Assembly: GCA_963769025.1 (NCBI GenBank)
Contig: CAVYKI010000009.1
Span: forward strand, 320,001-384,000
From: an uncultured Verrucomicrobiae bacterium
Lineage (GTDB): Bacteria > Verrucomicrobiota > Verrucomicrobiia > Chthoniobacterales > Chthoniobacteraceae
Length of the DNA: 64,000 nt
Reading direction: 5' to 3'
Each line of letters begins with the position of its first letter. Position 1 is the first letter of the stretch. The notes beneath the pieces were generated by a model. That model saw nothing but the letters and a program-made list of their open reading frames with translations, searched no databases and had not been told where the DNA came from. Positions 1-64,000 of this stretch are shown here, piece after piece. The translations under genes were made by a program, and so were the position numbers.

Positions 1-1119
1 ACGAGCGCGTCGCGTACTTCTGCCCGGCGGTTTTCATTCCGGGAACGGAGATGAGCAGCGGCGCGTGCGTGTCGTTCTCGACGTTGCTGTGTTTGCACCA
101 GCCGGCGTGCTCGCCCGAGCTTCCAGCCGTGGTCGCCCCAGAGGACGATGATGGTTTTTTCCGCGAGCCCGAGCCGGTCGAGTTCATCGAGCACGCGGCC
201 GAACTGCGCGTCCATGTAGCTGATCGCCGCGTAGTAGCCGTGCTTGAGTTGACGCGCGAGATCGTCGGGAATCGGCCCGGCGGGGATGCCGTGATACGTG
301 CGCAACTCGCCGCCCGGCAGCACGGCGTAGTCGGGCGCGTCCTTCGGCTGGAACGGATTCGGCGCGAGCGCGATTTTCGCCGGGTCGTAGAGGTCCCAGT
401 ATTTCTTCGGCGCGACGAACGGCAGGTGCGGGCGGATGAAGCCGACGCCGAGCCAGAACGGCTGATCCTTTTTCGCGCAGTCGCGCAGTGCGGCGACGGC
501 CATGTCCGCGAGCGCGCCGTCGTGAAAGGTGTTGTCCGGCACGTCGGAACTCTCGAACGCCGGGCCGTAGTTGCGCACCTTTCCGCCGCCCTTCGGCGGC
601 GGCGCGCTCTTCGACGCCTCCACCTTCGCACTGCACGATCGCGTTGTTTTCCGGCAGTCCGTACGTGCCGTGGCCGCCTTTCGGGCGAAGTCCACGGCAC
701 GGACCACGATTGCGGATCATCGAAGCCGCCGTGGTAGAGCTTGCCCATGCCCTGCACGAAGTAGCCGTTCTGCTTGAAGTGCTGCGGCGAGCGTCACGAC
801 GTCCGGGATCGCCTTGCGGAAATGAGTGTCGAGATCCCACACCTTCGTCGTGTCCGGCCGCGTGCCGGTGAGCAGGCTCGACGCGCGAAGGCGAGCACAC
901 CGCCTGCTGGCAATACGCGCGGGTGAACGTCACGCCGCGCTTTGCCAGCCGGTCGAGATTTGGCGAGTGGATGTAGCTCGCGCCATAAGCGCCGAATTCG
1001 GGCCGCAGATCGTCCACGGCGACGAAGAGGACGTTTGGCTTGTCAGCCGCGGACGACTGGCCGCAGAGGATGAGGAGGAATGCGACGACGGATGATGGAA
1101 AAATGCGCGGAAGAGACAT
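1..1119 (-). CDS. Iduronate-2-sulfatase-like sulfatase; 3' end runs off the window; four apparent +1 frameshifts (~882, ~788, ~684, ~630)
   Basis: Signal peptide, [14 protein letters not shown] and CSPSR (CxPxR). Re-framing recovers [42 protein letters not shown] and [11 protein letters not shown]. Confidence 0.85.
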
Positions 1120-1249
1120 GGGGCGGGGAGGGGAGGAGGTGGGGAGGCGCGGAGGGGAATCGGACGGGGCGCTGGGGGCGAAACGATATGCAGGCGAAAA
1201 GTGGGCGTGAAGCTCGAAAGGGTTCGGAATGGTGTGGCGCCGCAGGGTG

Positions 1250-2965
1250 CTAGGGTCTCGGCAGGACGTTCGTGCGTTTTGCCCACGACTCCCATTTCGC
1301 GGACATCTGGTTCACGCGCGCGGCCTCCGACGCAGCGAGGTCGTTCATCTCCACGCGATCTGCGTCCATGTCGTAGAGTTCCCATGGCCCGGTGGCAACG
1401 GAGACGAGCTTCCACTTTCCCTCGCGGATCGCACGGTTGCCTTCGTGTTCCCACGCGAGGAATTCGCGTTCGATGGGCTGGCCGGCAAACGCGGAGACGA
1501 GGCTCCGTCCTTCGAGCGGGAGGATTTTGTTTCCATTCATTTCGGCGGGATATTTTGCGTCGGCAATATCGACGCACGTGGCCATGAGGTCGATGAGGTG
1601 GCCCGGTTGCGCACGAAATTCGCCCTTCGCCTTCACGCCAGACGGCCAGTGTGCGATGAGCGGCGTGCCGATGCCACCCTCGTGGCCGTAGTGCTTGTAG
1701 AGGCGCCAGGGCGTGTTGCACGCGTTGGCCCAGCCGGAGCCGTAGCTCGGGAACGTTCCCGGCGCGCCCATTTTCAGGAGTTCATCGCCGCGGTAGAGCC
1801 TGTTCGGCAGCGCCTGCGTGCCTTGGTTGATTCCGGTGCCGGGCTCGGGATTCTGCGTCGCCTGCATCTCGAAGCCGAACGGCTCCCACTCGGCGCATGC
1901 GCCGTTGTCGCTGAGGAAAAAGATGAGCGTGTTTTCGAACTGACCGCTGGCGCGCAGGTCTGCGAGCAGGCGCCCGATGTTGCGATCCATGCCCGTGACC
2001 ATGCCAGCATAGACGGCCATTCGCTGCGCGAGGTCCGCACGGCGGTCGGCGGGAAGCGAATCCCACGCGGGATTGCTGCCGTCATCGGTCCACGAGCCGA
2101 TCCGCTTGGAGGCGACGGGGTGGGGGATCTTGCTGCGCGGCGTGAGCGTTGTCGTTTCTGGCACGAGGCCGGTTTTTTTCTGCCGCGCGAGACGCTGTTC
2201 GCGGATTTCATCCCAGCCCTGCGCGTAGATTTCCGGGTAGCCGGCCATGTCTTCGCGTTTCGATTGCACGGGGAAATGCGGCGCCTGATAACCGACGTAG
2301 AGCAGCCACGGGGCGCCGGATTTTCGCATGTCGCCGAGGAAATCCAGCGCATGGTCGGTGATCGCGTCTGTGGCGAAGAATTCGCCGGGCGCGTAGCTGC
2401 GCTGCGGTTTGCCTGCGGGCAGGCGCGTCATCATCCGCGGCTCCCACGAGTCCACGCCGTATCCGCCTACGAATCCGTAGAAATCATCGAAGCCGCGCTT
2501 CGTGGGCGGTTCACTGTCGCCCACGTGCCACTTGCCGGCTGCGGCCGTGCGATAGCCGGCCGGTTTGAGCACCTGCGCAATCGTCACGCAGCTTGAATTC
2601 AGCGCGCCTCGGTAGCCGGGGAATGCCTCGCCCTTGTCGCCCGCGCCGGGAAATTTCGCCGCCCTGTCGGAGGTCATCAGCCCGACGCCGGCCTGGTGCG
2701 GATAGAGGCCCGTGAGCAGCGACGCGCGCGAGGGACAGCATCGCGTGGAGGTGTAGAATCGCGTGAAGCGCAGCCCGCCCGAGGCGAGCGAGTCAAGGTG
2801 CGGCGTGCGGATTTCGCCACCGTAGCTGCCGAGGTCCGACCAGCCGAGGTCGTCGGCGAGGATGATTAGGATGTTCGGCTTCGTCCGTTCCACCGCGGAC
2901 GAGCGAGGCGGCGCGAGGAAGGAGGATAGCAGGACGAGGGCGAGGAGGAACGTTTTCACCGTCAT
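1250..2965 (-). CDS. Arylsulfatase (Cys-type, secreted)
   Basis: [49 protein letters not shown]. Start moved to MTVKTF (signal peptide). Confidence 0.92.
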
Positions 2966-3172
2966 GCAACCACGTTGAGCGGCGAATTTCGGACATTGCC
3001 AGTGCGAAAAACCACGAGCCGGCCGGCGTTCCGATGGTGACACCTTCATCGCCCCGTGCCGGGCTTCGCGAAGCTGAGGTGCAGGCGTGGGGCAACAATC
3101 TGCCGCAAAACGGCGGTTTATTTATCAAACCTCTTGCATCGCTGTGGAATCCCGCTAGCCATCCCGCCCTCT

Positions 3173-3598
3173 ATGGAACTCCTCGTTGCTACCCTCGCTG
3201 ACACAGCCGTCGAAAACCAAGGCAAACTGAACGTGCTTGGCGCGTTCGATGCCGTGATTGCGCAAAGCTTCCCCGCGAACTTTGCCTACACGCTTGTCCT
3301 GCGTTTCTCGTTCACTGCCGAAGACCACGGCGCCCACACGTTCTCCATCCGTCTCACGGACGATTCCGGTGATGCCGGCGATCAGGCACCGAAAGAGGCG
3401 GAACTGCAGGTGAACATGCCTCCGGGGACCAAGGGCTTCTCGACGCAGAACATGATCCAGCCGTTGCAGGGCAGCGTGCAGAAGGCCGGCAATTATCACT
3501 TCGCCGTCTTCTTCGACGGAAAGGTGCTCGCCCGGATCCCCTTCCGCGTCATCAGCCAGGCCGAACTCACCCAGACCGCCGGCCAGCCCGCCGCGTAG
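3173..3598 (+). CDS. Conserved hypothetical protein (DUF6941-like)
   Basis: MELLVATLAD...GKLNVLGAFD N-terminus resembles this family; followed by a terminator. Confidence 0.65.
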   Translation: MELLVATLADTAVENQGKLNVLGAFDAVIAQSFPANFAYTLVLRFSFTAEDHGAHTFSIRLTDDSGDAGDQAPKEAELQVNMPPGTKGFSTQNMIQPLQGSVQKAGNYHFAVFFDGKVLARIPFRVISQAELTQTAGQPAA

Positions 3599-3629
3599 TC
3601 GTCTTTCCACCTCAACCTCAAATCTCCCT

Positions 3630-3670
3630 CAAGCCTGCCCCGGCCACGTGCCGCGGCAGGCTTGTCTTTT
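3630..3670 (+). terminator. Intrinsic terminator
   Basis: CAAGCCTGCC...GGCAGGCTTG stem followed by TCTTTT, just after the 3598 stop. Confidence 0.65.
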
Positions 3671-3760
3671 ATGGGGCAAAATGCGGTGCGGTCCTCGCTT
3701 TGCGGTCCGCTGGAAACGGCCGTTTCTGATGGGCGGCGTTTGTGCCAAGCTGCGTAACGA

Positions 3761-4849
3761 TTGAACCCCGTGCCCCGCGTCATTTTCCATGTCGATATGG
3801 ATGCGTTCTTCGCCTCGGTCGAGCAACGCGACCACCCGGAGTATCGAGGCAAACCGCTGATCGTCGGCTCTCCTCCCGACCAGCGTGGCGTGGTCTGCGC
3901 GGCGAGCTACGAGGCGAGGAAATTCAAGGTGCGTTCCGCGATGCCATCGCGGACGGCCGGGAAACTCTGCCCGCACGGCATCTTCGTGCGACCGCGGATG
4001 GATGTGTACCGCGCGGAGTCGGGATTCATCATGGAGATCCTGCGCAGCTTCACCCCGGTGATTGAGCGGGTCTCCGTGGACGAGGCCTATCTCGATCTCA
4101 GCGGCGCGTTTGAAAACCACGGCGATGCTGACACTGCGCTGGAAGCGGCGGTCCCGGTGGCGCAGGAAATCAGGCGCAGGATCGCAGCGGAACGACATCT
4201 GACGGCCAGCATCGGCGTCGCCTCAAACAAGTTCCTCGCGAAGCTCGGCAGCGATTTCGAAAAGCCCGACGGGCTCACGCTGATCTCGGAGCGGGACAAG
4301 GTGGATTTTCTGAAACCGCTGTCCGTCCGCTCGATTCACGGAGTGGGCCCGGTCACGGCGGTGGCGCTCGAAGCCGCAGGACTGAAGACCATCGGCGACC
4401 TCCAGACGACCGCCGTCGATCTGCGCGGCCTCGTTGGGTCCTTTGCGGAGAGCCTGAAAAGGCGGGCCTTCGGTGATGATGACCGCGCGCTCGATACGAG
4501 CGACGAGCGCAAGAGCATCAGCGCCGAGAACACCTTCCTTGAAGACACCGACGATCGGCCCACCTTGCGGGCGGCACTCCGGGAGATGGCTGCCGATGTC
4601 GCACAGAGCCTGGAGAAGCATGGGCTCGGTGCGCTGACCATCCAGGTGAAGGTCCGCTACAGCGACTTCACGACGCTCACCCGGCAGATCCGGCTCGAGG
4701 AGCCGGTGACCGCGGCGAAGCAGATCTATTGGCTCGCCCAGTTTCTCCTCGCGCGGCATCGCCTCGTGAAGAGCCCGCTCCGGCTGATCGGCATCGGCGT
4801 CTCCACGCTGGTGTCACCGGCAGGGCATCAGCTCTTGCTCCCGATTTGA
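3761..4849 (+). CDS. dinB: DNA polymerase IV (Y-family)
   Basis: HVDMDAFFASVE, AASYEAR, SVDEAYLD, NKFLAK..SD..KPDG and a little-finger domain; start may be GTG 3770. Confidence 0.95.
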   Translation: MNPVPRVIFHVDMDAFFASVEQRDHPEYRGKPLIVGSPPDQRGVVCAASYEARKFKVRSAMPSRTAGKLCPHGIFVRPRMDVYRAESGFIMEILRSFTPVIERVSVDEAYLDLSGAFENHGDADTALEAAVPVAQEIRRRIAAERHLTASIGVASNKFLAKLGSDFEKPDGLTLISERDKVDFLKPLSVRSIHGVGPVTAVALEAAGLKTIGDLQTTAVDLRGLVGSFAESLKRRAFGDDDRALDTSDERKSISAENTFLEDTDDRPTLRAALREMAADVAQSLEKHGLGALTIQVKVRYSDFTTLTRQIRLEEPVTAAKQIYWLAQFLLARHRLVKSPLRLIGIGVSTLVSPAGHQLLLPI

Positions 4850-4897
4850 AAGACCCGGAGCGCAGCGATGCCGCCATGTGCAACGGGCGGGCCGTCG

Positions 4898-5017
4898 TTA
4901 TTTGTGGTAGCCCGTGGTCGTGGTGGTGGAACTCGTCGTCGTGTGCGAATCGCGGCACGCGCAGGAACTGAAGGCGAGGGCCGCGACGACGAGGAGGAGT
5001 GTGGAGATGATTTTCAT
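4898..5017 (-). CDS. 39-aa small lipoprotein
   Basis: MKIISTLLLVVAALAFSSC-ACRDSHTTTSSTTTTTGYHK: basic N-terminus, hydrophobic core, lipobox-like FSSC; fills an intergenic gap. Confidence 0.6.
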   Translation of the reverse strand: MKIISTLLLVVAALAFSSCACRDSHTTTSSTTTTTGYHK

Positions 5018-5094
5018 ACAAAGAATCATCGGCTGCCGATGCATTCCGAGTGTATGAATTTTTCGCAGCGCGGCTCCCCGCGCACGTTTTGCCG

Positions 5095-5430
5095 ATGGGT
5101 AAAGCCGACCACCACCACCATAACGTTTACGTGATCCTGCTCGATGCGACCGTGGCGAAGCATCCCTCCGTGCTCCGGCTGAATCCAAACCGGGATGCGT
5201 CGAAACCGTGTCTCTACGTCGGGATGACGGGGCTGCCCGTGGAGCATCGGTTCGAAAACCACAAGCACGGATACAAGGCCGCGTGGACCGTGGAAAAGTA
5301 TGGCATCCGGCTGATGCCGGAGTTTTTCGAGCACCTGAATCCGATGCCATTTGAAGCAGCAGCCCAGATGGAAAAGGACCTCGCCGAGGATCTGCGCGGA
5401 CAGGGTTATACGGTGACGGGCGGAACGTAG
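5095..5430 (+). CDS. Small GIY-YIG-like protein
   Basis: NVY...CLYVGMTG...HRFENH...QMEK matches the GIY-YIG motif order (Y, YxG, R, H, E). Confidence 0.7.
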   Translation: MGKADHHHHNVYVILLDATVAKHPSVLRLNPNRDASKPCLYVGMTGLPVEHRFENHKHGYKAAWTVEKYGIRLMPEFFEHLNPMPFEAAAQMEKDLAEDLRGQGYTVTGGT

Positions 5431-5526
5431 CGACGCGGGTATGTGAGGTTGCACGTGCGGGATCGGACCGGCTGGCGTTCCTGATCCTTGACACGCGACA
5501 TCGGGCACGACTAGGACGGCAATCCC

Positions 5527-7521
5527 ATGGCTGAGCAGGTTGCAAAATTTTCAACGGAAGGTGATGCGGGTGACCCGGGTCCGGCAATCGGGTGGCGGGC
5601 GTTGGGCGTCGCAGCCGCGTTTCTGCCATTCATCGCGATCCTGTGTTTCGGCGTGCCGTCGTGGTTTCCGTGGGCGCTGGCCCTGGATACCGGCACCGCC
5701 ATCGAGTACGGGACGCGCGGATACGACCCTCAGTGGAATTTCGCCGGTCGGCTCACGTGGTCACTTCTGATTTGTTGCGGCGTGGTCGCCGTGATGCGCC
5801 GGCGTGGTTGGGCCGCGACATTGGTGGCGCTCGCGATCCTGCTGGCCGGGCTGGCTGTCCCGCAGGCCTGTCTTTGGACCACCGGCTACAGCAAATACAC
5901 GATGCTCGGCGGCACCGTTCCGTTCACGGACGCCGCGGGATACCTCGATAACGCGAGTCGCATGGTCGAGAACCAGCGCATCGCTTACAGTTTTGCGGAT
6001 CGACCGATGTTTCCGGCGTTTGTGTCGAGCATCTTTCAGTTCACCGGAATCAGCCTGAGGCCCGTGTTCGCCATTCTGCTCGCGTTTGCCGGAGTCGGGA
6101 TGTTCCTCGCTGCGCGTGAAATGGCCGTGCGTTTCGGAGCAGTCGCCGCAGCCTGCTTCCTGTTCGTCATCTACGTGTACTACAACCGGTACGTGGGAAC
6201 GCTGATGACGGAACATCTGGGCCTGATGCTCAGCCTGTATGCCTTCGCATTGCTGCTGCGTGGGCTTTTCGAGCGCGGCCGGGTCGCTTGGTTTGCCGGG
6301 TTGTTCTTCCTGTCTGCGGCGCTGTGGGCGCGCGTCGGGGCGCTCTTTGTCCTGCCGGCGCTCTGCATTTTCACGGCGATTCATTTCCGGAAATCGGGAA
6401 GATTTTCTCCGGCGATGTTCGTCGCGGCCATCGCCGTGATGTTGGTCCCGATGGGCCTGAACCGTGTCCTCTTCCTCCGTGTGTATGACCCGGCGACGCG
6501 GCCTCAGTCGCATTTCAACTATGTCGCATACGGTCTCCTGCGCGGGACCAGTTCCGCGGAGGCACTGAGTGTGTACGGCACGGACGGCGCGAAACTCAGC
6601 GCGGCGACATGGGAGCTGTTCCGCGAAAAGCCGCATCGTGCATTGAGGGCGATCCGAAGGACCTTGTACGAGTTCTTCACGGGCGAGATGCCCTTCAGCT
6701 TCACAGGGCCGTACGTCGCGCGTCTGCTTTTATACGCTTTCCTCTTTGCGATCGCCCTTGGATTCGCGCGGGCCACCCGCAGCGCGTACGATGGCTTTTC
6801 CCTGACGCTGGCTGGCGGGATCATCGCCTCCGTGCCGTTCGCGCCGCCCGTGGAATGCGACATCATGCGAATCTACGCGGCCACGATGCCCTTGCAGGCG
6901 TGCCTCGCCGCCACCGGTGTCGCAGCCCTCGTCCGGCTGGTCGCGCCCGCGTTCCGCGGGGATCCATCGCGCCCGGTCCGGCTCATCGAGAGCAATGCTC
7001 CCGACAGCTGCCAGTCCGGGTACGCCATGGGTGCCGCGGGCCTCGTGCTGCTCCTGGTATTCGGGCTTCCGCTCGGCCGATCATTTTTCACCCGGGAATC
7101 CACAGGTCGCGTGTCCTTGTTTGAAATGGCCCGGGCGCAGGATTCGCGAGGGCTCGCGATTCATCTGGTGGCGGATGATGCTCCGCGTCCGCGCGTCCCG
7201 ACGTTTCGGGTCGACGACTTCCGCCGCAGTCTCTACGGATTCGGAACGGGGTACTTCCAAAAGGAGGCCGACTGGCTTGCCCGGCTTCCCGCCGGCACGA
7301 GCGTCGTCTCCGGCGGCGCGGCAGGCCTCATCATCATTCCCACGGAGAAGCTTCGCCGCAGCGACAGCCGGGCGGAATTCGATGCGACCTACGAAGGCTT
7401 CATGATGCTCCAACTGGATCGGGACGTCGTTCCGGCCGCTGCCAAAAAGCCCGCGACCGTCCCTGCGGACGAGCGCCGCGATGCGCCCGCGCTGCAGGGG
7501 GAAAAAATGGACGCGGGCTGA
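5527..7521 (+). CDS. Polytopic membrane protein, GT-C-fold glycosyltransferase-like
   Basis: More than 12 hydrophobic segments; loop motifs DAAGY, RPMFP, LMTE typical of GT-C/PMT-like proteins. Confidence 0.6.
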   Translation: MAEQVAKFSTEGDAGDPGPAIGWRALGVAAAFLPFIAILCFGVPSWFPWALALDTGTAIEYGTRGYDPQWNFAGRLTWSLLICCGVVAVMRRRGWAATLVALAILLAGLAVPQACLWTTGYSKYTMLGGTVPFTDAAGYLDNASRMVENQRIAYSFADRPMFPAFVSSIFQFTGISLRPVFAILLAFAGVGMFLAAREMAVRFGAVAAACFLFVIYVYYNRYVGTLMTEHLGLMLSLYAFALLLRGLFERGRVAWFAGLFFLSAALWARVGALFVLPALCIFTAIHFRKSGRFSPAMFVAAIAVMLVPMGLNRVLFLRVYDPATRPQSHFNYVAYGLLRGTSSAEALSVYGTDGAKLSAATWELFREKPHRALRAIRRTLYEFFTGEMPFSFTGPYVARLLLYAFLFAIALGFARATRSAYDGFSLTLAGGIIASVPFAPPVECDIMRIYAATMPLQACLAATGVAALVRLVAPAFRGDPSRPVRLIESNAPDSCQSGYAMGAAGLVLLLVFGLPLGRSFFTRESTGRVSLFEMARAQDSRGLAIHLVADDAPRPRVPTFRVDDFRRSLYGFGTGYFQKEADWLARLPAGTSVVSGGAAGLIIIPTEKLRRSDSRAEFDATYEGFMMLQLDRDVVPAAAKKPATVPADERRDAPALQGEKMDAG

Positions 7522-7611
7522 AGCTGCCGTTCGCTGGTTGCCACGGATCGGCGAGAGCCGAGTACGCCACCGCACGCTCTAACGGGCAATCGCTCCTCCG
7601 GTTATCCTTCC

Positions 7612-9033
7612 ATGAGTTCGCCCCTGTTCCGTCCCCCGATGAACCGCCGCGCATTCCTCAGCGCATCCGCGATGGGGCTGGCGGGACTGCACTGTTCCTC
7701 CGCACTTGCTGCGGTTCCCTCCGCGGGCGCGCTGCGCAAGCCGGCAAAATCCACGATCCTCTTTTTCCTCTGCGGCGGCGCGTCGCACATCGACATGTGG
7801 GACATGAAGCCCGAGGCGCCGATCGAATATCGCGGTGAGTTCCAGCCGATCCGCACGAGCGCGCCGGACATCCATCTCTGCGAACACCTCCCGATGCTTG
7901 CGAAGCAGGCACACAACTTTTCCCTCGTGCATGGCATCACGGATTTCGGGCGCGCGACGGGCGATCACCACGCGGGCTATTACTATAACCTCACCGGCCA
8001 CACGCCCGACCAGACCTTCAAGCAGCAGGGCAACGACCGCCGCCCGTATCCCGACGACTGGCCGTACATGGGCTGCGTCGTCGGTTCGCGTCGGCCGCCG
8101 CATGCGAAGCTGCCGAATGTCATCTCGCTCCCGCACAAGCCGAGCAAGCTGCCCTTCACGCGGCCCGGCCAGTTCGCCGGGCGGCTCGGAATGGAGCACG
8201 ATCCGTTTTACCTCACCGGCGACTTCGACCATCCGCTGAACTTCTCCGCGCCCACGCTCACGATGGAGCAGGGCATGAGCGCCGGCCGCATGGACTCGCG
8301 CCGCGAACTTCTCCGCGCGCTCGACGATGCGCGCCGCCATCTCGACCACGAGGCGCAGGCAAAGAACTACGCGCGGCAGCAGGAAAAGGCGTTCGCCCTT
8401 CTCTCATCGAGCGCCACGACCGGCGCGTTCGACATCGCGAAGGAACCCGCATCCGTGCGCGAGCGCTACGGTGACACGATCAACGGCACCAGCCTCCTCA
8501 TGGCGCGCAGGCTCGTGCAGGCAGGCGTGCCGTTCGTCACGGTTTTTTGGAAGGAGGACGAACGCATCGCCAAGCAGTGCAAGAGCGCAGGCGGCTGGGA
8601 CACGCATGGTGACAATTTCAACTGCCTCAAAAACTTTCTCCTCCCGCAGTTCGACCGCGCCTTCTCCGCGCTCATGGAAGACCTGTCCTCCAGCGGGCTG
8701 CTCGACGACACGCTCGTGCTCGTGACCAGCGAGATGGGGCGCAAGCCGCAAGTCGGCGACCGGCGCTCGGGCGGCACCGTCGGCGCGGGCCGCGATCATT
8801 GGACGGCCTGCATGAGCGTGCTCATGGCCGGTGGCGGCATCCAGGGCGGCCGTGAAGTCGGCGCCACCGACGCGCGTGCGGAATATCCCAAGCAACGCCC
8901 CATCGATCCCGCCGACGTCGTGAAGACCGTCTATCACGCCATGGGCATCACCGATCTCGAAGCCACCGATCCCCTCGGCCGCCCCTACAATCTACTCGAG
9001 GAAGGCAAGCCGCTGACGGAACTCTTCGGCTGA
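7612..9033 (+). CDS. DUF1501 domain protein (Tat signal)
   Basis: NRRAFL Tat motif, GGASHIDMWDMKP, GWDTH, SEMGRKP, GRDHW. Confidence 0.9.
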   Translation: MSSPLFRPPMNRRAFLSASAMGLAGLHCSSALAAVPSAGALRKPAKSTILFFLCGGASHIDMWDMKPEAPIEYRGEFQPIRTSAPDIHLCEHLPMLAKQAHNFSLVHGITDFGRATGDHHAGYYYNLTGHTPDQTFKQQGNDRRPYPDDWPYMGCVVGSRRPPHAKLPNVISLPHKPSKLPFTRPGQFAGRLGMEHDPFYLTGDFDHPLNFSAPTLTMEQGMSAGRMDSRRELLRALDDARRHLDHEAQAKNYARQQEKAFALLSSSATTGAFDIAKEPASVRERYGDTINGTSLLMARRLVQAGVPFVTVFWKEDERIAKQCKSAGGWDTHGDNFNCLKNFLLPQFDRAFSALMEDLSSSGLLDDTLVLVTSEMGRKPQVGDRRSGGTVGAGRDHWTACMSVLMAGGGIQGGREVGATDARAEYPKQRPIDPADVVKTVYHAMGITDLEATDPLGRPYNLLEEGKPLTELFG

Positions 9034-9149
9034 GAAAAACGCCGAAGTCTTGTCCGCGGACACCGGGCGCGACGATCCGCGATGGTGCCGCAGAGGCAAA
9101 GGCGGATTTCTCTCCGTCGGGAAATCGGTGCCACGGAGCGAGACGCCTG

Positions 9150-9178
9150 TTGCAGTCCGCGGCCCAAGCCAGTAGATG
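9150..9178 (+). promoter_or_regulatory. Putative sigma-70 leaderless promoter of hflK
   Basis: TTGCAG-N17-TAGATG-N6-ATG(9185). Confidence 0.45.
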
Positions 9179-9184
9179 CAGCGG

Positions 9185-10168
9185 ATGGCATACAACGAAC
9201 CCCGCACCATTGTGGTGCAATTCCCGCCGCATCTTGCGAAGTGGGTCCCCATCCTTCCATTTGCTGTCCTCGCGCTGTGGCTCGGTTTGACGAGTTGGTA
9301 CACGATTCCCGCCGAGTCGGTCGGCGTCGTCCTGCGCTTCGGACAGTTCGATACGATTCGCGAACCGGGGCTTCATTTCAAGGTTCCGTTCGGGGTGGAT
9401 GAAGTCATTCCGGTCGCGGTGAAGCGGCAGCTCAAGATGGAGTTTGGTTTCGGCACGTCGGGCGCGTTGAATTCCCGGCAGTTCACCGAGGAGCAGGACC
9501 GCGAGAAGAATATGGTCACCGGCGACCTGAACACGGCGCTCGTCGAGTGGGTCGTGCAGTATCGCCTCGATGAGCCGAAGCTCTTCCTCTTCCGGGTGCG
9601 CAATCCCGAGGAGACCCTGCGCGACCTTTCCGAGTCCATCATGCGCGAGATCATCGGCGACCGGACGGTGGACGAAGTCATCACCGTCGGCCGGCAGGAC
9701 ATCGAGAACAGTTCGCTCGTGCGGCTGCGCGAGGTGTCGAAGGAATTCCAGCTCGGCATCATGGTGGATCAGGTGCAGCTCAAGAATATCAACCCGCCGC
9801 GCGAGGTGCAGGCGTCATTTAACGAAGTCAACAAGGCAAAGCAGGATCGCGAAAACATGATGAACATCGCCAACGGTGAATATAACAAGGTCGTCCCCCG
9901 TGCCCGCGGCGAGGCTGAGCAGAAGGTCAGCGTCGCCGAGGGCTACCAGCTCAAGCGCGTGAACGAGGCGCTCGGCGATGTGTCGGCCTTCAACGCCGTG
10001 CTGGCCGAGTACCTGAAGGCACCCGACGTCACGCGAACGCGAATTTACCTCGAAACCATGGCCGAGGTGCTCCCGCAGGTCCGGGACCGGGTGATCGTGG
10101 ACGACAAGATCACGCAATTGCTGCCGATGCTTCCCGGGACGGGTCGCGCTGGGGAGGCACGGAAATGA
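9185..10168 (+). CDS. hflK: FtsH protease modulator HflK (SPFH domain)
   Basis: One TM segment, GVVLRFG, PGLHFKVPFGVD, MVTGDLN, PP.EVQASFNEV, TRIYLETM. Confidence 0.92.
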   Translation: MAYNEPRTIVVQFPPHLAKWVPILPFAVLALWLGLTSWYTIPAESVGVVLRFGQFDTIREPGLHFKVPFGVDEVIPVAVKRQLKMEFGFGTSGALNSRQFTEEQDREKNMVTGDLNTALVEWVVQYRLDEPKLFLFRVRNPEETLRDLSESIMREIIGDRTVDEVITVGRQDIENSSLVRLREVSKEFQLGIMVDQVQLKNINPPREVQASFNEVNKAKQDRENMMNIANGEYNKVVPRARGEAEQKVSVAEGYQLKRVNEALGDVSAFNAVLAEYLKAPDVTRTRIYLETMAEVLPQVRDRVIVDDKITQLLPMLPGTGRAGEARK

Positions 10169-11238
10169 ACCTCACTCGAATCGCCATTGTCGTTGTCGCA
10201 GCCGTCGCGCTCGTTGTGCTCATTGCGAGCGCCTACACGGTGCGGGAGACGGATGTCGTCATCCTCACTCAGTTCGGAAAACAGATCGGCAAGCCCGTGA
10301 CGGATGCGGGGCTTCATTGGAAACTTCCCTTCATCCAGTCGGTGAACCGGATCGAAAAGCGCCTGCTCGAATGGGACGGCCCGGTGAGCGAGATGCCGAC
10401 GAAGGACAAGACGTACATCTCCGTCGAGGCTTTCGCGCGTTGGCGGATTCACGATCCGGCGGTGTATTTCGTCAGCCTGCGCGATGAGCGCAGCGCACAG
10501 TCGCGGCTGGATGACATCATCGGCAGCGAAATTCGCATCGCGGTCGCGCGCCACGAACTCATCGAGGTCATCCGCAGCGACAAGACGCGCAAGCTGGCCG
10601 ATGCCGTGGAAAAGAATTTCGCGGGGAGCGCCGCCGCATTGCCCCCGATCGACCGAGGCCGGCGCGAAATCGAGCGCGACATTCTCAAGGAGGCTGCGCC
10701 AAAGGTGCAGTCGCTCGGCATCGAGCTGCTCGATGTGAGGGTCAAGCGTGTGAACTACAACGCGCAGGTCATCGAGCGAATCCACCAGCGAATGATCAGC
10801 GAGCGCACGCAGATCGCGCAGGGCTACCGCTCCGAGGGCGAAGGCATGGCCGCGGGCATCACCGGCAAAAGGGATCGCGAGCTGCGCGAAATCGAATCGA
10901 ACGCGTACCGCAAGGTGCAGGAAATCCAGGGTGCCGCCGACGCCGAGGCCACGCGCATCTACGCCGAGGCATTCAACAAGAGCCCGGAGGCCGTCGAGTT
11001 CTACGGCTTCGTGAAAACGATGGAGACCTACAAGAAGATCATGCTCGGCGACACCAGCATCGTGCTCTCCACGGACAGCGAACTTTTCCGGCTTCTGAAG
11101 AGTGCGCGCCCGTCAGGCCCGTCCGCCTCGTCCGTCGTGCCGCCTCGCGCCGCAGTTCCAAATCCCGTTGCCGTCCCGAAGCCCGCTCCAGCACCCATCC
11201 CCGCGCCTTCGCCGGCTCCCGAGCCGGGGACGCCGTAA
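10165..11238 (+). CDS. hflC: FtsH protease modulator HflC (SPFH domain), Pro/Ala-rich tail
   Basis: ATGA overlap with hflK; TQFGK, GLHWKLPFIQ, RMISER..IA..YRSEG, EFYGF. Confidence 0.92.
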   Translation: MNLTRIAIVVVAAVALVVLIASAYTVRETDVVILTQFGKQIGKPVTDAGLHWKLPFIQSVNRIEKRLLEWDGPVSEMPTKDKTYISVEAFARWRIHDPAVYFVSLRDERSAQSRLDDIIGSEIRIAVARHELIEVIRSDKTRKLADAVEKNFAGSAAALPPIDRGRREIERDILKEAAPKVQSLGIELLDVRVKRVNYNAQVIERIHQRMISERTQIAQGYRSEGEGMAAGITGKRDRELREIESNAYRKVQEIQGAADAEATRIYAEAFNKSPEAVEFYGFVKTMETYKKIMLGDTSIVLSTDSELFRLLKSARPSGPSASSVVPPRAAVPNPVAVPKPAPAPIPAPSPAPEPGTP

Positions 11239-11442
11239 CAGCCAAGCCCCGGGCACGCCGGGGACATCCACCGGATGGCATTGTGATTCGCAGAGCCTTC
11301 CCGATGGCCGGCGAATCTGCGCGCGCAAGGCCCTTGAATGGCGGGTTTCAAATTCCGAGCATGGTGATGTAGAATGAATGCGGATTTCCCCCTGCGTAAT
11401 GCGTAAGCACGACGAATACGCTCAAACAGCAAGACAGATAGC

Positions 11443-13785
11443 ATGGCCAAAGACCCGATATGCGGCATGGAGGTGGAGGAAGCCGACGCGCTCAAGGTCG
11501 AGCGTGACGGCCAGACTTACTTTTTTTGCTCGGACCATTGCCGCGTAAAATTCCTTGGCCAGCCAAAGGCCGGGGTCACGGGTTCGGAGCCCGGCTGTTG
11601 CGGGCACGGCACGGACGCGAAGCATGCGCGTCATCCGGCTGGAGCAGCGGCGGTTTCGGCGACGACCGTCGGGAAGTACACCTGCCCGATGCATCCGGAG
11701 GTCGAGCAGGAAGGTTCTGGCGACTGCCCGAAATGTGGCATGCCGCTGGAGCCGAAGACAGGCGCTGGCGAAGGCGCCGAGGAGGACGGCGAGATTGGTT
11801 CGTTGACGCGCAAATTTTGGATCGCGCTAGTGCTCGCGCTGCCGGTGTTTGTCCTCGCGATGGCGCACATGGTTCCGGGACTTCATCTGGAGGCGCTGAT
11901 CCCGAAGAGCGTTTCCAAGTGGGTGGAGTTCGCGCTCGCCACGCCCGTCGTGCTGTGGGCGGGCGGGATATTTTTTGCGAGAGGCTGGCGCTCGATCGTC
12001 AATCGCAGCCTGAACATGTTCACGCTCATCGCGGTCGGCGTCGGCGCGGCGTATCTTTACAGCGCAGTCGCAGTGCTTGCGCCGGACATTTTTCCGCCCT
12101 CGTTCCGTCAGCACGGGGAGGTCGGCCTCTACTTTGAGGCGGCGGCAGTCATCACCGTCCTTGTGCTGCTCGGACAGCTGCTCGAAGCGAGGGCGCGAAG
12201 CCGCACGGGGCAGGCGATCAAGGCGCTGCTGGGTCTCGCTGCGAAGACCGCGCATCGTGTGGTGGACGGGACCGAAACGGATGTCCCGGTGGAGGAAGTT
12301 CAGAAGGGAGATGCGCTCCGGGTGCGCCCGGGCGAGAAAATTCCCATCGACGGCGTCATCACCGACGGCCGTAGCAACGTGGACGAATCCATGATCACTG
12401 GCGAGCCGATGCCGGTCGAGAAGCGTGATGGCGACAAGGTCATCGGCGCGACCGTGAACCAGACCGGCACGTTCCTCATGCGGGCCGAGAAAGTCGGTTC
12501 CGAGACGCTGCTCTCGCAGATCGTCCACATGGTCGCCGAGGCGCAGCGCAGCCGCGCGCCGATCCAGAAGCTCGCCGACACCGTGGCTGGCTGGTTCGTG
12601 CCAATCGTCATCGGTGTCGCGGTCGTCACGTTCATCGTCTGGGCGACCTTCGGCCCTGCGCCGGCAATGGCGTTCGCGCTCGTGAATGCCGTCTCGGTGC
12701 TCATCATCGCATGCCCGTGTGCGCTCGGGCTGGCGACGCCGATGTCGATCATGGTCGGCGTCGGTCGGGCTGCGCGGAGCGGCATTCTCGTCAAGAACGC
12801 CGAGGCGATCGAAATCACGGAAAAGGTCACCCATCTCGTCACCGACAAGACCGGCACGCTCACCGCGGGAAAACCGCGCGTCGCGAATCGCAAGGCCGCC
12901 TCCGGCACCGACGGGAAAGTTCTGCTCCAAATCGCCGCTTCCATCGAGCACAGCAGCGAACATCCCCTGGCGCGCGCAATCGTCGATGCGGCGAAGGAAC
13001 AGAAACTCGATCTGCTCGCGGTGAAGGATTTCGAGTCCACGACAGCGGGCGGTGTGACCGGCATCGTCGGGGGAAAGACCGTGCGCGTCGGCAAGGAGAT
13101 GTTCCTCGCCGAAGCCGGCGTCAGCATTCCCGATGACCTGAAGCGCGAAGCGCAGGCGTGGCAGGAAAAGGCGCAGACCGTCGTCTGGATCGCGGAAGGC
13201 GACAAGGCGGCAGGCATTCTCGCCATCGCCGATCCGATCAAGGAAAGCACGGCCGCGGCAATCAAGGCGCTCCACGCCCTCGGGCTCAAAGTCATCATGT
13301 GCACCGGCGACAACCGCAAGACCGCCGAAGCCGTCGCGCGCGAGCTGGGGATCGATGAGGTGCATGCCGAGGTGGTGCCGCGCGACAAGGTCGAGATCGT
13401 GCGGAGGTTGAAAAGCCAGGGCGCCATCGTCGCGATGGCCGGGGACGGCATCAATGACGCGCCCGCGCTGGCCGAGGCGAATGTCGGCATTGCGATGGGG
13501 ACCGGGACCGACGTGGCGATCGAGAGCGCCGGCATCACGTTGGTCAAGGGCGACCTCATGGGAATCGCAAAGGCGATTCATATCAGCCGCGCCGTGATGC
13601 GAAACATCCGGCAGAATCTCTTCTTCGCCTTCGTCTATAACTCGGTCGGCGTCCCGGTCGCCGCCGGCATTCTCTACCCTTTCTTCGGTCTGCTGCTGAG
13701 TCCGATTATCGCCGGCGCCGCGATGAGCTTCAGTTCGCTCTCAGTCGTCTTGAACGCGCTGCGGCTTCGCAAGGTCTCCCTCTGA
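11443..13785 (+). CDS. copA: Cu(I)/Ag(I)-type P1B ATPase with N-terminal YHS and heavy-metal-binding domains
   Basis: DPICGM/YFFCS (YHS), [34 protein letters not shown] and M..SS transmembrane ligands. Confidence 0.93.
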
Positions 13786-13888
13786 GCGTTATTGAAGCCG
13801 GTCGCTCTCACTCCGGCCTGCAATTCTGCGGGCAGCCTCGCTGAGACGGGGAGTGACATCCCGCTTCGTGAAGCGCTACAGAGAATGC

Positions 13889-14098
13889 ATGAGCACCAAA
13901 TTCAAGCTGATCCTCGGAGGCATCCTGCTCCTGCTCGGCATCATTTTCGCCGTGCAAAACTCGACAGTGGTCGAGGTCAAGTTCCTCGTCTGGTCCGCCC
14001 GGATGTCCCAAGCGGTGGTGATTTTCCTCGCGGGAGCGACGGGGACGATCATCGGATTTCTCTTCGGCACCACATTCAAGCTGTCGCGAAAGACCTGA
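13889..14098 (+). CDS. LapA/DUF1049-like small membrane protein
   Basis: Two TM segments with FAVQNS.VVEVKFL.W. Confidence 0.75.
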   Translation: MSTKFKLILGGILLLLGIIFAVQNSTVVEVKFLVWSARMSQAVVIFLAGATGTIIGFLFGTTFKLSRKT

Positions 14099-14238
14099 GC
14101 GGCGGTCCGGACGCGGCGCATGCTTGCCAGCGGCGGCCCGGCTTCCGCAGATTGCGCACCGGCCTGCGATGGCTGATGATAAGAGTGTCAGACCGCCTCC
14201 CTCTTCGAACAGTTCCAGCACCTCCAACATCACCCCCA

Positions 14239-14877
14239 ATGAAAACCAGGAACACAAAACGCAGGATCGTCGAAACCGCCATGGGTGCAGCCATCGGGGC
14301 CGCGATCGCCGGACCGGCGGGCGCAATCGCCGGTGGATTCGCAGGCAACAAGGCCGGATCGCTCGTGAAGGACCTCGGGAAGCGCAAGACTCCGCGGAAG
14401 CGCTCCAAGCCCGGAAGCAAGCGGGCGATCGTCCACACCGATTTGAAGCGCATCCTTGTGCCGGTGGATTTTTCCCCGCACTCGCTGGCTGCGATGCGCT
14501 TCGCGCGCGACTGGGCGGTGCGTTTCCGTGCAGCCGTGTGCCTGCTCCACGTGATCGAGCCTGTGAATACGACTGCGCCGTTCGGCGCTCAGACGATGGT
14601 TCTGCCGCTCCCGCGACCGGGCTTCCGCAGCAAGCTCAGGACCGAGCTCGACGCCCTGGCCCGGAAGGAGTTTCCGCGCTCCAAGAACGTCTCCGTGGAA
14701 GTCCGTGAAGGCGTTCCCTACGACGAGATCGTGAAGGCCGCTGGAAAGTTGAAATCGGACATCATCATCATTTCCACGCACGGGCGTACCGGACTGATGC
14801 GGGTGCTGATGGGCAGCACGGCCGAGCGGGTCGTGCGTCACGCGCCCTGCCCGGTGCTGACGGTCAGAAGTGCATGA
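14239..14877 (+). CDS. Universal stress protein with N-terminal glycine zipper
   Basis: RILVPVDFS, LLHV, STHGRTGL.RVLMGSTAERVVRHAPCPVLTV; N-terminal GAAIGAAIAGPAGAIAGG. Confidence 0.88.
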   Translation: MKTRNTKRRIVETAMGAAIGAAIAGPAGAIAGGFAGNKAGSLVKDLGKRKTPRKRSKPGSKRAIVHTDLKRILVPVDFSPHSLAAMRFARDWAVRFRAAVCLLHVIEPVNTTAPFGAQTMVLPLPRPGFRSKLRTELDALARKEFPRSKNVSVEVREGVPYDEIVKAAGKLKSDIIIISTHGRTGLMRVLMGSTAERVVRHAPCPVLTVRSA

Positions 14878-15004
14878 GCCGCTGATCCTCGACTGATGCG
14901 AGAACGTTAACCAGGCAATGGATTTGAAGCGCCGGCTGTGCACACGGCATCCTGAGCGGCTGCCACGGCTTTACACCGCGCCGGAGTCCTGCGCTTCTCG
15001 CTGA

Positions 15005-16255
15005 ATGCGAACCTACCCGGCTGTCTGTCTCTCGGTTGCGATGCTCTTGCTCGGGAGCGGCTGTGCGACGCGCGCACCTCTGGCTTGCCCGGAATCGAAA
15101 GGCGCGTCCCGTGCCGTGAAGGTCTATTTTGCCACCGACCGCCAACGTCATCCCGGTGACGGCGCGTTGGATTTTGGCCGTGAGCCAACGGCACCGCCGG
15201 CCCTGAATATGGGATGGGAGCGCGTCGCGCTCGGGCAGGGTCACCGGATCGGAAAAGTGGACAGGGACGTGCAGATCACGCCGGTCCACGATCTGGAAGC
15301 CCAGATGCGCGACACCGGTTCCAATGGCATGAGGCGCACTGACGCGGAGATCGCGGCGTTCGTGAATGGGAAGCTCCGCGCGGCAATCCGCGCCCTGCCG
15401 CAGCCGGGTCCAGGCCTGCCGCGCCAGGTGCTCGTCTTCATTCATGGCTACAACAACGAATTCGACTACGCGGTTCGCAAGACGGCGCAGCTCGGTGGGG
15501 ATATTGGCCTGGTGGATTGCGCGGGAAAGGCCCGTGGAGTGGTGATCGCCTACTCATGGCCGGCCCGGGGCGCGGTGCTGAGCTACCTTGCCGACGAGGA
15601 GAGCGTCGAGTGGACGCAGCAGCGTCTGGTGCCGTTTCTGCGCGAACTCGCGCGCGTCTGCCGGGAGGAACGCGCGGGGCTGAATCTCGTCGCACATTCC
15701 ATGGGGGCACGGGCGCTGGTGCGCTCGCTTTCCGATATCGCCAGCCGTGGTGACAGCGGCGGGAAAATTGCCGACAATGTGATCCTGCTCGCGCCGGACA
15801 TTGGCAAGGCGTTGTTCGACCAATACGTGGAGCGCCTCCTGCCGCTGATCGGTCACCTCACCATCTATGTCTCTGCGCGCGATCGCGCGCTGTCGTTTTC
15901 CACGTTCCTGCATGGCGGCCACCAGCGCTTGGGGCTGCTGGAATCCACCGTGGCAGCCGCCCTCGAACTGGCCCGCCTGCCTCTCGGAGATCATCGCGAA
16001 CTCGGCTCCATCGCCGGCACGTCGGTCGCCCGCGGAAAGATCGACATGATCGACGTGACCCGTTCGTTTGCCGCCGAGTTCGGCCATTCGTATGAAGACC
16101 CTGAATTCCTCGGCGATCTGCGCGAATTGATTTTCCGCAACACGCCCGCCGGCACCGGTGAGCGGAGCAATCTGGAGCGGAATGGGTTCGCACGCGGGTC
16201 CACCGGCAACAGTTTTCATGAAGGGGTGACCTTCTTCCGGCTCCGGGCACGATAG
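15005..16255 (+). CDS. Alpha/beta hydrolase lipoprotein (DUF900-like)
   Basis: Lipobox LGSGC, VYFATDR, FIHGYN, YSWP, AHSMG, APDI, D.AL..S. Confidence 0.82.
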   Translation: MRTYPAVCLSVAMLLLGSGCATRAPLACPESKGASRAVKVYFATDRQRHPGDGALDFGREPTAPPALNMGWERVALGQGHRIGKVDRDVQITPVHDLEAQMRDTGSNGMRRTDAEIAAFVNGKLRAAIRALPQPGPGLPRQVLVFIHGYNNEFDYAVRKTAQLGGDIGLVDCAGKARGVVIAYSWPARGAVLSYLADEESVEWTQQRLVPFLRELARVCREERAGLNLVAHSMGARALVRSLSDIASRGDSGGKIADNVILLAPDIGKALFDQYVERLLPLIGHLTIYVSARDRALSFSTFLHGGHQRLGLLESTVAAALELARLPLGDHRELGSIAGTSVARGKIDMIDVTRSFAAEFGHSYEDPEFLGDLRELIFRNTPAGTGERSNLERNGFARGSTGNSFHEGVTFFRLRAR

Positions 16256-18515
16256 GGCCGTTGTCCGAGCTGGCTGGCTGGCCGCGCGGTGGGCGGGGCG
16301 GGTGGAGCAAGCACCTTGACCGGCTCCCGTCTTTTCGCGAGATGGGGGACGCAAGCGACCACCTTCTGAATTTATGATCGAATCAGCCAATCTGAGCCTG
16401 CCTGCGAGTCTTCCAGCCACGCCGCCCATACGGGTCTGGCCCGGGAAACCGTACCCGCTGGGTGCGACGTGGGACGGGGCGGGTGTCAATTTCGCCCTGT
16501 TCTCCGAGCATGCGACAAAGGTCGCGCTGTGCCTTTTCGATTCCGTCGAGGCGCAGAAGGAGGCGCGCATCATCACGCTGACGGAGCAGTCCGACATGGT
16601 CTGGCACTGCTATCTGCCGGATGCACGGCCGGGGCAGCTTTACGGCTACCGCGTCCATGGGGCCTACGAACCGGAGAAGGGGCTCCGCTACAACGCGAAC
16701 AAGGTGCTGCTGGATCCGTATGCAAAGGCGATCGGGAGAAAGGTGGACTGGAGCGACACGCTGTTCGCCTACCGCATCGGCGACGCGGCGGAGGATCTGT
16801 CGTTCGACGAACGCGACAATGCCGCATTTGCGCCCCTCGCCGCGGTGGTGGACCCGGCATTCACGTGGGGCGATGACCGCCCGCCGAAGGTGCCGTGGAA
16901 TAAGACGCTGATTTACGAGGTCCACGTGAAGGGCTTCACCAAGCGCATGCCCGGCGTGCCGGAGGAACTGCGCGGGACGTATGCCGGCATGGCGTCGGAG
17001 CCGGCGATCCGGCATTTGAAGGAGCTCGGCGTGACGACGCTGGAATTGCTTCCCGTGCATCACCACGCGAATGACCGCCATCTGCTGGAGCGAGGGCTGA
17101 CGAATTACTGGGGCTACAACACCCTGGCGTTCCTCGCGCCGGAAGCCCGTTATACGCCGACGATCTCCCCGCTGGATTCGGTGCGCGAGTTCAAGATGAT
17201 GGTGCGCGCTCTGCACGCGGCGGGCCTGGAGGTGATTCTCGACGTCGTCTACAATCACACTGCCGAGGGCAACCACATGGGCCCTACGCTTTCCCTCCGA
17301 GGGATCGACAATCTGCATTACTACCGCCTCGTGCCGGATGACCAGCGGCACTACATGGATTACACGGGATGCGGCAACACGCTGAACATGCAGAGCCCGC
17401 GCGTGCTCCAGCTCATCATGGACAGTCTGCGCTACTGGGTGCTGGAGATGCATGTGGACGGGTTCCGCTTCGACCTGGCGAGCGCGTTGGCGCGGGAGCT
17501 CCAGGAAGTGGACAAACTCGGGGCGTTCTTCGACATCATCCATCAGGACCCGGTGATCTCGCAGGTGAAGCTGATCGCCGAGCCATGGGATCTCGGCGAG
17601 GGCGGATACCAGGTCGGGAATTTCCCCGTGCTCTGGACGGAGTGGAACGGCAAGTACCGCGACTCGGTGCGGAAGTTCTGGAAAGGGGACGGCGGTGTCG
17701 TGTCCGAGTTTGCCTCCCGGCTTTGCGGCAGCAGCGATCTCTACGCGCACAGCGGACGGAGGCCGTACGCGAGCATCAATTTCGTCACGTGCCACGACGG
17801 CTTCAACCTGCAGGACCTCGTGAGCTACAACGAGAAGCACAACGAAGCGAACGGTGAGGACAACCGCGACGGCTCGAACGACAACGAGAGCTGGAACTGC
17901 GGCGCGGAAGGGCCGACCGATGATCCTGAAATCCTCGCGCTCCGCGAGCGGCAGAAGCGCAACATCGTTGCGACGCTGATGCTCTCGCAGGGCGTGGCGA
18001 TGATCCTCGCGGGCGACGAACTCGGCCACACGCAGCGAGGAAACAACAACACCTATTGCCAGGACAATGAACTGACGTGGCTCGACTGGAACCTCACCCC
18101 AGAAAAGCAGGCGTTCCTCGATTTTGTGAAACGCGTGATCCGGATCTGGCAGACGCAGCCGGTGCTCCAGCGCCGGAAGTTTTTCCAAGGGCGGCAAATC
18201 CGCGGTTCCGAGGTGAAGGACATCACGTGGTTCGAGCCATCCGGCCACGAGATGACGGACGAGGGCTGGAACACGCACCACGTCCGCTGCCTCGCGGTGC
18301 GACTCGCCGGCGATACCATGGTCGAATTCGACGATCGCGGTGCCCCGATTCACGGGGACACGCTGCTGATCCTGCTGAACGCACATCACGAGCCGGTGGA
18401 TTTTACGCTCCCGGCCGATCACGGTCACCCGTGGGAACGGATTCTCGGCACCGCCGAGGATGAGGACGAATCGCTTATGCTGAAAGAAGGTGCGGTGCTC
18501 AGCGTGGAGGGGCGC

Positions 18516-21325
<2,810 letters not shown>

Positions 21326-21329
<4 letters not shown>

Positions 21330-23182
21330 CGTTGGAACTTCAGGACGAACGTCTCGGGTGTCGGAAAAACGAACGCGCCCGTGCGTTCGTCGAAAGTGGC
21401 GCGTTTCTCCCCGCCGAACTCGACGGAGTTGCTTTGTAGGACTGCCTGCCAGATCGCGCCATCGGGAAGGCATGTGATTTCCTCGTCACAAATCTTTCCC
21501 GCATGTCCGCCGTGCAAATCGGAGAGCAGCAGCCACTCCTCGCTTTCACTGCTCAGCCTCAGCGCGAGCACTCCGCACTTCAGCGCGACGACGCGGTAGC
21601 CTGCGCGGCTGGCTGGACGAAAGGCCGGGTGCTCGTGCCGCAGGCGGAGCGCGGTCTGGTAGAGCCGAAGGCAGGCTGCATGCGGTTCGCGCGTGAGTTC
21701 GCTCCAGTCGAGTTTTGAACGCCCGAATGTCTCCGGGCTCTGCGGCGCCGGGATGTCGGTCTTCTCAAGCGCGTCGGCGAAGACGGGAAACTTCTCCATG
21801 TCCAGCCGCCTGCCTTTGTCCACGAGCTTGCCGAGTTCGTCGTTGTGGTCGGTGAAATATTGGAACGGTGCGGACGCCGCCCATTCCTGTCCCATGAAGA
21901 GCATCGGGGTGTAGGGGCTGAGGCAGAGCAGCACGCTCGCCGCGCGGTACGCCTCGGGTGTCGCGAGATGGCTCAGCCGCTCGCCGAATGCGCGGTTGCC
22001 GCACTGGTCGTGATTTGAAATGCAGTAGACAAATCGCTCTGGCGGGAGATGTCCGCAGGGTGTGCCGGGGCGCACCTTGCCGCCGAGACGCGGTTCGCCG
22101 CGGTACACCCAGCCCTCGTGCATCGTCTCCGCGACTTCATCCAGATCGCCGCTGAAAAAGCAGGCATACATCGACGTGTCGATCAGCGCATTCTCGACCG
22201 AGTGGTGAAAATCGTCGGCCCACGCCGCGTCGAAGCCGCAGCCGCCTTCCGGGCGCGGCGTGATGATCGCCGCCTCGTTGCGCTCATCCTCGGCGATGAT
22301 GTATCCGCCGCGGGAGCGGACCGTATCCGCCATCTCCGCCAGGATGTGCGGCACCGAGTCGTCTATGATCGCGTGCGTGGCATCGAGCCGGAAGCCGTCG
22401 ATGTGAAAGTCGCGCATCCAGTAGATGAGGTTCTCGCGGAAGAAAGAGCGCACCGCAGCGCTTTGCTCGCGGCTGAAATTGATCGCTTCGCCCCACGGCG
22501 TGTGATGCTCGCTTTCGAAGTAATGGGGCGAAAAGACGCGCAGGTAATTCCCATCCGGCCCGAGGTGATTGTACACCACGTCGAGAATCACGGCGATGCC
22601 CTCGGCGTGCGCGGCATCCACCAGCGCACGGAGATCGTCCGGCTGTCCATAGGCCCGGGCTGGCGCATAGAGGTGTACGCCGTCGTAGCCCCAGTTATGC
22701 GCACCGGGAAAATCGGCGAGCGGCATCAGCTCGATCGCATTGACTCCCAGTTCGCGGAGATACGGCAGGCGATCGATTGCCGCCCGGTACGTGCCCTCGG
22801 CCGTGAATGTGCCGATGTGCAGTTCGTAAATCGTCAGGTCGCGGAACGGCGGACGCACCCAGGCATGGTCCCGCCAGCGATAGGTCGAATGGTCCACGAC
22901 TTGCGAAGGACCATGCACGCCGTCGGGCTGAAAATGCGACGCAGGGCAGGGGAATGCCGAGCCATCTTCCAGTCCGATGAGGTAACGGTCGCCCGCGCGG
23001 CCCTGCGGATCGAGGGCGGCGTGGAATCCGAATTTGTCACCGGCGAGAGGCACGCATCGCACGACCGCTCCATCCTGCCCGATGATGCGGACTGTGAGCA
23101 CTTTCCTATCCGGCGCCCATACGCGGTATCGGACGCCCTCCGGTCCGACGTGGGCGCCCTGTGGTGGGAATTCTCCGTTCAT
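21326..23182 (-). CDS. treZ: Malto-oligosyltrehalose trehalohydrolase
   Basis: VWAP, YELHIGTF, NWGYDG, DVVYNH, RLDATHAI, DDFHH, NHDQCGNR, LFMGQEW. Confidence 0.95.
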
Positions 23183-23269
23183 TCACACCATCGTGCGAAA
23201 TGAGGTGCGCCTTCGGCAACGGTTGATTGCCCGATTGCGCGCTTCAAGTCTGGGACCGCGGCGCAGTAT

Positions 23270-23767
23270 TCAGGCAGTGCGTCCGGCTTTTACCGCGTCC
23301 ACGAACGCGCCCGGGTCGTCCGGGGTGACCACGATGGGTTTCCGGTCGCTGAATTTCAGGATGACGGCGTCGCCAGTGCGTGTGGCGAGAGCCCGGAACG
23401 AGCCCAGCGATTTCTGGTAGAACCATCCAGTGAACGAATAGAGTCCGCCGTTGCCGCACATGCGCCAGGCCCAGCCAAAAGACCCCGGGCGCCATTCGGC
23501 ATCGGTGAGCGTGCGCAGCGGGATGCGCGTCACCCAGACGAGCCTGCGCACATTCAAAAACCCGCCTCCCACTTCATAGCCGCGCACAGTGTAAAGGGCG
23601 CAGCCTGCCAGGAGAAGCACCGGGATTGCGCGGATCGAGCCGCGGAAAATCGAGCCCATTTGTTCGGGCAGGGGGAACGACCATACGATCGCCGGCAGCA
23701 GCAGCGTGGACAAAAGCGAAATCACCTTCAGCGAATTCGACCAAGTCGCGGCAAAGGTGCGGTTCAT
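23270..23767 (-). CDS. Membrane protein with bacterial PH domain
   Basis: Two TM segments, R.CGNGGLYSFTGWF, IVVTPDDP. Confidence 0.7.
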   Translation of the reverse strand: MNRTFAATWSNSLKVISLLSTLLLPAIVWSFPLPEQMGSIFRGSIRAIPVLLLAGCALYTVRGYEVGGGFLNVRRLVWVTRIPLRTLTDAEWRPGSFGWAWRMCGNGGLYSFTGWFYQKSLGSFRALATRTGDAVILKFSDRKPIVVTPDDPGAFVDAVKAGRTA

Positions 23768-23790
23768 GAGCGTTCGCGCAGGAGGGGCGT

Positions 23791-25485
23791 TCAGGCTGCC
23801 CCTGCCTGATGTACTGTGAGCTGTTGGAAGGGAATCACCCAGCCGTGCTTGTTCGCCGCATCCACGAGGAAGCGCTGGATCGCGCGCTCGAGCTGCTCCG
23901 CCCGCGGCGCCACGTTGCCGGAAAAATCCGCCAGCACCAGATAGTCAAGCGATGAACTGGCCGCCTCGCAGAAATCCACGCTGAGATTCTTCATGTCAGA
24001 GTGCTCGATCATTGCCAGCAGTCCGGTTTTCACGGCTTCCTGCATGAGCTCCGGGATGCGCGTGGTCGCCTCGGCCTGATGCTTGTAGTCGATTCCAAAC
24101 CGGGTGCGCACCCGGAAATTATGCGTGAGGCTCTCGGGGTGCAGATCGAGGAATGCCGGGACCGTGAACGTCTTCCGGCTGCCGCCAAGCTGGACGAGCC
24201 GCACCCACTCCGGCGTGAGTTCGACCACTTTGCCGCGCGTGCCGTCGCTCAGGCGCACCCAGTCATTTTTTCGGCATGGAAACCACGGCAGCGATTCCTC
24301 CGTCGGACGCGAATTCATGGTGAGGAGATCGCGGAGCGGAAGGCGGATCCGCGCGCCTTCGAACGCGGGGTTCAACAGTTCGGTGTACATATTGATCGTC
24401 TGCACCTCCCACGGCACCCCATTGAAAAGCACCCGCTCGCCTTCGCGGACCGGACCGAGATTCATCAGCAGTTTCGCCTGCTCGTAAAATCCCGGAAGGA
24501 CCGTCTTGCTCGCCCAGGCGAGGCCGATGAGGAAAAGGATCGCCACGCCCAGCAGCACCCAGTCGCCGGAGGCGTAGAGCACCAGGAATAGCGCGGCGGT
24601 GGAACCCACGACGCAGACGACATAATACAGGATATCGAGCAACCGGACGACGAACGAGCGGCGAAACCGCGCGCGAACCGCCGGGATGCGCAGCACGTAC
24701 CACCGCACAAGGCGCAACAGCACGAAGACCCCGACGAATGCCAGAGCCGCAAGCAGGACGTTCCTTCCGCGGCTGCGGAAAAAGTCCGCGGTCGAATCGC
24801 GGAGCACGCCGAAAACCGTGCGTTTGTGCGCGAGCTTCTCATCGAGCTGAAACTGCGCCACGGCGAGGTCATTGCGCACCTGCTCCAGTTGGTTGCCCCA
24901 TTCGCCTCGCAATGCAAGAAGTCGGGTCTTCAACTCACTGTCCGGCAGCGATGAGACGAGTGCCGCGAGGTTCTCCGTCGCCGCGTTCATCTCCGCCTCC
25001 CGCTTTTTGAGGTCGCCGACGGTGGAACGCAGATTGTCCAGTTCGCGCGGCTTCGCGGTGAGATCCTTCAGCTCCCGGACGATGGGCTGGAGCAGTTGTT
25101 CGAGTTCCTGCGCCGTGTCGAATTTTTCGGGCTTGCGGGAGGTAACGGCCCGCCAGTCGTGCCCGGAGGCGAGCGATGCGAAGTCCATCCGGAGCGCATC
25201 GACCTTTTCGCGCAGAGCGTCCATATCCCTGCCAATCGCCGCTTTCTCCTCCGTTGTCTCGGCTTTCTGAAACTGTTCCCGCTTTTTCGCCAAATCCGCC
25301 TCGGCCAGGTCGATGTTGGCCATGAGCGCGCGCAGGGCGGGCGCGGACTTCGCTTCGCCGTTGCCTGCTGCGTCCTTCTTCGCCGCTGGCGGCGAAATTT
25401 GCTCCGGCTGTTGGGCAAGCGAGGCGTCCGTCAGCAGCGATGGAATGGCGAGGGACGCTACTGCCAGCAGGGTGCGGATATGCAT
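23791..25485 (-). CDS. MscS-family mechanosensitive channel with large periplasmic coiled coil
   Basis: Signal peptide, heptad-rich region, 3 TM segments, GERV beta domain, C-terminal IPFQQLTVH. Confidence 0.75.
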   Translation of the reverse strand: MHIRTLLAVASLAIPSLLTDASLAQQPEQISPPAAKKDAAGNGEAKSAPALRALMANIDLAEADLAKKREQFQKAETTEEKAAIGRDMDALREKVDALRMDFASLASGHDWRAVTSRKPEKFDTAQELEQLLQPIVRELKDLTAKPRELDNLRSTVGDLKKREAEMNAATENLAALVSSLPDSELKTRLLALRGEWGNQLEQVRNDLAVAQFQLDEKLAHKRTVFGVLRDSTADFFRSRGRNVLLAALAFVGVFVLLRLVRWYVLRIPAVRARFRRSFVVRLLDILYYVVCVVGSTAALFLVLYASGDWVLLGVAILFLIGLAWASKTVLPGFYEQAKLLMNLGPVREGERVLFNGVPWEVQTINMYTELLNPAFEGARIRLPLRDLLTMNSRPTEESLPWFPCRKNDWVRLSDGTRGKVVELTPEWVRLVQLGGSRKTFTVPAFLDLHPESLTHNFRVRTRFGIDYKHQAEATTRIPELMQEAVKTGLLAMIEHSDMKNLSVDFCEAASSSLDYLVLADFSGNVAPRAEQLERAIQRFLVDAANKHGWVIPFQQLTVHQAGAA

Positions 25486-25574
25486 TGGGATATCCGCGAC
25501 AGTCGCACCCTATGCCCCGTATTCGCAATCACCGATCCGCCCAGCCGCGCAGCACCGGGTAAAGTGAGCCGCTG

Positions 25575-25982
25575 CTAAAATGTGGCGTTCATGCGCTCCA
25601 CCACGCCTTTGCGGAACCAGATCGCGAGGTTGCGCACCGTGCGTCCCGAGGCGGAATCGTATGCAACGTTGTTGTAGTCCCAGGACTCGGTCGTCGCCGA
25701 AGTGTACACGCTTGCCGGCTTTCCGAGCAATGCGACCACCGCGCTCATGGGTTTGTCTTTCAACTGGACGCGCAGTTTCCGCAAATCGTGGGCAGGCCGT
25801 GAGGCGAGCAGCTTGCCGTAGCGCTGTTCGTAGCGCGCGGCGAGTTCACGGGATTCCGCGAGCTGCCGTTCCAGTTCCGCGCGCGATACGCGCGATTTTC
25901 CCGGTGCAGCGGTCTGGCACGCCGTCATCCCGCCGAGGCATGCGAAGGCAATGGCGACGGGAGTGAATGCATGCCGATTCAT
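25575..25982 (-). CDS. Small lipoprotein with SmpA/OmlA-like C-terminus
   Basis: Lipobox-like MTAC; VVALLGKP....ESWDY...IWFRKGVV. Confidence 0.6.
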   Translation of the reverse strand: MNRHAFTPVAIAFACLGGMTACQTAAPGKSRVSRAELERQLAESRELAARYEQRYGKLLASRPAHDLRKLRVQLKDKPMSAVVALLGKPASVYTSATTESWDYNNVAYDSASGRTVRNLAIWFRKGVVERMNATF

Positions 25983-26141
25983 AAGTTGGGTTGCTTTCGT
26001 TTCGCACGCGGCAGTCGCGTGCGGTGCTGCCGGGAGCATTCATTTTCACGCGATGCATCGCAAGCCGGAACGCGGCGCCTCGGAGCGCCGCCTGGCCTTT
26101 GGGGATGGTGATCGCGACTCATGCGTGCGATACATTCCCGG

Positions 26142-26726
26142 ATGAAACGCACCGTTTTCGTTTGGTTTGCCGCCGTCGCGCTGTCCGTCTCACGGGCCTT
26201 CGCACTCACGGACGACGACACAACCGCTCTCAAGCAACTCACCAAGGACTACGCGTCGTGGGATTATTCCGGGCATCCCGTGAGCTTTCGTGAGCGGCTC
26301 GACTACAAATCCTTCGAGGAGCAGCGGCACCTCCTGCTGAAACTGGCCGAGATCCAGTGGAACGGCATCTGGGGCGACTACTGGCGAAGGCTCGACGTCG
26401 GCGATCTCAAGACGCTCCGCGGCTTTACGCCCGAGGAGTTCTGGATTCGTTTCAACAGTGTGGTCAAACCCACCGGCGGCGCCGGAGGGAAAACGGGGAC
26501 AGGGCGGACCGGCGTGAACGTTCACGCAATCACCGAGGCGGGCGGTCTCGCCTACGTGGTTTATCAAGTCAGGCATTTCGGGAAGGATATTCCTTCCGAC
26601 GACAATTTCGAAGTCTTGCGCGCGCGCCGGGTGGATGGCGAATGGCGGGTGCTCGCGCTGCCGCGAGTCACCGCCGCCCTGCGCCGGCAACTGGAAGCCG
26701 CGCAGTCGAGGAAGCGGTCGCGCTGA
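26142..26726 (+). CDS. Hypothetical secreted protein
   Basis: Signal peptide ending AFA; C-terminal RRVDGEWRV (NTF2-like ending). Confidence 0.6.
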   Translation: MKRTVFVWFAAVALSVSRAFALTDDDTTALKQLTKDYASWDYSGHPVSFRERLDYKSFEEQRHLLLKLAEIQWNGIWGDYWRRLDVGDLKTLRGFTPEEFWIRFNSVVKPTGGAGGKTGTGRTGVNVHAITEAGGLAYVVYQVRHFGKDIPSDDNFEVLRARRVDGEWRVLALPRVTAALRRQLEAAQSRKRSR

Positions 26727-26755
26727 GGGACGCCCCGGTCTCGCGCTTGCCATCG

Positions 26756-27691
26756 TCAGCCGGCTGTTCGCATGCCGCGGAAAAGCCGTTCCGTGTCTTC
26801 ACGGCTGCAGAGCTGCGTCCCGGCGCTCATCACGCATGCCGCGCCGGCTGCGAGCCCAAAGCAGATCGCATCATGCACCGCGAGATCGCGCGCGAGCGCG
26901 AGCACGATTCCTGCGACCATGCTGTCTCCTGCGCCGACCTTGCTTTTCACCGGCACTGCCGGCGAACGCAGCCGCTCACAGCCGGCCGCCGACGCGACGA
27001 GCGCGCCTGCCGCGCCGAGCGACACCACGACGAACTCCGCGATTCCATCACGGACAATCTTCACGGCTGCCTCCTCCTGCTCATCCTCGCCTGACAGTTC
27101 ACATCCGCTCCATGCACGCAATTCCCGCAAGCTGGGCTTGACCAGATACACTTCTGCGCGGAGCGCTTCGCGCAAAGCGGGGCCCGAAGTATCGAGAATG
27201 ATCCGCACGCCGCGTGCCTTCGCGACCTTGGCCAGACGCGCATAGAAGTCGTCCGGAACACCTTGAGGCAGGCTTCCGCTGGCGACGAGAAAGTCGGGCA
27301 CCGGATCCAATTCCCGGACGACATCGAGGCATTGCGTCCACTCCGCCTCGCTCACAGCAGGCCCGGGAAGCACGAAGCGGTACTGCTGCCCCGTGGACTT
27401 TTCGAGGACGCAAAAATTCTCCCGGGTCCATGCCTGGATCGCTATCGAGCGGTGTTCGATAGCCTCCTGGTCGAGGAGCGAACCGAACACCTGCCCGGTC
27501 AATCCGCCGGCCAGGTAAATCGCCAGCGATTCACCGCCCAGTTTGCGAATTGCACGGGACACATTCACTCCGCCGCCGCCCGGTTCGTATGTGCCGGGCC
27601 CGCAACGCAGTTTGTGTTCGGCGAATACCTGATCGACCGAGCAATTCATGTCCACGGCCGGGTTCATCGTGAGGGTGAGCATGCGTTTCAT
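26756..27691 (-). CDS. pfkB: 1-phosphofructokinase-family hexose kinase
   Basis: TLTMNPAVD, GGGGVNVS, SGSLP, DTSG, VGAGDSMVAG. Confidence 0.9.
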   Translation of the reverse strand: MKRMLTLTMNPAVDMNCSVDQVFAEHKLRCGPGTYEPGGGGVNVSRAIRKLGGESLAIYLAGGLTGQVFGSLLDQEAIEHRSIAIQAWTRENFCVLEKSTGQQYRFVLPGPAVSEAEWTQCLDVVRELDPVPDFLVASGSLPQGVPDDFYARLAKVAKARGVRIILDTSGPALREALRAEVYLVKPSLRELRAWSGCELSGEDEQEEAAVKIVRDGIAEFVVVSLGAAGALVASAAGCERLRSPAVPVKSKVGAGDSMVAGIVLALARDLAVHDAICFGLAAGAACVMSAGTQLCSREDTERLFRGMRTAG

Positions 27692-27840
27692 CGGGTCACT
27701 GTATCGTGTCGCGATTTGGAATTCTCCAGACTTTGTGACGCGCGTGCGCCTCCGAGACAGTTGCGTCCGGCAATCGCATTGCCACGCGATTCGACCTCCT
27801 CGCTTGCGCGAGCGCCGGGTCCACACCTACTAATGCACTC

Positions 27841-31209
<3,369 letters not shown>

Positions 31210-31258
31210 CGCTTCCGCGCGCTTTTCCGCCGTCGTGCCCGATGCCACGTCTGAATCC

Positions 31259-31741
31259 ATGAAGAAATTCTGTCCCATTTTTTGGTCTTTGCTCGCGGGT
31301 TCGATCCTCGCGCTGGATTACGCGACGGGATATCTTCTGAACCTCGCACCGCTGCTTTTCTTTCCGGTAGCGTTGGCCGCATGGTTTAACGGAAGAATCT
31401 GCGGTTTGGCATTTGCGATCGTGGTGCCGCTGACGCATTTGGGATTCCACTTCCTATGGGCGTCTCCCGCATCCCTTTCCGATGCGATTGCGAATGCCGG
31501 GGTGAAGGTCGTGACGTTCTCGACCTTCGCCGTGCTCATCGATCTCGTGGCCCGGCAGAGGGCGGAGATCCGTGTGCTGAAAGGGTTTCTTCCGACCTGT
31601 GCATGGTGCAGGAAGATTCAGGATGAGGAGGGGAAATGGTCTCCGATTGAAATGTACATCGCGAGTCACTCCGAGGCGAAATTCAGTCACGGGATTTGCC
31701 CGGAATGTGCGGCAAAAAATTTCGGAGCATCCGCGAAGTAG
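31259..31741 (+). CDS. Membrane protein (DUF4118-like TM module) with C-terminal Cys-rich domain
   Basis: About 4 TM segments, then LPTCAWCRKIQD...W..IEMYI...FSHGICPEC. Confidence 0.75.
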   Translation: MKKFCPIFWSLLAGSILALDYATGYLLNLAPLLFFPVALAAWFNGRICGLAFAIVVPLTHLGFHFLWASPASLSDAIANAGVKVVTFSTFAVLIDLVARQRAEIRVLKGFLPTCAWCRKIQDEEGKWSPIEMYIASHSEAKFSHGICPECAAKNFGASAK

Positions 31742-31826
31742 GGGATTTCACCCGAAGCTGATTTCCCCGAATCGGAGGCAGTCGGTGCATACCGTCGAGC
31801 AACCTGCGCCGCTCGTGTGAGCTGCG

Positions 31827-32663
31827 TCATGGTCGCGGGGACGCCTGCCTGCGCATGAAATCGCTGACGTCCCGGAACCATTTCGAGTCGGGATCGATCG
31901 GGAAATTATTGTGCGTCGCGCCGGGCAGGACGATCAGCTTCTTCGGCCCTGCGTAGGCCTCGTGCAGTTTGCGTCCTTGGGCCGCGCCGAGGATTTCATC
32001 GTTCTCGGCGACGACGACCGCGACAGGGCGCTTATAGGTCGCGAGCGCAGCGATGTTATCGAACTTGTCCCGGAGCAGGAGCGTCACAGGGAGCCATGGG
32101 AACTTCTCCTGCGCGACTTCCGCGAGGCGCGCGAATGGAATCACCATGATGGCCCCGGCGATCTTGTCCGGCAGTGCGCCCGCGAGGGCCGCGGCGGTGC
32201 CGCTTCCAATGCTTTCCCCGAGAAGAACGATGGGGCGTTTGTCCGTGGCGAGGAGGTTTTCCACCGCCGCGCGTCCCGCGGTGATGAAGCTGTCCTTGCC
32301 TGGCGAGCCATTGCGCGAGCCGTAACCGGGGTACTCGACAATGAAGACTTCCCACGCGGCTCCGCCGGGCAGAGCGCCGAACGCATCGGCATAGTAGCTC
32401 CGATCGATCGCACTTCCCGCGTTGCCGTGAAAAACGACCAACCGGCCGGTGGCGTGCGGAGCGGGTCGCTTCCAGCCGATGAGCATTCCGTGTGCATCGC
32501 GCCACGGTTCCAGCGCGCAATCCGCCGCGCGCGCGAGTGCTGCGGACTCGGTTTGTTTCGTGGGAAAGTAGAGCATTTTATTCTGGCATCCGGCGACGAG
32601 CAGACAGAGGCCGACATACACGAGCACGCATACGCGGGCGAGTCTGAGGAAGGGGCGTTTCAC
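31827..32663 (-). CDS. Alpha/beta hydrolase
   Basis: Membrane anchor, MLYFP, FHGNAG, EYPGYG, GESIG, D and HNN; GTG start chosen. Confidence 0.85.
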   Translation of the reverse strand: MKRPFLRLARVCVLVYVGLCLLVAGCQNKMLYFPTKQTESAALARAADCALEPWRDAHGMLIGWKRPAPHATGRLVVFHGNAGSAIDRSYYADAFGALPGGAAWEVFIVEYPGYGSRNGSPGKDSFITAGRAAVENLLATDKRPIVLLGESIGSGTAAALAGALPDKIAGAIMVIPFARLAEVAQEKFPWLPVTLLLRDKFDNIAALATYKRPVAVVVAENDEILGAAQGRKLHEAYAGPKKLIVLPGATHNNFPIDPDSKWFRDVSDFMRRQASPRP

Positions 32664-32833
32664 GGTTTGCCCGCCCTGATACGGCGGACTGGGCGGTTTG
32701 AGAAGCACCCACATCGGTCCCAGTGCGGTCATCACCCCGGCGCGCTTCATCAGCAACGGCAAGCGTGACACGGTGAATCCTGCAATTACCGCTCGTAACT
32801 TGGCCCGCGGGGTGGGACGGTGCGTTCACAACA

Positions 32834-32968
32834 ATGGCAAAACCCAACTACCAGTTTGAAAAACGTCGGCGTGAAATGGACAAGAAGGCGAAGAAGGCCG
32901 AGAAGCTGAAGCGCAAGGATGCGCCGGCGACTCCTGAGACGCCCGACGCCACGCCCGATCCGGTTTAG
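32834..32968 (+). CDS. 44-aa basic small protein
   Basis: MAKPNYQFEKRRREMDKKAKKAEKLKRKDAPATPETPDATPDPV; fills the gap between two minus-strand genes; below the ORF-track size cutoff. Confidence 0.75.
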   Translation: MAKPNYQFEKRRREMDKKAKKAEKLKRKDAPATPETPDATPDPV

Positions 32969-32984
32969 TCCGCAGGCAGCGGCA

Positions 32985-33722
32985 TCAACGTCCGCCGATG
33001 CGCGAGGTGCGCACTTCGGGACGGTACGTGATTTTCACGAGGAGATCCCCGCGTCCTCCACGCGGCTTTGGCAGTCCCTCGCCGGGAATGCGCAGCATGG
33101 CGCCGCGGCCGACGCCCGGCGGAATCTGCACACGCAGCATCGCACCGGTGATTCCCTGGAGGCTTTCGGAGCCGCCCTGCGTGGCGCGTCCGGCGCTGAT
33201 GCGCAGGTCGCACCGCAGGTCCGAGCCTTGCGCCTTGAAGCGAAAACCCGGCGCGGCCTTCACCCGGACCGTCACCGTGCCCCCCTCGAAAGGCTCCTCT
33301 CGCGGCAGGCGGAAGCGGGCACCCGGTGCGGTCCCCGGGGGCACTTCGAGGCGGAAGATTTCCACGCCGCGCGGATTTGCCGGATCAGTCACGCGCACAT
33401 CCATCGACGTGCCGCGCAGGAAATCCTCCACCCGCAGGCGCACGTCGTGCGAAATGTTTTTCTCGATTCGCGAGATCGGACGTTCGTGCGGAGGTGTCGC
33501 CGCGTCGAGTTCGCGATCATACGCCAGCCGTCGCACCGGATTGCCGAGGACTTCATGCGCCGCGTTCAACGCCTGCGTGCGGGCCACGGCTTCTGGCGAG
33601 TCCGGGTTCACGTCCGGGTGATGCTTTTTCGTCAGCGACCAGTAGGCGGTGCGAATCTGCGCGGCCGTGCAACGCCGCCCGAGTCCGAGCGCTGCGTAGT
33701 GGTTGGGTTCAGCGTTTTCCAA
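32985..33722 (-). CDS. DnaJ class B / CbpA-like protein
   Basis: J domain with HPD, then DnaJ C-terminal domain (GEGLP...RGDLLV); no zinc finger. Confidence 0.85.
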   Translation of the reverse strand: MENAEPNHYAALGLGRRCTAAQIRTAYWSLTKKHHPDVNPDSPEAVARTQALNAAHEVLGNPVRRLAYDRELDAATPPHERPISRIEKNISHDVRLRVEDFLRGTSMDVRVTDPANPRGVEIFRLEVPPGTAPGARFRLPREEPFEGGTVTVRVKAAPGFRFKAQGSDLRCDLRISAGRATQGGSESLQGITGAMLRVQIPPGVGRGAMLRIPGEGLPKPRGGRGDLLVKITYRPEVRTSRIGGR

Positions 33723-33731
33723 GGCGCGATC

Positions 33732-34292
33732 CTAACGCGCATGTGCCGCTTCGCCAGCTTCAACGACAGGGGCCGACGCATTCGCATTGGTGGATAAGGC
33801 GGGTCCGGCTGCATTTCTGGCCGTTGCTGCGAGGAGGAGCTGGTCTGTGAGGTACAGCCTGCGTGCCAGCTCCCGCGCGAGGTTCATCATCAGGAGTGCA
33901 AACAGCTCCAGGTTTTCGTGCCTCAATTCGATCAGCGCCTTTTTTGAAAGCACCAGCAGCTCGCTGTCGGAAGCGGCGATGGCGGTGGCGGTATGCGTGT
34001 TCATCGACATGAGCGAGGCTTCGCCGAAGCATTCGCCCACGTGGAGCTCGTGCTTGTTGAGGACGACTTGGTTTTCGGTGATCTGGAGGTCGATCGTTCC
34101 GCTTTTGACGATGTAGATGTGCATCGGCTCGTCGCCCTTCCGGAAGACGACCGAACTGGCTGGCAGCGTCCAGATTTCCAAGCGTCGCAAGATGGTGGCG
34201 AGTTGCGATTCGGTCACTCCGCCGAAGATGCGCAATTGCGAAATGATCGAACCTACGGATTCAAAGTCGGTGAGCGGGGAGGTTCGATGCAC
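33732..34292 (-). CDS. Stand-alone cyclic-nucleotide-binding domain protein
   Basis: IFGG, VFRKGD, YIVKSG, FGEASL, TATAIA; no HTH. Confidence 0.8.
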   Translation of the reverse strand: MHRTSPLTDFESVGSIISQLRIFGGVTESQLATILRRLEIWTLPASSVVFRKGDEPMHIYIVKSGTIDLQITENQVVLNKHELHVGECFGEASLMSMNTHTATAIAASDSELLVLSKKALIELRHENLELFALLMMNLARELARRLYLTDQLLLAATARNAAGPALSTNANASAPVVEAGEAAHAR

Positions 34293-34322
34293 GGATGTCT
34301 CTAATGGACATCCCGGTGTCGT

Positions 34323-35411
34323 TCAAGGTGGGAAGAGGACTGACCCGACGCGATGCGATCCGCCGCCGAGGAGCGCGCGCCGCTCATCCATCGTCATTTT
34401 CCGCATCGCTTTGACGGCTGCATAGAATGACCGGATGTCACCCTTGTGAAGGCTGAGCAGGCGCTCAAAGCCGGGGACGAGTTCGTAATAGCTGGCCACG
34501 GAGTTGAGCAGGGCGTTGTTCCCGGGTTTTGCGAACATCCGATCGTAGCGTGAATCGTTCCGCCAGCGCGAACGGATCGTCGCATAGCCATCATGCATGC
34601 GCCGGAATGCCTCGGCCTTCTCGCGTCGCATCTCCTCCGGACTGCGGGTCTCATCTGCGTATAGGCTCTTCAGCTTGCGCCGGGTATCGAGCAACAGGCG
34701 GACGATCTCGCGATCCTTGCGCAGGCTCGTTTCGTGGCTGGCGAGGGCTCGCTCGTCTCCCTTCGCTTTCAACCATCGACGGACGCCGTGTTCAGCATTC
34801 GCCGTCGCGAACGCCTCGTTGAAATCCGTGTCGCCGGGGAAAAACACCTCCACGTGCGTCAGTTCGTGAAACAGGAGTTCGGCAAGCTGCGCATCGCTTC
34901 CGTGGAAAAATGTATTGAGCACCGGATCTCGGAACCATCCCAACGTCGAATAAGCCTCCACGCCTCCGACGTGCGTCTCAAAGCCCTGCGCTCTCAGCCG
35001 CGCGGCTTCCTCCTCGGCCGCCTGTTCGGAAAAGTAGCCGCGGTATTCCAGATTTCCCAGGAACGGATACCACCACGTCTTGCCCTCGACGGAAAATTCC
35101 GGCGCGGCGTAAACCACCCACGAAACGTAACGCCGGGCGAGATCGGTGTAGCGATCATAGATCCGATCGGCTGGCAGTTGCAGTTCGGATCGCGCAAACG
35201 CACGCACCTCCTGCACCAGCGCCAGTTTCCGCTTCGTCTCGTCGGAAACCTTCGCGTCCCGCGTTACCGCAGGCATCGTCCGGGCCTTCGCCAGTATTTC
35301 GAATTGGCCGTGGATCGCCTGCGCGTAATATTTCCCCGTGCCGCAGCCGGAAAGCCCCACGCATAGCAGGAGCGCAAAAAGCGAGGCGCAGCGGTGGGGA
35401 CGGCTTTCCAT
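34323..35411 (-). CDS. Putative zinc aminopeptidase lipoprotein
   Basis: Lipobox LSGC, YRGYF, AYSTLGWF.DP, HELTH, FNEAFA. Confidence 0.85.
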   Translation of the reverse strand: MESRPHRCASLFALLLCVGLSGCGTGKYYAQAIHGQFEILAKARTMPAVTRDAKVSDETKRKLALVQEVRAFARSELQLPADRIYDRYTDLARRYVSWVVYAAPEFSVEGKTWWYPFLGNLEYRGYFSEQAAEEEAARLRAQGFETHVGGVEAYSTLGWFRDPVLNTFFHGSDAQLAELLFHELTHVEVFFPGDTDFNEAFATANAEHGVRRWLKAKGDERALASHETSLRKDREIVRLLLDTRRKLKSLYADETRSPEEMRREKAEAFRRMHDGYATIRSRWRNDSRYDRMFAKPGNNALLNSVASYYELVPGFERLLSLHKGDIRSFYAAVKAMRKMTMDERRALLGGGSHRVGSVLFPP

Positions 35412-35476
35412 GGCGTGGATGTAGGGCCGTTTTTGGAACGCGGCAATCGACGGCTTGACGATCCGATTCGGTGATT

Positions 35477-36019
35477 TCAGCGATGCGGACTCGCGGGAGT
35501 GACGCGAAATTCCTGCTCGAGCAGCGCCGAGAGTTTCTGCATTGCCAGGGCGAGACGTTCGCGGGTTTCCAGCACGGCTGCGTCCGAGATCGGATCAAGC
35601 GGAATGGCCATCGCGGTTTCGTAACGCTGCGTGAGCGGATGTTTCGCGTTCGTTCCGCCGGTGTTCTGCAGCAAGGCGTTGACCTCCGCGACGAGTTGCA
35701 GCGCGAAGTCGATCTTCTCCCGTGCCGTCGCTTCGGTGATTTCGCCCGATGCCACGCGCTGCAATTGGCGGCACTCGAAAATCCGGCAGCGCTCCGGGCG
35801 TGCCGCATAGATGGAGCATTGTGAATCCCGGTGCGCCGGACAGGGCTGCACGATGTGGCTCTGCCCGCGTTTGTGTTTCAGCTTCAGTCCCAGCGCCGCG
35901 AGGGCCTTCGGCGAATCCCCGGGCTGCAGCCGCACGATTTGGAACATCACGCCGCTGCAGCACATCCCGCAGCCTCCGCACAGGCGGGAGGCGGCGGAGG
36001 AAGTATCAGGCGTGATCAT
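35477..36019 (-). CDS. YkgJ-family cysteine cluster protein
   Basis: CGGCGMCC, PCPAH, CSIYAARPERCRIFEC. Confidence 0.85.
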   Translation of the reverse strand: MITPDTSSAASRLCGGCGMCCSGVMFQIVRLQPGDSPKALAALGLKLKHKRGQSHIVQPCPAHRDSQCSIYAARPERCRIFECRQLQRVASGEITEATAREKIDFALQLVAEVNALLQNTGGTNAKHPLTQRYETAMAIPLDPISDAAVLETRERLALAMQKLSALLEQEFRVTPASPHR

Positions 36020-36134
36020 GCGATGCCGTCCAGCCGTAGGGCGAGCGGCACATGGCATCAAGCCCTTCGCGGCCTGCGCCAGCGGGAGGAATATCCTCCC
36101 CAACGGCGTCGACGGCGGCCAGTGTGCGCAGTCC

Positions 36135-36977
36135 ATGGCCATCCTCGGCAAACGCAGCACACTCCCGATCATCCGGCAGGCTCCGCCCGGTTATTACCTC
36201 GACGGCGGCACGCTCGGCGAAATCCTCCTGCCCGGCCGCTACGTCCCGCCGACCGCGATGCCCGGCGGAATGATCGACGTCTTCGTGTACCGCGATTCCG
36301 AGGACCGGCTGGTCGCCACCACCGAAACGCCGCTCGCCATGGTTGGCGACTTCGCCTTTCTCCGCGTCGTCAGCCAGACTCCCAGCATCGGCGCGTTTCT
36401 CGATTGGGGACTGGAAAAGGACCTGCTCCTCCCTCGGCGCGAATACGCCGGCGGCATCCGCACCGGTGAACGCGCGCTCGTCCACGTGATGCTCGACGAA
36501 AAATCCGATCGCATCGTCGCCACCGCCCGTCTGAACCGCCACCTCAACCTCACGGCGCCGAACTACGCCGAGGGACAGGCCGTGAAGCTGATCGTCGAAA
36601 GCGAGACGCCGCTCGGCTACAAGGCGATCATCAATTCCGCACACACGGGCCTCCTTTACCGCGCCGAACTCTCCGGCCCGCTGAGCATCGGCCAGTCGCT
36701 CGACGGCTTCATCCGCACCGTCCGGCCCGACGGGAAAATCGACCTCGGCCTTGATCCCGCCGGACATCGCCGCCTCGCGCCGCTCTCCATGCAGATCCTG
36801 TCCGCGCTGAAGAATGCCGGCGGCCGCCTCCCGTATCACGACGGTAGTTCGCCCGACGAAATCCGCGAGGCGCTCGGCATGAGCAAGAAGGCCTTCAAGC
36901 AAGCCATCGGCGTGCTTTTCCGCGAGCGGCGCATCGTGATCGAGCCCGACGGCATCCGCCTCGTGAAGGCCGGCTAG
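36135..36977 (+). CDS. cvfB: CvfB-family S1 RNA-binding protein
   Basis: VYRDSEDRLVAT, GAFLDWGLEKDLL, DGKIDL, SSPDEI...MSKKAFKQAIG. Confidence 0.88.
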   Translation: MAILGKRSTLPIIRQAPPGYYLDGGTLGEILLPGRYVPPTAMPGGMIDVFVYRDSEDRLVATTETPLAMVGDFAFLRVVSQTPSIGAFLDWGLEKDLLLPRREYAGGIRTGERALVHVMLDEKSDRIVATARLNRHLNLTAPNYAEGQAVKLIVESETPLGYKAIINSAHTGLLYRAELSGPLSIGQSLDGFIRTVRPDGKIDLGLDPAGHRRLAPLSMQILSALKNAGGRLPYHDGSSPDEIREALGMSKKAFKQAIGVLFRERRIVIEPDGIRLVKAG

Positions 36978-37118
36978 CAGCGAGCAAGTCAGTCAAAAGA
37001 AGAGCAAGGGCCGCCAACCCACGTGGAGCCGCCGATGGGCGTCGATGTCGTAATGATACTGGCGGGCTCCGTCCGTGGTGCCCGTTGTCCGAAACCAGAA
37101 CAACCAACCCCAAACTCC

Positions 37119-37418
37119 ATGAACACCTTCATCGCTCTCGTCAATTTCACGCCACAGGGCCTTCAAAACGTTCACGACTCGCCTCACCGCGCCGCTGCTT
37201 TCAAGGCCGCAGCGAAGAAGGTCGGAGTCAAAGTTCGAGAGATCTATTGGACCCTCGGTGCATACGATGGCGTCATCGTCTTTGACGCCGAATCCGACAA
37301 GGCAGCCACTGCCGCGATGCTTGGGCTGTCAGGCTTGGGAAACGTCCACACGCAGACCCTGCGGGCGTTTGGCGTGGCCGATTTCGGCGCGATTCTCGAG
37401 AAAACCCCTCGGCTGTAA
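37119..37418 (+). CDS. GYD domain protein
   Basis: FTPQG, YWTLGAYDG, GNVHTQTLRAF. Confidence 0.88.
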   Translation: MNTFIALVNFTPQGLQNVHDSPHRAAAFKAAAKKVGVKVREIYWTLGAYDGVIVFDAESDKAATAAMLGLSGLGNVHTQTLRAFGVADFGAILEKTPRL

Positions 37419-37505
37419 ATTCGCCGCTCCACCGCGCCGCGGCACACGAACCGGTCCGGAGCATTCGACGTTGTGCGCGGCGTGCGGATCCGGCAGCATT
37501 CAGGC

Positions 37506-38021
37506 ATGAAAATCCTGACGCGGATTATTCTCCTCGCGGCGTTCGCATGTTCGTTTTCCGCATGCCTTTTCAAGGAGCCTGTCTTCACCGAAGGTTTCGC
37601 CAAGGCGGACGCGGCGCTCGGCGGCGTTTGGGCGACTCAGGGCGAGGATGGGGATCCGCGGAAGATCGAATTCGCCGTGTGCGCGCCGCTCGACGACACT
37701 CGCTACATCCTGAACCATCCCACGGGTGAAAAAGACGCAATTTATTACGAGGCGATGCCGCTAAAAATTCGCGAACGCACCCTGCTCCAGTTGCGCGTGC
37801 TTGCGTCGTTCAGCGACGGCTTGCCGAAGTCCGATGCGGAGCGCTACACGCTGGTCTGGATCGAAAAGGATGGGGAAAAACTCCGCATCCGTGCGCTCGG
37901 CGGCGACGGAGCGAAGAACAAGGGACCGGCGGAGATTCGCAAGGAACTGGAGACGCAGTCCTCCGATTGGGGCAGGCTCTTCGGCGAGCCCGTCGTTTTC
38001 CATCGGCTGAAGGACCGCTAA
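37506..38021 (+). CDS. Hypothetical lipoprotein
   Basis: Lipobox FSAC, D..L.G.W motif; upstream TTG-17-CAGCAT-6-ATG. Confidence 0.7.
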   Translation: MKILTRIILLAAFACSFSACLFKEPVFTEGFAKADAALGGVWATQGEDGDPRKIEFAVCAPLDDTRYILNHPTGEKDAIYYEAMPLKIRERTLLQLRVLASFSDGLPKSDAERYTLVWIEKDGEKLRIRALGGDGAKNKGPAEIRKELETQSSDWGRLFGEPVVFHRLKDR

Positions 38022-38028
38022 CGCCGCT

Positions 38029-38799
38029 TCACACCTCGAAGCGCGCGTCGCGAAGCGCTGGAAACTCCGTGCGCCATGCGGCGACATCGGCATGGGAAAT
38101 CGAGGCCGTGAGGATTGTCTCGGCGGTTCCAGCGTCGGCGATGATTTCGCCGTGCGGGTTTACGACAATGCTGCGTCCGCAATACTCGAAGCGCGGCTCG
38201 CGCCCGGTGCGGTTCACGCCGACAACGAATGCCAGGTTTTCGATCGCGCGCGCTTTCAGCAGCGTGATCCAGTGCTCGATGCGCTTCACGGGCCATGCGG
38301 CGATTTCAACGAAAAGATCCGCGCCGCGGCGCGTGGCCTCGCGGAACAGTTCAGGAAATCGCAGGTCGTAGCAGATAAGCGGCGCGATGGTGAAATCGCC
38401 GAGTCGAAACAGGACAGGCTCGGTGCCGGCCTCGTGCACGTCGGTTTCTCCCGCTCCGCTGAATGGCCGCTGCTTCACGTACCGCGCGAGCAGCGTGCCG
38501 TCTGCGGCGAATGTGACGGACTCGTTGCGTCCGCGTCCGTCCGTGCCGAGGTTGATGACGCCACCGGTCACCGTGGAGCGATGCCGCATCGCGAGTGTGC
38601 GCAAAAATTCCTCCGTCTCTCGCGTCGCGCCTTGCAACGTCTTGGAAAGATCGAGGCTGAAGCCGGTGGAAAACATTTCCGGCAATACGATGAGCGAACC
38701 TTCAGTCGGTGGCTTGGCCGTGAGGAGGCGCTCGACCTTCGCGAAATTCCTGACCGGGTCCTCCCAGACGCTGTCGAGTTGGATGGCGGCGATGTTCAT
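38029..38799 (-). CDS. Carbon-nitrogen hydrolase (nitrilase family)
   Basis: E-K-C triad: LPEMF, YVK, ICYDLRFPE; ARAIEN. Confidence 0.9.
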   Translation of the reverse strand: MNIAAIQLDSVWEDPVRNFAKVERLLTAKPPTEGSLIVLPEMFSTGFSLDLSKTLQGATRETEEFLRTLAMRHRSTVTGGVINLGTDGRGRNESVTFAADGTLLARYVKQRPFSGAGETDVHEAGTEPVLFRLGDFTIAPLICYDLRFPELFREATRRGADLFVEIAAWPVKRIEHWITLLKARAIENLAFVVGVNRTGREPRFEYCGRSIVVNPHGEIIADAGTAETILTASISHADVAAWRTEFPALRDARFEV

Positions 38800-38890
38800 C
38801 GGAAATGTTAAATTTGCCGCCCCGTTCTTCGCGATGCAGGTGATTGATGGCCGCGCGTCATGAAACTGGGATCTTCGTCGGCGCCCACCA

Positions 38891-39916
38891 TCAGGTCTGT
38901 GCAGGGATGAGCAGGTGCCGGATTTGTGATGTGGTCGCCGTGCCGGTCGTCCCCAGTTGGTGGATGACGACGTTCGCCGCCGCCATTGCGATCTCCATGG
39001 CCTCGTGCATCTCCGCGCCGGCTGCGAGCGCCATCGCGAGATTGGCAGAGACGGAGTCACCTGCACCGACGATGTCAATCGTACCGCGAACGGGAAATGC
39101 CGGAACGTGTTCGATGCATCCGGATGCGTCCGCTCCCAGAATGCCCTGCCCGGCTTGGCTGACAAATACGGCGTGTCCATTTTGCTGCGCTCGGCTCCGG
39201 GTTGCGTCCCGCATCGCCGAAGGATCGGATTCCGAAACACCTTCGAGCACCGAGAGTTCGCGGGCGTTCATCTTCCAAATGCACGGCGGCCAGCCGCCCA
39301 ATCCCCGGCGGCAGTCCGCCAGCACGGGAACCGTCAGGCGTTCCCGCGAGAGTTCGCCGATGGCTTCGCGAATGCGCGTGGTGACGACACCCGTTTCGGC
39401 GATGTCCACCTGATCCATCACGATGATCGCATCGGCATCCGCCGCGAGTTTGCGCAGCGCGACGAGCAACTGCTCATCCACGGCTGCCGGCGTGGGCGTC
39501 CAGTTTTTCAAGTCGAGCCTGCTGAGTTCACGTGGCGCCTGACCGGGTTCGTGCAGCAGCGGTTTCGTATAGGTGAAAGTGCGGCGCCCGGCCGTCTGGA
39601 GAAATCCCTCGCAATGCACGCGCGGGATATTTCCCAGCGCGCGCTGCAACTCGAATCCTTCGCCGTCCTCTCCGCAAAAGCCGATCGGAAACACCGCGCC
39701 CGCGCCGAGTGCAGTGAGGTTCGCGAGGATCGTCCCGGCCGCGCCGGGTTGGGAGCGGACGTTGGTGACATTGTGGACCGGCAGCCCGGTCTCGATGGAT
39801 GTCTCGCCCTTCGCCGGATCGATATCAAGGTATCGGTCGAGACAGAAGTCTCCGAGCAGGACGATGCGCAGCTTCGCATAGCGCTCCGAGAGTTGGGTGA
39901 ATCGCTCCGGCGTCAT
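38891..39916 (-). CDS. PfkB-family carbohydrate kinase, RfaE/HldE kinase-domain-like
   Basis: LGDFCLDRY, PGAAG, G.D.EG, RLD, IDIVGAGDS, AA.VVI..LGT. Confidence 0.85.
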   Translation of the reverse strand: MTPERFTQLSERYAKLRIVLLGDFCLDRYLDIDPAKGETSIETGLPVHNVTNVRSQPGAAGTILANLTALGAGAVFPIGFCGEDGEGFELQRALGNIPRVHCEGFLQTAGRRTFTYTKPLLHEPGQAPRELSRLDLKNWTPTPAAVDEQLLVALRKLAADADAIIVMDQVDIAETGVVTTRIREAIGELSRERLTVPVLADCRRGLGGWPPCIWKMNARELSVLEGVSESDPSAMRDATRSRAQQNGHAVFVSQAGQGILGADASGCIEHVPAFPVRGTIDIVGAGDSVSANLAMALAAGAEMHEAMEIAMAAANVVIHQLGTTGTATTSQIRHLLIPAQT

Positions 39917-39927
39917 CGCTCAGTCGC

Positions 39928-41013
39928 TTATGCCCGAAGGGCGTGCAGCAGGCCGTGGACGAATGCGAGGTTGTCGCACTGCGCGTACTGCATCGCGCCG
40001 CCCATGCGGGAGAAGCTCTTGCAGAACCGCAGGTAATACGCGGCCGACGTCTTCGGCGGTTCGCCCTGCGTCCAGTCCCAGTTCCCGCCGTCCTGCAGAT
40101 CCACTACGAAAATGCTGTGCCCGGTTACGGCTGGGCGGTCGTTTTGAAAGCGGACGTTGTGGACGCAGCTCAGGCTCTTCTCAAAAACCTGCGGCGCCAT
40201 GATTGCCGAGCCGACTGCGAGCAGCACGCCATCATCGAGCCGATCCACGCTCCCGCAGAAGGAATGAAAATCCGTCGTCGCCGCACGCCCGATCGCCGCG
40301 CCGTTGAAAAGCGGATGGCACGACACGATGTCGTAGCCGATGCCGGGATGCACCGTCGCCGGGACGCCCAGCCGGAACGCCTGCGCGAGGATGGATGCGT
40401 GTTTCCATTTGTGAATGACCTCATGCCGTCCCGCGGCGATGGCGTGGCGTTGCATCGCGGTCAGCACTTCGGCCTGCGCTGGAGCATCGCCATCCGGATG
40501 GGTGAGCGCTTCGCGCAATGCTTCCGGCGCGGGGAATGTGCAGCCGTCCTCGTGGATGAAACGTCCGAGCGCGGCGCCGTAGCCTTCGCCGCGAAGCCCG
40601 CCAGCGAGCAGCGCGAGATGAATGTTGCGTCCCGTTTCCTCCCACGCGCCAAATGTCCCGGTCGTGACATTTTCCTCCACGCTCTCGCAGGACTTCCCGA
40701 GCCACGCGAATTCCCAGTCGTGGATGGTCCCCGCTCCATTCGTGGCGATGTGGGTGATCCATTCGCGCTCCATCAATTCCGTCACGATGCGCGCGGCGCC
40801 GTTGCGGAGAAGATGCGCGCCATACATCAGGATCACCGCCGCGCCGCGCTTCCGAGCCTCGCGGATTTTCTCCGCAGCCGCGGCAATGGTGGCGCTGGCA
40901 TCGGCGGCCGCAGGCGCGGTGTCCGGGTCCACGAGAATCTCATCCACGTCCAGGAGACTCCTCCTTTCGGTGAGCGGATGGCTGCGGATTTCTGACGGAT
41001 CGAATCGGTTCAC
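39928..41013 (-). CDS. Conserved hypothetical protein, deoxyhypusine-synthase-like fold
   Basis: VILMYGAH..G..LME..ITHIATNGAG.IHD.E parallels the DHS nucleotide-binding region; GTGA-coupled to the HAD gene. Confidence 0.65.
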   Translation of the reverse strand: MNRFDPSEIRSHPLTERRSLLDVDEILVDPDTAPAAADASATIAAAAEKIREARKRGAAVILMYGAHLLRNGAARIVTELMEREWITHIATNGAGTIHDWEFAWLGKSCESVEENVTTGTFGAWEETGRNIHLALLAGGLRGEGYGAALGRFIHEDGCTFPAPEALREALTHPDGDAPAQAEVLTAMQRHAIAAGRHEVIHKWKHASILAQAFRLGVPATVHPGIGYDIVSCHPLFNGAAIGRAATTDFHSFCGSVDRLDDGVLLAVGSAIMAPQVFEKSLSCVHNVRFQNDRPAVTGHSIFVVDLQDGGNWDWTQGEPPKTSAAYYLRFCKSFSRMGGAMQYAQCDNLAFVHGLLHALRA

Positions 41014-41829
41014 GGCGCGATGAGTGCCTCGATGATCTGCTGAGCCGCGTGAAAATCCGCAATCACGCCATCCGCACCGGCTGCGAGCAGCGTCTCGCGT
41101 TTGGCCGGATCAATCCGGCCGGAGCCGTGATTCTCCTCGTCGCTTGCCACCGCGATCGCAATCCCCCCGACCGACTTCGTCTCGCGGATTTCGACGGGGC
41201 CGTCGCCGAATGCCAGCAGTGTTGAGCCATCCGACGCCCTGTTCGCGCAGGAGGTTCGCGATGACTGCGCGTTTCGAAAAGTTCCGATCCTCCAGCGTGT
41301 CCGGGCCGTGCATCGCGTCGAAGTAGCGCGCGACATCGAGCAACTCCGTCTCGTGCCGGACTTCGTGCAGCACCGAACCGGTCGCGAGCGTGAGCACGAT
41401 TCCGCGCGCGCGGAGTGTTTCAAAAAGCGCGCGGACACCGCGCACCAGAAGCGAATCCGTGCCCGGCGGTTCCCGCCGGGCGCGCTCGAGTCGCGCGCTC
41501 ACTGCCTCGCCAAGCCTTCGCTGAAACTCATCGTTGTAGTGCCCGGCAGACTCCGGCGCGCCTCCGCGCTGCGCGACGAGTTCCGCGAGATGCACCATCT
41601 GGTGGATGGTCGGCTTGCCGTTGAGCGTCATCAGCTCCGCGCGCGCGAACGCCCGCCGTTGCGCATCGCTTTCCTCCGCGAGCGGAGGGAGATGCTCGGC
41701 GTAAAGTGCGGCCATGATGTCCGCCCACCCGCCGCGGCTCAGCGACGTGGTGCCATCCCAATCCATGAGCACATGGCTGATGGCGCGCGGGCGGAGCGGG
41801 CGTGCAAATTCAATCGGAGCTGCGGTCAC
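41010..41829 (-). CDS. HAD-family hydrolase/phosphatase; +1 frameshift at ~41231
   Basis: DWDGT motif I, LATG motif II and K in frame 1; FGDGPVEI and LAAGAD in the shifted frame; length is 3n+1. Confidence 0.82.
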
Positions 41830-41841
41830 GCGCGCACTAAG

Positions 41842-44800
41842 TCACTTCGCGCGCAGCCACGCAATCACATCGGCCACGTCCTGTGGCTTCAGCACCGTCT
41901 CGAGCCCCTCGGGCATCAGCGATCGGCCCGTGGGCGTCTGCGCGGCGATGTCCGCACGCAGCACGGGAAATTCCGCACCGCCAGGCAGCCGCAGCGTCAG
42001 ATTGTTCGCCGTTTCGGCGGAGACGATACCGCTCAGCGCAGTGCCGTCCTTCAATGTGACGGTCAGCGCCTGGAAGCGCGGCTCGATGGCGGCGTTCGGA
42101 TCGAAAATCGCAGTGAGCAGCCAGTCGTCCGGCTTGTCCGTGACCATCGCGAGATCCGGGCCGACTTCGTTGCCCTCGTTTTTCAGGCGATGGCAGGTCG
42201 CGCATTGCTGGGTGTAAAGCGCGTGTCCGCGCTGTGCGTCGCCTTTCAGCGCCGCGACGGATGCGTAAGTCGCCACGACCTTCGCGCGGTCGGCGGTGCT
42301 CGCCTTCGGCAGCGTGGGGACGGGACCCGGCGAGGCCGCCGTGGCGTTCAGTTTCTTGAAGAGCGCGCTCTCGGGTGTCACGGACGACAGGATCGCGAGG
42401 CGCATCTGCTCCGTCTCCGCTTCGCGATCGGCGAGCTTTTGCAGGGCGGCATGAGCGCGCTCATCGCGCCATTCGCCGAGCGTCAGTGCGAGCTGGCGTC
42501 GCACGATGAATTCCGGGTCGTCCACACACGGAAGCAGGCTCGGGAGCAGCGTGCTGTCGCTTGTGGCGAGCGCCTCGCTTGCACGCAGCGCCTGCACGCG
42601 GACCTGCGGGTGGGGGTCGCGCAGTGCCGTCCTGATCGTCGCGGCATCCATGCTGCCCAAGGTGCCAAGCGCGGCCAGCGCCTGCACGCGGACCTTCGGG
42701 TCTTTCGCGGTGGAGACAAGAGCGCGGATGAACGGTGCCACTTCCTTTGCGCTGCGTTCCATGAGGACGCGCTGCGCGGTGTCGCGCTGCCAGCCGTTCG
42801 GGGAATCGAGCGCAGCAGCGAGGGCGGCATTGTCGAGGAGTGCGAGGTTCGGCACCGCGCGCAGCTTCGCTCCGCTCGGCAGCACGCGGAAGATGCGGCC
42901 CGTGTCCGCGCCTGCGCGGAGGTCGAGTCGGCTCTGCGTTTCCGGCGCGATCCACTCGGGATGCTCGAGCGCGAAGCGGTGGAAGTCGGCGATGTAGAGG
43001 GCGCCGTCGGGCCCGGTCTTCATCATCACCGGGCGGAACCAGACATCGAGGCTCGCGAGGAATTCGCGGTCCTGCTCGTCGTCCGGGCGGCGGCTCGTGA
43101 AACTCGCACCGTCGGCGCTCAGCACCTCGCGATGCACGACATTGTGCACCGGCTCGCTGATGAAGACGCTGTTCGCGAATCCTGCTCCGAACAGTTCGTC
43201 CCGGTAGGGCGTCGCGCTGTTGCCGCTCGTCACGTAGCCGAGCGACTGCGGCTGGTTGAAGCGGATGGGCGCGGATTCCTTCGGGTATGCAGTGAAGACG
43301 CGCAGGTTGCCGGGATAGTTCGCGAGCATCTGCTTCGTCGTCTTCACCGCGAGCCGCGGGTTCCGGCGGATGTAGCGGTCCTCGAGCGTGTAGTGCCAGA
43401 GCCACGTCGGGTTGTTGTTGCCGAACCAATTGCCCCAGTCGTCGCGATGGCGGCCAAACTGCGTGGCACCGCTCTCGGCTTCGAACTCCGCGGTGTCGGG
43501 GCGGAAGCGGAAGTCGCGGCCGGAGATGCTCACGGGTTTTTGTTCAGCCCGCCTCCTGCCGTCCGCGGCTACGATGTCGCCGCCGCTGTCGCCATTCGCG
43601 CCGTAGAGCCAGCCGTCGAGTCCCCAGTCGAAACCATTGATGCGATGCTGCTGATTTCCCTCCTTGAAGCCGGTGAAAAGCACGGTGCGCGTCTCGGCCT
43701 TTCCGTCGCCATCCTTGTCGGCGAGAAAAATGATGTCCGGCGCCGCTGCGACGATGACGCCATCGCGCCACGGGAAAATCCCGGTGGGATAGGGGATGTC
43801 CTCGGCGAAGGTGGTGGCCTTGTCGTAGGTGCCGTCGCCGTCGGTGTCGGTGAGCACTTTGACCCGGCCGCCGGGCTTGCCCTTGCCGTCCATGCCGAGC
43901 GGGTAGTCGCGCATTTCCACGACCCAGAGCCGGCCGTGCGCGTCCCATTCGAATGCGGACGGGCGACCCGATCAGCGGTTCCGCCGCGACGAGCTCGACG
44001 CGGAAGCCCGGGCGCGGGCGCATCGCTGCGAGCGACTCTTGCGGCGACATCGGCGGCGGGACATCGAATGCGATGAGGTCGCTGAATGGCCGGCGCAGCG
44101 TGTAAGCCTCGAGTTTCACCGTGTCCTCGTTCTGCCAGACGGCGTGTCTGCGATGAAACCACGCGCCGTTGTCGCGCCCATCTTTCACGAATGGCAGGAT
44201 CGATGTGGCGGTGATCGTTGACTGCGGCGATTGCGCCGCGGAAGTGCGGACAAGGTGCGGCCAGCCGCGCTTCCAGCCGAGCCCGTCCTTCACTTTGCCG
44301 GCCCACAGATGAATCGCGTAGCCGGCGTCGTTCGATTGGAAGACATCGTCGTAGCCGTCGCCATTGAGATCCACAAAGCGCAGGCCGTTGTCGCGGCCCT
44401 TGGCATCCAGCACGGAGCAGCCTTCGGGCAGCGAGTAGCCCGCGGGTTTCCATTTTTGTTCCTTGTGATCGAATTCGTAGATGTCGCGGTTGAAGAGCAG
44501 TTCGCACGAGCCGTCGTTGTCGAAGTCACGGAGCCTGATTCCGCTGTCTTCACCGTATTTCGCCAGCTTCAGCACGCCGGCCAGCGCACGCATCAGCTTC
44601 GCGTCCACCTCCCATTTTTCTCCGCGCCACGTCCATGCGCCGAAGGTGACCGAAGTCTCAAAAAGCGTGGCCACGCCTTCGCCGCGCACGACTCCAAAGC
44701 GCAGGCCCATGTCGAGCTGCCGCGATTCGTCGATATCGGGCAGTGCGGGCGAATGAGGCGTCTCCGCTTCGTGCCAGCGATTCTCTTTCGGACGCCAGAC

Positions 44801-45901
44801 GCGCGTGACATCCTTGTCTCCGACGCCCGTGAGCACATCCATGAAGCCGTCGCCGTCCACGTCGAGCAGGCGTACGCCCTCGTCGCCGCCGTTCTTCGGA
44901 TTTCTCACCGTCCCGCCGAGCAGTGCGTTCCTTTCGATGCGCTCCACCGCTTCGCGGAAGGTGAGGAACTTCACGCGCTTGCCGTACTTTTCCTGCGCGT
45001 AGTCGATGAACTCCACCCATTGCTCCGGCGAACTCCAGCCGTGCGGATGGAAGACGGTCGTCATCACGCCCTGCCTGCCGACGACCCAGTCCAGCCCGGC
45101 TTTCCAGTCGGCGAGCGTCTCGGGGTTCTTCGCGCCCTGCGCGTTGAACGCCTGCCAGTCGCTCGGCGTGATGCACGGGAATTCCCAGCACAGCTTCCCG
45201 ACGACGTACGGATACGGGTGGTCCTCGATGAAGCCCGCGTAGTCGCGCAGTGAGATTTTCGTGGGCGGCTTCAGCTCACTCGGGAAATATTTTGCGAAGC
45301 GTTCGCCTTCCTTGCCGCTCGGACGGACGAACACCGATGAGTCAGCCGACAGCCAGCGGCCCTGCCCGCTCGTGCGGTTGAAGATTTCCGCGAAGAAGCG
45401 CGGGCTCGCGGAATTCATCGAGTCGCAGCAGGGCATGCGGAATGCGACGGGCCTGTTTCCCGGGATGCTCGCGAGCATGTCCACGCCGCCGTGGTAGGTG
45501 CGCTGAGCTTCCTCGAACGTCGCCTTGCCGAGGCACGGGCACGGATGCGTGAGCGTGTGGACATCGAGCGACACGCCTTCCTTCAGCCACGCCTGCAACT
45601 GCGGGTCCCCGGGCGGCACGTTGTTCGTCATGATGCTCACCGGCGCGCGTCCATCGATACGCTTCAGGCGGTCGAGGATGGGGCGCAGGAACGTCTCGTA
45701 TTTTGCGGTATCCCGCATGTCGTCGATTGCGAGGATGACGACGGCATCCACGCCGGGTTCGCCGATCCACTGCGGCGTGGTGAACTTCGCCGACTTCGCC
45801 GAGGGCCAGAACGGCGAAGCGTCATCGAGGTAAGTGAGCCGGTTGCCGTCCACGGCAAGGGCCGTGAGCGCCGTGGCGAGCAGGAGGGGGAGAGCGCGCA
45901 T
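41842..45901 (-). CDS. ~1350-aa secreted fusion: polysaccharide-deacetylase-like + FG-GAP-like repeats + PVC-type membrane dehydrogenase propeller + HEAT repeats + cytochrome c; +1 frameshift at ~43957
   Basis: VILAIDD/HTLTHP/FRMP; DVDGDG, DFDNDG, DLNGDG; GFRVELVAAEP|P.AFEWD.GRLWVVEM.DYP; DGWLYGANG; FRPV....GPDGALY; CATCH, GPDL, SLMPEG. Confidence 0.85.
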
Positions 45902-45934
45902 GATCGGGGACTGAAGTCCAAGACCCCGCCGCGG

Positions 45935-46549
45935 TCACTCTCCGAGATACTTTCTCAGCCGCTCACGCAGATCCGTGCGCGCCCGGAAAAGGAGGCTCTT
46001 CACGGCAGGGACCGTGAGAGCGAGCACTTCGCCGATCTCCTCGTAGCTCACGTCCTGGTAGCGCCGCATCACGACGGCCATGCGCTGCGCCTCGGGCAGC
46101 TCCTGGATGGCTCGTTCGATGGCGTCCTGCATCTCCGAATCGAGCATCGTGATGTCGGGTGCCTTGACGTTTCCGTCCGGGAACTGCTGCGCGTGCTCCT
46201 CGCTGTCGGTCGCGGCATCGAGCGAACTCGTCTTGTGTCGCGCACGGCGGCGGGACTCGTTGAAGACGAGGTTGCGCAGGATGGTGTAGAGCCAGGTCGT
46301 GAACTTCGCGGTCGGTTCCCAGCGCGCGGCGCTTTTCCATACGCGCACGAAGACCTGCTGCGAGATGTCCTCCGCCTCGACCGGGTCGCCGATCATTCGC
46401 GCGACGGTGCCGATGACACGCTGCTCGTGCGTCTCGACGAGTTCGCGGAATGCATCCATGTCGCCGCCCTTCACCCGCTCCATAAGGCGCAGGTCCCTCG
46501 CCGGATCGTCACCGGAGGCGTCGGCCTGTAAACTCGGGTCGTCGGTCAT
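45935..46549 (-). CDS. ECF sigma-70 factor
   Basis: GDMDAF, AEDISQQVF, FTTWLYTI.RN, SYEEIG, VKSLLFRAR. Confidence 0.92.
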   Translation of the reverse strand: MTDDPSLQADASGDDPARDLRLMERVKGGDMDAFRELVETHEQRVIGTVARMIGDPVEAEDISQQVFVRVWKSAARWEPTAKFTTWLYTILRNLVFNESRRRARHKTSSLDAATDSEEHAQQFPDGNVKAPDITMLDSEMQDAIERAIQELPEAQRMAVVMRRYQDVSYEEIGEVLALTVPAVKSLLFRARTDLRERLRKYLGE

Positions 46550-46649
46550 CGTGGCTCGTTCGCGGGTGCAGCTGGGGCTTGAAGGGAAGTCACGATGGGG
46601 AATCGCCCCGGCAGTGGCAATTCGTTTCCCGGGCGCGCGCCGCGCGGAA

Positions 46650-47528
46650 CTATTTCTGCCGACGCTCCCGGACGGGAGCCTTGTGCATTGCGGTCCGCAG
46701 TTCTTCCGGAGTCCATCCGCCTGCGCGCAATGTGCGCAGGCTCAGTGCATCGTCCCGTTTCGCGAGCCGGGTGCCGGTTTCGTCGGTCATCAGCTCGCAA
46801 TGGAAGAATGCGGGCGGCGTCCAGCCGAGCGCGCGGAAAAGCAGGTTCTGGCGAAAGGTGCTCGTGATGAGATCCGCCCCGCGGACGACCTCGGTGATGC
46901 GCATGAGCGCGTCGTCCACCGCGCAGGCGAGCTGGTAGCTCGGGAGGCCGTCCTTTCGCCACACGAGAAAATCGCCGAAGTCGCGGCCCGCCTCCGCCTC
47001 CTGTTTGCCGAAGTGTCCGTCGCCAAATGAAACCGTCTCGCCTTCCGGAACGCGGAAACGCCAGTTCACGCCTTCTCGCGGATGCGATGAAATCACGGGC
47101 TTCGGCGGACGGCACGTGCCGGGGTAGAGCGGTTCCTCCTCGCCTTCGTGCGGCGCGGAAAGCGCGCGGAGCACATCCTGCCGCGAGCAAGTGCATGGAT
47201 AGATGAGGCCGGTCGAGCGCAGCCGTTCGAACGCCTCGGTGTAAAGCGGCAGCCGCTCAGTCTGCGTGTACGGTCCGAACGGTCCGCCAATATCCGGCCC
47301 CTCCTGCCAGCGGAAGCCGAACCATCGCATGTCCTCCAGCGCAGCATTGCTGAATTCGGCGCGGCAGCGCGGGCCGTCGAGATCGTCGATGCGCAGGACG
47401 AGCGCGCCGCCCGCAGCCTCGGCGCGCTGTTGTGCGGTCCAGAAAGTCCGCGCGTGGCCGAGATGCAGGTAGCCGGTGGGCGAGGGAGCGATTCGCCCAC
47501 GGTAGCAAGTTCGGGACTCCGCCGCCAT
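46650..47528 (-). CDS. gluQ: Glutamyl-Q tRNA(Asp) synthetase
   Basis: APSPTG.LHLGH, RIDDLD, CTCSR..YPGTC, VVRGADL, RLAKR; no anticodon-binding domain. Confidence 0.9.
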   Translation of the reverse strand: MAAESRTCYRGRIAPSPTGYLHLGHARTFWTAQQRAEAAGGALVLRIDDLDGPRCRAEFSNAALEDMRWFGFRWQEGPDIGGPFGPYTQTERLPLYTEAFERLRSTGLIYPCTCSRQDVLRALSAPHEGEEEPLYPGTCRPPKPVISSHPREGVNWRFRVPEGETVSFGDGHFGKQEAEAGRDFGDFLVWRKDGLPSYQLACAVDDALMRITEVVRGADLITSTFRQNLLFRALGWTPPAFFHCELMTDETGTRLAKRDDALSLRTLRAGGWTPEELRTAMHKAPVRERRQK

Positions 47529-47538
47529 CGTCCGGCAG

Positions 47539-48948
47539 CTACTTCACCAACTTCAAATCCGTGTCGTACAGCACGACCGCGCCGAGTTTTTCGAGACTCG
47601 CACGGACTTGCTTCGCGTCGCCGACGACGACGATGGCGACGTCCTTGGTACTCAGATATTTTCCCGCGAGTTCCTTCACCTGCGCCGGTGTCACGGCGGC
47701 CATGCGCTTCGCGTAGGTCTTGTAGAAATCCGGAGCGAGCCCGTAGAGGTCGATGTCCTGCACGCGCGTCGCCACGCGGCCGGCGTTTTCGAGGGAGAGG
47801 AGGTAGTTGCCGATGTTGTATTGCCGCTGGAGTTCCAGTTCTGGCTCTGCGACGGGCTCGGTCATGAGGCGGTTGATTTCACCGAGGATTTCCGTGATGG
47901 CCGCAGCGGTCACGTTGTTGCGTGTCTCGGCGGTCGCCTGGAAATAGCCGGCTTCCTTGTTATAGCCGAATGCGCTGCTGCTTCCGTAGGTGTAGCCGTT
48001 CCTTTCGCGGAGATTTTGGAAAAGGCGTCCGCTGAATCCGCCCCCGAGAATCGAGTTCATCACGTTCACCTCGGGGAGGTCGGTCGCATCCTTGCGCGAC
48101 GGTGCGCCGCGGCAGACGATGACGCTGCTCTGCACACTCCCGGGCAGATCCAGCAGATGGATCGTGAGTCCGGTAATCGGCGCGACTGCGGGGTGACTGG
48201 CGATTGGAAGGTCCTTGCGAGCCCACGAGCCGAGTGCCTTTTCGATCTTCGGCAGGATGTCCGCAGCCTTCACGTCGCCGACGATGGCAAGCGAGGCGTT
48301 GTTCGGCGCGAACCACGCCTTGTGATATGCCACGAGGTCGTCGCGTTCGATGGACTTCACGCTTTCGGGCGTCGTGAACTTCCCGTACGGATGCTCGCCG
48401 AACAGCGTGCGGTCCATCAGTTTCGCGACGAGTGCGCGCGGCTCCTTCTTTTGCGCCATCAGCGAGGAATACGTGCGCTTCTGCGCTTTCGCGAATTCCT
48501 CCTGGGCAAACACCGGATGGATGACCGCATCGGCGAGCAGATCCAGCAACGGGTCTGTGATCTTCGTCAGCCCGCTTGTGCTTACGCTGATCGCATCCGC
48601 GCCGGAGCTGGCCTCGAGCTTTGCGCCGAGCGAGTCCACGGTCTGAGCAAAGGTGAGCGCGTCGCGCGTGGCGGTGCCGCGGTTCAGCAGTCCGGCGACG
48701 AATCCGGCGGTGCCCGATTTTCCGCCGTCGAGCGCGTCGCCAGCCTTGATGACGAGCCGCATGGTGATCGTCGGCTTCCGGTCGTCCTCGATCACGAAGA
48801 CCTTCAGGCCGTTCGGCAGGACCTTCGTCGCGTAGTCGGGGAAAGCCGCTTCCGGCGCGGGGCCGGGCTCGGGCTTTTTCGTCCGGTCCACGGCGCCGTG
48901 GGCGGAGAGGATGAGCGTGCTGAGCAGGAGAGGGAGAAAGCGTCGCAT
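47539..48948 (-). CDS. M16B peptidase, non-catalytic subunit
   Basis: LPNGL, PNNA, LGGGFSGRLFQNLRE..GYTYG; lacks HXXEH. Confidence 0.88.
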   Translation of the reverse strand: MRRFLPLLLSTLILSAHGAVDRTKKPEPGPAPEAAFPDYATKVLPNGLKVFVIEDDRKPTITMRLVIKAGDALDGGKSGTAGFVAGLLNRGTATRDALTFAQTVDSLGAKLEASSGADAISVSTSGLTKITDPLLDLLADAVIHPVFAQEEFAKAQKRTYSSLMAQKKEPRALVAKLMDRTLFGEHPYGKFTTPESVKSIERDDLVAYHKAWFAPNNASLAIVGDVKAADILPKIEKALGSWARKDLPIASHPAVAPITGLTIHLLDLPGSVQSSVIVCRGAPSRKDATDLPEVNVMNSILGGGFSGRLFQNLRERNGYTYGSSSAFGYNKEAGYFQATAETRNNVTAAAITEILGEINRLMTEPVAEPELELQRQYNIGNYLLSLENAGRVATRVQDIDLYGLAPDFYKTYAKRMAAVTPAQVKELAGKYLSTKDVAIVVVGDAKQVRASLEKLGAVVLYDTDLKLVK

Positions 48949-48968
48949 GGGGATAAAATCGGTTGGGG

Positions 48969-50312
48969 TTACTTCGCGTCGCCGCCCTTGGGTTCTGCGG
49001 CGGGGTATTGGAGAATGTGGACGGTGTCGCTCTTGAGATACTTCTTCGCGACCCTCTGCAGGTCCTCGCGCTTCACGGCGAGATAGTGGTCGAGCTGTTT
49101 GTTCACCTCGTCCGTGGCGCCCTCGAAGACGTGTGCGTTTGCGAGGTTCTTTGCGCGTGCGAGCATCGTGCCGTTCTGATTCGCGAGCTCCGCTTCCTTT
49201 TGGTTCATCGCCTTTTTGAATTCCTCCTCCGTCACGCCTTCCGCCTTCACCTTTTCCACCTCTTCGGTGATGAGCGCGTCCAGCTTCTCCAGCGTGGTTC
49301 CTGCGTTGCCCGTGGCGAAGACACCTACGACGCCCGTCAGCTCAAACAGCTCGGGAAATGCCTCCGCGTTCATCGCGACCTGTTCCTTGTCCACGAGCCT
49401 GCGGTAGAGGCGCGAACTGCGTCCGCTGGCGAGGATGTTCGCGAGCAGGTCGAGCGCGTATGCATCGGGGTCGCGCTGGTTGCACGCGTGCCACACGTGC
49501 AGCGTCGCATTCAACGGCGTCTTCTCCTCCTTCACCACGAGCTTCTGCGGCCCGGACGGGTCGGTGAGGGTGAACTTCGGCCGCGGTGGCGCCGCTCCCT
49601 TCGGGATGCCGCCAAAGTAATCCTCCACGAGCTTCTTCGTCTCCTCGATGTTGATGTCGCCCGCGATCGCGAGCGTCGCGTTGTTCGGCACGTAATACAT
49701 TTTCCAAAAGTCGCGGAACTCCTCGATCTTCGCCTGGTCGATATATTGCACCGAGCCGATGGGCGTCCACGCGTACGGCGTGCCTTTCAGCACGAAGCCG
49801 ACCAGCTTCTCGAACAGCGAGCCATACGGCTGGTTGTCGTAGCGCATGCTGCGCTCCTCCTTCACCACCTTGCGCTGCGTCTCCACGCCCGTCTCGTCGA
49901 TCCGGTTGTGCAACATCCGCTCGCTCTCGATCCACAGCGCCAGCTTGAGCTGGTTGCTCGGGAGATTCAGGTAGTAGTCCGTTTTGTCGAAGCCCGTGCT
50001 CGCGTTCAGGTTTCCGCCCGCGCCGGACACGAGCTTGTCGATGGTCCCGCGCTTGATGTTCTCGCTTCCTTCAAACATCAGGTGCTCGAAAAAGTGTGCG
50101 AATCCCGTGCGGTCCGGCCGCTCGTTTTTCGAGCCCACGTGATAGAGAACGTAGCTCGCGACCACCGGCGCAGCGTGGTTCTCGTGCAGGATCACATGCA
50201 GCCCGTTCGGCAGATCGTATTCGGTAAAGGCGAGCGGCTTCAGCGAGGAATGCGGGGCATCAGCGAGCGCCGGCAGCGCGAGCGCGAGGGAAACGAGCAG
50301 GGGTTTGAACAT
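48969..50312 (-). CDS. M16B zinc peptidase, catalytic subunit
   Basis: Signal peptide, LPNGL, AHFFEHLMF, NAST, VKEER, YVPNNA. Confidence 0.92.
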   Translation of the reverse strand: MFKPLLVSLALALPALADAPHSSLKPLAFTEYDLPNGLHVILHENHAAPVVASYVLYHVGSKNERPDRTGFAHFFEHLMFEGSENIKRGTIDKLVSGAGGNLNASTGFDKTDYYLNLPSNQLKLALWIESERMLHNRIDETGVETQRKVVKEERSMRYDNQPYGSLFEKLVGFVLKGTPYAWTPIGSVQYIDQAKIEEFRDFWKMYYVPNNATLAIAGDINIEETKKLVEDYFGGIPKGAAPPRPKFTLTDPSGPQKLVVKEEKTPLNATLHVWHACNQRDPDAYALDLLANILASGRSSRLYRRLVDKEQVAMNAEAFPELFELTGVVGVFATGNAGTTLEKLDALITEEVEKVKAEGVTEEEFKKAMNQKEAELANQNGTMLARAKNLANAHVFEGATDEVNKQLDHYLAVKREDLQRVAKKYLKSDTVHILQYPAAEPKGGDAK

Positions 50313-50438
50313 GGCGGCGGATGAGACACAGCCCGCGCGCGAATGTTCAAGCACGGAAGGCGAAGGATGCGGAAACAGGCGAGTTGCGCCTTCCCACTGG
50401 CCACCGGCGGCGCCCGGTGGCAGATTCCCGCTCCTGCC

Positions 50439-51590
50439 ATGAAAGCGATCCTCCTCCGCGCTCTGCGCTTCCTCATCTTTCCCGTCTGCCTCGCACCCGT
50501 CTCGGAGCGGTGCGCGCGGGCGGAGGAAGGCGCGGCGCCATTCGTGAGCCGCGATGTGAAGGCGAAGGCACTTTACGCGCAGGGCAAGTACGCGGAAGCG
50601 GAGGCGGAACTGCGCGCAGCGCTGAAAATCCACACCGAGGCGCTCGGCGCGGAGCACCCGGATACGCTCAGCAGCCTCGGCAATCTCGCCGCGACGCTGA
50701 ATGCGCAGAAAAAGTTTGCCGAGGCCGAGAACGAGATTCGCAAACTGCTGGCCGTGCTGAATCGCACGGTCGGCCCGATCCATCCCGGCACGCTCACGGC
50801 CCGGCACGCGCTCGCCTTTGCGCTCGATGGGCAGGGGAAGCACGAGGAGGCGGAGAAGGAGGGCCGCTCGCTCGTGCTCGCGCGAGAGCGCGCGCTCGGC
50901 CCGGAGCACCCCGACACCGTGGCGAGCCGCGACAACCTCGCGCTCGCTCTGCTCGCACAGCGCAAGGATGCGGAGGCGGAAAAGGAACTGCGCACCGTCC
51001 TCGAGATCGAGCTGCGCACGGCGGATCCGGATGCGGCCACTACGCTCAAGACCCGGTATGACCTCGCCGTGGCGCTGGGCTTCCAGGGGAAATTCGGCGA
51101 GGCCGTGCCTCACCTCCGCGCGCTCGTGGCCGGGCAGGAGCGCACGCTCGGGCCGGAGCACGGCGACACGTTGATCAACCGCAACAAACTCGCCATCGCG
51201 CTGAACAAGATGGGCGACCATGCCGCCGCGGAGAAGGAACTGCGCGCCATCCTCGCGATCACCGACCGCAAACTCGGCCCGGAAAACCCGACCAACTGGA
51301 ACCGCCGCCACTACCTCGCCAGCACGCTGCTCGAAGCGGGCAACGACGCCGAGGCCGAGAAGGAATTCCGAGGAGTGCTCGCCATCCGCGAACGCGTGCT
51401 CGGGCCGGACCATCCGGACGTTTTCGAGTCCCGCATGTTCATCGCCACCGCGCTGCGTGCGCAGGGGAAAAAGGAAGACGCGCTCGCCTTCGCGCGGCAG
51501 GCGCTGGCGGGGTTGCAGAAAGCTGTCGGACCCGACGACGCCACCACGAAGCTCGCGCAGAAGCTCGTGGACGATCTGGAAAGGAACTAG
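50439..51590 (+). CDS. Tetratricopeptide repeat protein (42-aa LGPEHPDT-type repeats)
   Basis: About 8 repeats: LGAEHPDT, VGPIHPGT, LGPEHPDT, LGPEHGDT, LGPDHPDV. Confidence 0.88.
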   Translation: MKAILLRALRFLIFPVCLAPVSERCARAEEGAAPFVSRDVKAKALYAQGKYAEAEAELRAALKIHTEALGAEHPDTLSSLGNLAATLNAQKKFAEAENEIRKLLAVLNRTVGPIHPGTLTARHALAFALDGQGKHEEAEKEGRSLVLARERALGPEHPDTVASRDNLALALLAQRKDAEAEKELRTVLEIELRTADPDAATTLKTRYDLAVALGFQGKFGEAVPHLRALVAGQERTLGPEHGDTLINRNKLAIALNKMGDHAAAEKELRAILAITDRKLGPENPTNWNRRHYLASTLLEAGNDAEAEKEFRGVLAIRERVLGPDHPDVFESRMFIATALRAQGKKEDALAFARQALAGLQKAVGPDDATTKLAQKLVDDLERN

Positions 51591-51688
51591 CGCGCTCCGG
51601 AGCAACGTGGAGCCGCGGATGAGCAGGGCCGGGTATCCTGCGTGATTTGCGCTCTTGTTGTGGAAGGGCGCCGGGTTAATTCTTTCGC

Positions 51689-53347
51689 ATGACTTCCTCC
51701 CCGTTTTTCCGGATCGCCGCAATTCTCGCATTCGCTTTTTCCTCCGGCTTTGCCTTCGCGGCAGGACCCGCGCGACCAAATGTCCTGCTCATCCTCGCCG
51801 ATGACATGGGATTTTCCGATGCGGGGTGCTATGGCGGGGAGATCCGTACGCCGAACCTCGATGCGCTCGCGGCAAACGGCCTGCGTTTCACGCAATTCTA
51901 CAACACAGCGCGTTGCTGGCCTTCGCGCGCGGCGATCCTCACCGGCTACTACGCGCAGGCGGTGCGCCGCGATTCCATCCCCGGAGTCCCGAGCGGCGGA
52001 AAAGGGGCGCGTCCCGCGTGGGCAAAGCTGCTGCCGGACATGCTCAAGCCGCTCGGCTACCGCTCGTATCTCTCGGGAAAATGGCACGTGGACGGGAAGC
52101 CGACGGAGAACGGCTTTGACCACTCGTACGTGCTGGATGACCACGACCGGAATTTCAACCCGCGCCGCCATTCTGAGGACGACAAGCCGCTCCCACCGGT
52201 GGCTGCGGACAGCGGCTATTTTTCGAGCACGGCGATCGCCGATCACGCGATCAAATGCCTGAAGGAGCACGCGGAGAAATACGCCGACCGGCCGTTCTTT
52301 GAATACCTCTCGTTCATCGTGCCGCATTTCCCGCTGCAGGCGCCCGCGGAGGACATCGCGCGCTACAAGGACAAGTATCTCAAAGGCTGGGAGATCGCGC
52401 GTGAGGAGCGCTTCGGGCGGCAGAAAAGGTCGGGCCTCGTGAACACGACGTTGTCCGCCATCGAGCGGGATCTCGGGCCGCCGTATGCATTTCCGGCGGA
52501 GCTCGCGAAGCTCGGGCCGGGGGAGATCAACCGTCCGCTCCCGTGGACGGAACTCACGACGCAGCAGCGCGAGTTTCAGGCCACCAAGATGGCCATCCAC
52601 GCGGCGATGGTGGACCAGATGGATCAGCAGATCGGCCGCGTGCTCGAGCAGGTGAAGGCGATGGGTGCGCTCGATAACACGCTCGTGCTTTTCCTCTCCG
52701 ACAACGGCGCGAGCGCGGAGATCATGGTGCGCGGCGACGGCAACGCTCCGGGTGCGGTGCCGGGTTCCGCCGGGAGCTTCCTCTGCCTCGGGCCGGGATT
52801 TTCCAGCGCCGCAAACACGCCATTCCGCCGCCACAAGACGTGGGTGCACGAGGGCGGCATCGCCACGCCGTTCATCCTGCAATGGCCAAAGGGCATCGCC
52901 GCTCGCGGGGAATTGCGGCACAATCCCAGCCACCTCGTCGATCTCGTGCCGACGATCTTGGAAATCGCAGGAGGTAAGGCGCCTGCGACATTGGACGGAA
53001 AGCCCGTGCCTCCAGCGCACGGCAAGAGCCTGGTGCCCGTTTTCGCAAAGGATGGCGCGGTTGCCCATGATTCGCTGTGGTGGTTGCATGAGGCGAACCG
53101 CGCGCTGCGTGTCGGTGACTGGAAGATCGTGGCCGCGGGCGCGGACAGCGCATGGGAGCTCTACGACCTCTCGACGGATCGTGCGGAATCCAAAAACCTC
53201 GCCGCAAGCCAGCCGGAGCGCGTGAAGGAGATGGCGCAACTCTGGACGCAGCGGACGGAGGAGTTCCGGGCGCTCGCGCTCAAGGATCTGCAACCGGGTG
53301 CCGAGGCTCAGCCAAAGAAGCGAAACAAGGCCGGTGCTGTGCAGTAG
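51689..53347 (+). CDS. Arylsulfatase (Cys-type, secreted)
   Basis: PNVLLILADDMGFSD, RCWPSRA, GKWH, PHFPL, SDNGA. Confidence 0.92.
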   Translation: MTSSPFFRIAAILAFAFSSGFAFAAGPARPNVLLILADDMGFSDAGCYGGEIRTPNLDALAANGLRFTQFYNTARCWPSRAAILTGYYAQAVRRDSIPGVPSGGKGARPAWAKLLPDMLKPLGYRSYLSGKWHVDGKPTENGFDHSYVLDDHDRNFNPRRHSEDDKPLPPVAADSGYFSSTAIADHAIKCLKEHAEKYADRPFFEYLSFIVPHFPLQAPAEDIARYKDKYLKGWEIAREERFGRQKRSGLVNTTLSAIERDLGPPYAFPAELAKLGPGEINRPLPWTELTTQQREFQATKMAIHAAMVDQMDQQIGRVLEQVKAMGALDNTLVLFLSDNGASAEIMVRGDGNAPGAVPGSAGSFLCLGPGFSSAANTPFRRHKTWVHEGGIATPFILQWPKGIAARGELRHNPSHLVDLVPTILEIAGGKAPATLDGKPVPPAHGKSLVPVFAKDGAVAHDSLWWLHEANRALRVGDWKIVAAGADSAWELYDLSTDRAESKNLAASQPERVKEMAQLWTQRTEEFRALALKDLQPGAEAQPKKRNKAGAVQ

Positions 53348-53386
53348 CTTTGGAAGTCCGCCGGTCTTCCGGGCATGTTTCCGGGC

Positions 53387-53415
53387 AAAAAAGAACGCAG
53401 CCCGAAGGCTGCGTT
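53387..53415 (-). terminator. Intrinsic terminator
   Basis: AACGCAGCC-TTCG-GGCTGCGTT-C-TTTTTT on the minus strand (perfect 9-bp stem, cUUCGg loop). Confidence 0.85.
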
Positions 53416-53479
53416 GCGGAGGCTGCTGGAAGGTAAGTTAGACTTTGTATATTTATGTCGTGGCTTCCAAGCCCCGCGC
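53387..53479 (-). ncRNA. Candidate sigma-54-dependent small RNA (~93 nt)
   Basis: Sigma-54-type promoter upstream, ~15-bp 5' stem with A/U-rich loop, UUCG terminator hairpin and U6; no minus-strand gene nearby to explain these signals. Confidence 0.65.
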
Positions 53480-53488
53480 ATGTGGTTT

Positions 53489-53506
53489 AAGCAGCAGCCG
53501 TGCCAA
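53489..53506 (-). promoter_or_regulatory. Sigma-54 (-24/-12) promoter
   Basis: TTGGCACGGCTGCTGCTT versus consensus TGGCACG-N4-TTGCW; exact GG-N10-GC spacing. Confidence 0.7.
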
Positions 53507-53520
53507 GTCGCTGATCTTGG

Positions 53521-53549
53521 TTGAGCGAAGGCGGCGAGCCCGGTAGCTT
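53521..53549 (+). promoter_or_regulatory. Putative sigma-70 leaderless promoter of the pseudopilin-ABC operon
   Basis: TTGAGC-N17-TAGCTT-N6-ATG(53556). Confidence 0.5.
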
Positions 53550-53555
53550 TTCACG

Positions 53556-54116
53556 ATGCGTCCCAACTGGATCAAAGTCGCCGTCGTCCTCGTCGCCCTC
53601 TGGGCGATCATTTACGGCGCGACAACGGTCGTCCGAAGGAACAGGCCGACGCCGGAGACCATCGCCGCATTTGTCGCCACGAACAGCCTCGACGGGAAGG
53701 CCCCCGCGGAGCGCGCGAAGCTCATCGAGGCGGTGGCCTCGAAGGTGAACCGCCTCGAATACGACCAGCGGCGTGAACTGAATCAGCAACGGAAGGTCGA
53801 GGGTTTCTGGAACGCGCTGACCGCCGAGGAAAAAGGGCGCTACCTCGACCTCGTGCTCCCGACCGGTTTCAAGCAGATGATGGAGAACTTCAACAAGATG
53901 GAGCCCGGAAAGCGGAAGCGCATGGTGCAGAAGGCGGTGGAAAACCTCCGCTCCGACGAAGGCGAAGGGCCGCCGCGCAATCTCAACGACCCGCAGCTCC
54001 GGAAGATCGTGGATCAGGGCCTGAAGTCCTTTTACAGCGACGCGACGATCGATGCGAAGATGGACGCGCTGCCGTTCCTGGAGGCGCTGGAGCAAACCGT
54101 GAAGTGGGCGCACTGA
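53556..54116 (+). CDS. Hypothetical membrane-anchored helical protein
   Basis: N-terminal TM segment, helical body; TGATG-coupled to the next gene. Confidence 0.75.
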   Translation: MRPNWIKVAVVLVALWAIIYGATTVVRRNRPTPETIAAFVATNSLDGKAPAERAKLIEAVASKVNRLEYDQRRELNQQRKVEGFWNALTAEEKGRYLDLVLPTGFKQMMENFNKMEPGKRKRMVQKAVENLRSDEGEGPPRNLNDPQLRKIVDQGLKSFYSDATIDAKMDALPFLEALEQTVKWAH

Positions 54117-54673
54117 TGCGCGTTTCCAAAAATACTGTGCGCGCCTTCACCCTCATCGAACTGCTCGTCGTGCTCGCAATCGTTGCGCTGCTCGCGACGC
54201 TCGGGACGGCGGCATGGCAGCGCTCGCAGCGTTACGCCCGGGCCGCGGCATGCATGCAGAATCTCCGGCAGATCGGCGTGGGGCTGAGCCGATACGTCGC
54301 CGAGCACGACGGGGTTTTCCCCGAGTTGGCGATGGCGCGGGCGAACAAGAGCGACAACGTCCCGGTGATCGACACCGAACTGCGCGCTTACGTTCCCGAT
54401 GCGCGCGCATTTGCCTGTCCGGACGACAGCAAGCGCCTCGCGCAGACCTCGGGCACGAGCTACCTCTGGAACACGAAGCTGAACGGCCAGCGCTTGGCGA
54501 CGCTGAGCGTTAGCTTTCTCGCGATGGACCCGATTGACGACCCGAGCCGCATCATGGTGATGGGCGACAAAGAGGGCTTTCACCCAAACCTCGACAACAA
54601 ACTGAACGTGCTCTACGCGGACGGCCACGCCTCGCAGCAGCTGACATTCGTGGACGACGCCCCGCAGAAGTGA
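54116..54673 (+). CDS. Prepilin-type N-methylation protein with H-X9-DG motif (PVC pseudopilin)
   Basis: RA|FTLIELLVV, C..NLRQIG, FACPDD, SY.WN, H...NVLYADGH. Confidence 0.9.
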   Translation: MRVSKNTVRAFTLIELLVVLAIVALLATLGTAAWQRSQRYARAAACMQNLRQIGVGLSRYVAEHDGVFPELAMARANKSDNVPVIDTELRAYVPDARAFACPDDSKRLAQTSGTSYLWNTKLNGQRLATLSVSFLAMDPIDDPSRIMVMGDKEGFHPNLDNKLNVLYADGHASQQLTFVDDAPQK

Positions 54674-55557
54674 TGGAAGCGATCCGGCTGGCGGATTTGA
54701 AAAAGAGTTTCGCAGGAAAGCCCGCGCTGCACGGGCTGTCGTTTTCCGTCGAGCGCGGGGAAATCTTCGGCCTGCTCGGACACAATGGCGCGGGCAAGAG
54801 CACGGCGCTCGGCATCCTGCTCGGGATGGTTTTTCCGGATGGGGGCGAGGCGTTCGTGGACGGCATCAGTGTGCAGCGGGAACGTGCGCGTGCGCTGGCG
54901 AAGGTGGGCGCGATCTTCGAGGCGCCGCGCTTTTACGACTACCTGAGCGGCTGGCGGAATCTGGAAATCTTCACGAGCTACAGCGCCATCGTCTCGCGCA
55001 AGGAGATGCAGGACGCGGTGGAGTTCGTCGGACTCACGGCGCGCATCCATGACAAGGTCGGCACCTACAGTCAGGGGATGCGCCAGCGGCTCGGCGTCGC
55101 CCAGGCGCTGCTTCCGGAGCCGGCGCTCGTGCTGCTCGACGAGCCGACGAACGGCCTCGACCCCGAGGGCATCGCCGAGATGCGCGCGCTCATCCAGCGC
55201 CTGAATCGCGAGCGCGGTTTCACCGTCCTCTTTTGCTCCCACCTGCTCAGCGAGGTGGAGCAGCTCTGCGACCGCGTCGCGATTTTGAATCAGGGCAGCC
55301 TGATCTACTGCGGTCACTGGAAGGAACTCGCGCCGAAGGGTGCGCGCTTCCGCATCGACGCGGAGCCGTGGGGGAATGTCGTGACGCAGTTGAATGGCGC
55401 ATCCGTCGTCGAGCCGGGCGTGATCGAACTGCCGACGGGCGTGGACGTCGCGGATCTCGTCACGCGGCTGGTGCAGGCCGGGGTGAAGGTGCGCGCCGTC
55501 ACGCCGGAGAAACAGACGCTCGAGCAGCTCTATCTGCGGGAGGTTCACAAGCCATGA
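54673..55557 (+). CDS. ABC transporter ATP-binding protein
   Basis: GHNGAGKST, YSQGMRQR, LLDEPTNGLD, SH. Confidence 0.93.
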   Translation: MEAIRLADLKKSFAGKPALHGLSFSVERGEIFGLLGHNGAGKSTALGILLGMVFPDGGEAFVDGISVQRERARALAKVGAIFEAPRFYDYLSGWRNLEIFTSYSAIVSRKEMQDAVEFVGLTARIHDKVGTYSQGMRQRLGVAQALLPEPALVLLDEPTNGLDPEGIAEMRALIQRLNRERGFTVLFCSHLLSEVEQLCDRVAILNQGSLIYCGHWKELAPKGARFRIDAEPWGNVVTQLNGASVVEPGVIELPTGVDVADLVTRLVQAGVKVRAVTPEKQTLEQLYLREVHKP

Positions 55558-55565
55558 GGGGGACA

Positions 55566-55643
55566 ATTTCGGATTTTGGAATTGGGATTTTGAATGATCG
55601 ATTGCCGCGCGCCTCACTCCGCATTCCGCATTCCGCGCTCCGC
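55566..55643 (+). repeat. Two adjacent degenerate heptamer tandem arrays
   Basis: ATTTCGG ATTTTGG AATTGGG ATTTTGA (55566-55593) and ACTCCGC ATTCCGC ATTCCGC GCTCCGC (55616-55643). Confidence 0.75.
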
Positions 55644-55651
55644 GTTTCCCG

Positions 55652-56497
55652 ATGAGACTCTTCCTCCGCCAGTTCTCCGCCGAGTTGCTGAAGCTCTTTG
55701 CGCGCAAGCGCACGTGGATCGGCTTCGGCGCGTTCGTCGGGCTGGAGATCATCGTGCTCGCGCTGCTTCAGACCGAGAAGGCGCAGAAGGGATTCCGCAC
55801 CTTCCTCGAGGGAAATGGCGCGATGTTTGAGGAATACTTCGGCGGGCTCACGCTGGCGTTCAATGTGATGGCGCTCACGGTCGTTTTGCTCGGCGCGCTG
55901 TTCATCGGGCTTGTCTCCGGGGACATCGTGAGCAAGGAGGTTGAGGACGGCACCATGCGGATGACGCTCTCCCGACCGGTGAGCCGCATGCGGGTTCTCG
56001 GTGTGAAATTCCTCGCCTCGCTCCTTTATTGCCTGGTGCTCGTCGTCTTCATCGGCTGCACCGCACTGCTCACCGGCTATGTGTGGCGCGGGCTCGGGAG
56101 CCTGTGCGCGGTCATTCCCGAGGACCGGTTGCTGGCGCTGTTTTCGCCGGGCGAAGGGCTGGTGCGTTACTTCAGCGTGCTGCCCTTCTTTGCACTGAGC
56201 CTCTGCTCCATCGTGTCGCTCGCGTTCATGTTTTCCTGCTGCAACATGAAGCCCGCGGCGGCGACCGTCGTGACGATGGCGATCTTCCTCGTGGATCGCA
56301 TCCTGTACTTCTGGCCGCAATTCGTGTCCTACAAGCCGTGGTTCATGACCACGCACATGGTGACGTGGGTGAATGTCTTCCGGAGCCCGATCCCGTGGGC
56401 GAAGATGGCCGAGGACTACCTCTACCTCTTCGGCCTGAATGCCACGTTCTTCCTCATCGGCTGCACCATTTTCCTGCGCCGCGATCTGAAGTCGTAG
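55652..56497 (+). CDS. ABC-2 type exporter permease
   Basis: ELLKL, E.EDGT...LSRPVSR..V...K, 6 TM segments, terminal F.RRDL. Confidence 0.9.
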   Translation: MRLFLRQFSAELLKLFARKRTWIGFGAFVGLEIIVLALLQTEKAQKGFRTFLEGNGAMFEEYFGGLTLAFNVMALTVVLLGALFIGLVSGDIVSKEVEDGTMRMTLSRPVSRMRVLGVKFLASLLYCLVLVVFIGCTALLTGYVWRGLGSLCAVIPEDRLLALFSPGEGLVRYFSVLPFFALSLCSIVSLAFMFSCCNMKPAAATVVTMAIFLVDRILYFWPQFVSYKPWFMTTHMVTWVNVFRSPIPWAKMAEDYLYLFGLNATFFLIGCTIFLRRDLKS

Positions 56498-56518
56498 GGC
56501 TGCGTGCGCCGTTCCTGG

Positions 56519-57064
56519 TTACGGACGCGGGCCGCGTGGTCCGCCGCCAGGGCCGATCGGGCCGCCTCGAAAACCTCGGCCTGGGCCTGGCCCGGGACCT
56601 CCGCCGACGAACGGGCCCGGACCGTAGTAGCTGCGGGGGTAGGGCCAGCCGAGGTCGTAGTAAAATGGGTCGTAGGGGTAACCCGATGGACCGTACCATC
56701 CCGCGCCCCAATAGCCGTGATACCGGTGGCGGAATTCCGCCTCAAACCGTCTGCCGGCGAAGATCACGGCTTCGACGACATTTTCGCTGACGCCCGCGTT
56801 GCGGAGCTTTTTGAGGATGGATTTGTCCACGACGTAGTCCACGCCGGTGCGATCGAGTTGGCGGAGCGCCACGGCGTCGTTCACCTGGCGGCGCTTGAGT
56901 TCGATGATGTCCTCGGGGCTGAGTACGCCCCAGCGTTGGAGTTTGTGGACCAGTCCCGCGGAGACGCCGGCGGACCGCACCGCGGCGATCTGTTCCTTGG
57001 TCTGCGTCGCGCAACCGGCGAGGAGAAGCGCGGCTGCGAGGGTGGCTGCGAGGGTGATCTTCAT
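56519..57064 (-). CDS. Hypothetical lipoprotein with Tyr/Gly/Pro-rich tail
   Basis: Lipobox LAGC; DIIELK...V.D..., LRNAGVSENV. Confidence 0.75.
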   Translation of the reverse strand: MKITLAATLAAALLLAGCATQTKEQIAAVRSAGVSAGLVHKLQRWGVLSPEDIIELKRRQVNDAVALRQLDRTGVDYVVDKSILKKLRNAGVSENVVEAVIFAGRRFEAEFRHRYHGYWGAGWYGPSGYPYDPFYYDLGWPYPRSYYGPGPFVGGGPGPGPGRGFRGGPIGPGGGPRGPRP

Positions 57065-57110
57065 GGCCTGAGAATCGCACCCTTGGCGCGGCAGCGCAAA
57101 TGACGGCCGC

Positions 57111-57356
57111 TCACTGCCGCTCATATTCGCCCTTGCCTGTGCGCTTGTAGATCTTGAAGCCGGCCTTTTTTGCGTCGGTGACGGAGAGGGGCTTCATGAG
57201 CTTCGGGGAGTTCACGCCGGTGATGATGCGGCGCACGTTCTTTTTGCAAAGCGGGCAAGTCTTGCACGGCTCGCGGTCGAGCGGCTGGCGGAGTTCGAAG
57301 CTGCCGCCGCAGATTTTGCATTCTCCTTCGCAAAGCTCGTACACGTAGATGGGCAT
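57111..57356 (-). CDS. FmdB-family zinc ribbon protein
   Basis: MPIYVYE.C...CKIC...FE...CPLC. Confidence 0.85.
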   Translation of the reverse strand: MPIYVYELCEGECKICGGSFELRQPLDREPCKTCPLCKKNVRRIITGVNSPKLMKPLSVTDAKKAGFKIYKRTGKGEYERQ

Positions 57357-57487
57357 GGGCGCACCATGTCACATCCGCGGCGCGGCGTCATGCCTGAGGA
57401 AATCTGCCGGAATGCGGGAACAATTCCCTGCTGCGGGGGTTGCAACGGAGTCCTGATCGCTGTCATTTTCTCAATACCACCTGCCGC

Positions 57488-58822
57488 ATGAAGACCTCCC
57501 AATCCCGCCTCCCTCTCGTCGTCGGTCTCGGCTGGCTCGCCACCGCAGCCATCGCATTTTGCATCGGCCGCATCGGCTCATCGACGGGCGTGCCGGCCGC
57601 AAGTGTGGAATCGGCCTCGGGGGCAGGCAAGGCCGGGGGCGCCGGGCATGGCTCTGGCGCTGCGAACGGCTCTGCCGGGGGCGCGGAAATCAACGGGCAG
57701 TTTGCCATGGGCGAGGGCGAAGGCCGGATGACGCTGGAGCGGCTGACGAACGGGCAGCCGCTCGACAAGTGGATGAAGAACCTGATGGCGCAGGAGGATA
57801 ATCTCGTGCGGATGAGCGGACTGTTGCGGGTGCTGGATACCGTGACGGACCCGGAGGATTTGAAGACGATTCTCGGGGCGATCAACCTCCGCGGCGACCG
57901 CGGATTCGGGCGCGGCGCGCGGTTCACGGAATACTCGATGGTCTTGGAAAAATGGACGCACCTCGATCCGAAGGGTGCGATCGCCTACGTGGACAGCAAG
58001 GGCCGGGAGGAAAAATGGCTGGGCCAGAGCACGGTGCTGCGGACTTGGACGCGGACGGACGCCGGCGCCGCCCTCGCGTGGGCGCAGGCGAATAGCAAGG
58101 AGGCGGATGATTCGCAGGGCGGGCAGGGAAATCAAGGACGCGGACCCGGAGGCCCGGGCGGAGGCCCGCCGGGAGGCAACATTTCACCAGTGTCGATCGT
58201 CCTCTCGCAACTCGCGCACACGGACCTCGACCGCGCGCTGACCGTCGCTGCCACGGAGACATTTGACCGTCGCAGCCGCACGATCGACACGCTGGCGAAT
58301 GAACTCATCAGCCAACGCGGACTGGATGCCGCGCGCACCGCGCTCGACGGCATGGCCGCGGGTTCACTGCGTGACGGGTTCACCTCGCAGCTCGCGGGAA
58401 AACTTGCCGAGAAGGATGCGCCGTCCGCCGCCGAGTGGGCATTCGCGCTGCCGGAGGGCGATGCGAAATCCCGCGCGCTGGCCGATACCATCGGCGAATG
58501 GGCGAAAAAGGATGCCGCGGCCGCGGGGGCATTCATGGCGAAGCTCCCCGCGACCGCCGAGGCGGACCGCAGCCGTGAGAGCTACGCCAACGCCGTCGTG
58601 CAGAAAGATCCGCAGGGTGCGATTGCCTGGGCTTCCACCATCACTGATGCGGAACGCCAGCGGCGCGCCGTGGAGAACGTGGCGCGCGCGTGGGTGAAGC
58701 AGGATGCAGCCGCGGCGACGGCATGGATTGCGCAGAGCAGCCTGCCAGCGGAGGTGAAGGCGCGGATCCAGTCGCCGAGCAGGGACGGCGGATTCACCCG
58801 GGGCAGAGGATCGGGCAACTAG
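57488..58822 (+). CDS. Membrane-anchored alpha-helical repeat protein
   Basis: TM anchor, Gly-rich linker, ~7 repeats of W-x3-D-P/A-x-A-A-x2-W. Confidence 0.75.
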   Translation: MKTSQSRLPLVVGLGWLATAAIAFCIGRIGSSTGVPAASVESASGAGKAGGAGHGSGAANGSAGGAEINGQFAMGEGEGRMTLERLTNGQPLDKWMKNLMAQEDNLVRMSGLLRVLDTVTDPEDLKTILGAINLRGDRGFGRGARFTEYSMVLEKWTHLDPKGAIAYVDSKGREEKWLGQSTVLRTWTRTDAGAALAWAQANSKEADDSQGGQGNQGRGPGGPGGGPPGGNISPVSIVLSQLAHTDLDRALTVAATETFDRRSRTIDTLANELISQRGLDAARTALDGMAAGSLRDGFTSQLAGKLAEKDAPSAAEWAFALPEGDAKSRALADTIGEWAKKDAAAAGAFMAKLPATAEADRSRESYANAVVQKDPQGAIAWASTITDAERQRRAVENVARAWVKQDAAAATAWIAQSSLPAEVKARIQSPSRDGGFTRGRGSGN

Positions 58823-58893
58823 CGGAGTCCGGCTGAGGATCGGTGGAAAGTGCCTCGCGTCCGGACGGTCGATCGTTTTGAATGCGCTCCGCG

Positions 58894-59808
58894 ATGTCCG
58901 AAACTGCCGTCCCACCCGCTCCACAAAAACACCGGCTGGGGCATTTTTGGGCGACAACGTGGCGGGCGGGCGTGAAATATGTCGAGACGGATGGGGAGCA
59001 GCACGCGGCGTCGTTCGCGTACTATGCGTTGTTTTCGCTTCTGCCGCTGCTGGTGCTCCTCATCGCCATCGGGACGCAGTTTCTCGGGGACCGGGAGCAG
59101 GCGACGAACAGGATTTTCGAGCTCATGTCGCAGTACATCGCGGTCGATCTCGGGAAGCAGGATCCGGTGCGCACCACCGTGCAGGGGTTCATGCAGACGC
59201 GGCTCGGATCCGGCCTGATATCACTGGTGATCGTGACGTGGTGCTCGCTGCGTTTTTTCCATTCGCTCGTGCGCGCCGTGAACAGCGCATGGGGGACGCA
59301 CGAATACAGCTGGTGGCGGCTGCCGCTGAAAAACCTGCTCATGGTGACCGTGCTCACGAGCGCACTGCTGATCGGGCTGGTGGCACCGGCGATCCTGAAT
59401 GGCTTCGAGAAATATTACAGCGCGCACCGGGAGTTGTTCTCGTTCGATTTCGGCCTCGTCGGATGGATGGTGCGCGCCGGCCGCTTTCTGCTGCCGCCGC
59501 TGCTCCTTTTCTACAGCCTCGCGCTTTTCTATAAGTTCGCACCGCGGCGACGGACGACTTTTCGCGAGGTGTGGATCGAGGCGCTGCTGGTCACGGCGGC
59601 GCTCGGTGGGCTGCAAAAGCTGTTCGTCCTCTACGCCGGGCGCGTCGCGAATTTCAACGTGGTCTATGGCACATTTGGGAGCGTGGTAGCTCTGCTCCTG
59701 TGGATTTACCTGACGGGCACGGTGATCATCGCGGGCGGATGCCTGTGCGCGGCACGCGCCGAGGTTTCGCAGGGGCTGGCCGACCAGGCGGCGAGCGAGA
59801 ACTTGTAA
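58894..59808 (+). CDS. YihY/BrkB-family membrane protein
   Basis: AASFAYYALFSLLP, NSAW, YKFAP, YGTFGSVVALLLWIY. Confidence 0.9.
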   Translation: MSETAVPPAPQKHRLGHFWATTWRAGVKYVETDGEQHAASFAYYALFSLLPLLVLLIAIGTQFLGDREQATNRIFELMSQYIAVDLGKQDPVRTTVQGFMQTRLGSGLISLVIVTWCSLRFFHSLVRAVNSAWGTHEYSWWRLPLKNLLMVTVLTSALLIGLVAPAILNGFEKYYSAHRELFSFDFGLVGWMVRAGRFLLPPLLLFYSLALFYKFAPRRRTTFREVWIEALLVTAALGGLQKLFVLYAGRVANFNVVYGTFGSVVALLLWIYLTGTVIIAGGCLCAARAEVSQGLADQAASENL

Positions 59809-59891
59809 GTTGTGCGCACATCGCGTTTCGTGAAGAACCCCTCCCGGACTCAGCAGCCTTGACCACTCACACCCAGCAATCCGCAGCCAAG

Positions 59892-61550
59892 ATGCCATTC
59901 GAGAACCGCCCGATCCGGGTCCTGCTCATCGAGGACAACAGTGAGCACTCGGAGTTGCTCGAACGGCTGCTCGGATTTTCTGACTACCCGAAATTCACCG
60001 TCACCACGGGCAAGACTCTCGCGACGGGTCTCAAGAAGCTGGGTTCCTCGGCCGAGGACATCGTGCTGCTGGATCTCACCCTGCCCGACAGCAATGGCGT
60101 GGAGACATTCCGCCGCGTGAACGCCGCGGCGCCGACCGTGCCGATTGTCATCCTGAGCGGGATTTCGGATGTGACCTCCGCGATCGAGATGGTGCAGGAA
60201 GGCGCGCAGGATTATCTCGTGAAGGGGCATGTGGACACGCACCTGCTGCTCCGTTCGGTTCAGTACGCCATCGAGCGGAAGCGATCGCAGGTCGCCACGC
60301 AGCACATGAATACGGAGCTGGAGGCCCGTGTGCAGGAGCGGACGGCGGCCCTCGTCGCGGTGAATGAGCAGCTGCAGCGGGAAATCGCGGAGCGCCGGCA
60401 CGCCGAGGAGCAGCTCGTGAAAAGCAACCGGCAGCTCACCGTTGCGCTTGCGGAATTGCGTGCCGTGCAGCGCGGCAAGGCCCTTTCGGAACGCTCCGGC
60501 GCAGCGACGCGTGAACTCGAGGAGGCATTTAAGCGCATCCTGCAGCACTCGGAGCTGATCCTTCGTGCTCCGGCGATGATGGCAAATCCCGAAAAGGTAA
60601 CGGAACATCTCCAGCTAATCGTCGCTGCTGCCGACGGGGCGCGGAAAGGGCTGCGCAAGCCGCGGGAAGTTCCCGAGGATGCCGCGCGCGAGGAAGCGCC
60701 TGCGCCTGCGACGCCATTTGAAACGGTCGCGCTCGACGCGCTTGTGGAGCGCGTCATCGTCCTGTGCAGCCCGAAGGCCGGGGATCAGGCGCGCGCCGCT
60801 GCATCGAAAGTGACCTTCGTCCGGCAGGCGGACAAGGGAGTCGAGATTCAGGGCGATCCGGTCCAGCTCCGCGAGATGCTCACTCATCTCGTGCGGAATT
60901 CCATGGCCGCGATCCCGCGCCGCGGAACGATCACCGTGGGCGCGCAGCAGATGGGGAGCGAGGCGATCCTTTTCGTGCAGGATGATGGCTTGGGAGTCAC
61001 CGACGCCGTGCGTCAGCGCCTGCTGGATCCGACCGCCGCGGTTGATCGTGCCGACGGATGGCCGAGCGGCTACGCGGTGATTCACGAGGTCGTAGCCCGT
61101 CATCGCGGCAGACTGGAGATCGAAAGCCGCAAGGGCATCGGCACGACAGTACGCGTCATTTTTCCATCGGCAAAATCCTCCACCGCATCGGCCCGCAAGC
61201 GGCGTGTGCTGGTGGTGGACGATGACGCGATGGTCCGCGAGGTCATCAGCACCTACCTCACCGAGGATGGCTACACGGTGGAACTCGCGGTGAACGGCAA
61301 GGACGGGCTCGACAAATTCACCGCGGGGCAATTCGACATCGTTCTGACGGATCGTTCGATGCCCGAGATGGAGGGGGATGAGCTCGCCCGCGAAATAAAG
61401 AAGAAAAACCCCGATGTGCCGGTGATCTTGCTCACGGGATTTGGCGACATCATGGCGGTGACGGGCGAAAAGCCTGCCGGCGTGGATGTGGTGATGAGCA
61501 AGCCCTTCACGATGGCGGGCCTGCAGAACACGCTGGCCAGCTTCCGGTAG
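59892..61550 (+). CDS. REC-(degenerate HisKA/HATPase)-REC hybrid signalling protein
   Basis: Two intact receiver domains (LLDLTLPD; LTDRSMP, KPF) flanking an eroded kinase core. Confidence 0.85.
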   Translation: MPFENRPIRVLLIEDNSEHSELLERLLGFSDYPKFTVTTGKTLATGLKKLGSSAEDIVLLDLTLPDSNGVETFRRVNAAAPTVPIVILSGISDVTSAIEMVQEGAQDYLVKGHVDTHLLLRSVQYAIERKRSQVATQHMNTELEARVQERTAALVAVNEQLQREIAERRHAEEQLVKSNRQLTVALAELRAVQRGKALSERSGAATRELEEAFKRILQHSELILRAPAMMANPEKVTEHLQLIVAAADGARKGLRKPREVPEDAAREEAPAPATPFETVALDALVERVIVLCSPKAGDQARAAASKVTFVRQADKGVEIQGDPVQLREMLTHLVRNSMAAIPRRGTITVGAQQMGSEAILFVQDDGLGVTDAVRQRLLDPTAAVDRADGWPSGYAVIHEVVARHRGRLEIESRKGIGTTVRVIFPSAKSSTASARKRRVLVVDDDAMVREVISTYLTEDGYTVELAVNGKDGLDKFTAGQFDIVLTDRSMPEMEGDELAREIKKKNPDVPVILLTGFGDIMAVTGEKPAGVDVVMSKPFTMAGLQNTLASFR

Positions 61551-61567
61551 TTGCGGAATAACTTCCG

Positions 61568-62585
61568 TTAGCTGCGGAAACCGAAGCGCTTCCCGATCTC
61601 CAGACAGTCGGCGAGCGGCCTCAGGCCACCGGTGCAGGTCTCCTCGCTCAGGTTGGCGGCAGCCGCGCACACTCCGTAGCGGAGTTGTTCGACGACGGGG
61701 CACTCGTCGTGCCAGCCGAGCAGGACGCCCGCGCCAAATGCATCGCCGGCACCCGCCGCGCCTTTGACATAGCCGGCAGGCAGAGTTCACGGAACCGTGC
61801 TCGGCCCATTCCCCATTGTGTCCGAGGGCGCAGCCACCCTCCGGGAAATGCACGACGACCCGTTCGCGGACACCCGCGTCGAGCAGCGCCTGCATGGCTT
61901 CGCGGAGTTGGGTGCGGTCGAGTTGTTCGTCGTGGCGCACGCGCCGTCCGGTGCACCGCCCGGCCTCGAATTCGTTCATGATGCAGTAGTCCACATGCCT
62001 GAGCGCGGGCATCACGATTTTCGCAAACCGGTCGCTGTCCTCGCTCACGCAATCCACCGAGGTCTTGAGTCCGGCAGCCTGCGCCTTTGCGAGCACTTCC
62101 GCCGCGACCGTGCCGTGCGTCGCGCTCGGTGCATCGAGCCCGTCGAGCAGCAGCAGGTAGCCGAGGTGGAAAATGCGCTCCTTCGTGCCGCTGAAATCGA
62201 AATGCGACGCACCGAGCAGCGCATTCGCGCCGCGGGCGTGGAAAAACGTGCGGCGTCCCGTGTCCTTCACCGTCATCACGTCGGTGAAGCTGGTCGGAGC
62301 CTCGGCCGTCTTTTTCAGACGCGAGGAGTCGATGCCGTGCCGGGCGCAAAGGTCGAGGATCCAGCGCCCGTTGTCATCGTCCCCGACGAGGCCGGACCCG
62401 CTGAGGGGAAATTTCGCGCCGAGCAGTGCGAGATCCACGAGGATGTTGAACGGTGACCCGCCGGAGCCCTTGGCGGTGCTGAAGATGTTGGCCAGCGTGT
62501 CCTGCTGCGGCCAGACGTCGATGATCTTCACGGCATCCACGATCCAGTTGCCGCCGGCGATGATTCCACTTCGGGAGTTGCTCAT
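61568..62585 (-). CDS. PfkB-family carbohydrate kinase; +1 frameshift at ~61784
   Basis: GGSPFN, GLVGDD.NG, RRTFFH, NEFEA; shifted frame gives GAAGAGDAFGAG and a TAA at 61568. Confidence 0.85.
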
Positions 62586-62717
62586 GAAATTTTGGGGAAT
62601 TGAAGGGGGACAGAGGTCGCAAATGGGACGGAAATGTCGAGCGCAAGCTGCCTTGCGATGCAGGGCCGGCATGTTCCCCCTTGCCATCGCCCGAGGGTGA
62701 TCTGCTAATAGGACTTC

Positions 62718-63683
62718 ATGAGTTCGCCCGAAAAGCACCCGACCGTCACCGTCGGCGAATTCTACACGCGCCACTCGGAGGAATTGCAGATGAAGCTGCT
62801 TACTGACGAGGGCGTCGGCCTGAACCGGCGAATCCGCGAGCCCACCGTGAACCGGCCCGGTCTCGCGCTGTGCGGCTTTTATTCGTATTTCGCGGAAAAG
62901 CGAATCCAGGTCCTCGGCTCGGCGGAACTTTCATACCTCAAGAGTCTTTCGGAAAAGGAAATGCGGCAGCGGTGGAGCGCGATCTGCGAGCGTCCGATCC
63001 CGTGTCTCATCGTCGCGCGGCACTATCGCGTGCCCGAGGATCTGCTGGCGGTCGCAAAGGAAAACGGCGTGGCGGTGTTTTCGACGCCGATGGTGACCAT
63101 GCGTTTCATCAACGCGGCGACGCTCGCGTTGGAGTTCGACTTTGCACCGCGCAAGAGCGAGTACGGCAGCATGGTGGATATCCAGGGCATGGGCGTGCTC
63201 ATCCGCGGTTCGAGCGGCATCGGGAAAAGCGAATGCGTCATCGGCCTCATCGAGCGCGGTTATTCGCTCGTGAGCGATGACATGACGCATTTTCGCGCGA
63301 TCGAGGGCCGGAACCTGATGGGGACAAGCTCCGAGTTGACGCGCAACTACATGGAGGTCCGCGGACTCGGGGTAATCAACGTGATGGCGATTTTCGGCAT
63401 CGGCGCCGTCCGGCGCGAAAAGCGGCTCGACCTGGTGGTGACGCTCAAGGACTGGCAGGAGATCGAGGACATCGATCGCACGGGGCTGGAGAGCGAATAT
63501 TTTGAACTTCTCGACATCTATGTGCCCCACGTGACGGTCCCCGTGCGGCCGGGTCGCGACATTCCGCGCCTCGTGGAAGTGGCCGCGCTGGACCAAAAGC
63601 TCAAGACCGTCGGCCACAATAGCGCAATGGAATTTAATGAGCGCCTTCTTGCATCCATGCAGAAAAAGAAGAAAGAAAGCTGA
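62718..63683 (+). CDS. hprK: HPr(Ser) kinase/phosphorylase
   Basis: NRPGLAL.G, GSSGIGKSE, LVSDD, MEVRGLG, PVRPGR. Confidence 0.95.
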   Translation: MSSPEKHPTVTVGEFYTRHSEELQMKLLTDEGVGLNRRIREPTVNRPGLALCGFYSYFAEKRIQVLGSAELSYLKSLSEKEMRQRWSAICERPIPCLIVARHYRVPEDLLAVAKENGVAVFSTPMVTMRFINAATLALEFDFAPRKSEYGSMVDIQGMGVLIRGSSGIGKSECVIGLIERGYSLVSDDMTHFRAIEGRNLMGTSSELTRNYMEVRGLGVINVMAIFGIGAVRREKRLDLVVTLKDWQEIEDIDRTGLESEYFELLDIYVPHVTVPVRPGRDIPRLVEVAALDQKLKTVGHNSAMEFNERLLASMQKKKKES

Positions 63684-63980
63684 ATGGGCCTACTGAGCCG
63701 CAACCCCGGAACCAAGATCGAAAGGGAAGTCGAGATTCTAAACAAGCTCGGCCTGCACGCGCGTCCTTGTGCGAAGTTCGTGAAGCTCGCGAGCACCTTC
63801 CGCTCTGAAGTATGGGTGGCGAAGGACAGCGATACCGTGAATGGGAAAAGCATCATGGGCCTGATGATGCTCGCTGCGGGGATTGGCAGCCGGCTCACGA
63901 TCCGATGCGAGGGCACGGATTCCGAACAGGCGCTCGCGGCCATCGAGAAGCTCATCCTTTCAAAGTTCGATGAAGACTGA
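63684..63980 (+). CDS. ptsH: Phosphocarrier protein HPr
   Basis: GLHARP (His15) and NGKSIMGLM (Ser46). Confidence 0.93.
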   Translation: MGLLSRNPGTKIEREVEILNKLGLHARPCAKFVKLASTFRSEVWVAKDSDTVNGKSIMGLMMLAAGIGSRLTIRCEGTDSEQALAAIEKLILSKFDED

Positions 63981-64000
63981 GCGACGATTCCAAGGGGTCG
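63970..64000 (+). CDS. Probable 5' end of PTS enzyme I (truncated by the window edge)
   Basis: ATG overlapping the end of HPr gives MKTERRFQGV, like EI N-termini; supported by gene context only. Confidence 0.4.
   Translation, partial: MKTERRFQGV

Follow-up and report, generated by a model that had tools for sequence, protein, structure and literature searches.

An apparently undescribed family of putative sigma-54-driven small RNAs in the Chthoniobacterales

Judged from sequence, a sigma-54 promoter box, a bulged stem-loop, and an intrinsic terminator that lie together in a 64,000-nt stretch of Chthoniobacteraceae DNA (referred to here, in its entirety, as the window) constitute one member of a free-standing gene family of the Chthoniobacterales (Verrucomicrobiota). 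The family is well supported, we infer that it is transcribed, and it appears to be a sigma-54 small RNA that has not been described before. Stand-alone small RNAs (sRNAs) under sigma-54 control are an established kind; this particular family, predicted to specify a folded RNA of ~93 bases, is apparently uncatalogued. In soil and fresh water the Chthoniobacterales are some of the commonest Verrucomicrobiota, and our literature search found no paper describing a regulatory RNA from the order. The promoter is of a signal-dependent type, and the RNA is shared by many relatives of Chthoniobacter, a bacterium of soil and fresh water. Its covariance model works and its distinct sequences number more than 110, so the family can be tested directly in soil metatranscriptomes.

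The window copy occupies the minus strand between two plus-strand genes (Table 1). A first-pass annotation, made from the window's sequence alone, had proposed a sigma-54 promoter, a long stem, and a terminator here, and each of these parts was recovered. The -24 GG lies at 53504-53503 and the -12 GC at 53492-53491, which predicts a +1 near 53479. The minimum free energy fold (-36.7 kcal/mol, z -3.05, equalled by 1 of 200 shuffles) consists of the long bulged stem (53480-53415) followed by a perfect 9-bp terminator hairpin with a cUUCGg loop and a U6 tract ending at 53387. A terminator scan returned a single site, on the minus strand only; its polarity agrees with the promoter and, as had been argued at first pass, is wrong for the sulfatase. 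The proposed inner GAC/GUC stem fared less well. It does form in the window copy, but it is not conserved in the family: it exists by virtue of GACAU, a private A-to-C change, where 11 of 12 close copies read GAAAU or a GAAAU-like word, and the inner helix of the family is formed at another place and, in the window copy, is largely disrupted. Taken alone, the promoter motif is within chance expectation for the window (1 found versus 0.51 expected; 39 of 100 shuffles contain one), so the case for the unit rests on its conservation.

Table 1. Predicted elements of the small RNA unit and its neighbors in the window
Feature	Position	Strand	Basis
Sigma-54 (-24/-12) promoter	53489..53506	-	Sequence; family-wide GG-N10-GC; rpoN in genome
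Predicted ~93-nt small RNA	53387..53479	-	+1 inferred from sigma-54 spacing, +/-2 nt
Bulged stem, 5' arm, GGRA core at its end	53465..53480	-	Covariation
33-nt G-poor apical region	53432..53464	-	Unpaired probabilities, inner-pair covariation
Bulged stem, 3' arm, UYCC core, bulges on 3' side	53415..53431	-	Covariation
Intrinsic terminator: 9-bp stem, cUUCGg loop, U6	53387..53415	-	Terminator scan
Sulfatase gene, convergent neighbor outside the unit	51689..53347	+	Pfam Sulfatase, E 6e-54
186-aa gene, divergent neighbor, one clade only	53556..54116	+	No Pfam family

The unit recurs widely among relatives. Among 29 same-genus genomes, BLASTN picked up 11 full-length matches, spread over 10 genomes. 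One of these matches is a second copy in a non-syntenic neighborhood with promoter and terminator intact. Across 12 close copies, identity is 100% in the -24 box, 97% in the -12 box, and 59% in the spacer between them; it is 81-88% in the stem arms and 52% in the distal loop, the least conserved part. A covariance model (R2) found matches in 42 of 150 genomes sampled from the family Chthoniobacteraceae; in a sample of the order, a second family had matches in 10 of 15 genomes and a third in 1 of 6. Five weak R2 matches (L148, L164, L166-L168) were set aside ahead of alignment A3 for want of the promoter or stem, and two weak order-level matches (L181, L182) were also excluded. The succeeding model (R3), built from 61 members, gave at least 58 matches at 55 bits or more in 44 of the 150 genomes, with the next match at 36 bits; 23 candidates per genome were scored, so some members may have been missed. 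More than one copy was present in 12 of the 44 carrier genomes, with a maximum of four. Family members extend over 81-104 nt, as cut from model matches, and GG-N10-GC is kept at the same place in 59 of the 61 aligned members, 53 of which carry the strict form TGGCAY-N6-TGCW.

Beyond these samples, a pattern scan of the genome collection yielded 45 loci, 11 of which are family members and 34 are not; 10 of the 11 are labelled Chthoniobacterales, Chthoniobacteraceae, or Spartobacteria and one Prosthecobacter. None of 20 pattern matches in viral contigs is a member. In the samples searched with the model we found no member outside the Chthoniobacterales: a phylum-wide search gave 45 weak matches beyond the source genome (21-34 bits), and the 29 inspected were terminator look-alikes.

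Base pairing is maintained across this divergence. When the 12 close copies are aligned with plain MAFFT, 96.4% of cells are paired; two-sided changes number four, three of them in the terminator and one in the stem. Among the 61 aligned members the paired share of cells is 93.8%, and two-sided changes are seen at 19 of 21 pairs, a level reached by 0 of 500 shuffles, in an alignment that is fitted to the model and whose kindred sequences are not independent. Promoter conservation and stem covariation, which the first-pass annotation had proposed to look for in relatives, both hold in this alignment. An out-of-sample set gave the same picture. Sixty-two metagenome loci, picked by a pattern covering the promoter and 5' arm only, all match R3, 61 of them in full (65-111 bits) and one cut by a contig end. 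After removal of the cut locus and eight duplicates, the core folds onto a distal arm in 52 of 53; the two sides of the core are coupled, GGAA occurring with UUCC in 44 and GGGA with UCCC in 6 of 6, and the terminator test was passed by 49, three of the misses being cut short by the search pattern. Folded singly, 68 of 72 members have z below -2.

De novo analysis was less complete. MAFFT followed by RNAalifold on 72 members recovered the terminator, with two-sided changes in eight of nine consensus pairs, and not the stem. This outcome speaks against the stem, unless it is explained by shifting bulges; the stem was probably missed because bulge positions differ between clades. Applied to an alignment of 12 sequences with the promoter left in, RNAalifold paired bases of the promoter with the 3' arm, which is impossible for the transcript, and we discarded that solution.

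What the family holds constant is the geometry of the stem, a GGRA-NN-CA junction, and a loop poor in G (10% G over 61 members). Some stem nucleotides are kept beyond the needs of pairing (G-G/C-C and G-C/G in 55-60 of 61), and a C and an A of the apical region are each kept in 59 of 61. Above the core, the helix is frequently extended, imperfectly: in 111 of the 117 distinct sequences analyzed, one pair switches between U-A (31), A-U (24), and C-G (6), with 59% paired versus 37% when shuffled. A near-invariant mismatched C adjoins this pair. In the window copy the extension is largely broken and mostly open. Loops fall into size classes of ~22 and ~32 nt, their length shifting by about 10 nt, and paralogues within one genome carry different loops.

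The surroundings of the unit vary. With a rough ORF picker, the downstream gene is convergent in 40 of 61 members and on the same strand in 21, while the upstream gene is divergent in 37, on the same strand in 22, and absent in 2; flanking genes also differ in identity between relatives, the sulfatase side included. A homologue of the 53556 gene is present in 74 of 121 family genomes. The region upstream of this gene, which the first-pass annotation had singled out for comparison, contains the RNA at 6 of 30 orthologous loci inspected, all six from the window's clade, and does not at the other 24. The promoter, stem, and terminator thus move intact between neighborhoods, as would be expected of the independent transcript originally proposed.

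These observations bear on whether the element could act in cis, as an attenuator, a neighbor's terminator, or a small-peptide gene, or as a promoter that interferes with the gene behind it. The promoter does lie 50 nt from the divergent gene in the window's clade. Against such roles, neighbors vary in identity and orientation, the terminator is oriented with the promoter and not with the sulfatase, and the stem covariation implies selection on the RNA itself. Moreover, an ORF of at least five codons is present in only 12 of 72 members, and neither strand holds a conserved one. We rejected the small-peptide gene on this count and on the 11-aa antisense ORF of the window copy, which is not conserved in the family. 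A riboswitch, attenuator, or peptide gene is unlikely, and we consider a cis function as a whole highly improbable.

The divergent gene itself has a weak sigma-70-like pair at 53521-53556 (+), TTGAGC and TAGCTT separated by 17 nt, that ends 6 nt before the ATG; this suggests that the mRNA is leaderless and that its promoter and the sigma-54 promoter stand back to back. TTGAG is seen again within the clade, and our promoter scan did not flag it. The gene opens a conserved cluster (53556-56497, +) encoding the 186-aa protein, a protein with a pilin-like N-methylation signal, an ABC ATPase, and an ABC-2 permease. Farther along, adjoining genes at 62718-63980 (+) encode what we take to be HPr kinase/phosphorylase and HPr.

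The source genome has the machinery that the promoter calls for. As the first-pass reading presupposed, rpoN is present (in an assembly that is 83% complete), together with at least five full-length sigma-54 activator domains. A strict sigma-54 motif occurs at 33 sites genome-wide, 26 of them intergenic, in a genome whose intergenic DNA amounts to only 20% by gene calls. Sites of this type precede rpoN and genes whose products have N-termini like those of pilins, a pilus-assembly protein, and response regulators (labels assigned by eye). We therefore take the motif to be genuinely used in this organism. In a family sample drawn in the same way as that used for the RNA, rpoN was found in 141 of 150 genomes versus 44 of 150 for the RNA, so the patchiness of the latter has causes other than loss of sigma-54. 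The rpoN gene (G000:C3:912433, +) has its sigma-54 box 42 nt upstream of its start, which suggests autoregulation. Two further, near-identical strong sigma-54 promoters (G000:C7:19876, +; G000:C3:146385, -) each have an A/C-rich leader downstream and, with it, a short ORF missed by the gene caller.

Comparison with catalogued RNAs supports the first-pass statement that this is no recognized family. An Rfam 15 scan of the window gave no match at the gathering threshold (best E 2.9, 15.7 bits versus a cut-off of 46), and a scan of five diverged members matched only a neighboring tRNA. The literature search found no description of this RNA family, most subscription papers being outside its reach. 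The main text of a survey of noncoding RNAs in 50 genomes does not mention Verrucomicrobia (PMC11109978).

A -24/-12 box at a fixed distance, rpoN and activators in the genome, a conserved structure, a dedicated terminator, and the lack of a conserved ORF place the RNA among sigma-54-dependent stand-alone sRNAs. We searched carrier genomes for known protein partners of such RNAs. Hfq was not found in any of six (five 94-98% complete, the window's own 83%) and RapZ in none of five; CsrA was found in only one of six, and no cold-shock domain was found in the single genome searched. KhpA/B is present in all five carriers tested, and the source genome has three RRM genes. Qrr and Pxr are likewise short, sigma-54-driven, and stand-alone, with intrinsic terminators, and Qrr is multicopy and needs Hfq. 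CrcZ/CrcY and CsrB/RsmY/RsmZ are activator-dependent decoys that mimic mRNA leaders, CrcZ being sigma-54-driven. The Hfq result sets our RNA apart from both Qrr and CrcZ/CrcY. Csr/Rsm decoys expose repeated GGA motifs, whereas here a single GGA lies inside a covarying stem without repeated motifs, in genomes mostly lacking a detectable CsrA. In the sRNAs that display an anti-Shine-Dalgarno loop (cuckoo/CcsR), that loop bears a CCUCCU-like motif; here 13 of 72 members contain CCUCC or CUCCU, the frequent loop words do not include it, and the window copy carries it in the paired 3' arm. We rejected this function.

The closest working likeness is to GlmY (taken with GlmZ) of the Enterobacteriaceae, a sigma-54-driven decoy recognized through a bulged stem. 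GlmY is the larger RNA, with three stem-loops. It is transcribed by sigma-54 and needs an enhancer-binding activator (PMC3045617), and it sequesters RapZ through a bulged central stem-loop (PMC4737144). The Chthoniobacterales RNA is not a member of this group, given the absence of detectable RapZ from the carriers tested and of any Rfam match.

The first-pass annotation had offered two functions, trans-acting or protein-sequestering, and had placed function in the exposed A/U loop. The latter placement is not borne out, the distal loop being the part that close relatives conserve least. As to the former, the evidence leans toward protein binding over pairing with mRNA. Pairing would involve an Hfq-independent sRNA whose loop, or the GCCACGA at its base, binds one or several mRNAs, perhaps with help from RRM or Khp proteins in the manner of FopS. 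There are reasons to take this seriously. Over the 12 close copies the opening 10 bases of the loop show 97% identity even though their pairing partner has decayed, which has the look of an antisense seed; clade-specific loop motifs recur (ACGUU in 22 of 61), and loops differ between paralogues of a genome. Precedent exists in another lineage with RRM proteins (PMC11697453), and target prediction is weak without a multi-genome method.

Our searches for targets were nonetheless negative. Against about 4,300 start regions, 11 of 12 shuffled loops did better than the loop's own best duplex (-23.3 kcal/mol), and the longest perfect complements were no longer than those of four shuffles. The complement of a conserved 7-mer seed occurs in 22 of 4,323 start regions versus a mean of 24 for its permutations. 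Two candidate sites, before genes that we take to be uvrC and pirin, are not conserved among carriers: of 11 RNA-bearing relatives one keeps the uvrC site, and of 10 none keeps the pirin site, or one if a loose match is allowed. No antisense candidate was therefore better than shuffles or conserved, and for coding regions the check covered one 10-mer. Leaders in the source genome are G-poor, so the A/C loop has little to pair with. A cross-phylum family of short, stand-alone sigma-54 sRNAs with intrinsic terminators and a name like QrsI is reportedly predicted to target EF-Tu mRNA; our literature search did not find it. Such RNAs would be complementary to the cognate tuf start region, whereas here only 2 of 26 RNA-tuf pairs in 19 genomes reached p<0.05 (mean p 0.67), in a test that covered genomes outside the closest clade; tuf was not found in the window's assembly. 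On those genomes we rejected EF-Tu as the target. We regard mRNA pairing in general as quite possible, and protein binding as more likely than pairing with one mRNA.

FopS of Bacteroides thetaiotaomicron offers the most explicit comparison. It is a multicopy sRNA family that acts with RbpB, an RRM-1 protein that prefers single-stranded regions (PMC11697453), and comprises 14 copies with housekeeping-type promoters, a shared sequence motif, and demonstrated mRNA repression. The RNA described here resembles FopS in being multicopy and in occurring, in the source genome, alongside RRM genes with no Hfq match; it differs in its 1-4 copies per genome, sigma-54 promoter, variable loop, and lack of an identified target.

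Our best reading, held tentatively and at a little short of even confidence, is that the RNA is a sigma-54-induced protein-binding or decoy RNA; its partner and the titration step are conjectural. A non-coding, trans-acting RNA would be switched on by a sigma-54 enhancer-binding activator in response to some signal, as its promoter implies. Its fold would be a bulged rod, with a G-poor single-stranded loop at the tip and its own terminator at the end, an arrangement to which covariation points, and it would then bind and titrate an RNA-binding protein. The stem, whose bulges are fixed, may form the recognition surface together with the GGRA-NN-CA junction, with the A/C/U loop possibly imitating the unstructured leaders that serve this lineage in place of Shine-Dalgarno (SD) sites. 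RRM-domain proteins, KhpA/B, or ribosomal protein bS1 are candidate partners. Counted in favor of protein binding is that stem positions and the mismatched C are kept while the distal loop is free to vary. Counted against the decoy reading are the presence of the RNA in 44 of 150 genomes versus 141 for rpoN and the fact that no co-occurring protein was identified. In genomes in which we found neither Hfq nor RapZ and mostly no CsrA, a conserved multicopy RNA could serve as bait for the phylum's post-transcriptional control protein.

A more specific form of the decoy reading, which we think rather unlikely, is that the RNA mimics the SD-less, A/C-rich leaders found on highly expressed mRNAs and occupies bS1, 30S subunits, or an RRM protein without offering a start codon, lowering or redirecting translation. 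As 6S RNA is a decoy for RNA polymerase, this would be a decoy for translation initiation. An SD-like word precedes only 338 of 4,327 called genes in the source genome, whose 16S tail keeps a normal anti-SD, and the leaders poorest in G are A/C tracts. The genes with the most G-poor leaders presumably include rpsF, rpmA, groES, groEL, recA, and superoxide dismutase. Most tuf leaders of the same family are also G-poor and A/C-like, and those of the second family carry an SD (tuf loci L220-L247). Scored per base with a model of G-poor leaders, loops (-1.37) resemble tuf leaders (-1.35) more than their own reverse complements do (-1.90). Beyond composition, however, the likeness is slight (z 0.76, with the reverse-complement control at 0.44), and loops are richer in U and poorer in C than leaders; the likeness may be a by-product of the loop staying single-stranded, which in any such RNA demands low G. 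AUG occurs in 1 of 61 loops versus 14 expected from shuffles, a scarcity that may just reflect where the few Gs are placed. The accessible part of a preprint on the diversity of translation initiation does not mention Verrucomicrobia (10.1101/167429).

The open loop could also serve as a sponge for another small RNA, or as the place where a nuclease processes a precursor, as in GlmZ or Pxr; we consider this pair of possibilities improbable. In favor of processing, RNase E typically acts on A/U-rich single strands carried by a stable stem. In favor of the sponge, the same order has a second family of sigma-54-driven hairpin RNAs, G-rich at the tip, and a relative of this family is present in the source genome. 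However, the predicted pairing between the loop and this second RNA is matched by 74% of 300 shuffles, the co-fold gains 1.5 kcal/mol, and the second family occurs mostly in families where the first RNA was not found. With pairing no better than that of shuffles, we rejected the second RNA as the sponged partner.

This second family folds as a rod, CAGCCCGG.. / ..CCGGGCUG, with an inner hairpin tipped by a G-run, and has no Rfam match. A U-tract ends it in seven relatives from four other Chthoniobacterales families (L252, L253, L256, L258, L268-L270); the copy in the source genome (G000:C4:10105-10275, +; L284) is longer and without a U-tract. Pairing would be possible between its G-rich tip and the C-rich positions directly ahead of start codons in the source genome (51-53% C at -2/-1). 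Additional units that combine a sigma-54 promoter, a conserved word, and a U-tract were seen in other families of the Verrucomicrobiia (G615, G575, G545; G552, which is L283, and G299; G629, G314), and are probably more undescribed sRNAs or leaders.
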